Shown piece after piece: positions 1 through 64,000 of a stretch of DNA of 64,000 bases. A program made the translations under genes and the position numbers. The notes under the pieces were generated by a model. That model made no database searches. It was not told the origin of the DNA and was given only the letters and a program-made list of their open reading frames with translations. Source of the DNA: Rebecca billardiae RCC1528 (taxonomy: Eukaryota > Protista > Haptophyta); assembly GCA_965240325.2 (NCBI GenBank), contig OZ251242.1, positions 1,240,001 to 1,304,000 of the forward strand. Reading direction: 5' to 3'. Numbering within the stretch: the stretch's first letter is position 1; each line of letters begins with the position of its first letter.

Positions 1-574
1 CCTGCTGCTTGCTCGCGCCGGTCGAGATGGCGGCGTTCGTGAGGCGCGTGACGCCGATCAGAGTCTGGAGCTCGGTCTCGAGGCTGGCGCGCGCGCCCTC
101 GAGGCTCTCGCCCAGCTCGGGCGGGAAGGCGAGCGCCACCTGCTGCATGGGCAGCAGCATCGTCCGCGCGAGCTGCGACGGCTGCCCCTGCGCGTTTGCG
201 TTGGTCGTCTGCAGCAGCTTTGGAAGGTCCGGCCAGTTGGACACGTCGCCGATCTGCTCCTTGAGCTCGAAGAGGAAGTAGTCGCCGGCGAACTGGAGGG
301 CGGGGCGGAACTGCTTGTACGCGCGCACCGACTGCGGCGGCAGCTCGCCAAAGTCGTCGCCCTCGGGCAGCGCCGGCGCGGCGAGCGCGCTACGCCTCGG
401 GAGCGCGCAGCCGAGGCCGAGCGCCGCGCCCGTCGTGAGCGCGGACCGTCGCGTGCGCGCGGGCGGGGCCGGATGGGGCGAGCGCGCGCGCGGCGCGCCC
501 GTGCGCACGGCCGCCACTTGCGCGGCGGGCACCAGCGCCGCGACGAGCGCGACGAGCGCGAGCCGGCGGCACAT
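1..574 (-). CDS. Plastid, probably thylakoid-lumen, targeted protein; 3' end runs off the window
   Basis: Hand-translated frame from ATG at 574, absent from the ORF track because no stop lies in the window: MCRRLALVALVAALVPAAQVAA (signal peptide), Arg/Pro/Ala transit, TRRSALTTGAALGLG (twin-Arg-like), then mature ...GELPPQSVRAYKQFRPALQFAGDYFLFELKEQIGDVSNWPDLPKLLQ... Confidence 0.65.
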   Translation of the reverse strand, partial: MCRRLALVALVAALVPAAQVAAVRTGAPRARSPHPAPPARTRRSALTTGAALGLGCALPRRSALAAPALPEGDDFGELPPQSVRAYKQFRPALQFAGDYFLFELKEQIGDVSNWPDLPKLLQTTNANAQGQPSQLARTMLLPMQQVALAFPPELGESLEGARASLETELQTLIGVTRLTNAAISTGASKQQ

Positions 575-749
575 CGCGCGGGCTTCGGCGGCGCGGACGG
601 GTGAGTCCTGATTGATGAGCCGCCCGCGTGCGCGGGTATTAACTGCTTACTCAGTATACCTGTATGCCTGAGCTGTGTGCGTCTCTTATTCTTATTATTA
701 GTAAACTGTACAGGCAAGGGGCTCGTTGTAAGCCCCTTGGTCCGAGCGG

Positions 750-1766
750 TCAGGCCGGACCGCGGCGCAGCATCGCACGCAGCTCGCGCGGGACACTTGC
801 GTCCTCGTCCAGCGCGCGGCGCAGCACCGGGTAGTTGTACACCATCGCGCGGTGTGATCTCGGCTTGGGCCGCTTGCCCGCGCCCAGAGACAGCACGCTC
901 CACACGAGCGCCTCGGGCACGGGGTGGCCGAGCGCGAACATGAGGCGGCGGAACGCGGCGACGCTGAGCGGCATCAGCTCAGGCGAGTGCCCCGAGAGCG
1001 CGAGCTCCTCGTAGCTCACCGGAAGGATCGGCGCGGGCCCGAGCCCGGCCGCCTCGAGCACGTACCCGAAATTGGGCGCATTGGCCCCGCTGGATACTCG
1101 GTCCTTCAAAAGCTGCACAAAGCGGGGGACGTCCGTCAGCTTGACGGCGAGGGTGGCCGCGCTGGTCCAGGGGTCATTGCGCCGCGCGAAGCACTTGGTT
1201 GCCTGCGTCCCGTTCGCCACGTACACGTTGACGCCCGTGCGCGTGTCGAAGCAGTCCTTCACCGCGCACAGCGTGCGGTCGATCGTGTTGGAGTGAAACG
1301 TGAAAGCGACGCGCGCGCCGAGCGCGGCCAGCGTGGGCGAGATGTCGAGGACCTTGGACACGGGCTTGCCCTTGGCGAAGAGCGTGCTGTTCGTCGCGGT
1401 GCAGCGCGCGTGGAGGTTGCGGAAGCTCTGCTGCCCGTCGTCCGTGCTGGCCCAGTGAGGGTTGCACGCTTTCCTGTGGAGCACCTCGTCGCAGCGCGGC
1501 AACTCGCACAGCCGGACGCCTGCCTGCGTCAGCAGCTGCCTCAGCACGGACATGGTCCAGGTCGAGCCGGTGCAGCCGTCCGAGACGAGCAGGAGCGGAG
1601 CGCGCGGCTGGAGCGCCGCATGGGAGCGTCCCGGGCCGGCGTGCGACGCCCCAGACGACTGGTCCGCTGGTGCGGTTGAGCTCGGAAGCGTGGGCTCTGC
1701 CATCATGCCTGGACACGCGGCAAGAAGCAGCAGCCGCGTGACTAGGCTTGCCCACCGGCACTTCAT
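750..1766 (-). CDS. Secretory-pathway sulfotransferase-like (P-loop, Stf0/Sulfotransfer-type) protein, copy 1
   Basis: Signal/anchor MKCRWASLVTRLLLLAACPG; LLLVSDGCTGSTW resembles a 5'-PSB loop; YEEL motif; intronless; paralog at 6123-7208. Confidence 0.6.
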   Translation of the reverse strand: MKCRWASLVTRLLLLAACPGMMAEPTLPSSTAPADQSSGASHAGPGRSHAALQPRAPLLLVSDGCTGSTWTMSVLRQLLTQAGVRLCELPRCDEVLHRKACNPHWASTDDGQQSFRNLHARCTATNSTLFAKGKPVSKVLDISPTLAALGARVAFTFHSNTIDRTLCAVKDCFDTRTGVNVYVANGTQATKCFARRNDPWTSAATLAVKLTDVPRFVQLLKDRVSSGANAPNFGYVLEAAGLGPAPILPVSYEELALSGHSPELMPLSVAAFRRLMFALGHPVPEALVWSVLSLGAGKRPKPRSHRAMVYNYPVLRRALDEDASVPRELRAMLRRGPA

Positions 1767-1957
1767 CAAGCGCTTTGGCAAGTATATGGTATAAGAAAAA
1801 CGGTGACACGCGCGGACGCGCCATCCTTCATCCGGCACACGACCAGCGGAAGTGAGCGCACGAATTCATAACGGAGAGGACCGCTGAGGCAAGGGAGTCA
1901 AGGGTGCCCGCGCCCCGGTGGCGCGCTCGGCGGATGTTGGGATACACCTTTGGGCCC

Positions 1958-2566
1958 TATGGAGCGCTCGTTGGAACTTGAGCGGGGGTGGAACTTGACA
2001 CCGCATTTCCCAGCGAAGTGCCCCATCTCGGCGGGGCTGGCACGGTCGGCACACGCTCCTGAGCGCTCGCTTTGCGGTGCGGCAGGCCTTGGGCAGCCCA
2101 GACAGACATGCCGCGACCGAATTACCGGGCCATGCGCGCACCACACCCGCGCTACATGGCCTACGCGCTGGACGACTGAGAGGCAACGCCGAACCACTGC
2201 ATTCCACTGCCCGGCATGCACCCCGAGTCACCTTCAGAGGGCGTCGACGAGCGCAGAGCGGGTGCGTGGGAGTTCGACCAACTCGTGTACCTTCTTGCAA
2301 GCACCAGCGGCGAGGTCGCAAGCCGAACCTTGACCAGCCGTGGAACTTGAGCTGGTCGGCAGCAAAACCACCGTTCAACCCGGATCAAGTTAGCAGCGTG
2401 CGAGAAGGGAGCGCGGTGCGCGTCCGCGGCTGGCGAGAGGCGTCCGGACCGTACCGTTCTCGGCCGCGCCCGCGCGCTTCCCGCCGCCGCGGGCCCCGTG
2501 TACGCCCGTCGTCGCCCTCGCCGCGCGGGCGCCAAACCGGCGTCAAGTTCCAACGAGCGCTCCATA
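1958..2566. mobile_element. MITE with 24-bp perfect TIRs and an apparent 13-bp TSD, nested in the left arm of the outer element
   Basis: TATGGAGCGCTCGTTGGAACTTGA (1958-1981) and its reverse complement (2543-2566); flanks CACCTTTGGGCCC (1945-1957) and CACCTTTTTGCCC (2567-2579); the right arm (~3552-3566) has a single copy, i.e. the empty site. Confidence 0.8.
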
Positions 2567-3620
2567 CACCTTTTTGCCCGCGGCCCTGCGGCGGCGGCGG
2601 CGGTGGCGTGCTCCGCTGGCGGGGCGAGCGCACGGGGCACGGCGCTGCGGGCGCGGATGTGCCCGCGAAGCCGGCGCGTGCGGACGGGCTGTTGCGGGAG
2701 AGTATCAGGCGCCCTCCTGCGACGCGCGACTTGCGCCACGCCTCTTTCGCCTCGGCTCAGAGCAGCGCGCACGCACGCGCCGCCTCAAGGCCAGCCTTGC
2801 CGCGCCGCAGCCGACCGCGCGCGCGCCGTGCGCGGCGTGGTCGGGAAGGAACGGGCGCTGCTGCCGGGCGAGATGGCGACATCATGGGCGCACGCCATGC
2901 CGCCCCGCGGCGCCGCGAAAGAGCACGAGAACGGATCCGCACAGCTGTTGACGAGTGCTGATTTCTTGCCGTGCCTGAAGCCAGACCTGAGCTCGAAGAA
3001 GATGATGAAAGAGCATCAGCGCGAGGAAAGCGTCGCACCCAGCACTTCTACATGACCACGCGGTGATGAACATTCATGTAAGAGTAGCCCGCGTGCCCGT
3101 CTGGCACTGTTCTGTGTCTCAATGATCGTCCCGACAACGGTCACGACCGCGAGGCAGTGCACACCATTTGTGACAAGTCGAAAAGGCGTGCAAACGGACC
3201 GACGACACTCTCGTCAAGGCGTGGCGGGGCGGCATGGCGTGCGCCTATGACGTCGCCATCTCGCCCGGCAGCAGCGCCCGTTCCTTCCCGACCACGCCGC
3301 GCACGGCGCGCGCGCGGTCGGCTGCGGCGCGGCAAGGCTGGCCTTGAGGCGGCGCGTGCGTGCGCGCTGCTCTGAGCCGAGGCGAAAGAGGCGTGGCGCA
3401 AGTCGCGCGTCGCAGGAGGGCGCCAGATGCTCTCCCGCAACAGCCCGTCCGCACGCGCCGGCTTCGCGGGCACATCCGCGCCCGCAGCGCCGTGCCCCGT
3501 GCGCTCGCCCCGCCAGCGGAGCACGCCACCGCCGCCGCCGCCGCAGGGCCGCGGGCAAAAAGGTGTATCCCAACATCCGCCGAGCGCGCCACTGGGGCGC
3601 GGGCACCCTTGACTCCCTTG

Positions 3621-5163
3621 GCTGAGGGACCCTGGCGAGGCTTACGCCGGTCGCCAGTGAAAACCTCAGCCGCGCAGCGAGATCATACGGAGTTGACTGC
3701 GAGATCGCGCTTTCGAGGCGGCGGGCCGGCGGCGGCGGGCGGGAGCGCGCGCCGGCGCTCTCGCGCGCGCTCGCTGCCCGCAGCGCGCGCGACAGGTCGT
3801 CGCGAGCGCGTGCACACCGGCGCTAGGGTAAATGTCACCTGCGCCCGCCGCTGGCTCGCGCCTGCGCGCTCTCCTCCGCCGGCTGCGGCCCTTGCGAGCG
3901 CTCGCTGTGTCCCGCGCCGGTTCCAAGGAGTCGCGGAAGCATGGTTGCGCGGCCAGCGAAGTGCGGCGTTTGCGGCTTCGCGCGCGCGGGCGCGACGCAG
4001 CGAATGGCTCGCGTGAGCTGACCACCCAGTACCGCTCGCCGCGTGCGACACGTTCCGACCGTCTGCCCCGCGCTCGACGACGAGGAGCGCTGCTCGGACA
4101 CCGTGCTTGGTAGACCGGGGTCGGCGCTCGGCAGCCGCGCGTCGTCGCGCAGAAGAGGCCGCGCGTGGCCACCGCAGCTGCAGTGAAATGTGGCCTAGAT
4201 CCAAATCGTGTCATGAGTTGCGGAAGAACGCGTGCCTCGCCTCAGCGGTCACTGTTGCCCGTGCATGGCGCGCGGCACGCAAGTTGTCTTCACAGAAAGT
4301 GTCCCGAGATCACGCGCCGCCACCGATCGTAGCGGCGTGAGCCGTTGCGCGGAAGAGCTGCGCTCAAGAGCCTCGTGCATGTGTCCTCCGCGCGCTACCA
4401 GAGCCACTCCATCGAGTGCTTTAAGTCGCCTACCGATGGAGTACGATTGGTTCTAAGTTCAAGGCCACTGCCAACAGCACGAGCAGATGTGTGGCCTGGA
4501 GCTCATATCGAGTCGCTCGATCTTGAGTTCGGCGTGATCGCTGAGGCGAGGCACGCGTTCTTCCGCAACTCATGACACGATTTGGATCTAGGCCACATTT
4601 CACTGCAGCTGCGGCGGCCACGCGCGGCCTCTTCTGCGCGACGACGCGCGGCTGCCGAGCGCCGACCCGTCTACCAAGCACGGTGTCCGAGCAGCGCTCC
4701 TCGTCGTCGAGCGCGGGGCAGACGGTCGGAACGTGTCGCACGCGGCGAGCGGTACTGGGTGGTCAGCTCACGCGAGCCATTCGCTGCGTCGCGCCCGCGC
4801 GCGCGAAGCCGCAAACGCCGCACTTCGCTGGCCGCGCAACCATGCTTCCGCGACTCCTTGGAACCGGCGCGGGACACAGCGAGCGCTCGCAAGGGCCGCA
4901 GCCGGCGGAGGAGAGCGCGCAGGCGCGAGCCAGCGGCGGGCGCAGGTGACATTTACCCTAGCGCCGGTGTGCACGCGCTCGCGACGACCTGTCGCGCGCG
5001 CTGCGGGCAGCGAGCGCGCGCGAGAGCGCCGGCGCGCGCTCCCGCCCGCCGCCGCCGGCCCGCCGCCTCGAAAGCGCGATCTCGCAGTCAACTCCGTATG
5101 ATCTCGCTGCGCGGCTGAGGTTTTCACTGGCGACCGGCGTAAGCCTCGCCAGGGTCCCTCAGC
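3621..5163. mobile_element. Foldback element with ~630-bp inverted arms nested in the right arm of the outer element
   Basis: 3621-~4250 is the near-perfect reverse complement of ~4535-5163, with a ~285-bp spacer; empty site visible at 1883-1889. Confidence 0.85.
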
Positions 5164-6122
5164 GGTCCTCTCCGTTATGAGAATGGCACGATGGCTGCGC
5201 CGCCGCCGCCGCTGCGGGGGGGTGGCGGTAGGCCGGGCGTGATTGCTCGTGCGCGCAACGCTGACGCGCCTTCGCCGCCATTCCTCCGCGCCATTCTCGC
5301 CAGCTTGGCCGGCGCGGGTGCCGGCCAGGTGCTTGGCAGTGCGGTCGGGGGCTCCGCCCGCGGCCGCGCGCCGGAGCGAGTGACGGTCCTCTCCGTGCCC
5401 ACGGCCTGCACGCGGCACGAGCCGATATGCCGCAACGGTTGGCGCCCGAGGGCCCACCAAGGGATCGCGTGCACTCTGCCAGGCGGAACCCAGGCCAACC
5501 CACGACGCGGGGCTTTGGACCCCGAGTCCACGGGTGTTTGGCCCCCGGGCTCGCGTCATCCGTAGCCTGCGCCGCCGCGGTGGCCGATCACGTTCCCGTG
5601 ACCGGTTTCAGCATTCTCGGGGCCCCGCTTATACGGCTGTTAAGACTCTGAGCAGAGCGGCGGTGATGAGCATGCAGCACAGTACGCTGTGCGATAGCGC
5701 AGAGCCAGCAGGGGCTTATTGGTCAGCAGAGCCATCATAATCAAGGGCCGCCCTGCTCAGGGTTGACACTGCGGCCACACTGGCCACTGGCCACTGCCAC
5801 TGGGCCAGTGCGGCAGTGGGCCGCGCTCGGCGGATCGTGACGAACCCGACTACCCGTGCGGCACTTCTGACTTCAAGACTATAGCTTATCACTTGGCAAG
5901 AGTAGACAGTACTCAGTAGTCGTCATCGCGACGTTAGAGAGTCTTATAGAGTCGAGACACTGCGGCAGCCCGCGCAGCATGCATATCCCTGCATGGATGC
6001 ATGAGACTGCCACCAGTGGGTCCTAGTCAATTGGCTGACGTCCGCTGACGACGTCATGACTGATGACGTCCACGGCAACGTGCGCCGCGCGCAGCGTCCG
6101 GCGCGCTCAGCAGTCCGAGCGG

Positions 6123-7208
6123 TCAGGCCGGACCGCGGCGCAGCATCGCACGCAGCTCGCGCGGGACACTTGCGTCCTCGTCCAGCGCGCGGCGCAGCAC
6201 CGGGTAGTTGTACACCATCGCGCGGTGTGATCTCGGCTTGGGCCGCTTGCCCGCGCCCAGAGACAGCACGCTCCACACGAGCGCCTCGGGCACGGGGTGG
6301 CCGAGCGCGAACATGAGGCGGCGGAACGCGGCGACGCTGAGCGGCATCAGCTCGGGGGAGTGCCCCGAGAGCGCGAGCTCCTCGTAGCTCGTCGGAATGA
6401 TCGGCGCGGGCCCGAGCCCGGCCGCCTCGAGCATGTACCCGGAATCGGGCCCGCCGACTGTGTCCCCCGCTGCCGAGCGGACCCGCGTCAAATGCCGCAC
6501 AAAGCGGGGGACGTCCGTCAGCTTGACGGCGAGGGTGGCCGCGCTGGTCCAGGGGTCCTTGCGCCGCGCGAAGCACTTGGTTGCCTGCGTCCCGTTCGCC
6601 ACGTACACGTTGACGCCCGAGAGCGTGTCGAAGCAGTCCGCCACCGCGCACAGCGTGCGGTCGATCTTGTTGGAGCGAAACGTGAAAGCGACGCGCGCGT
6701 CGAGCGCGGCCAGCGTGGGCGCGGCGTCGACGACCTTGGACACGGGCTTGCCCTTGGCGAAGAGCGTGCTGTTCGTCGCGGTGCAGTGCGCGTGGAGGTT
6801 GCGGAAGCCCTGCTGCCGGTCGTCCGTGCTGGCCCAGTGAGGGTTGCACGCTTTCCTGTCGAGCACCTCGATGCAGCGGCTTCGGCCCGGCCAATCGCAC
6901 AACCGGACGCCTGCCTGCGTGAGCAGCTGCGTCAGCACGTTCATGATCCAGGTCGAGCCGGAGCAGCCGTCCGAGACGAGCAGGAGCGGAGCGCGCGGCT
7001 GGAGCGCCGCATGGGAGCTTCCCGGCCCGGCGGCATGCGCCCACGGCGCGTTCCACCCCCGGGCGGCCTGCGACGCGCCAGACGACTGGTGCGCGTGAGC
7101 TCGGAAGCGTGACTCTGCCCTCAAGCCGGGACACGCGGCGAGAAGCAGCAGCCGCGCGACTAGGCTTCCCCGCCGGCATGTGTTCGAGAAGTGCGCGCGC
7201 ACCGCCAT
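6123..7208 (-). CDS. Sulfotransferase-like protein, copy 2
   Basis: Near-identical to 750-1766 (LLLVSDGCSGSTW, FRSNKIDR, YEEL); in-frame ATG at 7208. Confidence 0.6.
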   Translation of the reverse strand: MAVRAHFSNTCRRGSLVARLLLLAACPGLRAESRFRAHAHQSSGASQAARGWNAPWAHAAGPGSSHAALQPRAPLLLVSDGCSGSTWIMNVLTQLLTQAGVRLCDWPGRSRCIEVLDRKACNPHWASTDDRQQGFRNLHAHCTATNSTLFAKGKPVSKVVDAAPTLAALDARVAFTFRSNKIDRTLCAVADCFDTLSGVNVYVANGTQATKCFARRKDPWTSAATLAVKLTDVPRFVRHLTRVRSAAGDTVGGPDSGYMLEAAGLGPAPIIPTSYEELALSGHSPELMPLSVAAFRRLMFALGHPVPEALVWSVLSLGAGKRPKPRSHRAMVYNYPVLRRALDEDASVPRELRAMLRRGPA

Positions 7209-7305
7209 TGCCCTGCAGCCCTGCGGCAAGGTGAGGCCGCGGCAGGCAGGTCACCTCACCTCGGCGCATGGCGGCGCTGGCACCGCGCGGCGCCGCTTTG
7301 GATGC

Positions 7306-9825
7306 ATGCGTGGCCGCTGCCTCCTCGTGAGCAGCTCGGCGCTCGGGCTGCTCCTGCTGCTCGCCTCGCTCAGCCGAGTGCGCCGCTACGATGCGCGCGT
7401 CCGCGCGCTGCCGAGCGCTCCGGATCCCGCCGGCCGCGCCGGCGGCAGCTCGGCCGCGTACAGGGAGTGCGCGCTGGACTGCGGCAACTTCACGTGCAAC
7501 CGGATGCTCGGCGAGTGCGCGTGCCCGCCCGACCGCGGTGGCGCGCGGTGCGCCGAGCTGCTCTTCGACGCGTGCGCCGTGCAGTGGAATTTCTCGCTCG
7601 CCGACTCGCCGGACCTGTGCGCGCGCGCGCGCTCGGCAGCGCCCGCCTGGCCGGTCACGTGCGAGTGCGCCGCGCAGTGCGAGGCGGGCGTGGGGTACAC
7701 GGGGTATGAGCTGTGCGTCGACGCGCGCCCGCCTTCGGCCGCGCCGCCGCGCCACACCTTCCGCGAGCGCTCGCGCCCGGTCGTGCTCTTCGAGCCCGAG
7801 ATCGTCGAGCGCGTGCGCGCGGCGGCGCGCGGCTCGCTCGCGCGCGCCGAGTGCAGCGGGCGTGGACTCCTGATGGCGCCGCTGCCGCCGTTCGAGCTGA
7901 TGCGCAAGGTGCGCCGGCTCGAGCGCCTCGCGGCGGGCGCCGCCGCCAAGCGCGCCGCGCGCGCGAACCGCACGCTCGGCCGCGGCCGCCGCGCGCCCCG
8001 CCCGCTGCCGACGCCTCCAGCCTTGGAGCTGCCCGCTCTGGGGGCAGCCGCGTGCCACTGTGTCCCTGGCTGGCACGGGCCGCGGTGCGAGCGGCGCGAG
8101 AAGCGGCGTTTCTGCCTGAACGGCTGCTCGCGCCGCGGCGCGTGCGTGCACGGCGTGTGCGCGTGCGAGCCCGGCTGGTGGGGCATCGACTGCGCGCTCG
8201 GCGCCTCGAGCGTGGCGGACGGCACAGGCGAGGCGCACGAGGCGCGAGCGCGCGCGAGCGGGCGCGCGCCCTCGCCGCGCGTGTTCGTGTATGAGCTACC
8301 CGGCCGTTTCAACGCGTGGCTGGCGCGGAACCACTACACGCAGCCGTGGGCGTTCAAGACGTTCTACTCCGCCGACGTCGAGCTGCTCTCGCGCCTCACC
8401 GCCTCCCCGCACCGCACGCTCGCGCCCGCGGCGGCCGATTTCTTTTTTATTCCGGCGTGTTTGTCACTGGGGGCCTATGAGCTGGGCTGGGGCCCGGGCG
8501 ACCTGATGCCCGCGGGGATGGCGGCGATCGAGGACGTGCTCGGCTTCGTCAACGGCACGTGGCCGTGGTACGCCGCGGCCGGCGGCGCGGACCACGCCCT
8601 CGCGCTCACGAGCGACCGCGGGGCCGAGGCCTGGCGCGAGAAGCTGGCCGGCTCGGCGGCGGAGGTGGTTGCGGCGTGGCGCGAGCGCGCGGCGCACGGT
8701 GAGGGCCCCGGCGGCGGCGGCGGCGGCGGCGGCGCTGCTGCTTCGGGGAGGAGTCGCGGCGCGGCGTCGGGGGGCGACGACGGGATGGAGGCGCTGCGGA
8801 CGAGCCTCGCGGCGTGGGCCCGCCGCCGCCGCGCCGCGCTCCCGCGCGTGGCTGTGCTCAGCCACCACACAGAGACGCGCGTGTGCACGCGCGAGGTGTG
8901 CGGCGCGGCGCCGCTGCCGGAGGAGGCGAACCGCTGGGGCGCGCGCGTGGCGGCGGCGGTGGACGAGGCGCGCGCGCACGCGGCGCCGCCCTTCGTGCGC
9001 GGCCGCGACCTCGCGCTCGCGCCGCAGCCCGACCTGGACACCATCGGCTGGGAGCGCGGCGCCAAGTGCCGACAGTTCCGCTGCCCCGCCGCCGCCGAGC
9101 GGCTGCCCGCGCGCCCCGGCCCGCTGCTGTTCTGGCGGGGCAAGGTGCTCAGCCGCGTGCCCGCGTACTCGCGCAACGTGCGGCAGCGCGCGAGCACCGC
9201 GCTCGGCGGCGGCGCCGGCGCCGCGCCCAACGGCTCGGCGCGCGGCGCGGTGGTCGTGAGCAGCGCCAAGGGCGAGTACGAGCACCTGCTGCGCGCCGCC
9301 TCGTTCTGCCTCGCGCCCCTCGGGCACGGCTGGGCGCACTACCTCGTCGAGGCGGTGGGGAACGGCTGCATCCCAGTGCTCGTGGCGGACGACAACGACG
9401 CGCCCTTCGAGCCATGGCTGCCGCTCGACGCGTACGGCGTACGCGTGCCCGAGGCGCAGATCGCGGCGCTGCCGCAGCTGCTCCGCGCGATCCCGACCGC
9501 AGAGGTGGAGCGCCGCCGGCGCGCGCTCGCCTGCCTCTGGCCGCGCTTCGTCTTCCTCTCTCTCGACCACTCGGGCGACGGCGTGCCCGACCTGCCTGAG
9601 GCGTGCGTCGCGCTGCGCGCTCGCGACGCGGCCGCGACGGCGCTCGAGGTGCTGCGCGCGCGCGCGCTCGCGCGCGCCGAGAATCGCACGGCCGGCGACG
9701 ACGGCGCGGGCCGCGGCGCGGGCGCGGCGGCGCGCGCCGTGCCACCCGCCGAGGTCGTCCACCGCCACTTCCCAGAGCTGCGCGACCACTGGCCGCCGAG
9801 GCTGCGCGCGGCTGACGCGCGTTGA
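7306..9825 (+). CDS. Exostosin-family (GT47) glycosyltransferase with EGF-like Cys repeats; type II membrane protein
   Basis: N-terminal anchor LLVSSSALGLLLLLASL; EGF-like CHCVPGWHGPRCE and CLNGCSRRGACVHGVCACEPGWWGIDC; GT47 motifs RVFVYELP, ADFFFIP, SFCLAPLGHGW, EAVGNGCIPV. Confidence 0.9.
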   Translation: MRGRCLLVSSSALGLLLLLASLSRVRRYDARVRALPSAPDPAGRAGGSSAAYRECALDCGNFTCNRMLGECACPPDRGGARCAELLFDACAVQWNFSLADSPDLCARARSAAPAWPVTCECAAQCEAGVGYTGYELCVDARPPSAAPPRHTFRERSRPVVLFEPEIVERVRAAARGSLARAECSGRGLLMAPLPPFELMRKVRRLERLAAGAAAKRAARANRTLGRGRRAPRPLPTPPALELPALGAAACHCVPGWHGPRCERREKRRFCLNGCSRRGACVHGVCACEPGWWGIDCALGASSVADGTGEAHEARARASGRAPSPRVFVYELPGRFNAWLARNHYTQPWAFKTFYSADVELLSRLTASPHRTLAPAAADFFFIPACLSLGAYELGWGPGDLMPAGMAAIEDVLGFVNGTWPWYAAAGGADHALALTSDRGAEAWREKLAGSAAEVVAAWRERAAHGEGPGGGGGGGGAAASGRSRGAASGGDDGMEALRTSLAAWARRRRAALPRVAVLSHHTETRVCTREVCGAAPLPEEANRWGARVAAAVDEARAHAAPPFVRGRDLALAPQPDLDTIGWERGAKCRQFRCPAAAERLPARPGPLLFWRGKVLSRVPAYSRNVRQRASTALGGGAGAAPNGSARGAVVVSSAKGEYEHLLRAASFCLAPLGHGWAHYLVEAVGNGCIPVLVADDNDAPFEPWLPLDAYGVRVPEAQIAALPQLLRAIPTAEVERRRRALACLWPRFVFLSLDHSGDGVPDLPEACVALRARDAAATALEVLRARALARAENRTAGDDGAGRGAGAAARAVPPAEVVHRHFPELRDHWPPRLRAADAR

Positions 9826-10696
9826 CAGGCGTAGCATACTTGCCACCATCTGCTCCCGGAGCTCGCGCCGCAGTATACCGAGTCGTACGCGTCGACCTAA
9901 CTGGCACTCGTGCTCGGCGGACTCCGCCTCCGGATTCGTGGCCGCGTCGTAATTAATCGTCGCGGACTCACGGACTGAATTCGCGGTGGATACCCGATTA
10001 CGATGATTGCTGATATATGTCGCGGCGGTCGTCCGGACCGCCAGTCGCGGGCACCCGGTACCCGCGCTCTCCGTCGGCTGCAAGTGCCACGGACATGGGC
10101 AACCTGAACCTCCCGTCTCCGCGGCATCATACGCGCCTGCTATACTAATATACTAATAATATAATATTATTATTATATATATATATTATACGTACAGTAG
10201 TCGCGTATTCACGGCGGATCATGCCGGTCGCGTTGACCGGGATGTCGTCAGCAAGTAGGCAAAGACAGTATATATATATATATGTTTGTAGCAGTCAATA
10301 TCAGACGCGGCCGCCAGCCATCGCTGATCGCACACACGAGTAGTAGTGCCAAACGTGTGCACGCGCCCGCAACACGGCCTCGGAGAGTCTCGGCCGGAGA
10401 GTGCCGGGTTGATGCGCGACACGTCGACCCGCGCGTCGGGTGGCGGCGGCGCGCTCCCGTGTGCGCCTGGGGGCGATGTCGACCAGCTCGTGGCCTAGAC
10501 GCCCACTCATCTTGCCGAGTGCTGGCGCGTGCACACGCACGCACACACACACACACACACACACACAGAGGCTCGAGCAGTGCGGTTGCTTGCCTGCTGC
10601 CTCCATGCACGCCGCCTGGCCCGGCACGGCCGGGCGCAGCCGGCGCGCGCCGGTGCGCGCCCGCCTAGGTGCCGCGCGCGCGGCGCGGGTGCGCGC

Positions 10697-12340
10697 TCAG
10701 GAGCGGGGCACGAGCCACTTGAACTTCTCGTGCAGGTGCTGCACGGGCTGCTGCTTTAGCTTCCGCATCGAGCGCTCTGCCAGCTTGAGGTAGCGCGGCG
10801 GCAGCGCGCACACGGCCTCCTGCGCCGCCTGCGCCTCTGGCGTGAGGCCAGTCATGCCCTCGACGCCGAACTCCTCGACGAGGTAGGCTGCACGGGCACG
10901 GCGGGGCGCGGCGCGGCGGGCGCACGGCGCGGGGGCGGGGCGGGGGGACGAGGCGGGCCGCGCGCGGCGCACGACGCGCGGGCCGTGAGGTGAGTGCGCC
11001 GCGCCAAGCCGCGCGCAGAGCAGAGCAGAGCAGAGCGTGTGCGCGCGCGGGGGGTTCGGGTCTCCCGGGCCCGCGGGCACGCCCCGCACGTCCTCGCGCC
11101 GCGCTCCCTCGCCCCGAACCCTACCCCGCGCGCGCGCACAGATGATCCTCGCGTAGTCCACGGCGGTGTACACCCCAATCTGCTGCGCGACGTCGCTGAA
11201 GTCGGCAAAGAGCGCGCCGTTGTGGCCGTCCGTCATCAGCTCGGCCGGCATCGTGATCTGCGCCTTCATCATGTCGGCGAAGGAGATCATGGCGTTGGAC
11301 GGGTCGAGGCGGAAGATCTCCTTCATGAACGTCTGGTACGCCATCTCGTGCCTGCGGAGCGCGCGCGCGCGGCGAGGAGCGCGGCGCGGCGCGCGTGAGG
11401 CGCGCGCGCGCGGCGCGCCGGCGGCGGTTCGCGCGCGCGCGCGGTGCCGCGCGCCTCGCCGACGCCGCGCGCGCGCGCGCGCAGCCGCCCTCCCCCCCCG
11501 CCCCGCCCCCGCGCGCGTCGCGCACCTCGCCTCGTCCCCCGCGATCCGCGTCGTGAGCATGGCGAGCGTCTTGGCGCCGTGCTCGCCGCACAGCCTGGCC
11601 ACGTTCTGGTGAGAAATCTTGGTTGCGCGCTCCTGGAAGGAGGTGTAGATGATGCCGCGGTACGGGTCCTTCTCGCCGCGCGGGTTGAAGCCGTCGCGGA
11701 TCAGGTTCTGCACCGTCACCTCCATCACGCGCATGTCCACCCGCCCCGAGCAGAAGAGGAACTTGTTGAGCGCGTCGCCGTGCCGGTTCTCCTCGGCGGT
11801 CCACCCGCGCGACCAGCGCGCCCACGGGGAGAGCGAGGTGCCGGTCGGGTCGTCCATGCCCTCGAAGGTGTTGAGGAGGGTCTGGTACGTCGGCAGCGCC
11901 TCCTCCGTCACCGTGTCGCCCACCACGGCGATCAGCACCTCGTCGGGAAGCTCGGCGCACTCCTTGCGCAGCGCGGTCACTCTCTCCACCCAGTCGGGCT
12001 GCGTCATGTCGGGCAGAAAGTCCTGCGGCTGCCACGACTCCTCGACCGTCTTGAGGATGTCCAGTTTGCTCTCCACGAACGGCTCGAGGTGCGTGAGCAC
12101 CTCCACCTTGTGCGGGTACAGCCCGGCCTCGCGCCGCAGCCTCCGGTACTCAGCCTCGACCGGGTCGAGCTCAAACGAGCGCGGCAGCTCGGTGGCGACG
12201 GCGAGCGGCGCGGCGCGGCGCGGCGCGGGGCGCGTGCCCACCAAGCCCGCGCCGCGCGCCGGGTGGCGCACCGCCGCGCCCGCCGCGCCGCCCACGGCGA
12301 GCACCGCCGCCAGCAACGTCTGCCGCGCAGCGGACGACAT
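10697..12340 (-). CDS. SAD: Plastid stearoyl/acyl-ACP delta-9 desaturase; 3 exons (12340-11526, 11351-11140, 10887-10697)
   Basis: Di-iron motifs TEEALPTY, WTAEENRHGD, YTSFQERAT and DEARHE (restored by splicing the GT-AG intron 11352-11525); second intron 10888-11139; bipartite presequence. Confidence 0.95.
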   Translation of the reverse strand: MSSAARQTLLAAVLAVGGAAGAAVRHPARGAGLVGTRPAPRRAAPLAVATELPRSFELDPVEAEYRRLRREAGLYPHKVEVLTHLEPFVESKLDILKTVEESWQPQDFLPDMTQPDWVERVTALRKECAELPDEVLIAVVGDTVTEEALPTYQTLLNTFEGMDDPTGTSLSPWARWSRGWTAEENRHGDALNKFLFCSGRVDMRVMEVTVQNLIRDGFNPRGEKDPYRGIIYTSFQERATKISHQNVARLCGEHGAKTLAMLTTRIAGDEARCATRAGAGRGGRAAARARARRRRGARHRARARTAAGAPRARASRAPRRAPRRARALRRHEMAYQTFMKEIFRLDPSNAMISFADMMKAQITMPAELMTDGHNGALFADFSDVAQQIGVYTAVDYARIICARARGRVRGEGARREDVRGVPAGPGDPNPPRAHTLCSALLCARLGAAHSPHGPRVVRRARPASSPRPAPAPCARRAAPRRARAAYLVEEFGVEGMTGLTPEAQAAQEAVCALPPRYLKLAERSMRKLKQQPVQHLHEKFKWLVPRS

Positions 12341-12798
12341 TATCAACGCGCGCAAACCAGCCGACGACGGCCGCCGTGCGTGGGGAATCGGCGGACGTGT
12401 GGGCCGGAACGGGAACCGTCGAAAAAGCTTCCGAGCATAGACCGGTGGGCGTCTGGAGAACTCGCCAAAAGGGGCCCCGGCGGCATCTGGCCGCCCGCGA
12501 GAGGCCGCGTCGCCCCCGACACAACCAGTGCGGGAGGCGATGTGCTTCGCCCCGCGCGGCAAGTAAGAAAACGTACCCGCTTCCGATTTTCAGTTTTCTG
12601 AGATGATTGTGAGTGCGGCCTCGCCTCGGTTGCGCGGCGGCGGCTTCCAAGGACGGGGGCGCGCGAGACAACCCGGCTGGCCCCGCACGATGGGCGACGT
12701 TTCGGTTGAAATCGGCCTCTCAGATCAGCACTCACAAGCAAGGGTGGCACCTACGGTGGGGAGGCACCCTTTGCGCCCAGCTCGCGGCGAAGGCCGCC

Positions 12799-14410
12799 AT
12801 GCTGGACTCGGCGAGCGTGGGCGCCGAGGCGGCGCGCGGCGGCGGCCCGAGGGGCGGCGGGCCCGCCCACACGCGGCGCCCGCCGCTCACCGACCAGGCC
12901 GCCGACGACGGCCGCGCGCCGCCGGTCGGCCCGGCGCGCTCGGCCGCCAAGGCCATGCAAGTCTACGGCGTGTACGGCAGCTCGACACGCGGCTCGTCGC
13001 GCACGGCCTCCGAGGCGGGCGGCGAAAGCGAGCTCGGGCCCGACGGCTGGAGCTCCGCGCGCGGCGGCTACACCGAGCGCTCCTCGCTCGACGACGCGTC
13101 CGCGCGCGCGGACGACCGTGTAAGACGACACGCGAGCGACTCTAGGCTGTGGCGCCAGGACCCGCTGAGCTGGCGCGCGAACCGGCAGCTGCAGCAGGAG
13201 CTGACGGTGCTGCGCGTGGCGCAGCGCCTCGAGGAGGAGCGCGCGATGCAGGACCACGCGCGCCAGCTCCGCGCCAGGGCGGCCGCGCAGGCGTCGATGG
13301 CGCGCCAGCTCGACCCGGGCGAGTGGAGAAAGGGCGAGCGTGGGTGGCGCGCGCACATGCACCACGTGCAGGTGTCGGCGGAGGCGAGGGCGGCGGTGCG
13401 CGCGCGCGCGCACGCCGCACCGCGCGCGCGGCCCCTCCGCCACGCGCCAGCCCCTCGGCGCCGCGCCGACTGCGCGGGTGCGCGCTGCCCGCGAGTGGGG
13501 TGGTCGGCTGCGCGGCGCGCGCTCACGCGCGCCAACCTCTGGGCGCGCGCTCGTCGCGTGCCGCGCGCCGCGCGCGCGCTCGGCGCAGGAGCGCAAGATC
13601 CTCGAGCAGCAGGAGCGGCTCAAGGCGAGCGTGCAGCAGGTGAACGCGCGCTCCATGCACGAGGAGACGCGCAGCACAGAGCGCCGCCGGATTCGGGAAC
13701 ACCAGCGCGAGATGGGCGCGGCGCGCGAGGCGGCGTCGCGCGCGCTCGCTGCTGAGAGAATGCAAACGCGGGTGGGCGCAGCGCGCGCGCGCGCCGCCGC
13801 CGCCGCCGCGCGAGGATGGCGGCGTGCTGGGCGCCGCCCCCCGCGCGCCCGCCCGCTCACGCTCAGCCCACGCCGCGCACGCTTACCCCCTCGCCACGCC
13901 CTCGCGTGTGTGCCTGTGCCGCCGCCGCCGCCGCTGCCGCTGCCGCTGCCGCTGCCGCCGCCGCTGCTCGGCCCGACGCCACAGGCCGCGCAGCGTCAGC
14001 GCGAGAAGGAGCGGCTGCGGCGCTTCGAGGCGAATGTCACGCGCAAGCGGCTCGGGCTGCCTCGGCTGCCCAACGAGGCGGAGGGCTCGCGCGGGGGCAA
14101 GCAGGACTGGGACGAACTTGGGCTGACGCGGGTGCGACCGTCTGCCGTCGCGCTCGCAGCGAGCTCGGCGCTGCCCCGGCTGCCCACGCGCGGCAGCTCG
14201 AGGGGCTCGGCGGCTGGGAGCGCGCGCCCGCAGCGCGGCGGCGCGGAGGGCGAGCAGCGAGGGAACGGGCCCGGCGATGGCGAGCCGGGCGGCGGCGGCG
14301 GCCGGGGGGGCGGTGACGACAGCCTGCCACCCAGCCCTGAGCACACGCGGCAGCAGCCTGCAGCAGCACACGGCGGCGCAGCACACGCGGCAGCGACAAG
14401 CGCAGCTTGA
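12799..14410 (+). CDS. Hypothetical coiled-coil protein with 2 predicted introns (13372-13588, 13772-13984)
   Basis: Charged helical segments (LQQELTVLRVAQRLEEERAMQ; ERKILEQQERLKASVQQ; QRQREKERLRRFE) join in frame across GT-AG introns. Confidence 0.55.
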
Positions 14411-14567
14411 ACGGCGCAGGCCGCCGCCGCCGTGCCGACCGCGGATGAGCTGGCCGGAGGATGCCGTGACGATGCTGAGGGCGTGCTCGGATCACGACCG
14501 ATAACCGATGACGCGACGACTCACGTCAGCAAGAATCATCATCATCGCATCAGCAGCATATGTAGTC

Positions 14568-15168
14568 TAGAGGGGTCAGAGCCCCACTGGGGGGTGCGTG
14601 GACCCGATCAAAATCCAATTTCCTGTCGTCTGGAGATGAGGCTCTCAAATAACTCTTCGCGGGACGATGTATCAGTGTCGTCGTCAATAATGTCATGGCG
14701 CACTCACATCATCATCTATATTCGTCATCATATTCCGGCCCATCAGTGAAATGACCTATAGTTTAAAAGTGACGATGACCTGGGTCAGCGTGAGCGTCAC
14801 GCTGACACTAGTTTTGCGAATAAAATAAAGCGTGTCGTCACAGCATACTGGCGCCTGGCGGAGATATACGACCTGCTCAATCTCTGACGCGATCTCGGCA
14901 ACATTATAGTAGCAGGGGAGATACACGATCTCCAAGGTGATCTCGCTATTTGCGCACCAGAATCGCACCGCGTCTAGATCACATTTTGGCAGGATCTGAA
15001 ATTGCAGAAAGTTGGCACAGGCGGATTCTACACCCTGGAATAAATAAGCCTAAACGAACTTAAATAACGGACTCAAACAGTTACAAACCGAGGAGATAAT
15101 TTATATTTCGAGATTTCGGGCGGATTGTGTCATTCGGGAGTGTAACGGTCGGAGCTCTGACCCCACTA
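14568..15168. mobile_element. hAT-like MITE with TAG...CTA termini
   Basis: TAGAGGGGTCAGAGC and GCTCTGACCCCACTA imperfect TIRs; ATGTAGTC lies immediately left and recurs on the right after a 5-bp TATAT slip; AT-richer interior. Confidence 0.6.
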
Positions 15169-15845
15169 TATATATGTAGTCTCATCATGATCACTGCTGC
15201 TGATGACGCTGCTCGGACGGCGCGTACATACACTACTCCACCGGCCGCTGCCTAGCTACTCGCGGACTAATAACGCGGACTTTTAAATAATAACTCGCGA
15301 CGACTAGCTGACGCACGGCACTCTGCTACGGCCCGATCGTCAGCACGCGCGGCGCAGCTGAAAGCAGTCGTGCCATTATTATATAATAAGTTTATTATGC
15401 TCGTGGCGTCGGAGACGGAGTGACCACTGACTGACGGTGTGCTAGCAGTGAAGAACGCGACCGACGTCAGTGCAGACGACCGGTCGTAGTATAGCGCGCG
15501 CAGCGGGGTGCGGCCGCCGGCCACCGCACCCGGTTTCACATTCGTCATCGCCGAGATCACTGCTGCGATCGGATGATGACTGCGCGATCGTCGGACAGTG
15601 CGCATGGGCTGTTATTGGGCACCGTGATGGCCCGGCGAGCGGCGCCGGCAGCGTCCCGGAGTGAGGCCGAGCGCTCCGGGACTCGGGAGCATTGTGATGA
15701 GTGTGACGAGCCGCCATCATCAGTAACTAGTGAAGCTGACAATGGCCAGCTTAGAGCCGCGCCGCGCGGGCCGCTGCGGCGCATACGTGCGAGACAGCGA
15801 GTGCGACTCGGCGGGAGTCCGCCAGACGCATCACGTCCGTCTTGC

Positions 15846-18167
15846 TCACGGTCGCGTGGGCAGCAATGCCGCTTTGAGGTGGTCGGCCACGCTGCCGCCG
15901 CCTGACGCGTGCGCCGCGCGCCCGCCCGCCGCTGAGAGCTGGCGCGAGACCTGCGCCACCTCATGCTGCCGCATCAGCTTCCCCGTCATCGCACGAGCGC
16001 GCGCGAGTGCCGCCGCCGCCTCCGTGCCTGTGAAGAGCTCGTATGTGCGACTCGCTTCGGCGCTTCTCCGCAGCAGGCCGCGCTCAAGCCGGAGCTGAGG
16101 GTCGGGTAGGTGCGGCGGCGGTGCCCCCGACCTGCGCCACGCGCGGCCATCGCCGCCCGCGGGTCCGGCCTTGCCCCAGTCCGGACCGACCACGAGCGGA
16201 GGCTGAGGCTGGGCATCGGTCGCCGCATGCCAGGCCCAACTGCTCGGGCGCACGGCCGGCGCACCACCCTCCGTACGGACGGGCGACAGCGCATGCGCTG
16301 GCAGCGCGGTGGGCCGCCGACTCGCCGCGGCGCCCACGACCGCAGCTGCGGCCGCTGCAGATGCCACCTTCGTCTCACCACCGAACGCAGAGGGCGCTCG
16401 GGCATCCGCGGCGGACGAGCCCTCGGGGGCGCCATCGGCCGACGCTGGCCCCGGCGTGGGTCCGTCGCGTCGCGCGGCGGGCGCGGCGGCCGAGTGCTCC
16501 TGCGCCGGCTGGCTGCCCCGGTGCACACCCGCCGTGCCAGCAGCAGGCCGGTCGGCACGGTCCGCGCGCGCCGCGGAGCCGGGAGGACGCTGCTCCTCGT
16601 CGCCGTCTCGCACGCCCACCGCCAGCTGCTGCGGCGGCGGCGGCGGCAGCTCGACCTGGCCGAGCAGCGCCGAGCTGGAGCCGTCTTCGCGCGCTCGCCC
16701 GGCCGCGCGCGGCGTGGGCGCAGCGTGGGGGTGGCGCGGGGCCAGCGGCGTCGGGGGCCCTGAGACCGGCGTGCCCCTGCGGTCGCCCTCTGCGGGCGGC
16801 CCGCTACCGCCGCGGCCGCCGTCCGCCACGGCTGCCTCCCCCGAGGGAGGCGGCGAGGGTGGCGGCGGCGGCAGCGTTGGCTGCTGGCGCGGCACGGATG
16901 GCATGGGCTGCGCGCGCACTGGCACACCCAGCACCGACGCGCGCGAGGCCGATTGCGGCCGCTCGGGCGTGGCACGGCCCTGCGTTGTCACAGTCGTCGC
17001 CTCCGCCGATGCCGGCAACGCCCGCTCCGCCTCCTCTGGCTGAGGTGAGGAGGGCGGCTGTGGAATGACGGAGACGAGCACCGGTGCGCCCAGCTGCAGG
17101 GGCTCGGCGCACACCGGCGGGAACGCGCCTGACGCGGCGTGGCCTTGCGGCGAGCTGCAGACGACGGCCGCCATGCGTGGGCGAGTCGCCTCGGTGTCGT
17201 CGACAGCGCCATCGCCGCCGCCATCGACGCGTCCGCGGACGGGTGTCGCCTCATGCACCGCGTAGCCGCGTGCCAGGGCTGTGTGCGCGGGGTCAGGCGA
17301 GGCTATGGGCCGCGCGCACACGGGAGGCTGCCCCGCCTCGCGCTCCGTCGACGACTGCTCTTCGCCCGCCTCGTCCTGAGCGGCAGCGGCGCGGCCGTGG
17401 TGCGCAACCGCTTCGAGCGGAGGCGATGGCACAGATGTCATGTTTGCGAGCAGCTCGGCCGTCTTCGGCCCGGTTGGCCCAGACTCGCGCGCCGTCGCCT
17501 CCGCCGCGTCCGCGAGCACCTTGAGAGGCGTGCCGCGCATGCGCGCCGCTTGGATCTGCTCGTACGCGGCCTTGGCCGACTCCTCCGTCGGATGGCACCC
17601 GAGGTGCCTCTTCTTGCACACGTCCGGGTCCCACAGCTGCACCTGCCACGGGTTGCGCTTGTTGCGCTTGTCAAAGGAGACGCCGATGAAGCGCGAGGTC
17701 TTGGTCCGCTTCGGCTTGAGCCGCTTCTTCCTCTTGGGCGGACACGCACCCACACCGTCGGCTTCGGCTGCGTCGCCGTCATCCGCCTCGCAAAGGCCCG
17801 CGCAGTCGACATCCATGTCCTCGTCCGAGTCGTCGTCTGAAAAGTCCGCATCCATCATGTTGTCGTCGAGGTCAGCGTCGGCGTCGAGGACGGGATCAGC
17901 GTCGGGGTCGGGCCCAGCGGGGTATGCGAGGACGGGCGCCGAGACGGATGCACTCGCGAGGCCCACGGTCGCAGGGAGCGGGATGCCTGGCTTTGGCGCG
18001 CCGATGGGCACGGCTTCAGCAAAGGGCATTGCGCACGCGCACTCGCATGGCGCCTCCGACGAGGCCGGCACTTCGTCGGCGCAAGTGGGCTCCTCAGCCG
18101 TGAGTGGCGCAGGTGCCTGCCCAGCGGGCCCATCCGGCGCCCGCGAGTTCTCCGCTTCGGCTTCCAT
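15846..18167 (-). CDS. AP2/ERF-domain transcription factor-like protein
   Basis: NLS PPKRKKRLKPKR followed by KTSRFIGVSFDKRNKRNPWQVQLWDPDVCKKRHLGCHPTEESAKAAYE; acidic region; low-complexity tail. Confidence 0.8.
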   Translation of the reverse strand: MEAEAENSRAPDGPAGQAPAPLTAEEPTCADEVPASSEAPCECACAMPFAEAVPIGAPKPGIPLPATVGLASASVSAPVLAYPAGPDPDADPVLDADADLDDNMMDADFSDDDSDEDMDVDCAGLCEADDGDAAEADGVGACPPKRKKRLKPKRTKTSRFIGVSFDKRNKRNPWQVQLWDPDVCKKRHLGCHPTEESAKAAYEQIQAARMRGTPLKVLADAAEATARESGPTGPKTAELLANMTSVPSPPLEAVAHHGRAAAAQDEAGEEQSSTEREAGQPPVCARPIASPDPAHTALARGYAVHEATPVRGRVDGGGDGAVDDTEATRPRMAAVVCSSPQGHAASGAFPPVCAEPLQLGAPVLVSVIPQPPSSPQPEEAERALPASAEATTVTTQGRATPERPQSASRASVLGVPVRAQPMPSVPRQQPTLPPPPPSPPPSGEAAVADGGRGGSGPPAEGDRRGTPVSGPPTPLAPRHPHAAPTPRAAGRAREDGSSSALLGQVELPPPPPQQLAVGVRDGDEEQRPPGSAARADRADRPAAGTAGVHRGSQPAQEHSAAAPAARRDGPTPGPASADGAPEGSSAADARAPSAFGGETKVASAAAAAAVVGAAASRRPTALPAHALSPVRTEGGAPAVRPSSWAWHAATDAQPQPPLVVGPDWGKAGPAGGDGRAWRRSGAPPPHLPDPQLRLERGLLRRSAEASRTYELFTGTEAAAALARARAMTGKLMRQHEVAQVSRQLSAAGGRAAHASGGGSVADHLKAALLPTRP

Positions 18168-18436
18168 CCAAGCGCTCGTGGTGAGGCCGCGGGAGGACGT
18201 GGGGGGAGGCTTTGGACCTTGACTGGGCAACGCGACGGCCTCGGCATGTCGTAGCGCACCTGCATGGCTATTTTCCTATTCATCCATAGGAGAATGCATT
18301 CTTTGACTAGTCAGTGTATGACAGGCGTTGTTGAAGGAGTGCTACCCACTTCACCGACCCGCAGCCGAATTAAAGGTCCGGACACGGCCCTTTTCCGGAC
18401 CGCGCCCAACCGGTGTCGCCGAGTTCCGGCAGGAGA

Positions 18437-18880
18437 ATGGTGACTCGCGTGCTCACGCCGTGCGCGGTGGCGTGCGCACTGCTGCTCGCCGGCCGCTCGG
18501 AGGCGAAGAAGGTTGTGGTGGTGCCGGGCTGGCCGAAAGTCCCGTGGCTCTCTGCCGGTGTCATCGCGTCCGACCTCGTCTTCGTCTCCGGCATGGCCGG
18601 CCTCGACTTTGGGACGATGAAGCTGTGCCCGGGCGGCGCCGCCCACGAGACCGAGTGCGCTCTTCGGAATGTCAGATCGGTTATCGAGGCGGCCGGCACG
18701 ACGATGCAGCATGTGGTGGAGTGCACAGTCTACCTGGCGTCGATATCCGACTTTGCTGATGTGAATGGCGCCTACCACGCCGCCTTTGCGTCCGAGCCAC
18801 CAGCACGCGCTGCAATCGAGGTGGGCGCACTCGCCGGCGGGGCCCGCGTCGAGATCAAGTGCACGGCTGAGCTGAAATGA
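18437..18880 (+). CDS. ridA: RidA/YjgF/UK114-family imine deaminase with an N-terminal signal peptide
   Basis: LVFVSGMAG, ALRNVRSVIEAAG, VECTVYL, PARAAIEV (catalytic Arg), VEIKCTA. Confidence 0.85.
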   Translation: MVTRVLTPCAVACALLLAGRSEAKKVVVVPGWPKVPWLSAGVIASDLVFVSGMAGLDFGTMKLCPGGAAHETECALRNVRSVIEAAGTTMQHVVECTVYLASISDFADVNGAYHAAFASEPPARAAIEVGALAGGARVEIKCTAELK

Positions 18881-18962
18881 CCACATGCGCTGCCCTGAGG
18901 TGCGACCTACCGTAGGTTGAGCTCTGCTGCATGCGCCACTGGACGCGGCATGGCATCGCGTA

Positions 18963-19756
18963 CAGTTTACTATGTTTTAACGTGCACACTTGGTTAAGGC
19001 GTGATTGACGCCATCCAACACTGCACAAAGACACCGCCACAAACAGACCGGCGCAGGCAGGTGAGGGGCGCGTTGCCGCACCTCATCGAGGCGGCCATTG
19101 CAGCAAGCTGCCGCCCCGCGCTCGGAGGCACGCGCTCGGGAGCGCGCTCTGCCACACCACACGGGGAGGGTCAGGGTGCTGCACCTGGATGTTGTATCCC
19201 AGCCACCTCGAGAGTGCAGCCGCGCCAAACACCTGCCTGCGCTGTGAGCGACGCCACGTCGACTGATCGAGCCCCAGCCGAAGGGAAGAACTGGAAGATG
19301 AAGGGTGGGCAGGTCCACATGCCCGGCGTAAACTGCGCGCTGCTCGCCTGCGGAGGCAAGCAGCGCACCCCCGCCGCCTTCGCAGCAGCGGGGGCGGGGG
19401 AAAGCGGCCCCTCTCGGCTGCCGCCAGCCCCTGTCTGCCCACCTACCCCGGTTGTGGCACAGAGCCTTCGCCTGCCCCGAACACAAACACCTTGTGAACA
19501 GGGCCAGGCGCGGCCCCACGCCCCATCGGCCATCGGGACGAGTGGGCCCGCGAAGAGCGCGCCCACGACCTCGTCGGTCGTCGCCGACCGGCCGCGCCCT
19601 CATGCCCAGACGCCGCAGCCGGGGCGCCATCACCCAGAGGGTGATGGCAGCCCCCGGCCTCTTGGCGGTCCGAAGACATGCGGGACAGTGGCTTGATTGG
19701 TCTGACGCGGAGCCCGCGAGTCACTGATTACCTGCAGTGGTAAACATAGTAAACTG
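18963..19756. mobile_element. Tc1/mariner-type MITE
   Basis: TA|CAGTTTACTATGTTT ... AAACATAGTAAACTG|TA: CAGT termini with TA TSD. Confidence 0.8.
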
Positions 19757-19830
19757 TACGAGTCACTCCAAGATACGACGCCATAGCCCATATACGGCAT
19801 ACTGCATCGGCGACGGTTGGCCGCCCACCG

Positions 19831-21321
19831 ATGACGACGACTCATAGTGAGGGCGGCGATAGCGGCGCGCCTGCGACGGCGACGCCGCTCGAGCTCGGCG
19901 ACCTGCCGCCAGAGGTGCTTGAGCGTATCGCCACGCAACTTTCGCTGCGCGATCTCGCCAGCGCCAACGCCACCTCGCGCCTGTTCCGCGGCGCGCCTAC
20001 TGGCGGCAGCTCGCCGGTCGAGCGCGTGCTGCGCGAGCGCGCGCGCACACGCGGGCACGCTCGCGTGCTGCCGGCGACGCTGCCCGGCGGTGTGCACACG
20101 TGGGCGGAGGAGTTGTTCGCGCGAGAGCGCGTCCTCGCCGACGCGCGCGTGCACATGGCCGTCGCTGCGTGCGGCAGCGGCTTCAGCGCGTTTGTGGACG
20201 CGGAGGGCGGGCTGCACACGTGCGGCGAGGAGCAGGCAGAGGGCGAGGACGAGATGTATCGCGCACACGTGGCGACGGGTCACGCGCGTGTGGGCGCCAC
20301 GCTCGTGCCGACGCGCGTCGCCTCGCTCTCCGCCGTGTGCGTGGTTGCGGTGGCCGCTGGCGAGACCCACCTGCTCGCGCTGAGCGACGCCGGCGCCGTG
20401 TACGGCTGCGGCTGCAACGACAGCGGGCAGCTGGGCGTGGGGGACGACGAGTCGCGGCACACGTTCGCGCGCGTGCACGCGCTTGCGCCCGAGGCCGTCG
20501 TGGGCGTCGCGGCTGGCGAGGCTCACAGCCTCGCCCTCACCGTCGCGGGCTGCGCGTACAGCTGGGGCGCCAACAACTACGGCCAGCTCGGCCAAGGCGA
20601 CACGGTGTTTCGGTGGGAGCCGGCGCGCGTCGAGGCGCTGGACGGCGTGCGTACGGGCGCCGTGTCGGCGGGCGGGCAGCACACACTCTTCCTCTCCTCC
20701 GGCGGCCACGTCTACTCGTGCGGATACGGCCACTTGGGCCGGCTCGGCCACGGCGACACGCACGACCAGCCCACGCCGAGGCGCATCGAGGCGCTCGCTG
20801 GCGTGACGCCGGTGTGCGTGAGCGCCGGCCGGACGCACAGCCTGGTGGTGGATGCGAATGGTGCCGTGCTCTCGCTCGGCGTGGACAATATTGCCGCGCT
20901 GAGCCACCAGGACACGCTCGACCCGGGCGTGCCCACGCGCATCGAGACTCCGGCCGGCGTGCGCGCAGTGCGCGCGACCGCAGGGCACTACTGCAGTGCG
21001 GTGCTGGGCGCGGACGGCAGCGTGCACGCATGTGGCTGGAACCATCTCGGGCTGCTGGGGCTCGGGGCCGGCGTGGGCCATCCGATCGAGACCAGCCGCG
21101 TGACGGCGCTCGCGCTCGCGCACGGAAGCGCCGTGGGCTGCGCGCTCGGCCGCAGGCATGCGCTGTACCTCACGGCGGACGGCGGCGCGCACGCATGCGG
21201 CAAGCACTCGGCAGCGCTTGGCCTCGGCGTGAGCGCGGCCGCCGGGCGCGAGCCAGTGCACGCGCCCACGTGCATCGAGCAGCTGCCGCGCTTGCTGCGG
21301 TGCGCGGTGGCGGACGCATGA
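19831..21321 (+). CDS. F-box plus RCC1-repeat (UVR8/HERC-like) protein
   Basis: F-box LGDLPPEVLERIATQLSLRDLASANATSRLFR; repeats VAAGETHLLAL..GAVYGCGCNDSGQLG, VAAGEAHSLAL..YSWGANNYGQLG and others. Confidence 0.9.
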   Translation: MTTTHSEGGDSGAPATATPLELGDLPPEVLERIATQLSLRDLASANATSRLFRGAPTGGSSPVERVLRERARTRGHARVLPATLPGGVHTWAEELFARERVLADARVHMAVAACGSGFSAFVDAEGGLHTCGEEQAEGEDEMYRAHVATGHARVGATLVPTRVASLSAVCVVAVAAGETHLLALSDAGAVYGCGCNDSGQLGVGDDESRHTFARVHALAPEAVVGVAAGEAHSLALTVAGCAYSWGANNYGQLGQGDTVFRWEPARVEALDGVRTGAVSAGGQHTLFLSSGGHVYSCGYGHLGRLGHGDTHDQPTPRRIEALAGVTPVCVSAGRTHSLVVDANGAVLSLGVDNIAALSHQDTLDPGVPTRIETPAGVRAVRATAGHYCSAVLGADGSVHACGWNHLGLLGLGAGVGHPIETSRVTALALAHGSAVGCALGRRHALYLTADGGAHACGKHSAALGLGVSAAAGREPVHAPTCIEQLPRLLRCAVADA

Positions 21322-21756
21322 CGTCCTCGTCTGGCGGCACCCCCCGCGCGCGCGCCGCCTGTGCTCGTGCCGCCGCACTCACGCGTCGTCGTGGCGGGTT
21401 ACCTATAGGACGATGCGCATCACGCAGCATGAGCATGCTGCCAGCAAGTCTCAGCCGAGTGAGTGAGTCAGGCTCAGCGCCGGCCCGAAGACGCACTACG
21501 CAGTCAGCCAGTCATCTGGTGCCTGATGACTACGCGCGATGATGATGACGATGAATATATATATCTCTCTCTCTCTCTCTATATATACGTATATACGACG
21601 CTGACGTGGCGTCAGCTCACTCGTCAGGCGGGCGCGATCATATATATATATCACGACGACGACGATAACGACGACGACGACTATATAGCTACGCGATGCC
21701 TACTATTATTATTATTGCCATCGTCATCAGCATGCGATAGATCAGCGCGCGCGCGC

Positions 21757-24700
21757 TCACCGCTGCCTAGGGGGCAGCGGCGCCGCTGCTGCCGCCGAGG
21801 CGACAGCGACGAGTCCGCAGTGGAGCACCGGCACGAGCGCGTGCCCCGCCGGCAGCAGCGGCACGTTGAGCGGCACGCACCGTCGCTCGAAGCGAGGCAG
21901 TGCGTCCGTGCCGAGTGTCTGCTCCTCCTCAGACCAGCCCCACGGCGAGCCGGCGCCCGTCGCATCCGCGCCGCCAACGGCCATCGCCCCGGATGCCTCG
22001 GCGCGCGCCGTGCGGCAGAGGCCGAGCGGATGCACGTACGCACTCGCGTCCTCCGGCACGCGGCCGCACACCACCACGCGCACGCCGCCCAGCTCGACGT
22101 GCGGCATGCACACCCGCGCGGGCACCGCTTGCTCAGCGCCGCCCAGCGCGCTCGCGTTTGGCGCAGCGGGCGTGGCGCCTGCCTGCAGCAGCGCGGCAGG
22201 GGCGCCCTGCTCGGTGGCGGCGGTGGGCGGCGGGGCCTCGGAGCCCGCGCCCGCGCGCGCCGCCGGCTCGTGCACGAGGCCCGCCGGGCTGAGCAGCAGC
22301 ACCGCCAGCCCAAGCAGGGCGGCGCCAAGCCCGAGCCACAGCAGCATGCCCAGCGCCATGCCGAGCCCACGCGGCATGCCGAGCGGCGCGTGCGCGCGCG
22401 CGGCCGGCGCGGCTCTTGCGCTCGCCATGGCGGGAGGCCTGGCGAGTGTGGCGCCGCTCTGGCTTGGCGCGGCCGCCGCGGGCGTGACGCCCTCGTCCGC
22501 GCCGGCCGAGGCGACGGCGTCGCCGCCCTGCCCGCCCGCGGCGCGCGCGGCCTCCTCCTTGCCCGCGCTGCGCGCCGCCGCCGCGGGCACTTTGCGTGGC
22601 GCGCCGCCGCCGCCAACTCTCAAGGTGGGCGCGGCAGCGGCGGTGGCGGCCGCCGGCGCAGCGGATGTGAGCGCCACGGCCTCAGCGGGCGGCCTGGCGG
22701 CTGCGGGTGCGTGCGCGCTGCGCCACGTCTGCGCGAGCGCAGACTGCGGCGCCGCCTCCGCCACCAGCGCCGGCGGCGCGGGCGCTGATGCAGGCGCGGC
22801 GGGCGCGGCGCTCGCGCCCGCCGGTGCCCTCACCGCGGGCGCCGCCGCCGCGCCCACGTGCGGAGCAGGCGGCCCCTGGGCAGCCCGGCTGGGCGCGGGC
22901 GCGGCCTGCGCGGGCCCCTCCGCCACAACCGCCGCCGCCACCGCCGGCGCGAGCGCCGCGGCGGGCGAGTGCGCGGGGGCCGGCTCGGCTGCCCACGGCG
23001 CAGCGCCCGGCGGCGCGCACGTGTGCGCGCGCGCGCACGCCGCGCGCAGCAGCTCGGAAGGCAGGGTGCCCGGGGCAGGCGGCGCGGCGAGCGCGCGCGT
23101 GACAAAGTCGGCCTGCGCGGGCGTGCACCGCGCGCGCAGGAACGCGCGCACCGTCTCCTCCCCCGCGAGCACCGTCACCCGCCGGCGCGTCACCGTGTCA
23201 AGCTGCGCCGACACAGCCGTCCACAGCGCGTGCCACAGCGGAGGCGCGCCTAGCACGGCTGCCTCTGACAATCGCTCAGGGTAGTGCGACTGGAGCGCGC
23301 GCGCGAGCGCGGCGAGGCTGGCGGGGTCGGCCTCGCGCAGCCAGCCGCCGCGCAGGTCGAGCAGCACGAGCAGACGGCCGCATCGCGCGCCACAGCCGCA
23401 GCCGCGCCCAAGGCCGCACGCGCCGCAGCCGCAGCCGCGCGCGCGAGGCGCGGCGCCGCGCTCGCGCGCCGCGCACTCGCCGCACGGTGCGCGCGCGGCC
23501 GCGCCCGCGGCGCCGCTGAAGAGCGAGTCGAGGAGCGCGGCCGCGTGCGCGAGCGTGGGCGCGGTGCGCCGCTCGGTCGCGCGCGCGGGGCACACGTACA
23601 CCACCGAGCGCGCGGCGAGCTGCGGCGGCGGCACGCGCACGCGCGGTGTACGCGCCGGGCTCGGCGCCGCGCCCGCGCGCGGCCGCGTCGCGGGCGTGGC
23701 GGCCGGCGTGGCGGGTGCGCGCGCACCCGCGCGGCCAGCGCCGACGGCGCCGAGCGGGCGCTCGGTGCGCTCGGCGGCGGGCGCGGCGCGCGCGGCGTTG
23801 GCAGGCGTGCGTGGCGTGCTCGAGCCCGGCGCGGCGCCGGCTGCCGTCCGCACGCCCCCGCCAACGTGTGCGCCCGCCGGCGCGCCGGCCGCGCGCGGCG
23901 CGGTGGCGGTGTCGGTAGGCTCGTCGCAGTCTGGGCCAAGCGGGACGGTGCCCCACGCGTACTCGGCGGAGCACGCCTCGCACGCCGGGCACGCCGGGCA
24001 GGCGCACGCGGCCACGCCTTCGGCCTCGCCGCGCGCGGGCGCGCTCGCAGCCGCGGCCTCCGGCCCACCAGCTACGCAGCTGCCTGCCGCCCGGCCGCCG
24101 CGCGCCGCGCGCCAAGCCAAGGTCTCGAGCAGAGCGCTGCTCGCCGCGCCGACGTCGCCCTCGCGAGCCTCGAGGTAGCGCAGCAGCGTGCACTCGCTCA
24201 GGAAGCCGTGCGGCTCGGCCAGCGCCGCGCCGAGCGCCTCCGCCGCCTCGCCGCCGCCGCCGCCGCCGCCGCGCCGCTGCTTCGGCGTCGCGGCGGCGCC
24301 GCCCTCCCTACTCGCCGCGCGCGCAGCCAAGTGCGCGCGCAGCAGCGGCAGCTGCGCGCGCGCGGCTCGGCGGCGGCTGGCGAGCAGCGCGTCCATGAGC
24401 GGGTCGCCGCTGCCGAGCGCGCGCGCCGGCGTGCCTCGCGCCGCCGAGGGCGAGCGCAGCAGCGGCAACGTGCACTGCGCACGCCGATCGTCGTCGGCGG
24501 CCTCTGCGGCTTGCGCGGGCGGCGCGGCGCCCGGCGCGGCGCCCGGCGCGGCGGCAACGCTCGCGCCCGCGCCCGCGCCGGCTTGGGCGCGGCGCACGCC
24601 GAGCGAGGCGGCGGAGGTAATGGCGATCGGCGGCGGCGAGAGCACAGTCTGCGCGGCGCGCGGCGCGCGCGGCTGCGCCGCGCCGCCCGCCGGCGCGCTC

Positions 24701-27102
24701 TCAACGCAGCCGCCTCCGCCCTCGCCACAGTGGCCACGGCCCGCGCTCGCCTCCGCCTCCGCCTCCGCCTCCGCCTCCACGGCCGCGTGCATCGTCCGCG
24801 GCACGCTCGGCGGCACAGGCAGCAGCTCGGAGACGGTGCGCAGCGGCGTGCCCCGAATGCCGCCGTGCTCCACGCCCGGCCCGCTCCGCCGCAGCGCGGG
24901 GCTGCCAGCCTTCTGATCGCGCGCCGACGGCGCGGCCGACGGCTCGGCGGACGGCGCGGCGGACGGCGCAGCGGCGTGCACGTCGGCTGTCGCGGCGGTT
25001 GGAGGCGCGGCAGTGGCGGCGTGGCTGGCGGAATCGGCGCCAGCCGCGGCGGGCGTGGCGTCGGCGGCGGTGTCTGCCGCGCTCGCGGCGTCCACCACAG
25101 CGCTGGCGTTTCTCGCGGCGTCGGCGTCGGCTCCGGCGGCTGCCGCGGGCGCCGCGCGTGCCGCAGCGTCGGCGGCGGGCGCCGCCGCACTTTCAGGCTC
25201 GGGGTTAGGGTTAGGGTTAGGGTGCGGGTGTTCAGGCTCAGGCACGGCCGGCGCCGCGTCGGGCGTCGCGCCTGGCGTCGCGCCGCCCGTTGCCACCCGG
25301 CGCACGCGCCCCACGCCGAGCGCGCGGATCGCCGAGGGCGGCGCCATCGGCAGCGGCGGCGGCGAGGCCGGGCCGTTGAGTGAGCACGCGGGAGCGGGCG
25401 GCGGCAGCGGCGGCGTGCGCGCGGGCGGTCGCGGCTGCGCCGACGCGTGCGGTGTCGTGGGGCTGGGCGGCGTGACGTCCGGGGGGCGGCACGGCTGCGC
25501 GCCGCCCGGCCCGAACGCCGCGCCCGGCGCGCCAATCGCTTCGCCGCCCACCGCCGTCGTCGCCCCAACCGCGGCCACCGCGGCCGCCGTCGCGGCCGCC
25601 GTCGCAAAGGCAGCGTCTGCGGCACTCGGCGGCGCGCCGCCGCGCGCCGCCTCGCCGCCCAGCACGGCTGGCAGGGGGACGGTGCGCGCGGAGCGGCCGT
25701 CGACGACGGCGAGTATGGCGTGGCCGTCGCGCTGCGCGCACGCCAGCGCGAGCGCGCCGCTCGCGCCCGGCACCACGCCCTCCGCCCACAGCGCCCGCCC
25801 GCCGACCCGCCACAGCCGAGTGTGTCGATCCTCGCCGCCCGTCACGAGCAGATGGCCCGAGCATGAGCCGCACGTGATCGCGCCCAGTCCGGCCGGGACG
25901 GTGGCGAGCAGCTCGGGCGTGGCGGCGGGCGGCGGGGCGAGGGGGCTGCCCGGCTCCGAGACCGAGCGGCTCCGCGGCGACGAGCGCGTCGACGAGTGCG
26001 GCGAGCGATGGGCGGCGAGTCCGGCCGCGCCGCCCAGCGCCGTCGTGCCGCCGCCGCCCCCTCGGGGCTGCGCGCCGCCCGCGCGGCCGGCGCCGGCCGA
26101 GCTGCGCGCGGAGCGCGGCGTGGTGGCGTGCGAGGGGGTGGACGCCGGCGTGGGCGCGGCCGAGTCCACGGCGGGGCACGCGTACATCCGGATCACGCCG
26201 TCCCTGCTCCAGCTCAGCGCCTTGAGGCCGGCGGCGGCGGAGGCGGCGGCGGCGGCGCCGGTGGCGGCCGCCGCTGCCGCCGCCGCCGCGCCCAACGGAG
26301 TGCTGCTGCCGCTGCCGCTGCCCCTGCGGCCGCCAGCGCCGCCGACGGCGGCAGGCTCGCTCGCGGCGGAGGCGGGCGTGTGCGGCGGCGAGGCGAGCCG
26401 CCTCGCCGGCTGCGCGCAGAAGCCCACGCCCACCGCGGCCGCCGCCGCGCCGCGCAGCTGAGCAAGGCACACGCCACTCAGCGCGCACCACAGCTGTGTG
26501 CTGCCGCCAGCGCACGCCGTGAGCGCGCGCGTGCCGCACGGCGAGAGCGCGCACGCCTCGACGGCGTCGGCGTGCGGGCCGAGCGAGAAGCTCACGGTGA
26601 GGCGCACCGCGCCCACCGACGCGCCCGCGTGCCCGCGGTCCACGCGCGCCGCCCACACGCGCGCGGTGCGGTCAGCTGACGCAGAGATCAGCAGCGGCGT
26701 CCGCCCGGCGTCGAGAGCGTGCGCAGAGGCGGGGAGGCGCTCCGCGGCGGCGACGACGAGGTCGCGCGAGAGCACGTCGCTCATCCCGAGCGCGCGCACC
26801 GAGCCCGCGTGCGCCGCGAGCGTGTGCGTCACAGCCCAGCGGCCCCCCTCCTGCGGGGCCGTCCACAGCTTCACGCGGCAATCGTCCGACGCGCTCGCGA
26901 GGACGAGGCCGTCGCGCGAGAAGGCGAGGGCGCGGATGGGCCCCGTGTGGCTCGAGAGCGTCTGGACCAGCGCGCCCGTCTCGCCGTTCCACAGCTTCAC
27001 CGCGTCCGCGTAGCTCGCGGTCGCGACCGCGCGGCCGTCCGCCGCGATCGCGACGCAGCGCACGGTGGGCTGGTCGCCGGTCGGCGCGTAGAGGTGCAGC
27101 AT
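21757..27102 (-). CDS. Large WD40-repeat + CRAL-TRIO/Sec14 + C-terminal transmembrane protein
   Basis: WD40: ATASYADAVKLWN, HTGPIRALAFSRDGLVLASASDDCRVKLW; CRAL-TRIO-N: LLRYLEAREGDVGAASSALLETLAWR; Sec14: LQSHYPERLSEAAVLGAPPLWHALW; TM: LGMALGMLLWLGLGAALLGLAVLLL. Introns are possible. Confidence 0.7.
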   Translation of the reverse strand: MLHLYAPTGDQPTVRCVAIAADGRAVATASYADAVKLWNGETGALVQTLSSHTGPIRALAFSRDGLVLASASDDCRVKLWTAPQEGGRWAVTHTLAAHAGSVRALGMSDVLSRDLVVAAAERLPASAHALDAGRTPLLISASADRTARVWAARVDRGHAGASVGAVRLTVSFSLGPHADAVEACALSPCGTRALTACAGGSTQLWCALSGVCLAQLRGAAAAAVGVGFCAQPARRLASPPHTPASAASEPAAVGGAGGRRGSGSGSSTPLGAAAAAAAAATGAAAAASAAAGLKALSWSRDGVIRMYACPAVDSAAPTPASTPSHATTPRSARSSAGAGRAGGAQPRGGGGGTTALGGAAGLAAHRSPHSSTRSSPRSRSVSEPGSPLAPPPAATPELLATVPAGLGAITCGSCSGHLLVTGGEDRHTRLWRVGGRALWAEGVVPGASGALALACAQRDGHAILAVVDGRSARTVPLPAVLGGEAARGGAPPSAADAAFATAAATAAAVAAVGATTAVGGEAIGAPGAAFGPGGAQPCRPPDVTPPSPTTPHASAQPRPPARTPPLPPPAPACSLNGPASPPPLPMAPPSAIRALGVGRVRRVATGGATPGATPDAAPAVPEPEHPHPNPNPNPEPESAAAPAADAAARAAPAAAAGADADAARNASAVVDAASAADTAADATPAAAGADSASHAATAAPPTAATADVHAAAPSAAPSAEPSAAPSARDQKAGSPALRRSGPGVEHGGIRGTPLRTVSELLPVPPSVPRTMHAAVEAEAEAEAEASAGRGHCGEGGGGCVESAPAGGAAQPRAPRAAQTVLSPPPIAITSAASLGVRRAQAGAGAGASVAAAPGAAPGAAPPAQAAEAADDDRRAQCTLPLLRSPSAARGTPARALGSGDPLMDALLASRRRAARAQLPLLRAHLAARAASREGGAAATPKQRRGGGGGGGEAAEALGAALAEPHGFLSECTLLRYLEAREGDVGAASSALLETLAWRAARGGRAAGSCVAGGPEAAAASAPARGEAEGVAACACPACPACEACSAEYAWGTVPLGPDCDEPTDTATAPRAAGAPAGAHVGGGVRTAAGAAPGSSTPRTPANAARAAPAAERTERPLGAVGAGRAGARAPATPAATPATRPRAGAAPSPARTPRVRVPPPQLAARSVVYVCPARATERRTAPTLAHAAALLDSLFSGAAGAAARAPCGECAARERGAAPRARGCGCGACGLGRGCGCGARCGRLLVLLDLRGGWLREADPASLAALARALQSHYPERLSEAAVLGAPPLWHALWTAVSAQLDTVTRRRVTVLAGEETVRAFLRARCTPAQADFVTRALAAPPAPGTLPSELLRAACARAHTCAPPGAAPWAAEPAPAHSPAAALAPAVAAAVVAEGPAQAAPAPSRAAQGPPAPHVGAAAAPAVRAPAGASAAPAAPASAPAPPALVAEAAPQSALAQTWRSAHAPAAARPPAEAVALTSAAPAAATAAAAPTLRVGGGGAPRKVPAAAARSAGKEEAARAAGGQGGDAVASAGADEGVTPAAAAPSQSGATLARPPAMASARAAPAARAHAPLGMPRGLGMALGMLLWLGLGAALLGLAVLLLSPAGLVHEPAARAGAGSEAPPPTAATEQGAPAALLQAGATPAAPNASALGGAEQAVPARVCMPHVELGGVRVVVCGRVPEDASAYVHPLGLCRTARAEASGAMAVGGADATGAGSPWGWSEEEQTLGTDALPRFERRCVPLNVPLLPAGHALVPVLHCGLVAVASAAAAAPLPPRQR

Positions 27103-27646
27103 GGCGGCGCGCGGCGCGTGGCCGAGGGGCGTCGGCGCTCGCCCGGCGCAGCGCCGACCGCGCGCGGTGCCACGCGAAGTCGCTTCGCGGCGCGCCCGCC
27201 GCGACGTGCAGGCCCGTGCGCACCAGCCCGCGGGAAGGCCGAATTCAAAGCGCGGAGCAACGCGGGGCCGCATGAGCGCCGGCCGCTCGGTCCGGGCGCG
27301 GGCACGCCCGGATCGAAGCATCCGCCCCGCCGAAGTTTCCCAGGCCGGTGCGGTGCACGACCAGCAGGACGACGACGGACCTCATGAACGGCCAGAGTGA
27401 TACTGTATATCACTTCTACTGCTAGGATGGCCCGAGGACAGATACACTGTGCGACGAGCTGCCAGCCTGAGACGGCGGCGCTGCTCGTGGACGCCGCCGT
27501 GCGAACTCAACGCGCTGTGCGGCGCTCACGAGCCCAGGCTCGGCCGCACTGACTCCGACCGGGCGGAGGGCGCGTTGGCGGCGGTGGCGGCCCCCACCGC
27601 GCCTCATCCGACATCTCACATCTGACAAGAGTGCCAAGTAGTATCC

Positions 27647-28588
27647 TCATCCGGTGTTGGTGCCGCCCACCACCTTGCCTGACGTGAGCGCGCCCATGAT
27701 CGTGTTCAGGTCCTCGCCGCCCTCCCCCTCGTGCACGCTCGTCTCGAAGTACACGCCGCCCATCTGCGCCGCGAACGCGCGCAGGATCGAGTCCACGTCC
27801 TCGTCGCCGTCCGGGGCGGCGGCACTGCCTCCGGAGGCGGCCGCGGCTCCGGCGGCGGCGGCGGCGGCGGCGTCGGCGGCTCCAGCCGGTCCGCTCTGGG
27901 CGGCGGCGGCGGCGGCTTCGTGGACGAGGGGCGTGGTGCTGCCGCGCGCGGGGTGGTGCTCGCGCACCGCGCGCACGTCCAGCCCCCAGAACGGCACCGC
28001 GCCCAGCGTCGCGCCCAGCGCCTGCCCCGCCACCGCCATCAGGCTGTATTGCAGGTCGGGCTCGAACAGCCACGCGACGCGCGGCGCGGCGCACCGCGCG
28101 CACGCGGCGGGGCGGGCGGTGTGGCCCTTGAACCAGGTGCGCTCAAAGTCGACGGCGGGGCCCGGCGGCGGCGCCCGCCCGGCGTGCGCCGCCTCCTCCA
28201 CGCGCAGGCCCTGCCCGGCCGCCAGCGGGTTGCTCACCCAGCCGCTCGCTGACGGCAACACCGCGTCTTCGCGCGTCGCGACGAGGAGCTCGAGCGGGCC
28301 GCCGGCGCGGCTGTGCTCGGCGGCGGCGGGGTAGCAGGTGTGCGCCTCGCCGAAGACGCTGAGCGTGCGCGGCGGGCCGTGGCCCTCGCCCGGCGGCACG
28401 CTCGACTCCTTGCGCACGTGCGTCGCTCGCACGAGGACGTGCCCGCAATCGGCGCACGAGAGGCAGGGCCCGCGCGCGGCGTCGTCGGGCGCGGCGGCGG
28501 AGGGCGCGCGGGGGGCGCGATTGGCGTCGCGCGGGAGGAGGCAGCCGCCGCCCGGCTCGCACTGCTCGTCGTCCGAGCTGTCGCTCAT
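27647..28588 (-). CDS. CULT (cereblon thalidomide-binding / Yippee-Mis18 fold) zinc-binding domain protein
   Basis: LSCADCGHVL ... TWFKGHTARPAACARCAAPRVAWLF ... PFWGL parallels cereblon SWFPGYAW..AQCKICASHIGWKF...KFWGL. Confidence 0.65.
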   Translation of the reverse strand: MSDSSDDEQCEPGGGCLLPRDANRAPRAPSAAAPDDAARGPCLSCADCGHVLVRATHVRKESSVPPGEGHGPPRTLSVFGEAHTCYPAAAEHSRAGGPLELLVATREDAVLPSASGWVSNPLAAGQGLRVEEAAHAGRAPPPGPAVDFERTWFKGHTARPAACARCAAPRVAWLFEPDLQYSLMAVAGQALGATLGAVPFWGLDVRAVREHHPARGSTTPLVHEAAAAAAQSGPAGAADAAAAAAAGAAAASGGSAAAPDGDEDVDSILRAFAAQMGGVYFETSVHEGEGGEDLNTIMGALTSGKVVGGTNTG

Positions 28589-28808
28589 CTCGCCCAGCCG
28601 CGCGATGCTGCCGCCGGCAGATCGATGATGCGAGATGCGCAGCCCGGCCGCCCAAGTAATCTCCCGCGCGACGAGATTTCTGTGATGCGGCGGTCGTGAG
28701 CTAACGGCCCCGCGGCCGGGCCGCCCGGCCCCGGGCTTCCGCTTTGCCCAGCCGCCCAGGCCAGCCGGGCAGTGGCGCAGCGTGTGCCAGCCGCTGCGGC
28801 TGATCCAG

Positions 28809-31376
28809 TCACATGAGCGCGCACGCCTCGGCCACATCCGCGCCGGCGCGCACGAGCCCCGAGGACGCGCCGCTCAGGCCGGCGGGCCACAGCGCCGCCA
28901 GCCCGTCGGCGTCGCGCGCGTCCGCGCGCCCGGCCGCGCCCGGCCTCGGCCTCGGCCTCGGCGACGCCGGGCCGGGCGGCCATGCTGACGCCTTGGCGCC
29001 GAGGGCGTACACACGCTCGCTTATGGCGAGCTGCACGGCGGCGGCGCTGAGCACGCCGACCAGCGCGAACGCCGAGCCGTCGCCCGTGCGCAGCGCGATC
29101 GCGCCCACCTCCGTGCCCCCCTGCGCCGGCGGCGGCGAGCGAGTGGCGGTAGTCGTGCCGTGCGCGCCGCCGCCGCACACAGGGTCGGGCCCGGGGCGCG
29201 CCGCCGCGGGCGGCGGTGACGCTGGCTGCCAGTGCGCGGCAGGCAGCGTGCTGATGTCGACGAGCTCGCTCAGGGGCAGCGCGTGCGCGGCGGCGCGCTG
29301 CAGCCCCGCCACCGAGCCGAGCCCGCCCTCCGCGCCCGCCTCCGCACCCACTGGCGGCGGCGGCGACGCCAGCTCCGCACGCGCGCGCTCGGCGGCGCCG
29401 GGCGCGGCCACGACAAAAACCAGAAGCGACGGAGTGAGCAGGAGCCGGCCTGCGATTGGCTGGGCCGCTCCCGCGGGCGGCGGGGACGCGGCGGGCGCGT
29501 GGGCGGCGGCGGGCGCGCCGCCGCCCAGAGCGGCGCTCAGTCCGGCCCACGCCTGCGCCGCGCCCGCGCCCCGGGCGCGCCAGTCCTGGGGCAGCCCAGA
29601 GTCCGGTGCGCGCCAGTCCGGGAGCAGCCCGGAGTCCGGCCGATCCGGCGGATGCTCCGGCAGCGGCAGCAGCGCACAGCGCACCTCGAGGCAGACGACC
29701 TCTGCGGCCGACGCGCGCACGCGGCCCGGGCAGCGGGTGGAGAGCAGGGCGAGGTGGGCCGAGGGAGTCCGGTGGGCGACCCCCCCTGGGCGTGCGCACG
29801 CAGCGCCCGCGGGGCGCGCGGAGGGCGGCGAGGGCGCCTCGCCCTCGCCCTCGCCCTCGCCGCCCTCCATGCCGCCCAGCGCTGAGCCGAGCGTGGGCAG
29901 CGGCGGGAGGCGGTGGACCGGCGGCGCGGGCGCGGGCGGCGCGCCGCCCGCGCGCGCCGCCGCCGCCGCAGCACCGCCCGCGCCGCGGCGCGCGGCGTCG
30001 GCGGCGTCGGCGAGCGCGCGCGCGCGCTCCGCGACGCGCCACGCCTCCGGCCGCCCGGCGGGCTCGACGCTCAGCATCTCGCGCACCAGCGCCGCGAGCT
30101 CGGCGGAGTACCCCGCCGCGCGCACCGAGTGCGCGCACGCGGCCGCGGCCGCGGCCAGGCCCGCGCGCCGCACGGCGTGCAGCCTCGGCCGCCGGCGCGT
30201 GGCAAGCTCAGCCAAGACGATGGCGGCAGACCAGAGGTCAGCCAGGTGGGAGTAGCCTCCTGCCGCCTCCGACCCCGGCGCGAGCCCGAGCCCGCCCGCC
30301 GCCGCCACCTCCGGCGCCATGTACGCGGGCGAGCCCGCCACCGTGTGCGCGCCGCCCGCGCCCGCGCAGCCGCTCAGCAGCGCGGCGACGCCGAGGTCGC
30401 CGATGCGCACGCCGCCGCACGCGTCGTCGTCCTCGACGAGCTCCGCGCCGGCGGCGGCGGCGTCGGCGTCGGCGTGCCGCCCAGCGCCTCCGTACGTCGT
30501 CCCCGCCCCCTCCGCGCTGCCCTTCGCCCGCGCCCCCGGCCTCGGGCGCGTGGGCAGCAGCAGATTCGCGGGCTTGATATCCCTGTGCACAATGGCTGCC
30601 GCGTGGATGTCACTGAGCCCGTCGGCCAACTGGGCGAGCCAGGTGCAGAGCACGCGCTCGGTGAAGCGTGCGCGGCTCCGGCGCGCGGCGTCGAGCCGCG
30701 CGCCGAGGTCGCCGCCCGCGCAGTACTCCGTCAGGATGCACACCGAGAGCGTGCCCTCCAGTCCGCGCCCGCCCGGCCGCGGCCCCGTCGCCGCGAGCCC
30801 GCCGCCATCGCCGCCGGCGCCGCGCGCCGCCGCCGCCGCCTTTGCGCTTGGCGCCGTGGGCTCGAAGTCGAGGTAGTGGTCGTGGAGGGCGAGGACGCGC
30901 GGCGAGCGCACGCGCGCGAGCGCCGCCACCTCGCGCAGCGCGTCGTTCGCGTCGTCGAGCGACTCGCACGCGATTCGCTTGAGGACGGCCAGCTGGTCCG
31001 CGCTGTCCGCGTCCCGCACGAGGCACGCGACGCCAAACGTGCCCGCGCCGAGCTCGCGGACGAAGGCGTAGCGCGCGTGCTTGTCGAGCGGCGCGTCGAA
31101 CGCCGTGGGGCGGCGGCCCGCGCCAGGCGCGTCCGGCGGCGGCTCGGTAGACCCCGCGTCCGCCGCGCCGCCGTCGGCGTCGGAGCCGTCCGCCGCCGCC
31201 GCCGCCGCCTCCTCCTCCGCCGCGCGCGCGCGGCGCTCGCGGCGGCGGCGGCGGCGCTCCGCGAGCGAGAGGGCGGTACCGTCGTCGTGCAGCGTGTCCG
31301 AGCCGGGTGCCGCGTCCTCGGCCCGCTGCTGCCGCAGCCGCCGTGCCCGCCGGCGCGCCTGCGCCTCATCCGCCAT
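28809..31376 (-). CDS. NEK/NIMA-like Ser/Thr protein kinase with a C-terminal extension
   Basis: LGAGTFG, VLKRI, TEYCAGGDL, HRDIKPANLL, IGDLG, GSPAYMAPE, ADLWS. Confidence 0.88.
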   Translation of the reverse strand: MADEAQARRRARRLRQQRAEDAAPGSDTLHDDGTALSLAERRRRRRERRARAAEEEAAAAAADGSDADGGAADAGSTEPPPDAPGAGRRPTAFDAPLDKHARYAFVRELGAGTFGVACLVRDADSADQLAVLKRIACESLDDANDALREVAALARVRSPRVLALHDHYLDFEPTAPSAKAAAAARGAGGDGGGLAATGPRPGGRGLEGTLSVCILTEYCAGGDLGARLDAARRSRARFTERVLCTWLAQLADGLSDIHAAAIVHRDIKPANLLLPTRPRPGARAKGSAEGAGTTYGGAGRHADADAAAAGAELVEDDDACGGVRIGDLGVAALLSGCAGAGGAHTVAGSPAYMAPEVAAAGGLGLAPGSEAAGGYSHLADLWSAAIVLAELATRRRPRLHAVRRAGLAAAAAACAHSVRAAGYSAELAALVREMLSVEPAGRPEAWRVAERARALADAADAARRGAGGAAAAAARAGGAPPAPAPPVHRLPPLPTLGSALGGMEGGEGEGEGEAPSPPSARPAGAACARPGGVAHRTPSAHLALLSTRCPGRVRASAAEVVCLEVRCALLPLPEHPPDRPDSGLLPDWRAPDSGLPQDWRARGAGAAQAWAGLSAALGGGAPAAAHAPAASPPPAGAAQPIAGRLLLTPSLLVFVVAAPGAAERARAELASPPPPVGAEAGAEGGLGSVAGLQRAAAHALPLSELVDISTLPAAHWQPASPPPAAARPGPDPVCGGGAHGTTTATRSPPPAQGGTEVGAIALRTGDGSAFALVGVLSAAAVQLAISERVYALGAKASAWPPGPASPRPRPRPGAAGRADARDADGLAALWPAGLSGASSGLVRAGADVAEACALM

Positions 31377-31526
31377 GGTCGTCAGCCGTTGGGATCGCGT
31401 TTCCCGAGTTCTGCGCTCTTCCTGATCTCAAGTTCACGCGAGTTTCCCTTTCAGATCCCGCGCGCGTTTTTGATCGCCGGCTTGCTTGGGTGCCCAGGCG
31501 TGGTCAGGCGGGCAGCGAGCGCTGCC

Positions 31527-32465
31527 ATGCCGGTGGCGAGCCTCGTCGGCGCCGCGCTCGGCCGGCGCGCGACCGACGAGGACGGGCCCGCGGACGAGTC
31601 GCCGGCCGCGGTGGGCGAGGGCGCAGATGACGACCCCTCCGCCGACGCCGAGCCCGACCCGCGCGCCGCGCTCGCCAACGTCGCCGAGCGCGCGGGCAAC
31701 ACGCGCTGCGCCGACTGCGGCGCCGCCGATGCGAGCTGGGCGGTGGTGAACTGGGGCATCTTCGTGTGCGTGCGCTGCAGCGGCGCGCACCGGCAGCTGG
31801 GCACGCACGTCTCCCGCGTGCGCTCCACCACGCTCGACGCGTGGAGCCCCGACGAGGTCGAGTTCATGGCGGCGATGGGCAACGCGCGCGCCAACAGCAT
31901 CTGGGAGCAGGACGTGCCGCCCGGCTTCGTCAGGCCGCACGCGGGCGCGGACGCGGCGGAGCGGCTGGCGTGGGTGGAGAGCAAGTACGCGCATCAGCGC
32001 TTCTTCGGCGCCACCGCGCTCGTCGGGCCGAGCGCCGCCGCCTCCGCCGGCGGCGCCGCTTTGGCGGGCGCGGACGCGCCCGCCTCCGCCGCGCCCCAGC
32101 TGAGTCGACGAGCGTCCGCCGCTGCGGCGACGCTCGAGACGGCGGCGAGCGAGGCGCTCTCGCGGCTGGGCTCGACGCTCGGGCTGGGCGCGACGCTCGG
32201 GCTCAGCAGCTCGCCGCGCACGCCGCGCGCCGCCAGCGCACGCGCGTATCTCGACCGGACGGCGCCGGCCGCGCTCGCGGGCGCGGGCGCGCACTCGGCG
32301 CGCGGCGCGGCCGGCGGCGGCGATGGCGGCGGGCCGAGCCAGCCCGTGGCGCTGCTGCTGCTGCTCGGGCACATCTCGGCGTACCCGAGCGCGCTCGAGC
32401 GCGAGTTCTGCGCGCGGCTGCGCAAGAGGGTCGCCAGGGCCGCCGCCGCGAGCGCGCAGCACTCG

Positions 32466-32511
<46 letters not shown>

Positions 32512-33514
32512 GCGGCGGCGGTCTTGGCAGCGGTCTCGGCAGCTCGCTCGGCGGCGGCGGCGGTAGCGGCGGCGGCGGCGCGTTCCCTGCCCCGCTGGTG
32601 ATCAAGACGGTGCACTGGGCGCCGGTCCTGCGCGCGCTCGACGGCCCGGTCGCGGGCGCCGATGGCTCGAGCGCACACGGTGGCGCGAACGGCGCGGGCG
32701 GCGGGAGCGGTGGCGGCGGCGGCGGGGGCGGCGGGAGCGGCGGCGCGCGCCAGCTGCTGGCGGACCGGCTGAGCTTCAGCGGCGTGCGCGGCGGCGGTGC
32801 CGGCGGTGCCTGCGGCGCCGCGGCGCACGGCGGCAGCGGCGGCTTCGAGGGCAAGCTGCGAGAAGTGCTCACCATCTGCGCGCTCGCGCTGTCAGACCTA
32901 GCGGCCGAGGCGGGACCGCGCGCGCCTCTGGTGGTGGTGGGGCACGGGCTGGGCGCGGTGGTGGGGGCGGTGTTCCTGCGGGAGCTGCAGCGGGCGGCGG
33001 CGGAGGCGGCGGCGGAGGCGGGCGAGGAGGCGGCGCCGCAGAGCGCCGACGCGGCGGGCTCGCCCAGGCCGGCGGGCGGCGGTGCCGAGCGCGGCTCGCC
33101 GCGGCCACCCAAGCCGGCGGGCGGCGCGGCCGGCGCCGCGGCCGGCGCCGCGCTCGGCGGCGGCGGCGGCGGCGCGGCGCGCGCGGCGTGCGGCTCGGAG
33201 GGCGCGGTCGGGCTGACGCCGCCGCTGCATCCGCTCCGCCGCGCGCGCTCGCGCCTCGCCGGCGCCAGCCCCCTCGAGCAGGGCGAGACCCTCTGCGCCG
33301 TGTGGACACTGGGCGCGCCGATTGCGCCATGGCTGTGCGCGCGGCTCGCGGCGCGGCCGGCGGGCGGCGCCGCGTCGCGCGACGGCTGGCCGAGCCTCGC
33401 GCGCGCGCCGGTGGCGGCGGGCTCGGCGCCGGCGTCGCCAGCGCCCGTGCCCACCCGCCTCGCCCTCCCGCCCGCCATCGCCAGCGCCGCCGCCCCCCTC
33501 ACATCCTCCGCCCG

Positions 33515-33550
<36 letters not shown>

Positions 33551-34142
33551 CGGCCAGCCGCCGCCGCCGCCGCCGCCGCCTGCGCCGGCTAGCGCGGCGG
33601 CGCCGGCGCTGGCGCCGCCGCTGGCGCCGCAGCTGGGCGTGCGAGTCCCCGCGCCCGCCGCGGCCGCGCACGTGCTCGCGTGCGCGCGCGCGGCGCGCGG
33701 CGGGAAGGGCGCGCCGGCGGAGCCAGCGGCCAACGGCGCCACGCCGCCGCCGCCGCCGCCGCCGCCGCCACGCGTGCCGAGCCGCGCCGCGCAGCTCGCC
33801 GCCGGCGCCGCCGGCCTCGCCAAGGCTGGGGGCGGCGCCGGCACGCCGCGGCCGGCGCGCGCGCCCAAGGGGTACTGGCAGAACGTGTACTGCGCGCGCG
33901 ACCCGTTCGGCGCGCCGATGCGCGGCGCGTTCCGGAACGCGGACGACGCGGCGATGCTAGAGGACACGCCCGTGGGCGCGCACGCCTCCGCGGCCGCGCC
34001 GCCGGGCGCGCTCGGCGCCGCCTCGCTGCACTCCGAGTACTTGGGGCGAGGCTGCACGCGCGAGGTGCTCGAGCCAATGGCGGCGCACCTGGCGCGGCTG
34101 TGGGCGGCGGCGAACGGGGTGCCGCCCGCGGGCGCGAGCTGA
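31527..34142 (+). CDS. ArfGAP fused to a degenerate alpha/beta-hydrolase (DDHD/PA-PLA1-like) region
   Basis: ArfGAP zinc finger NTRCADCGAADASWAVVNWGIFVCVRCSGAHRQLGTHVSRVRSTTLDAW; hydrolase-like IKTVHWAP, VVVGHGLG, WTLGAPI, WQNVYCARDPFG, HSEYL. Confidence 0.8.
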
Positions 34143-35197
34143 GCCGAGGGGCCGGGCGCCGCGGGCGCGCGCGCGGGGGCGCACGCGGCACGGGAGACCT
34201 GAACTGTGAACACCGTCACCGGCCGTTGGTCCCACCTTGACTAATTCTATATACATACACATATATATATATATATGATTTATAATAAATCTTGACACAG
34301 GCACGAGGGCGCGGCTCTCCTGATTCGTCTGTCGAAGTACTGCTGATTGGAGACGGGGGATGTGAGCGGCAGACTCAGAGCGCGGCGCGGCCGCGGGCGC
34401 CGCGGCGGACGCGGTGAGGGAGTCGTCGCCGCGGCCCGGATGCTGATGGTCACCACTCGGAGGCAGTGGGCGGTGCCCAGCAGTATAGGGACGATATATA
34501 TATGGCATTACCGCGGTAGCCTATTTGCAGTCGTCGACGGCCTTGGTCATCATGTCGTATAGTTAGTATCATATATATATATATATAGTTGCACGCGTCG
34601 ACGGTCCGAGCCGAGCCGTGTTCGAGTTGATGCCGTGGTGCCGTTAGTGGATGGGGGCGCTCTGGCCGGTCGGTGCGCGGCCTTCGGGTCTTGCCGAGTT
34701 GCGGAAGTATAGTCGCCGGCCTTGCCGTTGAGGAAATCGTCGCCCTGGCCGTTGAGGAAGTCGTCGCCCTGGCCGCTGAGGGTGCCTGGGCTGCCCAACC
34801 GGGCGCGTCTGGCGCGCCAGCGCCGCGCGCGGCTCTACGCCAGCTGACGGCGGCACGGCGGCAGCCAGATCACAGGGGGGGTCGCCGGGGGGCGCGGCGC
34901 GAGCCTGCTTGGCCGGCTTGGCGTCGCCCCCGCCGGCGGAGGAGGGCCCATCGGCATCCTCCTCCGCCGGCGTGGACGGCTCGGTCGCCCGGCGCGCTTG
35001 CCTGACAGTGACTACTGCTTGAGCGCTTACTTTTTTCAGTCATATCAATGTTATATTTATAAATATATATAGATCGAGTTTTGACGAATAATATAAGATA
35101 TCAGCATATTAATCGACGAATTCGAATAAGCAGCAGGCGCGATATATATATATATTATAATATATATATATTATAATATATCTCGTCGCGTATAGCC

Positions 35198-35230
<33 letters not shown>

Positions 35231-35239
35231 GGCAGAGAG

Positions 35240-35291
<52 letters not shown>
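35198..35291. repeat. (GA)n microsatellite
   Basis: Near-continuous GAGAGA run. Confidence 0.95.
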
Positions 35292-35381
35292 CATTTACGC
35301 CACCTATGTTTTAACGTGTGCATGCACATGCACTGCTACAACTCCGGCGACAGCGACTCGGCTGCCGCGCTGCATCCCGGA

Positions 35382-37090
35382 AGGGCCGTACTGAGGGCAC
35401 TCAACCCCCAGCTAGTGCGGAGGTTGGGGGGCGCGGGTCCGAGGGTCTGTTCGATCTATTCAACTACAAGCAGTAGTCGTCGATGATCGGTTCATGAACC
35501 ACTGATGAAAAACATTTGCTGGGAATAAACTCTGCCCTGGCGGGCGGGGGGGTCGGCGGGCCGTGCCAGTGCTGTCGCAATGTATCCTCTGCGGGTTCGC
35601 GTCTTTCCACATTCGCTTGTGGCCGTGGGTGACGGACAGTCGAGTGCAAGGACCAGCAACGCGAGGCCGCCCACACCCACGAGGGAATGTCAGCACGCGG
35701 GGCGGGACGGGTAGCCCGTTGCTCCGCGCGAGCGCGGGTACGCGCTGTATGTGCCGCATCTCGACCGCGATGGCGTAATCGAGCGCCTCGCCGCCGCCGA
35801 AGCCGCCAGAGTAGATCATGTGCATGTCCTCCTGCCGCCAGCCGAGAGCGGTCGTCGCGAGGATGCTTGCCGATGTCCGCTCCAGGCACGATGGGCTCGG
35901 CGCAGGTCGCGTTGACGTCGTACACGGCCGCCACGCTGAGCACGAGCGCGTTGACGTTCACGCGGTCGTGCGCGCGCGCGCGCGCAGCGACAGCGTGTGC
36001 CACTCGCGATTGAGAGTAGGCAAGCGCTGCTCACGCGGGCACACGAATCGCAGCGCATCAGTCACCGGCGTGACGACTTCCGCCTCGTCCCGCAGCGCCT
36101 GCGCCATGGACGAGGATGACGCGGCGATGTTGCATGCTCGACGATTCATCTCTCTGCGGATGGCATCACGGGCTTGTCTGTGTCGCGCTGCGGCGAGGGT
36201 CGCCAACTCGCGAAGAGGCGGTTGCTGCCACGGCGACAGACCCGGGAGGTGCGTCCGCTGCGCGTCGTACGCCGTTAGCGCTGCGCTTCCGTCGCATTGG
36301 TCACCGTCGACGCCATGCGCCATGCAGGCCGGACGTGGGCTCGGCTGAGGGACCGGACCGCGAGCAATGACTGAGTCCGGTGCGCGGATTCCGGCGATCG
36401 AGTTCAGAAGGCCGCGCCAAATCTTGCGTCGCGTGCGATGGCGCTTCCCGCCCGCGAGACACCTCGTGATGAGGGCCTTTCCGCACCGAGCTCGACGCGC
36501 GACGGTGGATCGCGCGAGGTGGTTGTCGTGCGCAGCGCTTAATACTATGGCTCGTGCGAGCGCTCGACGTGCAAGTCGGGCGAGGACCGCCCCAGGTCGC
36601 ACGATCGTGTCGACGCGCCGAGCGTGCCTCCAAACGCGTCGACTTTGGCCCCCGTTCGACCTGCACGCGAGACGACGAGGGCAGCAAACGCGAATCGGGC
36701 GAAAACCCCCCTCGGGAGTCCTCGCGCGATGTCCGCGCCGGCGTTGGATTTGGCGCGCGCCGCCCACGCGCTCCGCGCCATGGCCGACATGGTTTTCGGC
36801 CGAGCGTCCCCAGTGGGAGCTGCGAGGGCGCCCGGTAGTGAGCGAAGCGACCCGGCAGTGAGCGAGGCGATTTTCTTTTCTTTGCGAGGCGATTTTCTTT
36901 TTTCCTTTTCTTTTTCTTATCTTTTTCCCGGGCACTACAAGGGGCGGACCTACGGCCCGCCATACGGCCTTTGCATTTACCCGCCCATTGGCCGACAAAA
37001 CTGAGACCCCCCCCGGCCCCATTTCCCATCAACCTCCGAGGCCGAGCCTCTCGCATTCAAGGGCGGGTTGAGTGCCCTGCTTACGGCCCT
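35382..37090. mobile_element. Degenerate TIR element (hAT-like) with decayed internal coding remnants
   Basis: AGGGCCGTACTGAGGGCACTCAACCC (35382) versus GGGTTGAGTGCCCTGCTTACGGCCCT (ends 37090); no clear TSD. Confidence 0.5.
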
Positions 37091-37482
37091 GCTCAGTGGC
37101 TGCATGATGCTTGACTGATGCTCGGATGTCATCAGCAGCACGCAGCGCATTATATGCCGCGATCGATCCGGTCCGTACTAGCTCTGATTATTCCGACCGG
37201 GTGGCCGTGGCGTCACTCACTGGCACTCTCGGCGGCGCGGGGTAGTAGCGCAGCCTAGTACTCTCCCACCTGCATTACAGTCCGGCGGCGGACGAATTAT
37301 TCGATCGTATTAGTAGTAGTTACTACGCGGTATTTAGCCGCCTCCGATTTACACGGGTCCGAGTGGCGGGAGTCTGCGGGCGGGCGGGGAGTTCGGGCGG
37401 CCGCACTCGTGGCTCCGTCCGGATCGCAGGGAAACTATGGCGGGTAGCGCACTCCGATGCAGCGCCTCGAATCGACGCGACA

Positions 37483-38334
37483 CTAGGCAGTCTTGCCGTC
37501 GCTCATCGAGCCCCCGGGCGCGGTAAAGCTCGCACCAGGGCGCGTGTACGTCGCCGGCAGATGCATAAACTTGCTGTACACGCGGATGTCGACAGCAACC
37601 GGTCCACGAAAGTAGTAGCACTCTGGTGCCGCAATCTGGTCAATGTCCTTCTTGTACTTGTGCGCGGTGCCCTTGGAGAGGTGGAAGCGGAGCTCGTTCG
37701 TGTCCGTGAACACCTCGTGAATGATCAGTGCGTCCTCGCCCACCACCTGGTACACCTCGAACCGGACCAAGCCCTTCTCCATTGAGTGGGCGTCAGTGCC
37801 GACGCGCTGCCACCAGTACCGCAGCTCTGGAAGGTTGCTCGTGCTGCCGGGCTTGCAGGTCCACTTGGCAGTCACGTTGATCGCCGTTGCCGGATCAGGG
37901 CGACGGTAGTCCTCCTTTACGTACCCGTACAAGAACGTACCAAAGCTTACGGACGGGATCTTAGCAGCGAGGGCAGAGCGCACGCTGGCAGCGATATCGA
38001 TGCCGCGCACGAGGTGCAGCTCGGGCCGAGCGTGCTCGAGCGCGGGGGGCAAGGCGGTGCTCACGTACGCCTCAAGAGCCTTGGCATCCTTGAAGACCTG
38101 GTGCACCAGCGACGCGTCCTGCCCATTCGCAGGGACCACAGAGCCCGAGAGCGCTCCCGTCCCGCCCGGTGTGGGAAGCCCTTTGACCAGGGCGGAGGAG
38201 ACTCCCGGGCCGAAGAAGCTCGCCGAGAAGCCGCCGGGCTTCGTCGGCGCCCACTTGCCCGTCAGTGTGATCTCACCTCCCAGCCGCGAGGGCGCGGCGA
38301 GAAAGTCGGGGAGCGGCGTGTCGAACTGACCCAT
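37483..38334 (-). CDS. Intronless tandem ABM/Dabb-like (dimeric alpha-beta barrel) protein
   Basis: Internal duplication: ITLTGKWAPTKPG...DASLVHQVFKDAKALEAY and INVTAKWTCKPG...EKGLVRFEVY...DALIIHEVFTDTNELRFH; normal amino-acid composition. Confidence 0.7.
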   Translation of the reverse strand: MGQFDTPLPDFLAAPSRLGGEITLTGKWAPTKPGGFSASFFGPGVSSALVKGLPTPGGTGALSGSVVPANGQDASLVHQVFKDAKALEAYVSTALPPALEHARPELHLVRGIDIAASVRSALAAKIPSVSFGTFLYGYVKEDYRRPDPATAINVTAKWTCKPGSTSNLPELRYWWQRVGTDAHSMEKGLVRFEVYQVVGEDALIIHEVFTDTNELRFHLSKGTAHKYKKDIDQIAAPECYYFRGPVAVDIRVYSKFMHLPATYTRPGASFTAPGGSMSDGKTA

Positions 38335-38714
38335 GCCGGCGGCGTCGGCTCCCGCGCTCCACCGACCAAACTTGGTGTTCCCGCGCGCTCCGACCGACCA
38401 AACTTGGTACTACTACCTGTAGTTTTACTACCTTACCGTAGTAGTACTAGATACGTAACTGTAAAGTGTACCTACCAATTCTATGATTCAAACCGTAAAA
38501 TGAGGGGGGATATCGCTTGGCCGGAAGGTGGCACGGTCGCTCGGAAGTCGAAACAGCCTCGGCGTCGGCGCGTCGCGTTCGCTCGAGGCTTGGAGGCCAG
38601 CGCGAGCTGGCGGGGGCTCGAGCGCGCCAGAAAATCGACGTCGCGGAGATGAAATGGCTGGGTCTCAATCAGCCAGCGCGCCGCCGTCGATCGAGAGTTG
38701 CAGCCCTCTGCGGC

Positions 38715-39069
38715 TGCAACTCTCGACGGCGGCGCGCCAATCCCGGTATGAGTCATTGCTTGACTGGATCTGCGCCCCGGGCGTCGCCTGCCACTGTTTA
38801 CGGCCGTCCACCAGCCCTACAGTCCGAGGCTCAGTAGGCGCGCGCGCTTGATGCGTGCCGTGCCCTGCGCGGTTGTCACCTGGCTGCCTGCCCCTGCTGC
38901 TGCAAATCTCGACGGCGGCACGCCGCAATCCATATTGCTTGCTTGACTGGATCTGCGCACCGGACGTGGCCTGCCACTGCCTTTACGTCCGTCCACCGGT
39001 CCTACAGTCCGAGGCCCAGCAGGCGCGCGCGCTTGCTGCGTGCCCTGCGCAGTTGTCACAGCAGGCTGC
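38715..39069. repeat. Two diverged direct repeats with ~185-bp period
   Basis: TGCAA.TCTCGACGGCGGC...TTGACTGGATCTGCGC...CTACAGTCCGAGGC...GTTGTCAC at ~38715 and ~38901. Confidence 0.75.
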
Positions 39070-39287
39070 ACCCGCCCCAGCGTCCGCAGCACTCGGGAAC
39101 GTGGCACCGCAGCTGCCTTGATGACCAGCTGTAGCACGCTGGGGCGGAGCGGCTCCCGACGAGGCTGACGACGAAACCCGCCATCTTCACTCAGCATGGC
39201 GCCCCGGAAATCAGTAATCGGCCTTGATTACTCGCCCATTATCCGTCAGCAGGAGCGCGCCCGACCTCCGACCTCCGATCGCGCGCG

Positions 39288-41593
39288 ATGGTGATGGTCG
39301 GCTTCTCGGTGCTCGCCGTGGCGCTCGCGCACGTGAGCGGCCTGAGCCGCGTGCCCGCGTCGCAGCTGCGCGTGCGCGGCGGCGCGCGGCCGCTCATGTC
39401 CGACGCGCCGCTGCCGCCGCCGCCGCCGCCGCCGGCCGTGCCGTACGCGGAGGGCACCTCGGCAGAGGGCCTCAAGACCATCACGCTCACGCACCCGGCG
39501 AACGGCGACTCGGCGGTGATCTACACGTACGGCGCGTGCGTGACGAGCTACAAGCACGACGGCATCGAGACGCTCAAGATCCGCCCCGACGCCAAGCTCG
39601 ACGGCTCCAAGCCCATCTCGGGCGGCATTCCGTTCTGCTTCCCGCAGTTTGGGCCGGGTGAGATCCAGCAGCACGGCTTTGCGCGCAACCTCGAGTGGGA
39701 GGTGCTGCCGCAGCCGGGCGGCGCGGACCCCGCGGTGGCGCTGCGCCTGGTCGACTCGGACGCCACGCGCGCCATGTGGCCCCACGCCTTCGAGGCCACC
39801 TACACCGTCACCCTCACCCCCGACTCGTGAGCGCGCGCGCGAGCGCAGCGCTCGAGCGGTGGCGCCGCGCCGCGCCGCGCCGCGCGCGGCGCGTGCGCGC
39901 GCGAGCGGGGCTGCAACGCGCGCGCGCGCGTGCGCGGAGGGACGGGTGGGTGGGTATGGCGTGCGCGGTGCGGCGTGCGCGGGGGCGACGCTCGAGCGCG
40001 GCGCTCCGCACGCGAGAGCGACTCGGCAGCGCTCACCCGCGCCCCAACGCGGCTGCGGCCGCCGCTGCCGGCGCGGCGCCCGCCGCTTGGCGTGCGGCCG
40101 CGTGGCCCCCTGCGCGCAGGCTGCAGACCAGCTTCAAGGTGCTCAACTCGGGCGACGCGCCCTTCTCCTTCACGGGCGCGCTGCACTCGTACTTTGACGT
40201 CTCCGCCATCGCAAACCTCAAGATCAAGGCACGCCCGCGCTGCACGCCCGCGCCAGGCGCCAGGCACCATGCGCGCTGCGCGCTGCGCGCTGCGCCGTGT
40301 GCGCGGGCACAGCACAGCGCGCACGGCGCGTGCGTGCAGCGCGCGCGCGCGCACACGGCGCATGCGCCGCACGGCCCAACGGGCACGCGAGCTCGTGCGA
40401 TCGCGAGTCGCCGCCGCGGGCACGTGGCAGCCCACGGCTGCCGCTTGGCGCACACACGCACACGCGCACACGCACACACGCACACACGCACACGCGCACA
40501 CACACACGCACACACGCACACGCGCATGCGCACGCGCGCTCATGCGTGCGTGCGCGTGTGTGTGCCATGCTCTGCGCGCGCGCACCGCGCTGCCCGCCTT
40601 GTGCGCGGTGTACCGCCTGCCGCGCCGCGCCGCTGCGAGCGCAGGGGAACTTCAAGGGGGCGCAGTACTTGGACAAGACGGCGAGCCCGCCTGCTGAGCG
40701 CACCGCGCCCGCGGACGAGATCACAATCTCCAAGGTGCGCCCCGCGCGGAGATTGCGATCTCGTCGGCCGCGGTTTGACGGGCGGGCGGGAGGCTGGGCG
40801 CGGTGACAGCTGCTCGCGCCCGAGGCGCGCCCGATGCGCTCCGCGTGGCGCCCGTGTGCGCACCTCCCCTCTCCCCCCCTCGCCCCTCCCCGCCACCGCC
40901 GCCGTGCGCCGCGGCCCCGCGGCCCCGCCACGCCCTGCGCGCCCGCACCTCACGGCCGCGCCCCCGCGTGTCTGCGCCCCCTTCCCCCCCCTGCCTCTCC
41001 CTGCGGGGCCTTCCTGTGCGCGTGCGCGCGTGTGCGCGGCGCGTGTGCGCGCAGGAGACGGACTCGGTGTACAAGGGCGTGTCCGGCTGCGTCGTGCTGC
41101 AGGACTCGGGCAAGGGCACCGCGCTGAGCGTGAGCTGCAAGCAGGGCTGGCGCGACACCGTCGTGTGGAACCCCTACGGGGACGAGGGTGAGTAATGCGG
41201 GTATATGGGGGTATATGCGGGTATATGCGGGTATATGCGGGTACGGGGAGGGCGAGGGGCGCGTGCGGAAGCCGGGCGGGGACGAGGGTGCGGGGCAGCC
41301 CCCGCGCGTGCGTGCGCGCGCGTGGCGGTGCAGCGCGCAGGCCGCCCCCGCCTCAGCTCACCCTTCCACTCTGCGCGCGCGCTCTCGACGCGCGACGCGC
41401 CATGTGTGCGCGCGTGTGTGTGCGCGTGTGTGTGTGCTCTCACTGTGCGCTGTGCGCGCGTGCGCGCGCGCGTGCAGGCATGGGGTACAACTCGTTTGTG
41501 TGCGCGGAGGCGGCGGTGGCGGCCTTCCCCTTCACGCTGCAGCCGGGCGCCGAGTGGACCGGGCTGATGGACCTCGAGTGCAACAAGCTCTGA
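39288..41593 (+). CDS. Plastid-targeted glucose-6-phosphate 1-epimerase (aldose 1-epimerase family); 5 exons: 39288-39826, 40120-40228, 40645-40734, 41055-41187, 41478-41593
   Basis: KPISGGIPFCFPQFG, QHGFARN, FTGALHSYF, DTVVWNP, FVCAE; exon phases reconcile, with one GC-AG intron. Confidence 0.9.
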
Positions 41594-42123
41594 GTGCTGG
41601 GCGACCGCGCCTGCAGGGCGCGCCGCGAACTACGAGCCATCTGGCGAATGGCATCGTCGTCCAAGGCGCGCACGGCTTGTGCCATCGTGGCCGCCACCAC
41701 CGCACGGAGTGGGCCCCGGGTCGCACCGCCAACGGCCGGCGCGGCCGTGCGGCGTGCATCCGCGCCCGCTGTGGTCGTGGCATTGCAATGAGGAGATGCT
41801 GAGCCGTGTCGCTGTCCTCGTCGCGCTGCGTATGGCGACTGCGACCTCTGCGCCGTTCAGCCCACCGTTCTGCGCACGCTGATGTAGAATTACCAGTAGC
41901 AGCTAACTACTGACGGTGACGCGATTTAGGGCGGGCCGGTTGGGCCCGTTGGGGCGCCATCGTGGATTCGTGGAAGAACTGCTGACGAGCTTGCCGCGTC
42001 GTTCGCCTCGAGCGCGCCAGCGAGGCGAGGACCCAGCACGCACGTCCACGGCTCGCCCCGCCGCTCGCGCCGAGCCGCGTCGACGAACGCCGGGGGGCAC
42101 CTCGCGCGCGGCGCTGCGCGCCC

Positions 42124-45100
42124 ATGGGCGTGCCCGCGCTCTTCAAGTGGCTCCGCCGCCGCTTCCCGCGCGCGATCACGGACGCCGTGGAGGAGGAGGC
42201 GTCGGCGTGCGAGCGTGACCCGGGCGCGTTCGACTGGAGCGGCCCCAACCCGCTGGGGTGCGAGGTGGACTGCCTGTACCTGGACATGAACGGCGTGCTG
42301 CACGCGTGCACGCACCCGCCCGACCGCCCCGCGCCGCCCTCGCTCCCCGCCATGCTCGACGAGATCTGCGCGTACGTCGACAGGCTGTGCGCGCTCGCGC
42401 GGCCGCGCGCGCTGCTCGTGCTCGCGGTCGACGGCGTCGCGCCGCGCGCGAAGATGAACCAGCAGCGCGCGCGGCGGTTCATGGCGGCGCGCGAGGCGGC
42501 GGTGAGCGACCGCGCGCGCCACGCCGCCGCCGACGAGTGGCGCGCGCGCGGCTTCGACCCGAGCGCGCACGCGGCCGGCGGCGGCGCCGCGCCGCCCGCC
42601 GCCGACGCGGACGCCGCCGACGCCGCCGACGCCGACGCGGCCGAGTCGGCGTCGGGCATGCGGGGCGGCGTGTTCGACCACACGTGCATCACCCCCGGCA
42701 CGGCCTTCATGGCCGCCGCCTCCGCGCGGCTGCACGCCCACGTCCTCGAGCGCCTCGCCGCCCACCCCGCGTGGGCGTCGCTTGCTGTCGTCTTCTCCGA
42801 CGCGGCCGAGCCGGGCGAGGGCGAGCACAAGATCCAGGCGCTGGTGAGGGCGGCGCGCGCGTGCGGGGCGTACGGGCCGCGGCTGACGCACGCCGTGTAC
42901 GGGCTCGACGCCGACCTGCTGCTGCTCGGCCTGTGCCTGCACGAGCCCCGCTGGCTGATCCTCCGCGAGACTGTGGAAAGTGCGCAGCCGGCCGGGGCGG
43001 GCTCGAGCGTGGCCGGGGGCGGGGCGCGGGGCAGGGGCGCGGCGCGCGGGCCTGTGGCGCGGTGCCCGCTGTGCAGGCGCGAGGGGCACGCCGCCGCGTC
43101 GTGCGAGCTCGCGCTCCTCGCCGCCGCGCCCGGCGCCACGCGCGCCGCCGCCGCGCCGATGCCGCTGATAGCGCACCGGCCGTTCACGTGGGTAAATCTG
43201 GGTGTGCTGCGCGAGTACTTGGCGCACCTGCTCGGGCCCGGCGGGTGCGCGCTGCCGCCGCCGCCGGCGGCGGCGGCTGCGGCGGGCGCGCAGCAGCAGC
43301 CCGGGCGCGCGCGCGCGGCCGAGGGCGGGCGTGGGCGGGGCCCCGCGGGCGCCGCTCCTGCGCTGCCCGCCGCCGAGGCGCCGCCGCCGCGCGGCGCGCC
43401 CCCGAGCCGCGCCGACCCCTCGCCGCCGCCGAGGCGCCATCTGGAGCCGGCGAGATTCGATCTCGAGATCGCGATCGACGACCTGGTGCTGCTCTCCTTC
43501 CTCGCCGGGAACGACTTCTTGCCGCACCTGCCGGGGCTCGAGGTGCACGCGGGCGCTATGGACGCGCTGCTGGGCGCGTACACGAGTGCGCGCGCGCGCG
43601 CGCCGGCGGGTCTCGCGCCGCTCGTCCGGCGCGGCGCGGTGCAGCGCGCGCCGCTGCTCTGCGTGCTGCGCGCGCTCGCGGAGGCGGAGGAGCGCGCGCA
43701 CGCGCGCGCGAGGGCGCGCGCGCTGCGCGCGGACGAGGCGCGGAGGCAGCGCAGGCGCGCGAGGCCGGTGGGCGGCGCGAGGCACACCGCCAGTGCACTC
43801 CCAGCGTGCGGCGATGGCGCTGCCGGCAGCTTGGAGGCGGAGGCGGAGGCGGCGGAGGCGGAGGGTGGCTCGGCCGCTGCGTTTGAGGCGCTGGTGAGGG
43901 CGCACACGGCCGCACTGCTCGCTGCGGAGGGGGCGGAGGCGGAGGAGGAGGAGGGCGGCGGCGGCGCCGCCGCCGCTGCAGCGCCGGCGGCGGCGGCAAG
44001 CGCGCCCGCCGCCGCGGCCCCCGCCCCGCCGCTCGCCGCCACCGCCGCCCTGGACTACCGCGCGTGCTGGTACGCGGAGCGGCTGGGCGGCGCGTTCGCA
44101 CGCACGGCGGGCGCGGTGCGCGGCCTCTGCCGCGACTACCTGCGCGGCCTGCAGTGGGTGGCGACCTACTACTGGAGAGGCTGCGGCGCGTGGCGCTTCG
44201 GCTTTGAGCACCACTACGCGCCTTTCGCCTCCGACCTGGTCGCCGCCCTCGAGGCGCTGGACGATGCCGCGTTCGGCGCGCTGCTGGCGCCCACCGCCGC
44301 GGAGCGCGCGCCGCCGCTGCGCCCGCTGCGGCAGCTGATGGCGGGTGCGCGCCGCGCGCCGCCGCCCAGCGGCTGCCCTGCCCTGCCGCAGCCGGAGCGT
44401 GCGGCCGCGAGCGCCCGCCGCTTCGCCGTGCGCGCGCCCAGCCCCCCGCCGCCCCTCGGCAAGAGCCTCCCCGCCCCTGCGCGCGCCCTGCGCCCTCCGC
44501 GCGCGCGCTCGCTCACCCTAACCCCGAGCCCTAACCCTCCGCGCGTTCGCTCTCCGCAGTGCTGCCCCCGGCGAGCGCGCACTGCGTGCCGCCGCCGTAC
44601 CGCCCGCTGATGCTGGACGCCGCGTCGCCGCTGGCGCGCTTCTACCCGCGCGCGTTCAAGCTCGACCTGCGCGGGTGCACCGAGGCGTGGCAGGGGGTGG
44701 CGCTGCTCCCCTTCATCCAGCTCGACGCGCTGGAGGCCGCGCTCGACACACTCGACGCCTCCGCGCCGCGCCGGCCGCCTGACGGCCCCGGAGCACCCCG
44801 GCGCGAGCGCGGCGCGCTCAGCGCAGCCGAGCGCGCGCGCGACCAGCCGGCGCCTGCGCGGCTGTACGCGCGCGCGCAGAGCGAGCTCGGCGGGCGGATC
44901 CGCGCGGCGTGCGCCGCGGGCGCGGCGGGCGCCCGGCTGCGCTGCGACGCCGGCGTGCCCGTCGCCGGCCGCGTCTGGAACGGGCGCGCCGCGCACCCGC
45001 CCGCGCGCGCGGGTGCGCCTGCCGCGGCGCGCCCGTCCTCAGCCGTGCTCGTGGCGGATCTGCAGGTGGACGCACCGGCGGCGGACGCGCTGCGCTTCGG

Positions 45101-45479
45101 CCGGCTGGAGGGCGCGAGCTCGCCGCCGCCGGTGCTCGCGCTGGACGACGTCGTCGCCGCGGCGGACGGCGCCGAGCGCGCGCTGCGCGAGCTGACGCGC
45201 CTGCCGCCGCCCGCCGGTGCGGCGGGTGCGGGCCGCGGTGAGGCGCGCGACGCGGCGCCGCCGAGGTCGGGCGCGCCGCGCGCGAGGCCCGAGGCGGCTG
45301 GGCCCGAGCAGCCCTCGGCGCGCGCGCCCGCCAAGAAGAAGCGCAGGCACGGCGGCGCAAAGGGCGGCGCGCGCGACGGCGGCCAGCCGGAGCAGCCGCC
45401 GCCCGCGGCTGGCGACGCGTCACGCCCGTCCGCGCCGCCGGCGTTCGACCCGTCGACGTGCATCGGCTTCTCGTTGTAG
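42124..45479 (+). CDS. XRN-family 5'-3' exoribonuclease (XRN2/XRN3-like); one intron at 44345-44559
   Basis: MGVPALFKWL, LYLDMNGVLH, DGVAPRAKMNQQRARRF, GEGEHKI, YGLDADL, GNDFLP; CCHC knuckle CPLCRREGHAAASC; QLMAVLPP after splicing; NLS PAKKKRR. Confidence 0.92.
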
Positions 45480-45743
45480 CCGTAGCCGTCGCCTTGCCGG
45501 GCTGCCCGCCGCCGCCCGCCCGACGGCGACGCGCCAGCGCTGGCCAAGTCGCTCGTGATCGTCCGCCATCATCGTCCTGAGCAAGGGGGTTGTCCTGTGG
45601 CTGTTCATGAGCGAGCGGGATGTGTAACGAGGGTCGAGGCTCAGCCAATGACGAGCGCCGTCCGAGCTGGTTATGTTAGTTGCGGCTTGGACTGCTGATC
45701 AGCAGGTCGGCCGGCCGCTCGCCGCCTCGGGCCGCGGGAAGCT

Positions 45744-46624
45744 ATGGCGCCAGAACGGCCGCGGCCGATGATCTTTGCGCTGATGCGCTACTCGCACGAC
45801 GCGCTGCGCGGCGCGGTCTCCGACTGCCGCGACGCCGTCGAGCGGGGCGACGCCGCCGCGTTCGCCTCCGAGTGGGAGGGCTACTGCCGCTTCCAGACGC
45901 TGCACCAGTACATGGAGGACGGCGTCTCGAAGAAGGGCAAGCTGGTCGCCGGCGGGCTCTGGGCGATCCTCGACGTGCACTTTGACGACCTCGCCGCCAA
46001 GCGCGGCTTCCGCAAGCTGCACACCGAGCTCGACAAGCTCGAGAAGCGCGTGGCCGACGCGAGCAAGCAGGGGTCGGCCGAGAAGCTCAAGGACGCGTGG
46101 GAGCCGTACGAGGAGAAGTGCCTCGCGCACTTCGCGCAGGAGGAGATGGCGGTCACGCCGAACATCCCGCTGCTTCCGCGCAACGGCATCGTGCTGCGCG
46201 ACGAGATGCGCGCGCACATCCTGCCGGGTGCGGCGCGCGGCGCGCGCCACGGAGCGGCCCACAGGCGCCGCACCCCGCGACGCGCGCGCGCGCGCTCAGC
46301 CCTGCGCCCCCGCCGCCCTCACTCCCGATCCCGCCCCGGGCAGCCGTGCCCGAGGAGGACATGCCCTTCTTCGTCACGTACGCCACCGCGAAGCTCGAGA
46401 AGCACTACCCGCGCGACGCGCACGTGCGCACGTTTGTGCTCGCGCTGAGCGCGCTCGCCGAGTCTGAGCAGGAGTGGGGCGTGTGGCGGCACGCGGCACA
46501 GGAGGCGCTGGGCCAGGAGAAGCTGGACGCGCTCGGGGCGGAGATCGACCTGGGCCTGTGGGGCGTGAAGGCGTACCCGGAGGGCACGGGGCCTGAGTTC
46601 TTCGGGCCGGAGGAGGTGTGCTGA
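45744..46624 (+). CDS. Hemerythrin-like (HHE cation-binding) protein; intron at 46228-46343
   Basis: MRYSHDALR, LHQYMED, LHTEL, AHFAQEE spacing; the GT-AG intron restores the frame. Confidence 0.7.
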
Positions 46625-47055
46625 GCGGCCATCTGGGAGCGCTCGCCGCACCCGACACGACTGTGTCTGTGACAGTGTCCCGGACCGTCTGTGAGTCGGG
46701 GCGCCGCGCCAGCCTGCGACTCTCAACTGCAGCGTGCCGACGTGTCGCGTAGAATTGGCGTGGCGCGGCCGCCTCGCGCCACGCCGGCTGCGGGCAGTGG
46801 GCCTGATGACGACCAGGTCCGCATGCCGACAAGGCCCGGTTGAGGGCAGCCAGTGCGCGCGCTTCTGCGTGTTGCTGACCAATACAGACCATCAGAATGT
46901 CACACTCATGAACAGTCTCACTCACAGGCGCGCGCATTGATTTGCGAAAAAATGGCCGAGGAGAAAGCCCGAGCACCGAAAATCGGCGGCGCGCGTCTTC
47001 TCGCGTCCGCTTCTCGCGTCGGCCGGCGCCTTCCGCCCGCCTCGCCGCCGCCGCC

Positions 47056-49056
47056 ATGGACCCCACGCCGCTGCTCGACCCGACGGCGCACGTGGAGGAG
47101 GGCGTGCCGACGGGCCCTGGCGCCGCCGCGATGGGCGTGCAGCTGCGCGTGCGCGGCGTGAGCCACTCGGTCGCCGTGCGCGGCGCGCGCGCGCGCAAGC
47201 CGATTCTGAGCGGCATCGACGCGCTCTTCAGTCCGGGCAGCCTCACCGCGCTGATGGGCGCGTCCGGCGCGGGCAAGACGACGCTGCTCACGCTGCTGCG
47301 CACGGGCACGCCCACCGCCGGCGAGATCCTCGCCAACGGCCGGCCGTACACCAAGCTCGCGCGCAAGCTGATCGTGACGGTGCCGCAGGACGACGTGCTG
47401 CTGCCTGGGCTGAGCGCGCACGAGATGCTCTCGTACGCGGCGGAGCTGCGGCTGCCCGCGAGCGTGGGCTCGGCGGGCCGCGCCGCGCGCGTGCGCGCCG
47501 TGCTCGCGCAGCTGCACCTCGGCGACGAGTGCGCGCACACGCGCATCGGCTCTGTGGAGGAGCGAGGGCTGTCGGGCGGGCAGCGCAAGCGCGTCTCCAT
47601 CGGCCTCGAGCTGCTCACCGACCCGCCGGTGCTGCTGCTCGACGAGCCGACGTCGGGGCTGGACGCGAAGATGGCGCGCGACGTCGTCGCCATCCTGCGC
47701 GCGCTCTCCTCCGAGGGCCGCACCGTCATCGCCACCATCCACCAGCCGTCCGCGCGCGTGTTCGGAGCGTTCGACCGACTGCTGCTGCTCAGCGCGGGCG
47801 GCGTCGCGTACGCGGGCCGCGTGGAGGGCGCGGAGGTGTACTTTAGCGCGCAGGGGTTCCCCACGCCGGAGCACGAGAACCCGGCGGACTACTACCTCCA
47901 GCTGCTGCAGGACCCCGAGGAGGCGGGCGGGCGCGACCTGCTCGAGGCGTGGGCCGAGTGGCGCGGCGGGCGCGGCGCGGCGCGCGCCGCGGCATCGGAG
48001 GGCGCGGCCGCGGACGTGCCCGAAGCGGACGAGGAGGCGGCGGACGCGCGCCCGCCGCCGCACCTCGCACACGCCGCGTCGTCGTTCGGCGGCGAGCTCC
48101 TGCCGCTCGACGGCAGCGCGCAGTACGCCGTCTCGCGCGCCGCGCAGACCTGGGTGCTGCTGCGCCGCCGGCTGTACGACGCCGCCAAGGACCGCACCAA
48201 GCTCGGTCGCTCGCTCGCGCTCCGCCTTACGCTCGGCGTGCTCGTCGGCGTGATCTGGCTGGGCTCGGGGCGCGACGCGTCGTACACGTCGATCTTCCCG
48301 ACGACGGGCGCGCTCTTCCTCGTCGTGAACAACTCGGTGATGGACACGCTCTTCGAGACGGTGCTGCAGTTCCCGCTGCAGCGCGCGCTGCTGCACCGCG
48401 AGTACGTGAACGGTACGTACGCGCTCGGCGCGCACTACGCGGCGCTGCAGCTGGCAAACCTCGTCTTCTGCTCGCTCTCCGCCGCGCTGCTCGGCGCGCC
48501 GGTGTACCTGCTCGTCGGGCTGGACCTCTCGCCGCCGCGCGTGGGCGCGTTCGTCGGGCTGCTCGTGCTGATGGCGCTCATCGGCGCGTGCCTCGGCGTG
48601 ATCGTCGGCGCGACGACCGCGGACATCGACTCGGCGCGCGGCGCCATCATGCCGACGCTCGTGCCCCTTCTCATCTTCTCGGGCTACCTGATCCCGCTCC
48701 GGAAGATCCCGGCGTACTTCCGCTGGATCTACTACGGCTCGTTCTTCCAGTACGGCTTCGGCGCGCTGCAGCTCAACGAGCTCGCCGCGCGTAACTTCAC
48801 CGCCGACTGCCCCGCCGAGCTGGCGGAGGAGGCGGCGGCGGCGCTCATCCACCGCGCGCTGCCAGACCTGCCGCTGCCGCCGCTGCCCAACGCGACGTGC
48901 ACCGGGCAGGACTACCTCGAGTCGGTGCAGCTGTGGCCGCCGCCGTACGGCGGGCTGAAGGGGTACTTCGCCATCCTCGGCGCGTACCTGCTGCTCTTCC
49001 TGCTGCTCGCGTACCACGTGCTCGCCTCGCGCGTCAAGCAGCAGGCGCGCGCGTGA
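47056..49056 (+). CDS. ABCG (White-type) half-size ABC transporter
   Basis: Walker A GASGAGKT, LSGGQRKRVSIG, LLLDEPTSGLD, TIHQPS, ENPADY, C-terminal TM domain. Confidence 0.95.
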   Translation: MDPTPLLDPTAHVEEGVPTGPGAAAMGVQLRVRGVSHSVAVRGARARKPILSGIDALFSPGSLTALMGASGAGKTTLLTLLRTGTPTAGEILANGRPYTKLARKLIVTVPQDDVLLPGLSAHEMLSYAAELRLPASVGSAGRAARVRAVLAQLHLGDECAHTRIGSVEERGLSGGQRKRVSIGLELLTDPPVLLLDEPTSGLDAKMARDVVAILRALSSEGRTVIATIHQPSARVFGAFDRLLLLSAGGVAYAGRVEGAEVYFSAQGFPTPEHENPADYYLQLLQDPEEAGGRDLLEAWAEWRGGRGAARAAASEGAAADVPEADEEAADARPPPHLAHAASSFGGELLPLDGSAQYAVSRAAQTWVLLRRRLYDAAKDRTKLGRSLALRLTLGVLVGVIWLGSGRDASYTSIFPTTGALFLVVNNSVMDTLFETVLQFPLQRALLHREYVNGTYALGAHYAALQLANLVFCSLSAALLGAPVYLLVGLDLSPPRVGAFVGLLVLMALIGACLGVIVGATTADIDSARGAIMPTLVPLLIFSGYLIPLRKIPAYFRWIYYGSFFQYGFGALQLNELAARNFTADCPAELAEEAAAALIHRALPDLPLPPLPNATCTGQDYLESVQLWPPPYGGLKGYFAILGAYLLLFLLLAYHVLASRVKQQARA

Positions 49057-49547
49057 GACCCCATCACCATGGAGGTGACGTCCTGACAGGCCGGACCAGT
49101 CATCAATTATTGGCGCAAGGGCACCGCCATATTCATCAGGAACGGTGCGCTCAAGACTCGCAATTGTAGTCGAATGCGCTCAACTTTTCGAATCGGATGC
49201 CCACGAAGCACGCAGTTTGTGGGTCAGGAGCACACGCGCGCGTCGCAAGTTCAGGGTTCGGACCGTGCAACGGCGCTTTTCTGTGGTTGGCTGTTGAGGG
49301 TTCGTCTACATGGATATCTCTGGTTTCAGGTTGAGCGCTTTTAACGAGGAGAGGCGATCGACCAATGACGTGCCCGTACTCAGCTGAGTTTTGGTGCGAT
49401 GTATTGCCGAGACCGACCAAATCATGTGCGGTTGTCGTCAAGTCGTTGCGCTTTGGGGCGACGAGTTTCTGACCCGTCTTGCCCTGTGCTCGGCACCGCC
49501 CGAGCGACGGCCCTTGGCCGAGTGACCATCTCAAACCGCGCACGCTC

Positions 49548-51206
49548 ATGCCCGTGATCCAGCCGCTCGAGAAGCATGGGGGCGCTGGCGAAGGCGCCTC
49601 GGCCCACGGCGAGGAGACCAACGCGAACAATGGCGGCAGCGTCGGCGGCGGCTCGCGCCGCGGCTCGGCGCGTATGCACTACACGCTCGGCAGGTCGGCG
49701 GTGGTGCTCGCGTGGCCGATGCGCCCGTTCGCGAACATGCTCTGCGCGCTCACGCTCACCCTTGTCATCCTCTTCGCCCTCTTCGTCGGCCACGCCCCCG
49801 CCGGCGACCACGAGCAGAACTACCTGATGTTCTCGCACGTGTCGATCATGATCTTTGTCGGCTTCGGCTTCCTCATGACGTTCCTCCGCCGGTACTCGAT
49901 GGCGGCGATCGGGCTCAACTTCATCGCGGTACGCGCGGCGTCGTGTGACTCACGCCAGTCAGCCCTCCCCCCCCCTCCCCCCCCCGCGCGCACGCGGCCT
50001 TGGGCTCACGGCGCGCACCCGTCACCGCCGCGCGCGCGCCCCCCCGCCTGCCTTCCGCCTGCCTTCCTTGCCTCCTGCTCCCTTCAGTCGGTGCTCGTGA
50101 TGCTCGAGGCGATCCTCATCGTGGGCGCGCTGGCGAGCGCGGAGCACGCCGACCTGCGGCGCGACCTGCAGTTCATCAAGCTCGACGTGGCGATGCTCGT
50201 GCAGGGGCTCTTCGCCGCCGCGGCGGGGATGATCTCGTTTGGCGCGGTGCTGGGCAAGGCGAGCCCGACGCAGGTGCTGCTGCTGCTCGCGCTCGAGGTG
50301 CCGCTGTACGCGCTCAACGCGGTGCTGTGCTTCGAGGGCGTGTTCGTGCCGATGGGCGCGATCGACGCGGGCGGCGCGATCGTGATCCACACGATGGGCG
50401 CGTACTTCGGCCTCGCCGCCTCGCTGCGCATGTTCCGCGACCGCGACGAGCTCGGCGCGAGCCACGCCAAGAACGCCGCGTCTTACGCGTCCAACGTGAG
50501 CAGCATGGTGGGCACCATCTTCCTGTGGATCCTGTGGCCCTCGTTCAACGGGATCTTCACGGGCGAGGCGAGGACCGTCGCCATCGTCAACACAGTCCTC
50601 TCCATCTCGGGCGCCACGCTCGCCACCTTCGCGCTCTCCGCGCGCGTGTTTGGCGACAAGCTAGACATGGTGCTGGTGCAGAACGCGACGCTGGCGGGCG
50701 GCGTCGCGATGGGCGCGGTGCCGCACCTGCCGCTCTCGCCGGGGGTGGCGCTGGCGATCGGCTGCGCCGCGGGCGCGCTCTCGTGCACCGGCTTCTCCCT
50801 CGTCGGCCCGTGGCTCGAGGCGCGCATCGGGCTCAAGGACACGTGCGGCGTGCACGCGCTGCACGGGATGCCCGGCGTTCTCGGCTCGCTCGTCGGAGCG
50901 GTCGCGCTCGCCGCGATGCCGCAGCACGCGGCCGCGCCGGGCGCGGCGGGCGCGGAGGTGCTCGCGCTGCTCGTCACGCTCGCCATCGCCATCCTCGGCG
51001 GGCTCGCGTGCGGCGAGCTCGTCTCCCGCGTCGACGCCGTCCCCGACGCGCACGACCGTTACGACCTCGCGTTCGAGGACGCGGCGCTCATCCAGTGCGA
51101 CCGCGAGCCGGACGAGGAGCTCACGAGGGCGAGGGCGGTGCACGACACGAAGCCGCCCGCGCACCCGGCCCCACCGCTCGCGGCGAGCGCGGTGGCGGGC
51201 GGATGA
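49548..51206 (+). CDS. Rh-type (Rhesus) ammonium/CO2 channel; intron at 49929-50087
   Basis: HVSIMIFVGFGFLMTFLRRY, ISFGAVLGK, IHTMGAYFGL, GTIFLWILWPSFN, QNATLAGGVAMG, DTCGVHALHGMPG. Confidence 0.93.
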   Translation: MPVIQPLEKHGGAGEGASAHGEETNANNGGSVGGGSRRGSARMHYTLGRSAVVLAWPMRPFANMLCALTLTLVILFALFVGHAPAGDHEQNYLMFSHVSIMIFVGFGFLMTFLRRYSMAAIGLNFIAVRAASCDSRQSALPPPPPPARTRPWAHGAHPSPPRARPPACLPPAFLASCSLQSVLVMLEAILIVGALASAEHADLRRDLQFIKLDVAMLVQGLFAAAAGMISFGAVLGKASPTQVLLLLALEVPLYALNAVLCFEGVFVPMGAIDAGGAIVIHTMGAYFGLAASLRMFRDRDELGASHAKNAASYASNVSSMVGTIFLWILWPSFNGIFTGEARTVAIVNTVLSISGATLATFALSARVFGDKLDMVLVQNATLAGGVAMGAVPHLPLSPGVALAIGCAAGALSCTGFSLVGPWLEARIGLKDTCGVHALHGMPGVLGSLVGAVALAAMPQHAAAPGAAGAEVLALLVTLAIAILGGLACGELVSRVDAVPDAHDRYDLAFEDAALIQCDREPDEELTRARAVHDTKPPAHPAPPLAASAVAGG

Positions 51207-51502
51207 GGCGCGCGCCTCGCGCCGTCGCCCTCCGAGCCGCCGTGCACCAGCTGCGCTGCTACCGGCGTTGCGCGATGCGGCGGCGGCCTATCCCGCGTAA
51301 TCCCGCCTGCTATAGCGCAGCGCAGTCGAGTCGTAGCGACGCGCCGCCGATGACCGGCGCGAGTCCGGCGACAAGTAGTCTGCGCCCGCCGTCCTGGTCA
51401 CGGCGGCGCGGGCCTTGCCGTACGACATAGCTCCGCTGGACTGGCACTGCTGCCGCACCGCGGCACTGCTGCCATCATATTGATCATCATGCATGCTGTA
51501 GG

Positions 51503-54500
51503 AGGCCACTCCACCGAAATCGTGCCCGTCCCGGGCTAGCCGCTCCACTGGCGTCCCGGGCTAGGCCCGGGACGCTCCGAGCGCGTCCCGGGCTAGCTGG
51601 CGCAGCGCGAGATAGTATTGAGCTCATAGGCGATGCCGCCGCGCCGCGTGCGCGCGCTCCGTCTCGCGCTGGCTGCGGCCGGGAGCGCGCGCGGCAAGCC
51701 GGCGCGTGCGGTCGGGCACCGGCGCTGAGGTATCGTGTGCCCATCCGCGCCCTCGGCTTGTGTCTGCGCGCCCTCCTCCGCCGCTGCGGGGCGCGCGTGT
51801 GGTCGCGCTGCCTCGCTCTCTGGGCGCACCGAAAGCGCGAGCGCGCAACGGGTCACATGTGGCGTGTCGGACCCAACGCGTGCTCGCCTGGCGTGGGCTT
51901 TGGGTTCGTTATGGCCCTGGTCACGCGCGACGCCGGCCGTGCCCAGCCTTCTGACCGCGCGCAGCGCGCGTAGCACTGGCAGTCCCAGCTGCAGTCGAGC
52001 TGACCCGTCGGGGCTCGGCGGCACCCAGCCACTCGCAGGCGGCCGTGATCAGTCGACGCGTGAGTTAGACGGCGGCTACACACCAGGCAGGTCGCGCTCT
52101 GCCGCGTGCAGGGCGGTTGCACAGCCACAAGTGCCCCCGCGATCGCGGCGCGCTCGGGTACGAACAAGAGCGCAGTATTTTGTTGCATGCGCGCCGCCGG
52201 CAGGTGGCGAGCTGGGCCGTGCGGGTCGGTGTGGCTGGCGGGCGCGCTCGCGTGCGTGGCATGAGCGAGCGCGCCGCCGCCCTCGCCTGCCGCCCACGTC
52301 GCGCGCCGCGCGGCTGCGCGGCCGCGCGGCCTACGTCGCTTCGGCGCTCGCGCGGCCGGCAGCTCCCGTGGACATCGGACACAGTGGCTGCCGTGGGCCA
52401 GCTGAAGAGCTGGTCCTTACTAGTTCGCGAGCGGGGCGGCGGGTGAAGAGGTTGATGCCGGCGGTCTTGCGTCTATGAGTGCCCGCATGCCACGTGTCTG
52501 CTCGTATCTTGATGTCCGGCAGTGCTCACGGATTCTGGGGTGGTACAATAACAGCTCAGCAGGCTGACTGACTGTCGTCCGCGGCAAACCTCACCCTGCG
52601 GGCTCGGTAGATTGACAATGCCCATGGCTGGTCACAAATCACAGCATACGTGAGCAGAAGGTATGCGCACGCACCGAGATGTTGCGTCGCCCCTCTTGCC
52701 CGTGTTGCGGAGACCCAGTGGCGTACGGCAGCCTGCACTTGCGCCAGAGTCGGCCACAACCGAGGTGCGTAGCCCGAACGCTGCACACGCTCAGTGAGCG
52801 GCACCGCCTCGGCTTGCGAGCGGCTGCGTGCGCACGCATAAGACGACTGGATGCTGTCGCATAGGCACACGCCCTAAGCGAAGTGGGATGGTGCCTAAGG
52901 TGGCGTCAGTTGTGACGTTGGTACCTGCCACGGCCACGGCGTCCGTTGAATCGACGGAGGCAATGATGAAGAGCCCGGATGAAAGCGCTTTACTTAGGAG
53001 CGTCAAGCGAGTCCTGACTGAATATACAGCAGTCCCTGATGAGGCCTCGAATGCGCACATTCGTGCCGACTTGTCACGGGCTGGGGCTGCCGGAGCAGCA
53101 CCCATCTGGCGGGTCCGTGCGAGGATACACGCGTGGTGCGACGAAGCCATCACGCATCATCCACAAATCACGGCGCAACACGCAGCTCAGTGCACGGAGG
53201 TGCTCGGCTGCTGCCAAGTACGATACGCTAGCCAATGACAAGGCCGAGCCACGGCTACAGTATGCGCGCGCTGATGGGCAGGGCCTGGGGCTGTGCGTGA
53301 CAGGCCCGTCACCCGGTGTGAGCCAACTTCCGCTCATCTACGGTGGCCTCCGGACACTGGTACACCACGATGCAGCGCTGTTCCAGTCTCAGCCGACATG
53401 CTCTGGGCACGCACCCGGCCACCGCCAGCCAGAGCCAAAGTACACAGTAGCTGTGCTGTGCATCCATCTCGTCATGCGGTATTGCTCATGCCGCTGCTGC
53501 GCGCTCACGGCTTGATGACATTGCAACGGCAGTGACCATGCCCTACTTTGCAGCTGGCTGCTCCGTATGCCAAGGTGATGTATGAATACTGCAGCGTATT
53601 TGCCAGCCAAGCGCAGTGCCGCGCCCGTGCCGCCTTCCGGCCACGCTGCCGTCGGGAGCTGCCGGCCGCGCGAGCGCCGAAGCGACGTAGGCCGCGCAGC
53701 CGCGCGGCGCGCGACGTGGGCGGCAGGCGAGGGCGGCGGCGCGCTCGCTCATGCCACGCACGCGAGCGCGCCCGCCAGCCACACCGACCCGCACGGCCCA
53801 GCTCGCCACCTGCCGGCGGCGCGCATGCAACAAAATACTGCGCTCTTGTTCGTACCCGAGCGCGCCGCGATCGCGGGGGCACTTGTGGCTGTGCAACCGC
53901 CCTGCACGCGGCAGAGCGCGACCTGCCTGGTGTGTAGCCGCCGTCTAACTCACGCGTCGACTGATCACGGCCGCCTGCGAGTGGCTGGGTGCCGCCGAGC
54001 CCCGACGGGTCAGCTCGACTGCAGCTGGGACTGCCAGTGCTACGCGCGCTGCGCGCGGTCAGAAGGCTGGGCACGGCCGGCGTCGCGCGTGACCAGGGCC
54101 ATAACGAACCCAAAGCCCACGCCAGGCGAGCACGCGTTGGGTCCGACACGCCACATGTGACCCGTTGCGCGCTCGCGCTTTCGGTGCGCCCAGAGAGCGA
54201 GGCAGCGCGACCACACGCGCGCCCCGCAGCGGCGGAGGAGGGCGCGCAGACACAAGCCGAGGGCGCGGATGGGCACACGATACCTCAGCGCCGGTGCCCG
54301 ACCGCACGCGCCGGCTTGCCGCGCGCGCTCCCGGCCGCAGCCAGCGCGAGACGGAGCGCGCGCACGCGGCGCGGCGGCATCGCCTATGAGCTCAATACTA
54401 TCTCGCGCTGCGCCAGCTAGCCCGGGACGCGCTCGGAGCGTCCCGGGCCTAGCCCGGGACGCCAGTGGAGCGGCTAGCCCGGGACGGGCACGATTTCGGT

Positions 54501-54510
54501 GGAGTGGCCT
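51503..54510. mobile_element. Foldback element with ~865-bp TIRs and a CTGTAGG (or TGTAG) TSD
   Basis: 51503-52368 is the reverse complement of 53653-54510; CTGTAGG at 51496-51502 and 54511-54517. Confidence 0.9.
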
Positions 54511-54541
54511 CTGTAGGCTCACTGTACTCTCGCCTGCCTGA

Positions 54542-55560
54542 TCAGGGTCGTTCTTCCGAGCCCCCCCACGCTTTTTCCCCAGCCCGAGCCCGAACATTGT
54601 TGTATGAGGACCTATTGCGAACGCGGGGGCGTGGAGGCCTCCCCAGGATGACGAAACTTGGCCGGGACCAAGTGTTGTTGGAAATCCAAACAACACTTGG
54701 TCCCGGCCAAATTTCGTCACATACTATCTCGTCCCGAAAGATCGCAGGACGGAAGCTTCTGTGCCTTCCAACGTCGGCCCACGAGAGGGTCAGGAGCACG
54801 CCGTGCGTGCTTGCGGCGGTCGGCGGGGACAAGTACGACCGGCGCGTTCGCGCGCGATCTCGTATGCTCGGCGGCGTTGGTGTTGCGGCTGGCCAGTCAC
54901 ATGTGACGCCTGGTTGCGCTCGCGTGCTTGAGCGCAGCTTGTGCGGCGCAAACCTCCGTTGTGCAGATCCGCCGACGCGCGCCGAACGCACTCCTCGCGC
55001 CGTGCACCCGGAGCGTTTGAATTCGTAGAAGATTTCGACCCAGCCACGATGTACACGGTCGTACGTGTCTCCAGAAGACACTTACGAGCAGGGCTCGATC
55101 GTGGCATGCCCTCCGTCTCCTCATATCATCTCGCTTAGCTGTCTGCGCACACGCGACCAGCTCCACGGTCCACCGTGCGCGGCTCGGCGCCTTGCGCGGT
55201 CGGTGGGACACCTGGTTGCCTACATTGCACACACGAGCTTTTCTGTGCCGCTCAAGGGTGCGTTGGCGCTCTGACTGCCGCCCCTCGCCGACATTGTGCG
55301 CACGAGAAGGGCCTGCACGTGCACGACAGGGACGCTAAGGTCGCGGGCTGCCCTCGCTGCTTCTCCTAGACTCCCTTGTGCCGATCCTCCCGCAATCTCA
55401 ATAGCTACCGGCGCAACTCCAAAACGGAAAGGAAATGCTCGCAAGAACGCCCGCGGCCCCTCGTTTTGAGCCCGAACATTTTGTAAGCCACCCTAGACAA
55501 ATGCTTCAGGACAGATACCCGTCTGGGCGAGCTTGCGGGGGCTCGGAAGAACGACCCTGA
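54542..55560. mobile_element. MITE with ~24-bp TIRs
   Basis: TCAGGGTCGTTCTTCCGAGCCCCC and GGGGGCTCGGAAGAACGACCCTGA; the flanks rejoin to GCCTGAGCTGTGTGCGTCTCTTATTC, which is seen uninterrupted at ~666-691. Confidence 0.75.
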
Positions 55561-55677
55561 GCTGTGTGCGTCTCTTATTCTTAGTAAACTGTACTGTTAC
55601 AACTCATACAAGTGTCGTCGTAGTTACATTCGATCAGCAGAGACGAGCAGACTACTGATGCGTGCGCTATACATATT

Positions 55678-58607
55678 CCCCTTACCGCAGTTCAATCTGC
55701 TTCGTATGGAAGCAGATTTGACGGCGGCCGCTGCGCGCGCTTTGCGGCCCACCCACGCGCGCCTGGGCGTTGAACACGGCTTGAGAGTGCCCAGGCATGG
55801 TCTAGCTACCCTCAGACAGCCGCCAGCCTAGTACCTCCAGCTTCAGCGCCTCCACGATGGCAACGCGCGGCGGCGCCGAGCTGCCGTCGTGCTGGCTGGG
55901 CGCTCGACTGGCCCGCGACACCCGGCTGCACTCCTTGCAGCCGCTTCAAGCACGTGGGCGACCGACAAAGATGATTGTAGACAGTGTACATACTGCGCGC
56001 GTTACTCTGCGCGCGTTCGCATGACCGATCACGCTGAAAGTGCCCACCAGCCAGCCGCGCGGGACACGCTGAGGCACGGGTCGGGCTCCTTCCTTGCGGC
56101 ACGCCGCACGCGGTGTGTACACCGAGTGCAAGTCAGGCAGGCGCTTCGCGGGAGTGGTGGCATCGCTTCTTCGCCTGTGTTGGCGTCGATCGCAGGCGCG
56201 ACGCGCGTACCCCTCGCAAGTACACCCTCCTCGTGCTCAGTGTCACTCGCGCGGAGCCCACGGTGAGGGATCTTGAGCTCGAGGTGCAGCGTACGAGCCT
56301 ACGGGCGCTGAGTAGCAGCCTACCGACCAGCGCACGGGTGACGACCGTCATCCATTATGTTATGATACCCCTCCCGGCCTCACGCCGCAGCCTGACGATC
56401 ACCTCCGCAGCGGTTTGAGCACCATTCCAAATCTGCTTCGTGGCATGTTCAAACGCTCGTTTGGCACTCCGTCTGGACGCCGTGGCACGGGAGAAGGGGA
56501 AGGGCGGTGGCGGCGAGGCTCGGGTCATCGATGGGTATGGTCCCAAAGATGCCCCCAAGCGTGCGCGCGCCCGCTCGCGCCGTCTACCTGCGCGCCCAGC
56601 GCTCCCACGCCGCCGCCCACCCAAATCTGCTTCGTATAGAACGGCAGACTGCGGTAAGGGTAGCCTGGTCCAAACGCACTGGAGCACTTTCGGGGATTTT
56701 ATCGCCAAATGAATGCGGGGCCCTAGGCACGCGCTCACACCCGGAAACAGCGCATTAAATGGACCCAGCCCGGGCGGAGCAAAAGTTTCGGCCTAAAAAT
56801 CGCATCCGCGGCCCGTCGTGAGCGCGCGCGCGCGCGCCGCGGACAACTACGGACACATAGAGAATCGTCAGTCTGAATGTGGGTAAGTACTTAGCCGAAA
56901 TGAGCCCAAACGCACGAACTTACTTATTGGCGTACGTCGAGGCGAGCATGAACCTTGGTACAGGCCATTAGGATGGGCTGTGGTCTGTGCGCAAGTGGCC
57001 GTACTCAACTACTGCAAGATCGACTATATTACCCATTTGTACCCGCATGGTATGGGCAATGTACCCGCATAAATATGAGGTCTGGACCTGTATAATTACA
57101 ATGCCACTATGTCTTTACATATTCGCCATAGGTGGGTAGCTGTCCCAGGCTGCACGATTAGTGCGGCGCTCGGGGTGCAGTGGTCGGACGAGGCTCCGCC
57201 TGGCCTTCCGCGCACTCCTGCAGACAAGAAGAGGGCCGGACTCCCACCCGGCCAGGCGTGCGGCAGTCGGTCAGGTGCTGGACCTGGTCTGAAGACCATC
57301 TCCTGCGTGGCGACTGGCCGATCTGCGGCACAACGCGCGCCGCCGTGAGCCACACGGCAGGTTCGCAACGGATCCGGATCGCGTGTCCATGGCGGCGTGC
57401 ATCGAGTCATTCAAGCTGTCTAGTCGCGTGCCACGCCCGCCCTTTCACTTGGGGCATCAGTACTGCCTACAACGACGACATGTGCGTCCTTAGATGAGGC
57501 ATAATCGCGGTTCTAGCTGCTCGTCCAAGGGTCAGATCGCACGTCTTTGCTCGCCCGACAGCCTCAACGGCGGACTGATGTGATCCGCGGGTGACGATGC
57601 GGCCGCTTCGAGTGCGCCTCCGGCCACCACCGGGGTGGGGATCGTTCATGGGCACCCTCTGCGTGCCATGACATGCTCTGGCCATGCGTGGTGGCTTGGC
57701 CCACCGCGCGTAAACGGGAAAGACACCCGAGCACGTGCTTCCGAGCCACCCGAATGGCACAATGTGCCACCCATGGACACCAAACACGTGCCAGAGCGCG
57801 AGCCTTGCGTGCTGGAGTAGCCGCACGACACCAAGGAAGACGTATGAGCGCTCTCAACCATCTTCAAGCGACGACTCCGTCGACTCTGCCTCACAGACCG
57901 CGGTACGATCCTCGACCTTGTGCTCGCAGCAAAGGCCATGACGGTAAAGCAGCACCCAGGCGATGGGAGTCAGCCGGCAGCCACTACACTGCGACTGTAC
58001 ACACCCAGCCCCGCAAGGCGAGCCATCCTGCTCGCCACCAGCCCGTCATACAGCTCCACGAGGAGCACAAATCGACAGCCGCCGCTCAGGACGACCCATG
58101 CGCAAACGTGACGGGACTGGCCGCATGAAGCGTTGGCGATGCGCAGCGCGCCCAAAGCTGGTGGTGGCATCGAGTACATGCTAGGGGTAGGCGGTGCCCC
58201 ATGCGAGCCGTCGCGTGCCGCGCATATTCCCGGAGGTGCCCCTTCTCGAAGGCACGGCGTAACCCAGCAGGTGAGCGTTCGACGCGCGCCGTCGGGCGAG
58301 AAGTCGACCTGGCGACGGACCGCGGGCGGCGGAAGCAACGCAGACATGTCGCTCAAGGTGTGCACGCACACCACCGGGGCACCCGAACGATGTGTCCAGC
58401 ACTACACCTGACATGAGGCGGCGCAGTCGTCCAGTCGAGGCTCTCGAGCCCCTTCCCGACCTTCGTCGCGGCGAGCCGTCGGACGGCCGGTGGCGATTTT
58501 TGACGAGCGCGACGAGCGACGAGAAAAATCGGGAGAAATGAGGCGCCCAAAATCCGAAAAAGGCTTTTTCACTGGCGAAAATCGGGATGGACCAGGCTAG
58601 TAAGGGG
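55678..58607. mobile_element. Mutator-like non-autonomous element with a 9-bp TSD; its right terminus is interrupted by another element
   Basis: CCCCTTACCGCAGT ... ACTGCGGTAAGGG[insert]GTAAGGGG; ATACATATT (55669-55677) and ATACATAAT (58608-58616). Confidence 0.7.
56661..58599. mobile_element. TAG-ended TIR element (hAT-like) with 7-bp TSD GTAAGGG
   Basis: TAGCCTGGTCCA (56661) and TGGACCAGGCTA (ends 58599); GTAAGGG at 56654-56660 and 58600-58606. Confidence 0.7.
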
Positions 58608-58923
58608 ATACATAATTTCGCGGGCCGCCATTCTGTTCATCTCGCCGTGTGGGGGCGGAATCGTCGCGCGTCGTCGTGGTGTGCGTCGTCACCGACGCTG
58701 TCACGTGCCTGACGCGCGCACTAACCGAGTATCTGACATGAACTAATGGCGGCGGGCGGCCGCACGCATGCTGCCGCGCGGCGCCCGCATCACCGACGAC
58801 TGCATGCACTGCCATTGCCCGAGCAGCGCCAGCGCAGCGCGGATGGGCCGGTGCTCGTCCCACGCCCTGCCGACGCATGCAGTCTCCCCACCCATCGCCT
58901 CTCGGCGGCACCGGAGCTGCACA

Positions 58924-61900
58924 TCACAGATACAGCCCGCCCTTCTTGCCGCTCTGCTCCCACGCCTCGCGCACCGCCTTCCTGCCCGCCTCGCTGAGGC
59001 TGAAGTCATTAAGACTGCGGGAGGCGCGCAGTCGGGGACGGGTGTCGGGCGCGCGGCGGGAGCGTGAGCAAGGGCAGAGCGCGCGCGTGCGATGCCTGCC
59101 CGCCCGAGCACGCGCGAGCGCGCCGCCTGCGCCGCTGCCACAGCGCCCCGCGGCCGCGCCGCCCGCCCGCCGCCGCGCGCGCGCCCGAGCCCGCCGACGG
59201 GCCGCGCGCGCGGCGCACGCTCGGACATCACCGCGCGAGGGCGCGCGGCGCGCGCGCGCGCGGCGCGCCGCGCTCGACGTGCGTCCGCAGCACATGCCCC
59301 AGCTGGCACCCGCTCACCCACCCCCGCCCCTCCACGCCACCCGCGCGCCCGCACCCGCGCGCGTGCACACGTACCTGAGGTCAAGCGTCTGCAGGGAGCG
59401 GCTGTGACGCACGGCGTCCGCGATGGCGGTGGCGCCAGCGTCGCTGATCCGGTTGAAGCTGCGGGAGGCGCGGCGGGAGGGGCGGGCGCGCGGCGGGGTT
59501 GTGAGTGGGTGTCGAGCGCGCACGTGCGATGCGTGCCCGCCCGTGCACGCGCGAGCGCGCCGCACGCGCCGCTGCCACAGCGCCCCGCGGCCGCGCCGCC
59601 CGCCCGCCGCCGCGCGCGCGCCCGAGCCCGCCGACGGGCCGCGCGCGCGGCGCACGCTCGGACATCACCGCGCGAGGGCGCGCGGCGCGCGCGCGCGCGG
59701 CGCGCCGCGCTCGACGTGCGTCCGCAGGGCATGCCCCGGCTGGCGCCCGCCCACCCATCCCCGCCCCTCCGCGCCACCCCCGCGCCCGCCCCCGCGCGCG
59801 TGCACACGTACCTGAGGTAGAGCTTCTGCAGGGAGCGGCTGTGGCGCACTGCTTCCGCGATGGCGGTGGCGCCAGCGGTGCCGATCTCGTTGCCACTGCG
59901 GGAGGCGCGGCGGGAGGGGCGGGCGCGCGGCGGGGGCGTGAGTGGGTGTCGAGCGCGCGCGCGCGCAGCGTGCCCGCCCGAGCACGCGCGAGCGCGCCGC
60001 ACGCGCCGCTGCCACAGCGCCCCGCGGCCGCGCCGCCCGCCCGCCGCCGCGTGCGCGCCCGAGCCCGCCGACGGGCCGCGCGCGCGGCGCACGCTCGGAC
60101 ATCACCGCGCGAGGGCGCGCGGCGCGCGCGCGCGCGGCGCGCCGCGCTCGACGTGCGTCCGCAGCGCATGCCCCGGCTGGCGCCCACCCACCCACCCCCG
60201 CCCCTCCGCGCCACCCCCGCCCCCGCACCCGCGCGCGTGCACACGTACTGGAGGTTGAGCTCCTGCAGGGAGCGGCTGTGGCGCACGGCGTCCGCGATGG
60301 CAGTGGCGCCAGCGGCGCCGATCTCGTTGGCACTGCGGGAGGCGCGGCGGGAGGGGCGGGCGCGCGGCGCGGGCGTGAGTGGGTGTCGAGCGCGCGCGCG
60401 CGCAGCGTGCCCGCCCGAGCACGCGCGAGCGCGCCGCACGCGCCACTGCCACAGCGCCCCGCGGCCGCGCCGCCCGCCCGCCGCCGCGTGCGCGCCCGAG
60501 CCCGCCGACGGGCCGCGCGCGCGGCGCACGCTCGGACATCACCGCGCGAGGGCGCGCGGCGCGCGCGCGCGCGGCGCGCCGCGCTCGACGTGCGTCCGCA
60601 GCGCATGCCCCGGCTGGCACCCGCTCACCCACCCCCGCCCCTCCACGCCACCCCCGCGCCCGCCCCCGCGCGTGCACACGTACTAGAGGTCAAGCGACTG
60701 CAGGGAGCGGCTGTGACGCACGGCGTCCGCGATGGCGGTGGCGCCAGCGGCGCCGATCCCGTTGGCACTGCGGGAGGCGCGGCGGGAGGGGCGGGCGCGC
60801 GGCTGGGGTGTGAGTGGGTGTCGAGCGCGCGCGCGCGATGCGTGCCCGCCCGAGCACGCGCGAGCGCGCCGCACGCGCCGCTGCCACAGCGCTCCACGGC
60901 CGCGCCGCCCGCCCGCCGCCGCGCGCGCGCCCGAGCCCGCCGACGGGCCGCGCGCGCGGCGCACGCTCGGACATCACCGCGCGAGGGCGCGCGGCGCGCG
61001 CGCGCGCGGCGCGCCGCGCTCGACGTGCGTCCGCAGCAAATGCCCCGGCTGGCGCCCGCTCACCCACCCCCGCCCCTCCGCGCCACCCCCGCGCCCGCCC
61101 CCGCGCGCGTGCACACGTACTGGAGGCCAAGCGTCTGCAGGGAGCGGCTGTGGCGCACGGCGTCCGCGATGGCGGTGGCGCCAGCGGCGCCGATCTTGTT
61201 CCAACTGTGGAAGGCGCGGCGGGAGGGGCGGGCGCGCGGCGGGGGCGTGAGTGGGTGTCGGGCGCGCGCGTGCGATGCGTGCCCACCCGAGCATGCGCGA
61301 GCGCGCCGCACGCGCCGCTGCCACAGCGCCCCGCGGCCGCGCCGCCCGCCCGCCGCCGCGCGCGCGCCCGAGCCCGCCGACGCGGCCGTGCGCGCGGCGC
61401 ACGCTCGGACATCACCGCGCGAGGGCGCGCGGCGCGCGCGCGCGCGGCGCGCCGCGCTCGACGTGCGTCCACAGCGCATACCCCGGCTGGCGCCCACCCA
61501 CCCACCCCCGCCCCTCCGCGCCACCCCCGCGCCCGCCCCCGCGCGCGTGCACACGTACCCGAGCTCAAGCGTCTGCAGGGAGCGGCTGTGGCGCACTGCT
61601 TCCGCGATGGCGGTGGCGCCAGCGGCGCCGATCTTGTTCCAACTGTGGAAGGCGCGGCGGGAGGGGCGGGCGCGCGGCGGGGGCGTGGGTGGGTGTCGGG
61701 CGCGCGCGTGCGATGCGTGCCCGCCCGAGCATGCGCGAGCGCGCCGCACGCGCCGCTGCCACAGCGCCCCGCGGCCGCGCCGCCCGCCCGCCGCCGCGCG
61801 CGCGCCCGAGCCCGCCGACGCGGCCGCGCGCGCGGCGCACGCTCGGACATCACCGCGCGAGGGCGCGCGGCGCGCGCGCGCGCGGCGCGCCGCGCTCGAC

Positions 61901-64000
61901 GTGCGTCCGCAGCGCATACCCCGGCTGGCACCCGCTCACCCACCCCCGCCCCTCCGCACCACCCCCGCCCCCGCACCCGCGCGCGTGCACACGTACCTGA
62001 GGTCAAGCGTCTGCAGGGAGCGGCTGTGGCGCACGGCGTCCGCGATGGCAGTGGCGCCAGCGGCGCCGATCTCGTTGGCACTGCGGGAGGCGCGGCGGGA
62101 GGGGCGGGCGCGCGGCTGGGGTGTGAGTGGGTGTCGAGCGCGCGCGCGCGATGCGTGCCCGCCCGAGCATGCGCGAGCGCGCCGCACGCGCCGCTGCCAC
62201 AGCGCTCCACGGCCGCGCCGCCCGCCCGCCGCCGCGTGCGCGCCCGAGCCCGCCGACGGGCCGCGCGCGCGGCGCACGCTCGGACATCACCGCGCGAGGG
62301 CGCGCGGCGCGCGCGCGCGCGGCGCGCCGCGCTCGACGTGCGTCCGCAGCGCATGCCCCGGCTGGCGCCCACCCACCCACCCCCGCCCCTCCGCGCCACC
62401 CCCGCCCCCGCACCCGCGCGCGTGCACACGTACTGGAGGTTGAGCTCCTGCAGGGAGCGGCTGTGGCGCACGGCGTCCGCGATGGCAGTGGCGCCAGCGG
62501 CGCCGATCTCGTTGCCACTGCGGGAGGCGCGGCGGGAGGGGCGGGCGCGCGGCGCGGGCGTGAGTGGGTGCCGAGCGCGCGCGCGCGCAGCGTGCCCGCC
62601 CGAGCACGCGCGAGCGCGCCGCACGCGCCACTGCCACAGCGCCCCGCGGCCGCGCCGCCCGCCCGCCGCCGCGCGCGCGCCCGAGCCCGCCGACGGGCCG
62701 CGCGCGCGGCGCACGCTCGGACATCACCGCGCGAGGGCGCGCGGCGCGCGCGCGCGCGGCGCGCCGCGCTCGACGTGCGTCCGCAGGGCATGCCCCAGCT
62801 GGCACCCGCTCACCCACCCCCGCCCCTCCGCGCCACCCGCGCGCCCGCCCCCGCGCGCGTGCACACGTACCCGAGGTTGAGCTTCTGCAGGGAGCGGCTG
62901 TGGCGCACTGCTTCCGCGATGGCGGTGGCGCCAGCGTCGCCGATCTTGTTCCAACTGTGGAAGGCGCGGCGGGAGGGGCGGGCGCGCGGCGGGGGCGTGA
63001 GTGGGTGTCGAGCGCGCGCGCGCGATGCGTGCCCGCCCGTGCACGCGCGAGCGCGCCGCACGCGCCGCTGCCACAGCGCCCCGCGGCCGCGCCGCCCGCC
63101 CGCCGCCGCGCGCGCGCCCGAGCCCGCCGACGCGGCCGCGCGCGCGGCGCACGCTCGGACATCACCGCGCGAGGGCGCGCGGCGCGCGCGCGCGCGGCGC
63201 GCCGCGCTCGACGTGCGTCCGCAGCGCATGCCCCGGCTGGCGCCCACCCACCCACCCCCGCCCCTCCGCGCCACCCCCGCCCCCGCACCCGCGCGCGTGC
63301 ACACGTACTGGAGGTTGAGCTCCTGCAGGGAGCGGCTGTGGCGCACGGCGTCCGCGATGGCAGTGGCGCCAGCGTCGCCGATCTCGTTGCCACTGCGGGA
63401 GGCGCGGCGGGAGGGGCGGGCGCGCGGCGCGGGCGTGAGTGGGTGCCGAGCGCGCGCGCGCGCAGCGTGCCCGCCCGAGCACGCGCGAGCGCGCCGCACG
63501 CGCCGCTGCCACAGCGCCCCGCGGCCGCGCCGCCCGCCCGCCGCAGCGCGCGCGCCCGAGCCCGCCGCAGCAGCCGCAGCGGCGTCGCCACGCGCGCGCG
63601 CGCACACCCGAGGTCGAAGACCACCGGGTCTGGGTTGGCCTTGAGCTGCAGCAGGCGCACGACGACGGCCTTGTGCGCTACCCACGCGCAGCCCCACGCC
63701 CACGCGAGTGCCGCCAGCGCAGGCGCGCTCTGCGCCTCGCGCCACGCGGACGGCCAGCGCAGCGCGGCCACCGCCAGCGCGGCCTCCGCGCAGCCGAGCA
63801 GGATGTGGGTGGGCGCCGTGCGCGCGAGCCACCCCGCCGAGCTCAGGTCGACCATGCCGACGGCGGCGTACACGATGCCCGCCTCCCACGCCGCGCTCCG
63901 CCAGGCCGCCAGCTGCCCTCCGCGCTCGAGTGCACCCATGACCTTGAGGTGGCCGCTGTAGCGCACGGAGGCGACCAGCGCGAGCGCCGCCGCAGCGAGC
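58924..64000 (-). CDS. Membrane-anchored RI/NLRC3-type LRR protein, 5' end outside the window. Exons: >64000-63608; ten 84-bp LRR exons (63309-63392, 62871-62954, 62434-62517, 61997-62080, 61559-61642, 61121-61204, 60684-60767, 60249-60332, 59812-59895, 59375-59458); terminal cap exon 59014-58924
   Basis: Each exon is flanked by ..(g/a)cag| and |gtacgt and encodes xNxIG[AD]AGATAIA[DE]AVRHSRSLQxLxL; the spliced ORF is open to TGA at 58924; the upstream exon has several hydrophobic helices and ends in VVFDL. Confidence 0.9.
59015..63565. repeat. Tandem array of ~437-bp intron+exon units (about 10.4 copies)
   Basis: Near-identical introns of 351-360 bp alternate with 84-bp exons. Confidence 0.95.

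What the first reader, a model, noticed from the sequence alone, without database searches (positions are those of the whole stretch)
58924..64000. One-LRR-per-exon cassette array with hypervariable binding residues: candidate VLR-like diversifying receptor in an alga
Seen: ten 84-bp exons, each encoding one 28-aa ribonuclease-inhibitor-type LRR, separated by ~353-bp introns that are nearly identical to one another. The spliced strands read FDL-G-GNE, ELNL-H-WNK, KLNL-G-GNE, ELNL-H-ANE, TLDL-S-WNK, TLEL-G-WNK, TLGL-H-ANG, SLDL-Y-ANE, ELNL-H-GNE, KLYL-S-FNR, TLDL-S-LND. The helical core GATAIA(D/E)AVRHSRSLQ is essentially invariant, while the five x positions of QxLxLxxNx vary radically (E/K/T/S; N/D/E/G/Y; H/G/S/Y; G/W/A/F; E/K/G/R). 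Established: these positions lie on or beside the concave ligand-binding face of LRR solenoids, and one-repeat-per-exon LRR shuffling has been proposed as an immune diversification mechanism in the brown alga Ectocarpus. Inference: coding hot-spots that diverge more than the adjacent introns imply diversifying selection on a recombining cassette array, possibly for virus, pathogen or prey recognition.
Basis: partly seen in the sequence, partly recalled or inferred. Interest (0 to 1): 0.92.

Follow-up and report, generated by a model that had tools for sequence, protein, structure and literature searches.

The report
Hypervariable LRR tail of XK-like protein
A very GC-rich microalga carries a young family of membrane proteins whose lipid-scramblase-like (XK-family) domain is joined to a tail of near-identical leucine-rich repeats, one per small exon. 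Only the five ligand-facing residues of each repeat change, about 20 times faster than the introns, as in fast-evolving immune-type receptors, but expression and function are untested.

Summary
Window 58924-63608 (minus strand) holds ten 84-bp exons, each one 28-aa RI/NLR-type LRR. Their 351-354-bp introns are about 96% identical.

Exons diverge more than introns (11.3% against 5.2%).

The excess sits in five codons: x3, x5, x7, x8 and x10 of LxxLxLxxNxL. Across 40 units at sister loci these show dN/dS of about 10. Their first and second positions diverge about 21-fold more than introns, while their third positions stay nearly frozen.

Units are recombination mosaics, with Rm at least 9 and PHI p<0.001.

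The array is not a free cassette store. It is the C-terminal tail of an 803-aa protein whose N-terminal exon is an XK/Xkr-family membrane domain, shown by Pfam, a PDB profile and fold search. The LRRs are therefore probably cytosolic.

There are six intact paralogues with 3-10 repeats, plus truncated orphan arrays.

Germline diversifying selection with concerted evolution is well supported. VLR-like somatic assembly is not.

No RNA run was listed, so splicing and expression are unverified.

The scan had already found this family at sister loci (s1-336720, s1-357872).

This is a new variant of a known regime (Ectocarpus ROCO exons, fungal highly conserved NLR repeats). I found no description of the XK-LRR architecture.

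The parts
63608..64000 (-). 3' end of exon 0. The exon runs on to the ATG at G000:C25:1305085, which is 1085 nt beyond the window. It encodes 492 aa: an N-terminal region, an XK/Xkr-family multi-pass membrane domain and the first LRR strand (VVFDL-G).
   Evidence: Open frame and translation. Pfam PF09815 scores 25.3 bits against a cut-off of 24.8. The PDB profile hit is rat Xkr9 7p14 at E 6e-5, with the D..xD and E..LE..PQ..LQ.Y motifs aligned. The top 5 Foldseek hits are XKR8/4/9.
63393..63607 (-). Intron 0 (215 nt, donor GTGTGCG). Its 3' part is homologous to the repeat introns.
63309..63392 (-). LRR exon 1 (84 nt): GNEIGDAGATAIADAVRHSRSLQELNL
62871..62954 (-). LRR exon 2: WNKIGDAGATAIAEAVRHSRSLQKLNL
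62434..62517 (-). LRR exon 3: GNEIGAAGATAIADAVRHSRSLQELNL
61997..62080 (-). LRR exon 4: ANEIGAAGATAIADAVRHSRSLQTLDL
61559..61642 (-). LRR exon 5: WNKIGAAGATAIAEAVRHSRSLQTLEL
61121..61204 (-). LRR exon 6: WNKIGAAGATAIADAVRHSRSLQTLGL
60684..60767 (-). LRR exon 7: ANGIGAAGATAIADAVRHSRSLQSLDL
60249..60332 (-). LRR exon 8: ANEIGAAGATAIADAVRHSRSLQELNL
59812..59895 (-). LRR exon 9: GNEIGTAGATAIAEAVRHSRSLQKLYL
59375..59458 (-). LRR exon 10: FNRISDAGATAIADAVRHSRSLQTLDL
59015..59374 (-). Intron 10 (360 nt), the most divergent of the repeat introns
58924..59014 (-). Terminal exon: (S)LNDFSLSEAGRKAVREAWEQSGKKGGLYL, then the TGA stop. It is a C-terminal capping half-repeat, conserved in all six paralogues.
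59014..63567 (.). The tandem array as DNA: 437-bp unit (84-nt exon plus an intron of about 353 nt), 10.4 copies

Best explanation
The array is the 3' two-thirds of one minus-strand gene. The predicted product is 803 aa. A single large 5' exon encodes a multi-pass membrane domain of the XK/Xkr family, the family of the animal caspase-activated lipid scramblases. Directly after its last helix comes a solenoid of 12 RI/NLR-type LRR strands. Ten of these are complete 28-aa repeats, each on its own symmetric 84-nt exon, and all introns split a codon after its second base.

The gene belongs to a young family: six intact XK-LRR paralogues with 3-10 repeats, about 5% apart in DNA, plus 5'-truncated orphan arrays. 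Recent duplication and ongoing unequal exchange or gene conversion keep whole units, exon core and intron alike, about 95% identical within and between loci. Selection for amino-acid change drives the five concave-face residues of every repeat apart, so almost every repeat, and every paralogue, presents a different surface.

Shown here: the anatomy, the family, the hypervariability, dN far above dS and intron divergence, the recombination mosaic, and XK-family membership. Inferred: the tail is a cytosolic, germline-diversified ligand-binding sensor, with topology taken by homology to Xkr8/9. Also inferred: it controls the XK domain, in the place where animal Xkr proteins carry their regulatory C-terminal tail, giving a sensor-effector pair possibly used against viruses or other intracellular non-self.
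For: The coding frame is supported by GC1/2/3 of 0.72/0.56/0.90 in both exon 0 and the LRR exons. The unspliced array has stops in all three frames (10, 6, 4), so only the spliced model gives a protein.

XK membership: Pfam scores above the gathering cut-off. The PDB profile hit is Xkr9 with the family motifs aligned. The AF2 model's five best Foldseek hits are all XKR8/4/9 at probability 1.00 and TM up to 0.67, and the next hit has probability 0.18. Atlas feature hits are XK clusters.

LRR class: every exon gives a Pfam LRR_6 half-match. The PDB profile hits are RSP15, NOD2 and an RI-like protein.

The family is closed at 51 LRR exons in 9 loci.

Hypervariability: the five codons carry 6-13 amino acids each (2.2-3.4 bits), and 21 of the other 23 codons are at or below 0.5 bits. 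Nucleotide divergence is 0.42-0.47 at the hypervariable sites, 0.045-0.058 in introns and 0.05 in the framework. NG86 gives dN 0.99 and dS 0.094 for the hypervariable codons, and dN 0.035 and dS 0.10 for the framework. The JC ratio of hypervariable positions 1+2 to introns is 21 (CI 17-26). Third positions are nearly frozen: x3 and x10 end in G in 40 of 40 units, and Gly there is always GGG while it is GGC at 93 of 93 Gly codons elsewhere. Variable and invariant codons alternate one by one (x L x L x x N x I), which excludes a regional mutation hot-spot.

Recombination: 186 of 351 site pairs fail the four-gamete test, Rm is at least 9 and PHI p<0.001 in this array. The intron tree is star-like and only partly sorted by locus. 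39 of 40 units have unique hypervariable combinations.
Against: No transcript evidence: no RNA run was listed, so splice junctions and expression are inferred.

Open frames mean little at 74-86% GC.

The XK exon evolves with weak constraint among paralogues: dN/dS is about 0.5-0.55 in the helical parts and about 1.1 in a loop and the N-terminal region. Some copies may be decaying.

Strong GC3 bias lowers dS, and gene conversion lowers intron divergence. dN/dS and the intron ratio therefore overstate the rate excess if the diversity is old and merely protected from homogenisation.

The array could not be checked against reads, so unit number and order rest on the assembly.

Diversification between repeats of one protein can also arise from fitting a single asymmetric partner, without any arms race.

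No ligand, no localisation and no scramblase assay exist.
Confidence: 0.6

Rival explanations
1. It is an ordinary young repeat protein. The array arose by recent tandem duplication, and each repeat was then tuned once to fit one fixed, asymmetric endogenous partner, such as a cytoskeletal or membrane protein. The LRR tail would be an adaptor, not a non-self sensor, and there would be no continuing arms race.
For: The units are only about 4-6% apart in neutral sites, so the expansion is recent. RI-type LRRs often serve as housekeeping adaptors; the best PDB profile hit is a radial spoke protein. The neighbours in the window are housekeeping genes: XRN, ABCG and an ammonium transporter.
Against: All six paralogues, only about 5% apart in the XK exon, carry entirely different hypervariable residues and different repeat numbers (3-10). 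That is a repertoire, not one tuned surface. The hypervariable sites are near saturation (p 0.61) although the neutral distance is 0.06. Orphan arrays and recombination mosaics fit a family with high turnover.
Confidence: 0.2
2. Diversity is generated during the organism's life. Either it is VLR-like, by gene conversion from the orphan arrays on C19 and C24 into the expressed genes, or it arises by regulated exon skipping, since every exon-exon join is in frame.
For: All 11 introns share one phase and all repeat exons are 84 nt, so any skipping product stays in frame. 5'-truncated donor-like arrays exist. Alternative splicing of one-LRR exons is reported for brown-algal ROCO genes (PMC11378527, title and abstract seen).
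Against: The germline genes are complete and need no assembly. No VLR-type caps or non-coding spacer are present. No reads or transcripts were available. In-frame compatibility follows automatically from the repeat architecture.
Confidence: 0.07
3. The locus has no function: it is a decaying or never-expressed gene family, or its unit number and order are an assembly artefact of a 437-bp repeat.
For: dN/dS is 0.7-0.8 over the XK exon. Stop-free frames are cheap at this GC content. One sister array has a 200-N gap and an identical copy 11.2 kb away. There is no RNA evidence.
Against: The framework codons are under purifying selection (dN 0.035 against dS 0.10). The pattern has single-codon resolution in one frame only, which neutral decay cannot produce. 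All 50 splice-site pairs are intact. GC3 periodicity is present. All six spliced CDS are intact, with a conserved terminal exon.
Confidence: 0.05

Closest known systems
Ectocarpus ROCO (LRR-Roc-COR) and NB-ARC-TPR candidate receptors with one repeat per exon (Zambounis et al. 2012, PMC3341825; PMC11378527)
   Same: Each LRR has its own symmetric exon, so units can be added, lost or swapped in frame. Positively selected sites lie on the concave face. The loci are clustered, with gene birth and death and orphan LRR exons. The host is an alga with no described adaptive immunity.
   Different: Here the repeat is the 28-aa RI/NLR type on 84-nt exons, not a 24-aa repeat on 72-nt exons. The partner domain is an XK-family membrane domain, not a Roc-COR GTPase. 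The introns themselves are about 95% identical, and the selection signal is far stronger and confined to five codons. The Ectocarpus genes have EST support; this locus has none.
Fungal NLR-like genes with highly internally conserved WD/ANK/TPR repeats (Podospora nwd/het-d/het-e; Dyrka et al. 2014, PMC4986451)
   Same: Repeats are at least 85% identical to each other. A handful of hypervariable positions per repeat are under positive selection and map to the interaction surface. Repeat number varies, and there is concerted evolution by exchange within and between paralogues.
   Different: Fungi use WD, ANK or TPR repeats, never LRR (PMC4986451). Their repeats are not split by introns. They carry a NACHT or NB-ARC switch domain, which is absent here. 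RIP contributes to fungal hypermutation, and no counterpart is seen here.
Animal XK-related proteins (Xkr8, Xkr9, Xkr4, CED-8)
   Same: The membrane fold and hallmark motifs are shared. Both have a regulatory element attached to the cytosolic C-terminus.
   Different: Animal Xkr tails are short and are activated by caspase cleavage. Here the tail is a 310-aa hypervariable LRR solenoid. There are two extra N-terminal hydrophobic segments. Sequence identity is only 13-16%. Scramblase activity is untested.
Lamprey/hagfish variable lymphocyte receptors (VLR)
   Same: Both are LRR solenoids with an invariant framework and hypervariable concave-face residues, built from modular cassettes.
   Different: VLRs are assembled somatically from an incomplete germline gene. 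They have 24-aa LRRV modules with cysteine-rich caps and are extracellular. None of these features is found here.
Animal NLR and ribonuclease-inhibitor genes
   Same: They share the RI-type 28/29-aa LRR class, a modular exon-repeat correspondence, a cytosolic location, and an LRR at the C-terminus of a sensor-effector protein (my own knowledge; NOD2 is among the PDB hits).
   Different: No NACHT domain is present. Here the ratio is one repeat per exon, rather than one to two repeats per 171-174-nt exon. The effector is a membrane domain.

Membership tests
RI/NLR-type leucine-rich repeat (Pfam LRR_6 class) | 28-29-aa period with LxxLxLxxN(x)L followed by an alpha-helix-forming segment | tested here: met
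   All ten units are exactly 28 codons. Spliced, each reads SLQxLxLxxNxIGxAGATAIAxAVRH.
RI/NLR-type leucine-rich repeat (Pfam LRR_6 class) | Pfam LRR_6 match above the gathering score | tested here: inconclusive
   Single exons score 14.5-21.2 bits against a cut-off of 23.4. Only profile positions 12-24 lie on one exon; the rest of the motif is on the previous exon. The spliced protein could not be submitted by reference.
XK-related protein family (PF09815) | Sequence match to the family profile above the curated cut-off | tested here: met
   25.3 bits against 24.8, E 9e-6. A profile of 12 relatives hits rat Xkr9 7p14 at E 6.4e-5, with the tD..aD and lE..lE..PQ..LQ.Y motifs aligned.
XK-related protein family (PF09815) | Xkr membrane fold | tested here: met
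   The AF2 model has pLDDT 64.5 and pTM 0.59. Foldseek ranks 1-5 are XKR8, XKR8, XKR4, XKR9 and XKR9, at probability 1.00 and TMt 0.48-0.67; rank 6 has probability 0.18. The model quality is only moderate.
XK-related protein family (PF09815) | Phospholipid scrambling activity, released by removal of or change in the C-terminal tail | not testable with these tools
   This needs a cell-based PS-exposure assay.
Ectocarpus-type exon-shuffled LRR receptors | One LRR per symmetric exon of constant length | tested here: met
   Ten exons of 84 nt, with all introns in the same phase. The 50 units at sister loci show the same.
Ectocarpus-type exon-shuffled LRR receptors | Positive selection on concave-face residues | tested here: met
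   dN/dS is 10.6 at x3, x5, x7, x8 and x10, against 0.35 in the framework.
Ectocarpus-type exon-shuffled LRR receptors | Roc-COR GTPase (or NB-ARC) signalling domain | tested here: not met
   Exon 0 gives only XK-related in Pfam at E up to 1.
Fungal-type highly internally conserved repeat receptors | Repeats at least 85% identical, with few hypervariable positions, repeat-number variation and exchange between paralogues | tested here: met
   Mean column identity is 88%. Paralogues carry 3-10 repeats. Mosaicism: Rm at least 9, PHI p<0.001. The intron tree is only partly sorted by locus.
Fungal-type highly internally conserved repeat receptors | NACHT/NB-ARC NOD domain | tested here: not met
Variable lymphocyte receptor system | Incomplete germline gene completed from flanking cassettes | tested here: not met
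   All six germline genes splice to complete, stop-free CDS of 553-803 aa as modelled.
Variable lymphocyte receptor system | LRRNT/LRRCT cysteine caps and 24-aa LRRV modules | tested here: not met
   The repeats are 28 aa, the solenoid has no cysteines, and the terminal exon has no Cys cap.
Variable lymphocyte receptor system | Somatic assembly | not testable with these tools
   No runs were listed.

The most novel reading that the evidence does not exclude
XK-LRR proteins are a previously unknown class of single-chain innate immune sensor-executioners in microalgae. A germline-diversified cytosolic LRR surface would recognise viral or parasite proteins. It would then release the attached XK domain to scramble membrane lipids, giving phosphatidylserine exposure or cell suicide as an abortive-infection response. 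This would replace the caspase switch of animal Xkr8 with a pathogen-sensing switch.
Probability: 0.2. Interest if true: 0.85.

Novelty: new variant of a known kind. Interest (0 to 1): 0.66.

Why it matters
Very little is known about how unicellular marine algae recognise viruses and parasites, and candidate receptors are rare.

This family shows one of the cleanest molecular signatures of a diversifying recognition surface. Five codons per repeat are near saturation, inside units that are otherwise about 95% identical, introns included.

The surface is attached to a domain whose animal relatives execute the 'eat-me' lipid signal of dying cells. If the link holds, it would give a directly testable sensor-effector pair for algal cell-death immunity. 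It would also be an independent, LRR-based example of the 'conserved repeat plus hypervariable sites' strategy, known so far from fungal NLRs and brown-algal ROCO genes.

The near-identity of the introns also makes the locus a natural system for studying concerted evolution acting against selection at nucleotide resolution.

Tried and rejected
RNA evidence: the look-up of sequencing runs (kind rna) listed no run. Splicing and read-level support for the array are untested.

The search for homologous proteins with the XK exon found nothing. An exhaustive HMMER search of 1.84 billion representatives gave only 4 hits, 35-40% identical and 74-442 aa, none with an LRR tail. Their contigs show an XK-only gene followed by a glutaredoxin gene. 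No outside orthologue of the fusion was found, and no cross-strain comparison was possible.

The spliced protein and the spliced LRR domain have no reference. They were therefore not sent to structure prediction or protein searches, and the mapping of hypervariable sites onto the concave face rests on the canonical LRR register, not on a model of this protein.

A mutation hot-spot at exon edges was rejected. Invariant L, L and N codons alternate with the variable ones, and the third positions of the variable codons are nearly frozen.

An intron-borne RNA or structure was rejected. There is no Rfam match at E up to 0.1, and the intron fold is no better than shuffles, z = -1.2.

Unspliced read-through was rejected. 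437 is not a multiple of 3, and all three frames contain stops.

Four distant XK-like paralogues (C21 twice, C27, C15; about 30-37% identity) were fetched. They show no RI-type LRR motif within the fetched flanks, so the fusion is not a general feature of the genome's XK-like genes.

Two literature searches for XK-related plus LRR found no description of the architecture.

The organism was not identified here. Earlier notes of the scan disagree between pelagophyte and haptophyte.

Full report
**1. The observation**

Tandem Repeats Finder reports a 437-bp unit with 10.4 copies and 94% matches at window 59014-63567.

Read on the minus strand, the array holds ten exons of exactly 84 nt. Each is preceded by a (C/A)CAG acceptor and followed by the donor GTACGTGTGCACG. 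The introns between them are 351-354 nt.

Every intron interrupts a codon after its second base. The split codon encodes the residue between 'LxL' and 'xN'. The core AGATAIA(D/E)AVRHSRSLQ is invariant in all ten units.

Within the array, mean pairwise divergence is 11.3% in exons and 5.2% in introns, or 4.2% without the last, atypical intron.

**2. What the array belongs to**

The frame stays open upstream of the first junction for 492 codons, back to an ATG at G000:C25:1305085, which is 1085 nt beyond the window.

This exon matches Pfam XK-related at 25.3 bits against a cut-off of 24.8. A profile built from it, its paralogues and the few public relatives hits rat Xkr9 (7p14) at E 6e-5, with the family's D..xD and E..LE..PQ..LQ.Y motifs aligned.

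An AlphaFold model of residues 101-492 has pLDDT 64.5 and pTM 0.59. Its five best PDB matches are XKR8, XKR4 and XKR9, at probability 1.00 and TM up to 0.67. The next match has probability 0.18. Language-model features also point to XK clusters.

The last helix ends 'HKAVVVRLLQLKANPDP' and runs straight into the first LRR strand. A 91-nt terminal exon (window 58924-59014) adds a capping half-repeat and the stop codon. The predicted protein is 803 aa.

In the solved Xkr structures both termini are cytosolic (established knowledge of Xkr8 and Xkr9). The distant paralogues carry a signal peptide and one extra helix before the XK core, followed by a basic stretch, which fits the same orientation. 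RI-type LRRs are a cytosolic class: PDB profile hits are radial spoke protein 15, NOD2 and an RI-like protein.

The solenoid is therefore most likely cytosolic. This is an inference.

**3. Is it a gene?**

At 74-86% GC, stop-free frames mean little: alternative frames of the CDS have only 0-10 stops.

Stronger signs support a coding, spliced gene:
- GC by codon position is 0.72/0.56/0.90 in both exon 0 and the LRR exons.
- The unspliced array has stops in all three frames, and its period is not a multiple of three.
- All 50 units at all loci keep both splice sites.
- Framework codons show dN 0.035 against dS 0.10.

No RNA run was listed. Junctions and expression therefore remain unverified.

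**4. The family**

A DNA search of the whole assembly with two units, and a profile search with the exon alignment, find the same closed set of 51 LRR exons at nine loci.

Six loci have the XK exon at 87-92% amino-acid identity: C25 (this one) and C31 at 903, 911, 936, 946 and 1131 kb. All six splice to intact CDS, with 10, 4, 5, 3, 7 and 4 repeat exons and a conserved terminal exon.

The other loci are:
- Two identical arrays on C19, 11.2 kb apart, one containing a 200-N gap.
- A one-unit fragment on C24.
- An older, roughly 70% identical array at C31:702 kb, next to an RCC1-repeat ORF.

The C19 and C24 copies lack the XK exon. They share the same breakpoint inside the last 30 nt of exon 0 but have different upstream flanks.

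Outside this genome the XK exon has only four relatives among 1.84 billion representative proteins. They are 35-40% identical and none has an LRR tail.

**5. The hypervariable positions**

In 40 non-redundant units, five codons carry 6-13 different amino acids each (2.2-3.4 bits). In the canonical register L1 x2 x3 L4 x5 L6 x7 x8 N9 x10 L11 these are x3, x5, x7, x8 and x10. By established knowledge of LRR structures, these are the solvent-exposed concave-face and ascending-loop positions.

Of the other 23 codons, 21 are at or below 0.5 bits. Many are invariant even at synonymous sites; for example GCT, GGC and GCC are each 40 of 40.

| Site class | Measure | Value |
|---|---|---|
| The 15 hypervariable bases | nucleotide divergence | 0.42-0.47 |
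| Introns, within array | nucleotide divergence | 0.045 |
| Introns, between arrays | nucleotide divergence | 0.058 |
| Framework | nucleotide divergence | 0.05 |
| Hypervariable codons, family-wide (Nei-Gojobori) | dN / dS | 0.99 / 0.094 (ratio 10.6) |
| Hypervariable codons, this array only (Nei-Gojobori) | dN/dS | 3.7 |
| Framework codons (Nei-Gojobori) | dN / dS | 0.035 / 0.10 |
| Hypervariable positions 1+2 | p-distance | 0.61 |
| Hypervariable positions 1+2 against introns | JC ratio | 21 (bootstrap 95% CI 17-26) |

The third positions of the same codons are almost frozen. x3 and x10 end in G in all 40 units. Glycine there is always GGG, whereas it is GGC at all 93 glycine codons elsewhere.

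Variable and invariant codons alternate one by one. A regional mutation hot-spot, for example near splice sites, is therefore excluded. The excess is in amino-acid-changing positions only.

39 of the 40 units carry a unique combination.

**6. Homogenisation**

The XK exons of the paralogues differ by 5.1% in DNA, with dS 0.062. This is about the same as repeat introns between loci (5.8%) and only slightly more than introns within an array (4.5%).

The intron tree is star-like and only partly sorted by locus: 14 label changes, against a minimum of 7 and a shuffled mean of 23.

In this array 186 of 351 pairs of informative non-hypervariable sites fail the four-gamete test. The minimum number of recombination events is 9 over 437 bp, and neighbouring sites are more compatible than distant ones (PHI p<0.001).

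The units are thus recombination mosaics, which fits continuing unequal exchange or gene conversion.

There are two ways to read the diversity. It may be young, meaning rapid positive selection; the frozen third positions favour this. Or it may be old and protected from homogenisation. Either way, selection must favour differences at exactly these five residues, because conversion tracts cannot spare single interleaved bases.

**7. Caveats**

- GC3 bias and conversion both depress the neutral yardsticks, so the ratios are upper estimates.
- The XK exon shows only weak constraint between paralogues. dN/dS is 0.52-0.55 in the helical thirds and about 1.1 in the N-terminal region and a central loop.
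- Diversification among repeats of one protein could reflect fitting a single asymmetric partner. Against this, six paralogues only 5% apart carry unrelated surfaces and different repeat numbers.
- Unit number and order rest on the assembly.

**8. Comparison with known systems**

*Ectocarpus ROCO genes.* The one-repeat-per-exon design with positively selected concave-face residues and orphan repeat exons matches them (24-aa LRR, 72-nt exons; PMC3341825). The Roc-COR domain is absent and the LRR class differs.

*Fungal NLR repeats.* The regime of highly conserved repeats, a few hypervariable surface positions, repeat-number variation and exchange within and between paralogues is the one described for Podospora nwd/het genes and many fungal NLRs. 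Those use WD, ANK or TPR repeats, never LRR, and always carry a NOD domain (PMC4986451).

*VLR.* The resemblance is limited to a hypervariable concave face. The germline genes are complete, the repeats are 28-aa RI type without cysteine caps, and somatic assembly cannot be tested.

*XK-LRR fusion.* I found no paper describing an XK-related domain fused to LRRs.

*Earlier notes of this scan.* The scan had already reported the same architecture at sister loci of this genome (s1-336720, s1-357872). My Pfam result preceded that look-up and agrees with it. New here are the family-wide census, the rate comparison with introns and synonymous sites, the frozen third positions, the recombination tests, the truncated orphan copies and the fold-level XK confirmation for this locus.

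**9. Verdict**

The VLR analogy and an exposed prey or pathogen receptor are not supported. The array is the probably cytosolic tail of an XK-family membrane protein.

The most likely working model is a germline-diversified cytosolic binding surface that regulates, or localises, a scramblase-like membrane domain. It may act as an immune or cell-death sensor-effector. The functional half of that statement is inference. Novelty: a new variant of a known evolutionary regime, on an undescribed domain architecture.

Noticed in passing
G000:C19:1147265-1150000 and 1158468-1161697 (L032, L038); G000:C24:408329-408851 (L036): These are 5'-truncated copies of the LRR array without the XK exon. The C19 copy and the one-unit C24 fragment share the same breakpoint (AGCTATCTATCTGAAGGCAGATCC, inside the last 30 nt of exon 0) but have different AT-richer upstream flanks, as if a fragment had been copied between contigs. 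The two C19 arrays are identical, lie 11.2 kb apart, and one contains a 200-N gap, so they may be a segmental duplication or an assembly duplicate.
   Followed up: partly
G000:C31:701899-703853 (L037 about 3900-5850, minus strand): An older array (about 70% identity) of 4-5 one-per-exon LRRs with 327-342-nt introns. It lies directly downstream of an ORF with RCC1-type repeats (L037 6294-7817, minus strand). I did not resolve whether they form one gene.
   Followed up: partly
G000:C5:3494020-3494640; Logan contigs L046-L048 (runs ERR14847148, ERR14847149 and ERR14847152): A degenerate, internally deleted fragment of the XK exon (65-69% amino-acid identity, with TGA/TAG stops) sits on contig C5. 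Public contigs of 64-68% GC from the three ERR runs show the same two-piece match pattern, which suggests they come from the same or a closely related organism.
   Followed up: partly
window 59459-63308, each repeat intron, minus strand: The first roughly 70 nt of every intron are G-run rich on the sense strand (for example GGGGCGGGGGTGGGTGAGCGGG, a canonical G-quadruplex motif). The middle holds alternating (GC)n tracts of 15-40 nt, and the 3' end is C-rich. I did not test whether this composition promotes the exchange between units. The RNA fold is no better than shuffles.
   Followed up: partly
G000:C21 (at least 8 loci), C23, C27, C8, C15; L042, L043: The genome holds a large set of distant XK-like genes, 30-37% identical to this one. 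The two read in full have a signal peptide, an extracellular-looking N-terminal region and one extra helix before the XK core. No RI-type LRR motif was found in the fetched flanks of the four loci examined.
   Followed up: partly
G000:C25:1303610-1305085 and the five C31 paralogues: The XK exon evolves almost neutrally between paralogues in its N-terminal 113 residues and in a central loop (dN/dS about 1.1). The loop also carries indels. The helical parts show dN/dS of about 0.5.
   Followed up: yes
window 42124-44610 (+), 46942-49056 (+), 49479-51206 (+): The neighbours of the gene are ordinary: an XRN 5'-3' exonuclease, an ABCG-type transporter and an ammonium transporter. There is no immune-type gene cluster inside the window.
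   Followed up: partly

Follow-up and report, generated by a model that had tools for sequence, protein, structure and literature searches.

Diversification of repeat receptors through exchange between their repeats is already known from the fungal NLR repeats, from the LRR exon arrays of brown algae and Tetrahymena and, with respect to exon layout, from the vertebrate NOD/NLRC genes. Gene conversion or unequal crossover combined with diversifying selection is established for repeats in fungi, plants, ciliates and brown algae, and the array described here involves no new mechanism: its mosaic pattern is real, but the mode of evolution is a familiar one. In the vertebrate genes, as set out in Hoss et al. 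2019 (PMC6642158), each exon encodes one 28-aa ribonuclease inhibitor (RI)-type LRR, the exon border is fixed within the beta-strand, and the exons are symmetric, so that skipping one preserves the frame. Our array resembles these genes in having one 28-aa LRR per 84-nt exon and an invariable border position within the beta-strand, and differs from them in that its units are recent tandem copies, 94% identical with the introns included, in an algal host. Moreover, among solved structures, a single array exon matches the repeats of NOD2 (5irm) and ribonuclease inhibitor (1a4y, 1z7x, 4per), as well as those of RanGAP1 and NLRP9, with E-values down to 3e-8; unlike in the NOD/NLRC genes, no NACHT domain is seen within that portion of the gene which the window (the whole 64,000-nt stretch of DNA analysed) covers. 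A NOD-like receptor is defined by a NACHT or NB-ARC nucleotide-binding domain on the upstream side of its LRRs. A term search confined to Hoss et al. 2019 (PMC6642158) found no description of sub-exon exchange between repeats.

The near-identical tandem repeats of fungal NLR genes, such as the WD repeats of het-d/het-e, are kept in concerted evolution by a constant exchange of units, while positive selection diversifies a small number of residues on each repeat's interaction surface (Paoletti et al. 2007, PMC1805685; Dyrka et al. 2014, PMC4986451). The array here shows the same combination of 94% identity, inter-repeat exchange and hypervariable face codons. The fungal repeats, in contrast, have a WD, ANK or TPR fold with no introns between them, and inter-locus exchange and repeat-number polymorphism are documented for them (PMC1805685; PMC4986451). 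The LRR-ROCO genes of brown algae are also similar, with one LRR per exon, phase-2 exons, an LRR domain that is a recombination hot spot, positive selection on the concave face and the possibility of alternative splicing (Zambounis et al. 2012, PMC3341825; Teng et al. 2024, PMC11378527). However, the ROCO exons are of 72 nt (24 aa) and hold the whole LxxLxLxxNxL motif, which in the present array is cut by the intron, and the ROCO introns harbour inactivated or reverse-strand LRR exons, of which there are none in the window (PMC3341825; PMC11378527). Finally, the 90-bp LRR exon arrays of Tetrahymena encode 30-aa repeats, in contrast to the 28-aa RI-type repeats here, and are associated with a LINE-like element, none of which was seen at our array (Xiong et al. 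2019, PMC6564038). That study (PMC6564038) was carried out without a test for mosaic units.

The locus was recognized by TRF as a minus-strand tandem repeat with a 437-bp unit in 10.4 copies and 94% matches. Each of the ten units comprises one 84-nt exon, encoding one 28-aa RI-type LRR, followed by a predicted phase-2 GT..AG intron of 351-354 nt; alignments place the start of the repetition within intron I0 and its end within intron I10 (see the table). All ten exons are preceded by ..CAG and followed by GTACGTGTGCAC, share the consensus xNxIGxAGATAIAxAVRHSRSLQxLxL and conform to the RI-type pattern LxxLxLxxNxIgdxGaxxLaxaL (28-29 aa). Residues 1-13 of each lone exon match positions 12-24 of the Pfam LRR_6 model (PF13516), and because an exon holds only these model positions, the scores come to 13-21 bits, against a gathering threshold of 23.4 bits. 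Within the window, the exon core at up to 3 mismatches occurs only ten times, always on the minus strand. Splicing and expression are predicted from the GT..AG sites, together with the reading frame and LRR motif of the exons. The array probably represents the LRR domain at the C-terminus of a gene on the minus strand. The 5′ part of this gene extends beyond base 64000, and its 130-aa upstream exon gave no Pfam match, no Atlas lead and no identifiable domain. The host eukaryote is very GC-rich (73%); at 80% GC the listing of open reading frames carries no information, with long ORFs in every frame.

Table. Coordinates of the LRR exon array, its units and its shared tracts, in window positions
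Feature	Position	Strand	Description
Tandem repeat	59014-63567	-	437-bp unit
Upstream exon	63608..64000	-	runs off the window; hydrophobic 130 aa ending ..VVFDL + 'GG' of the junction codon (translation)
Intron I0	63393..63607	-	215 nt; only the 3′ ~175 nt homologous to the repeated intron (intron alignment)
E1	63309-63392	-	GNEIGDAGATAIADAVRHSRSLQELNL; ends ..QELNL + 'CA'
E2	62871-62954	-	WNK...AEAV...KLNL
E3	62434-62517	-	GNE...ELNL; ends ..QELNL + 'CA'
E4	61997-62080	-	ANE...TLDL
E5	61559-61642	-	WNK...AEAV...TLEL
E6	61121-61204	-	WNK...ADAV...TLGL
E7	60684-60767	-	ANG...SLDL
E8	60249-60332	-	ANE...ELNL; ends ..QELNL + 'CA'
E9	59812-59895	-	GNE..T..AEAV...KLYL
E10	59375-59458	-	FNRISD...TLDL; most divergent unit, at the array edge
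Intron I10	59015..59374	-	360 nt; homologous to the repeated intron, last ~50 nt diverged
Terminal exon	58924..59014	-	degenerate last repeat LNDFSLSEAGRKAV..., TGA stop
354-nt introns	62955-63308, 61643-61996, 61205-61558		the introns preceding WNK exons
Invariant intron core	61390..61470	-	81 nt, (CG)n-rich; one of ten identical copies
Other nine core copies	59206-59286, 59643-59723, 60080-60160, 60517-60597, 60952-61032, 61828-61908, 62265-62345, 62702-62782, 63140-63220	-	identical
305-nt identity	62210..62514 = 60025-60329	-	starts at codon 2 of E3/E8 and stops midway through the intron that follows
241-nt identity	63134..63374 = 62259-62499 = 60074-60314	-	units 1, 3 and 8 (non-adjacent)

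The original prediction had noted that one exon ending, ELNL-CA, is followed across the intron by three different beginnings, and that exons beginning with WNK have three different 3′ ends. Both observations hold: the ELNL-CA ends of E1, E3 and E8 precede WNK (E2), ANE (E4) and GNE (E9), respectively, and the WNK exons E2, E5 and E6 end in KLNL, TLEL and TLGL. The reading of the former as one 3′ half joined to three 5′ halves is right as to the pattern, but for the most part it reflects the near-identity of units 1, 3 and 8 over their whole length (3 differences in 438 columns) before differing neighbours, and not a break in each intron. The private haplotype ascribed to the introns before the WNK exons likewise stands in part. 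Intron lengths in the order E1 to E10 are 354, 353, 353, 354, 354, 353, 351, 353 and 353 nt, only the three introns in question measure 354 nt, and an extra G (plus strand CCGACGCGGCC) and the acceptor TTCCACAG are exclusive to them; between these two markers, however, they are not uniform: of 175 positions, 5 distinguish the intron before E2 from the other two, and 2 distinguish those from each other.

Mosaicism is evident within single units. E4 has a unit-7-like upstream intron, an exon 5′ half identical to that of E8 and an E10-like exon 3′ end, and E9 joins a unit-8-like left part to a unit-2-like right part. Three haplotype blocks can be followed through the exons: WNK, with 6 linked changes (units 2, 5 and 6); GAAGCA, with D>E plus one synonymous change (units 2, 5 and 9); and ACG-CTT-G, which contains a synonymous CTC>CTT (units 4-7 and 10). 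E5 carries all three together, and all three pairings of the blocks show four gametes, which means at least 2 exchanges within 84 nt. In units 4, 6, 7, 9 and 10, exchanges end within the conserved core of the exon (aligned columns 202-255), and other exchanges end in introns, as the original prediction had it; thus most units are mosaics of other units. The internal junctions differ in 9/9 cases. Duplication of higher-order, multi-unit blocks was ruled out, with identical runs at unit offsets reaching at most 305 nt.

Variation among the exons is strongly concentrated. In LRR proteins generally, the five face positions, here presumed to be residues 1, 2, 4, 25 and 27, are located on the surface. 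Variable columns make up 13/15 of those in face codons versus 8/69 elsewhere in the exon (p=3e-8), and pN is 0.457 at residues 2, 4, 25 and 27 versus 0.027 in the remaining exon, with a pS of 0.10 between exons and an intron diversity of 0.036-0.046. These hypervariable positions on the putative binding surface are under diversifying selection. The intron site is in phase 2, between LxL and xN of the strand motif LxxLxLxxN, and since the motif is cut there, inside a face codon, each putative ligand-facing strand would draw its sequence from two adjacent exons. New strand combinations would therefore arise whenever units recombine or change their order.

It is likely that this LRR domain consists of tandem-duplicated units that later exchanged sequence by homologous recombination, under diversifying selection on the face. 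The domain would have grown through tandem duplication of the 437-bp unit (84-nt exon plus phase-2 intron of ~353 nt), with homologous recombination among the ten units after duplication. By their appearance, most of the exchanges may have been patches of non-reciprocal gene conversion, although unequal crossover may have contributed, and one haplotype does not separate the two processes. Purifying selection would hold the scaffold residues constant while diversifying selection would act on the five solvent-exposed positions of LxxLxLxxN. The array would then be a clean, statistically tested case of diversification of a repeat receptor domain, in which exchange among near-identical exon-intron cassettes re-pairs the half-strands of the binding face and selection diversifies five residues per repeat. 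To our knowledge, the biology of immunity and cell recognition in this haptophyte-like algal lineage has been little studied.

An array of this kind might also arise from serial unit duplication and point mutation, with shared states produced by CpG hypermutability and by convergent selection at face codons. There is material for such an account in that 16 of the 44 informative sites among the ten units are of CpG-transition type, the face codons are clearly under selection, and a PHI-type test run on the small non-CpG or transversion-only subset does not reach significance. However, in exhaustive parsimony over all 2,027,025 trees, the best single tree takes 85 steps where 50 would be the minimum (CI 0.59), or 35 extra steps on 44 sites. 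The proportion of incompatible site pairs is 40%, stays at 38-44% with CpG transitions, or transitions altogether, left out, and is 35% for intron-only sites; Rmin is 15. With all sites, the PHI-type test gives p=0.0002, and it is significant for introns alone (p=0.007) and for exons alone (p=0.002); its error rate is nominal under a simulated single-tree null with recurrent mutation, which does not produce the spatial clustering of compatibility observed here. The four gametes occur in multi-substitution blocks in which synonymous changes hitch-hike, and convergent selection on the blocks is therefore disfavoured. The single congruent tree that simple serial duplication should leave across the array was not recovered in the partitions as examined: for contiguous partitions (the 3′ part of the intron, the two halves of the exon and the 5′ part of the intron), ILD is 13, whereas 200 random partitions average 7.6 and never exceed 12, and in AU tests the ML tree of the right half is rejected by the left-half data (p=4e-6) and the tree of the left half by the right-half data (p=0.033). 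Of Sawyer's statistics, SSCF gives p = 0.036, and the maximal-fragment statistic is not significant. In general, sequence exchange between repeats is indicated by PHI, ILD, AU, Rmin and the block four-gamete tests, and the recombination proposed at the outset is borne out, with the PHI-type test, ILD, AU and parsimony all against one tree. Serial duplication with point mutation is already largely refuted, and we regard it as very unlikely.

A separate consideration is that the array may be real but the phase of variants among its units scrambled by short-read assembly or polishing, giving false mosaics. Units of 437 bp with 94% identity over 4.5 kb are the kind of repeat prone to polishing errors, which could create or erase some mosaics; still, such an artefact is unlikely. 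All ten exons keep their frame, splice sites and LRR scaffold, the variation follows the codon structure and clusters in the codons of the face, and intron lengths vary by just 1-3 nt at fixed places, although correct phasing is not thereby proven. In VLR-like somatic assembly, an incomplete germline gene is completed from flanking silent cassettes. Here, unlike in a VLR, the exon series is complete and runs in frame to a terminal exon with its stop codon, the window holds no extra cassettes, and the gene, being complete and in frame in the germline, requires no assembly. Programmed or somatic diversification like that of lamprey VLR or of the Ectocarpus ROCO proposal, with high-frequency reshuffling per cell possibly guided by the intron core, is thus hardly credible, even though it is favoured by cassettes that share one phase and could replace each other, by the hypervariability of the face residues and by the 81-nt (CG)n-rich core in the middle of each intron, which is more invariant than expected, as well as by the fact that the idea was raised for brown algae by Zambounis et al. 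(PMC3341825). No reverse-strand or silent donor cassettes occur within the window, no alternative junctions are seen in the few short contigs matched to the locus, and the synonymous divergence of ~0.10 between units points to slow exchange on an evolutionary scale. The core itself has 0 mismatches in its ten copies, with P(longest invariant run >= 81) = 0.0013, but it is extremely unlikely that it serves as a cis-acting recombination hot spot keeping the cassettes exchangeable and that the array is a dedicated, possibly mitotically active generator of receptor surfaces. We infer that diversifying selection has acted here together with gene conversion or unequal crossover in the germline; nothing points to a programmed diversity machine. 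The term "combinatorial", as applied in the original prediction, is apt for the evolutionary outcome, but there is no sign of a mechanism that is somatic or dedicated to the purpose, and the exon has no significant excess of break points when marker density is taken into account (10/23 painted switches versus 34% of markers).

At the RNA level, the intron folds into a long hairpin with a G-rich 5′ arm against a C-rich 3′ arm (z = -2.0). An Rfam search of the array gave no match, and compensatory changes were found in 0/133 predicted pairs of the hairpin, so there is no evidence of a selected intron RNA structure. A metagenome scan with the exon core returned one match, a chance 23 nt in a bacterial contig (L001). 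Among Logan contigs, the best run carries 26% of the words, and four runs gave low-complexity pieces of 31-44 nt plus one 151-nt contig at 63743-63893.

In this window, whose G+C content is 72.8%, TRF delimits a tandem array at 59014-63567, in which 10.4 copies of a 437-bp unit show 94% matches; every unit holds a single 84-nt minus-strand exon, and introns of 351-354 nt follow the exons. A sequence ending in CAG abuts one border of all ten exons (E1 to E10, with units numbered alike) and GTACGTGTGCAC abuts the other. The array introns are all phase 2, so that a junction codon comprises an exon's final 2 bases and base 1 of the next; splicing of the ten exons at these borders is predicted. The repeat begins within I0, the intron before E1, and terminates within I10, the intron after E10, and the remainder of the gene extends outside the window. 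The upstream exon encodes a hydrophobic, Ala/Trp-rich stretch of 130 aa that has no Pfam or Atlas match.

Features of the LRR exon array and its edges
Feature	Position	Strand	Description
Upstream exon	63608 to beyond 64000	minus	translation ends ..VVFDL
Intron I0	63393-63607	minus	only 3' 175 nt homologous to repeated intron (intron alignment)
E1	63309-63392	minus	84-nt LRR exon
E2	62871-62954	minus	84-nt LRR exon
E3	62434-62517	minus	84-nt LRR exon
E4	61997-62080	minus	84-nt LRR exon
E5	61559-61642	minus	84-nt LRR exon
E6	61121-61204	minus	84-nt LRR exon
E7	60684-60767	minus	84-nt LRR exon
E8	60249-60332	minus	84-nt LRR exon
E9	59812-59895	minus	84-nt LRR exon
E10	59375-59458	minus	84-nt LRR exon
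Intron I10	59015-59374	minus	array's repeat ends within (intron alignment)
Terminal exon	58924-59014	minus	degenerate last repeat and stop codon
Intron core copies	59206-59286, nine more up to 63140-63220	minus	10/10 identical

Each exon encodes one 28-residue repeat, xNxIGxAGATAIAxAVRHSRSLQxLxL. Taken singly, residues 1-13 of each exon match positions 12-24 of Pfam LRR_6, and a single exon compared with solved structures matches repeats of NOD2 (5irm), ribonuclease inhibitor (1a4y, 1z7x, 4per), RanGAP1, NLRP9 and NLRX1. These matches therefore identify the repeat, as judged from its sequence, as an RI-type LRR, with the intron placed between LxL and xN in the LxxLxLxxN motif of the strand. 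The cut lies inside a face codon, and every strand thus draws on two exons; no two of the nine internal junctions are alike. In LRRs it is well established that the x positions of the strand (here residues 2, 4, 25 and 27 and the junction codon) face the ligand, and it is there that changes cluster: 13 of 15 nucleotide columns are variable at x positions versus 8 of 69 elsewhere in the exon (p=3e-8), where the density of variable columns is the same as in the intron. At residues 2, 4, 25 and 27, pN is 0.457, against 0.027 in the rest of the exon, with pS at 0.10 and intron diversity at 0.036-0.046.

The original prediction held that the units had recombined in both exon core and intron, reassorting the halves of each binding strand, and that a single congruent tree for all partitions would speak against this. 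For the analysis the ten units were re-phased to run from intron core through exon to the next intron core, giving 438 columns, of which 61 are variable (21/84 in the exon, 40/354 in the intron) and 44 of these parsimony-informative. No one tree fits them well, and the partitions are incongruent, so the inference of recombination stands. The best of all 2,027,025 unrooted trees takes 85 steps where the possible minimum is 50 (CI 0.59), incompatibility affects 40% of the informative site pairs, and the Hudson-Kaplan minimum is 15 events. Incompatibility is 38% without CpG-type transitions and 44% when only transversions, indels and multistate sites are kept. A PHI-type test, which compares the compatibility of neighbouring informative sites with that of the same sites in permuted order, gives p=0.0002 for three neighbours and 0.009 for five over all sites, p=0.0016 after merging adjacent identical patterns, and p=0.007 and 0.002 for introns and exons alone. 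Clustering of fast sites does not explain this signal: when 200 data sets were simulated on the best tree, with recurrent mutation set site by site to match the observed homoplasy and with positions unchanged, the test gave p<=0.01 for 1% of them and p<=0.05 for 4.5%. Four contiguous partitions have an incongruence length difference of 13; over 200 random partitionings into sets of equal size the mean is 7.6 and no value is above 12. Splitting the alignment at mid-exon likewise yields incongruence (p=0.035); ML trees of the halves disagree, unit 9 joining units 8, 3 and 1 in the left tree but unit 2 in the right one, and units 5 and 6 being sisters on the left only. In AU tests, the right tree is rejected by the left data (p=4e-6) and the left tree by the right data (p=0.033). 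Of Sawyer's fragment statistics for the ten-unit alignment, the sum of squares reaches p=0.036 and the maximal fragment lacks significance.

The clearest case for exchange comes from three haplotype blocks of several substitutions each: the WNK block, six linked changes that begin 180 nt upstream of the exon and extend to codon 4 (units 2, 5, 6); the GAAGCA block at codons 15-16, a D>E change with one synonymous change (units 2, 5, 9); and the ACG-CTT-G block at codons 25-27, with synonymous CTC>CTT (units 4-7, 10). All four combinations are present for each pair of blocks, and there are therefore at least 2 exchanges inside the 84-nt exon. The synonymous changes carried along in two of the blocks speak against convergent selection as the source of the sharing. 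Painting with a copying model gives the mosaic of each unit: unit 9 is unit 8-like to column 202 and unit 2-like from column 215, and unit 4 is unit 7-like to column 187, unit 3-like to 236 and unit 10-like at its 3' end, the 5' half of E4 being identical to that of E8. Switch points do occur within the exon, as predicted, but after marker density is considered the exon is not significantly enriched (10 of 23 switches vs 34% of markers). The residue patterns first noted are real: ELNL plus "CA" ends E1, E3 and E8, whose next exons start with WNK, ANE and GNE, respectively, and the WNK exons E2, E5 and E6 end in KLNL, TLEL and TLGL. However, the first pattern is for the most part a matter of units 1, 3 and 8, near-identical over their whole length (3 differences), lying ahead of different neighbours. 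The haplotype said to be private to the WNK-preceding introns holds for its markers, these being the sole 354-nt introns and the sole carriers of the extra G and the TTCCACAG acceptor, but not between them, where 5 of 175 positions set the intron before E2 apart from the other two.

The best reading is that an exon-plus-intron unit was duplicated in tandem and that the units then repeatedly exchanged sequence by homologous exchange, with diversifying selection acting on the binding face. Gene conversion fits best, given identical patches in non-adjacent units between diverged flanks; among units 1, 3 and 8, identical tracts of 241-305 bases lie at non-adjacent places. Unequal crossover is also possible as a source of hybrid units. 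Synonymous divergence of ~0.10 between units points to exchange on an evolutionary rather than a somatic time scale. That the mosaic is a polishing artefact of a 94%-identical array we consider improbable.

The finding is well supported and of a kind already known from vertebrate, ciliate, brown-algal and fungal systems; the mosaicism below exon level adds a useful detail but no new principle. Hoss et al. (2019, PMC6642158) describe for the majority of human NOD and NLRC genes a layout in which every exon encodes a single 28-aa RI-type LRR and its border is fixed within the beta-strand. In Tetrahymena, 90-bp LRR exons occur in arrays of about ten, with introns in phase 2 and a junction residue, and unequal crossing over was proposed for these arrays (PMC6564038). 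In brown-algal ROCO genes, every repeat has its own 72-nt LRR exon; the LRR domain undergoes recombination, its concave face is under positive selection, and splicing can be alternative (PMC3341825, PMC11378527). The near-identical repeats of fungal het-d/het-e are in constant exchange, with a few surface residues positively selected (PMC1805685), the same evolutionary mode as here but without introns.

Mid-intron, an 81-nt core that includes an alternating (CG)n run shows no differences among ten copies (probability of a longest invariant run of at least 81, 0.0013), and the flanking intron varies by ~5-7%. The core could reflect preferential homogenisation, as a homogenisation hot spot, or constraint; that it is a recombination hot spot is speculation. 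The intron is also predicted to form one long hairpin, in which a G-rich 5' arm pairs with a C-rich 3' arm and the two splice sites come close to each other (for the representative minus-strand intron 61205-61558, MFE -265 kcal/mol and z=-2.0); compensatory changes affect 0 of 133 predicted pairs across nine introns. A metagenome scan with the 23-nt exon core had its only match at 163-185 of L001, a bacterial-looking metagenome contig, and this was rejected as a chance match rather than a relative of the array. At 63743-63893, a 151-nt contig of public sequencing run X1 (organism A) shows a 98% match, differing at 3 positions, the locus being otherwise almost uncovered; a close strain or relative is therefore present in public data. 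Elsewhere in the window, composition steps sharply from 84% G+C to ~62-63% (34000-38000 against 32000-34000), with (AT)n and (AG)47 microsatellites in the low-GC part at 35142-35291, and a separate tandem duplication (183-185 bp, 1.9 copies, 82-84% matches) lies in a lower-GC region at 38703-39059.
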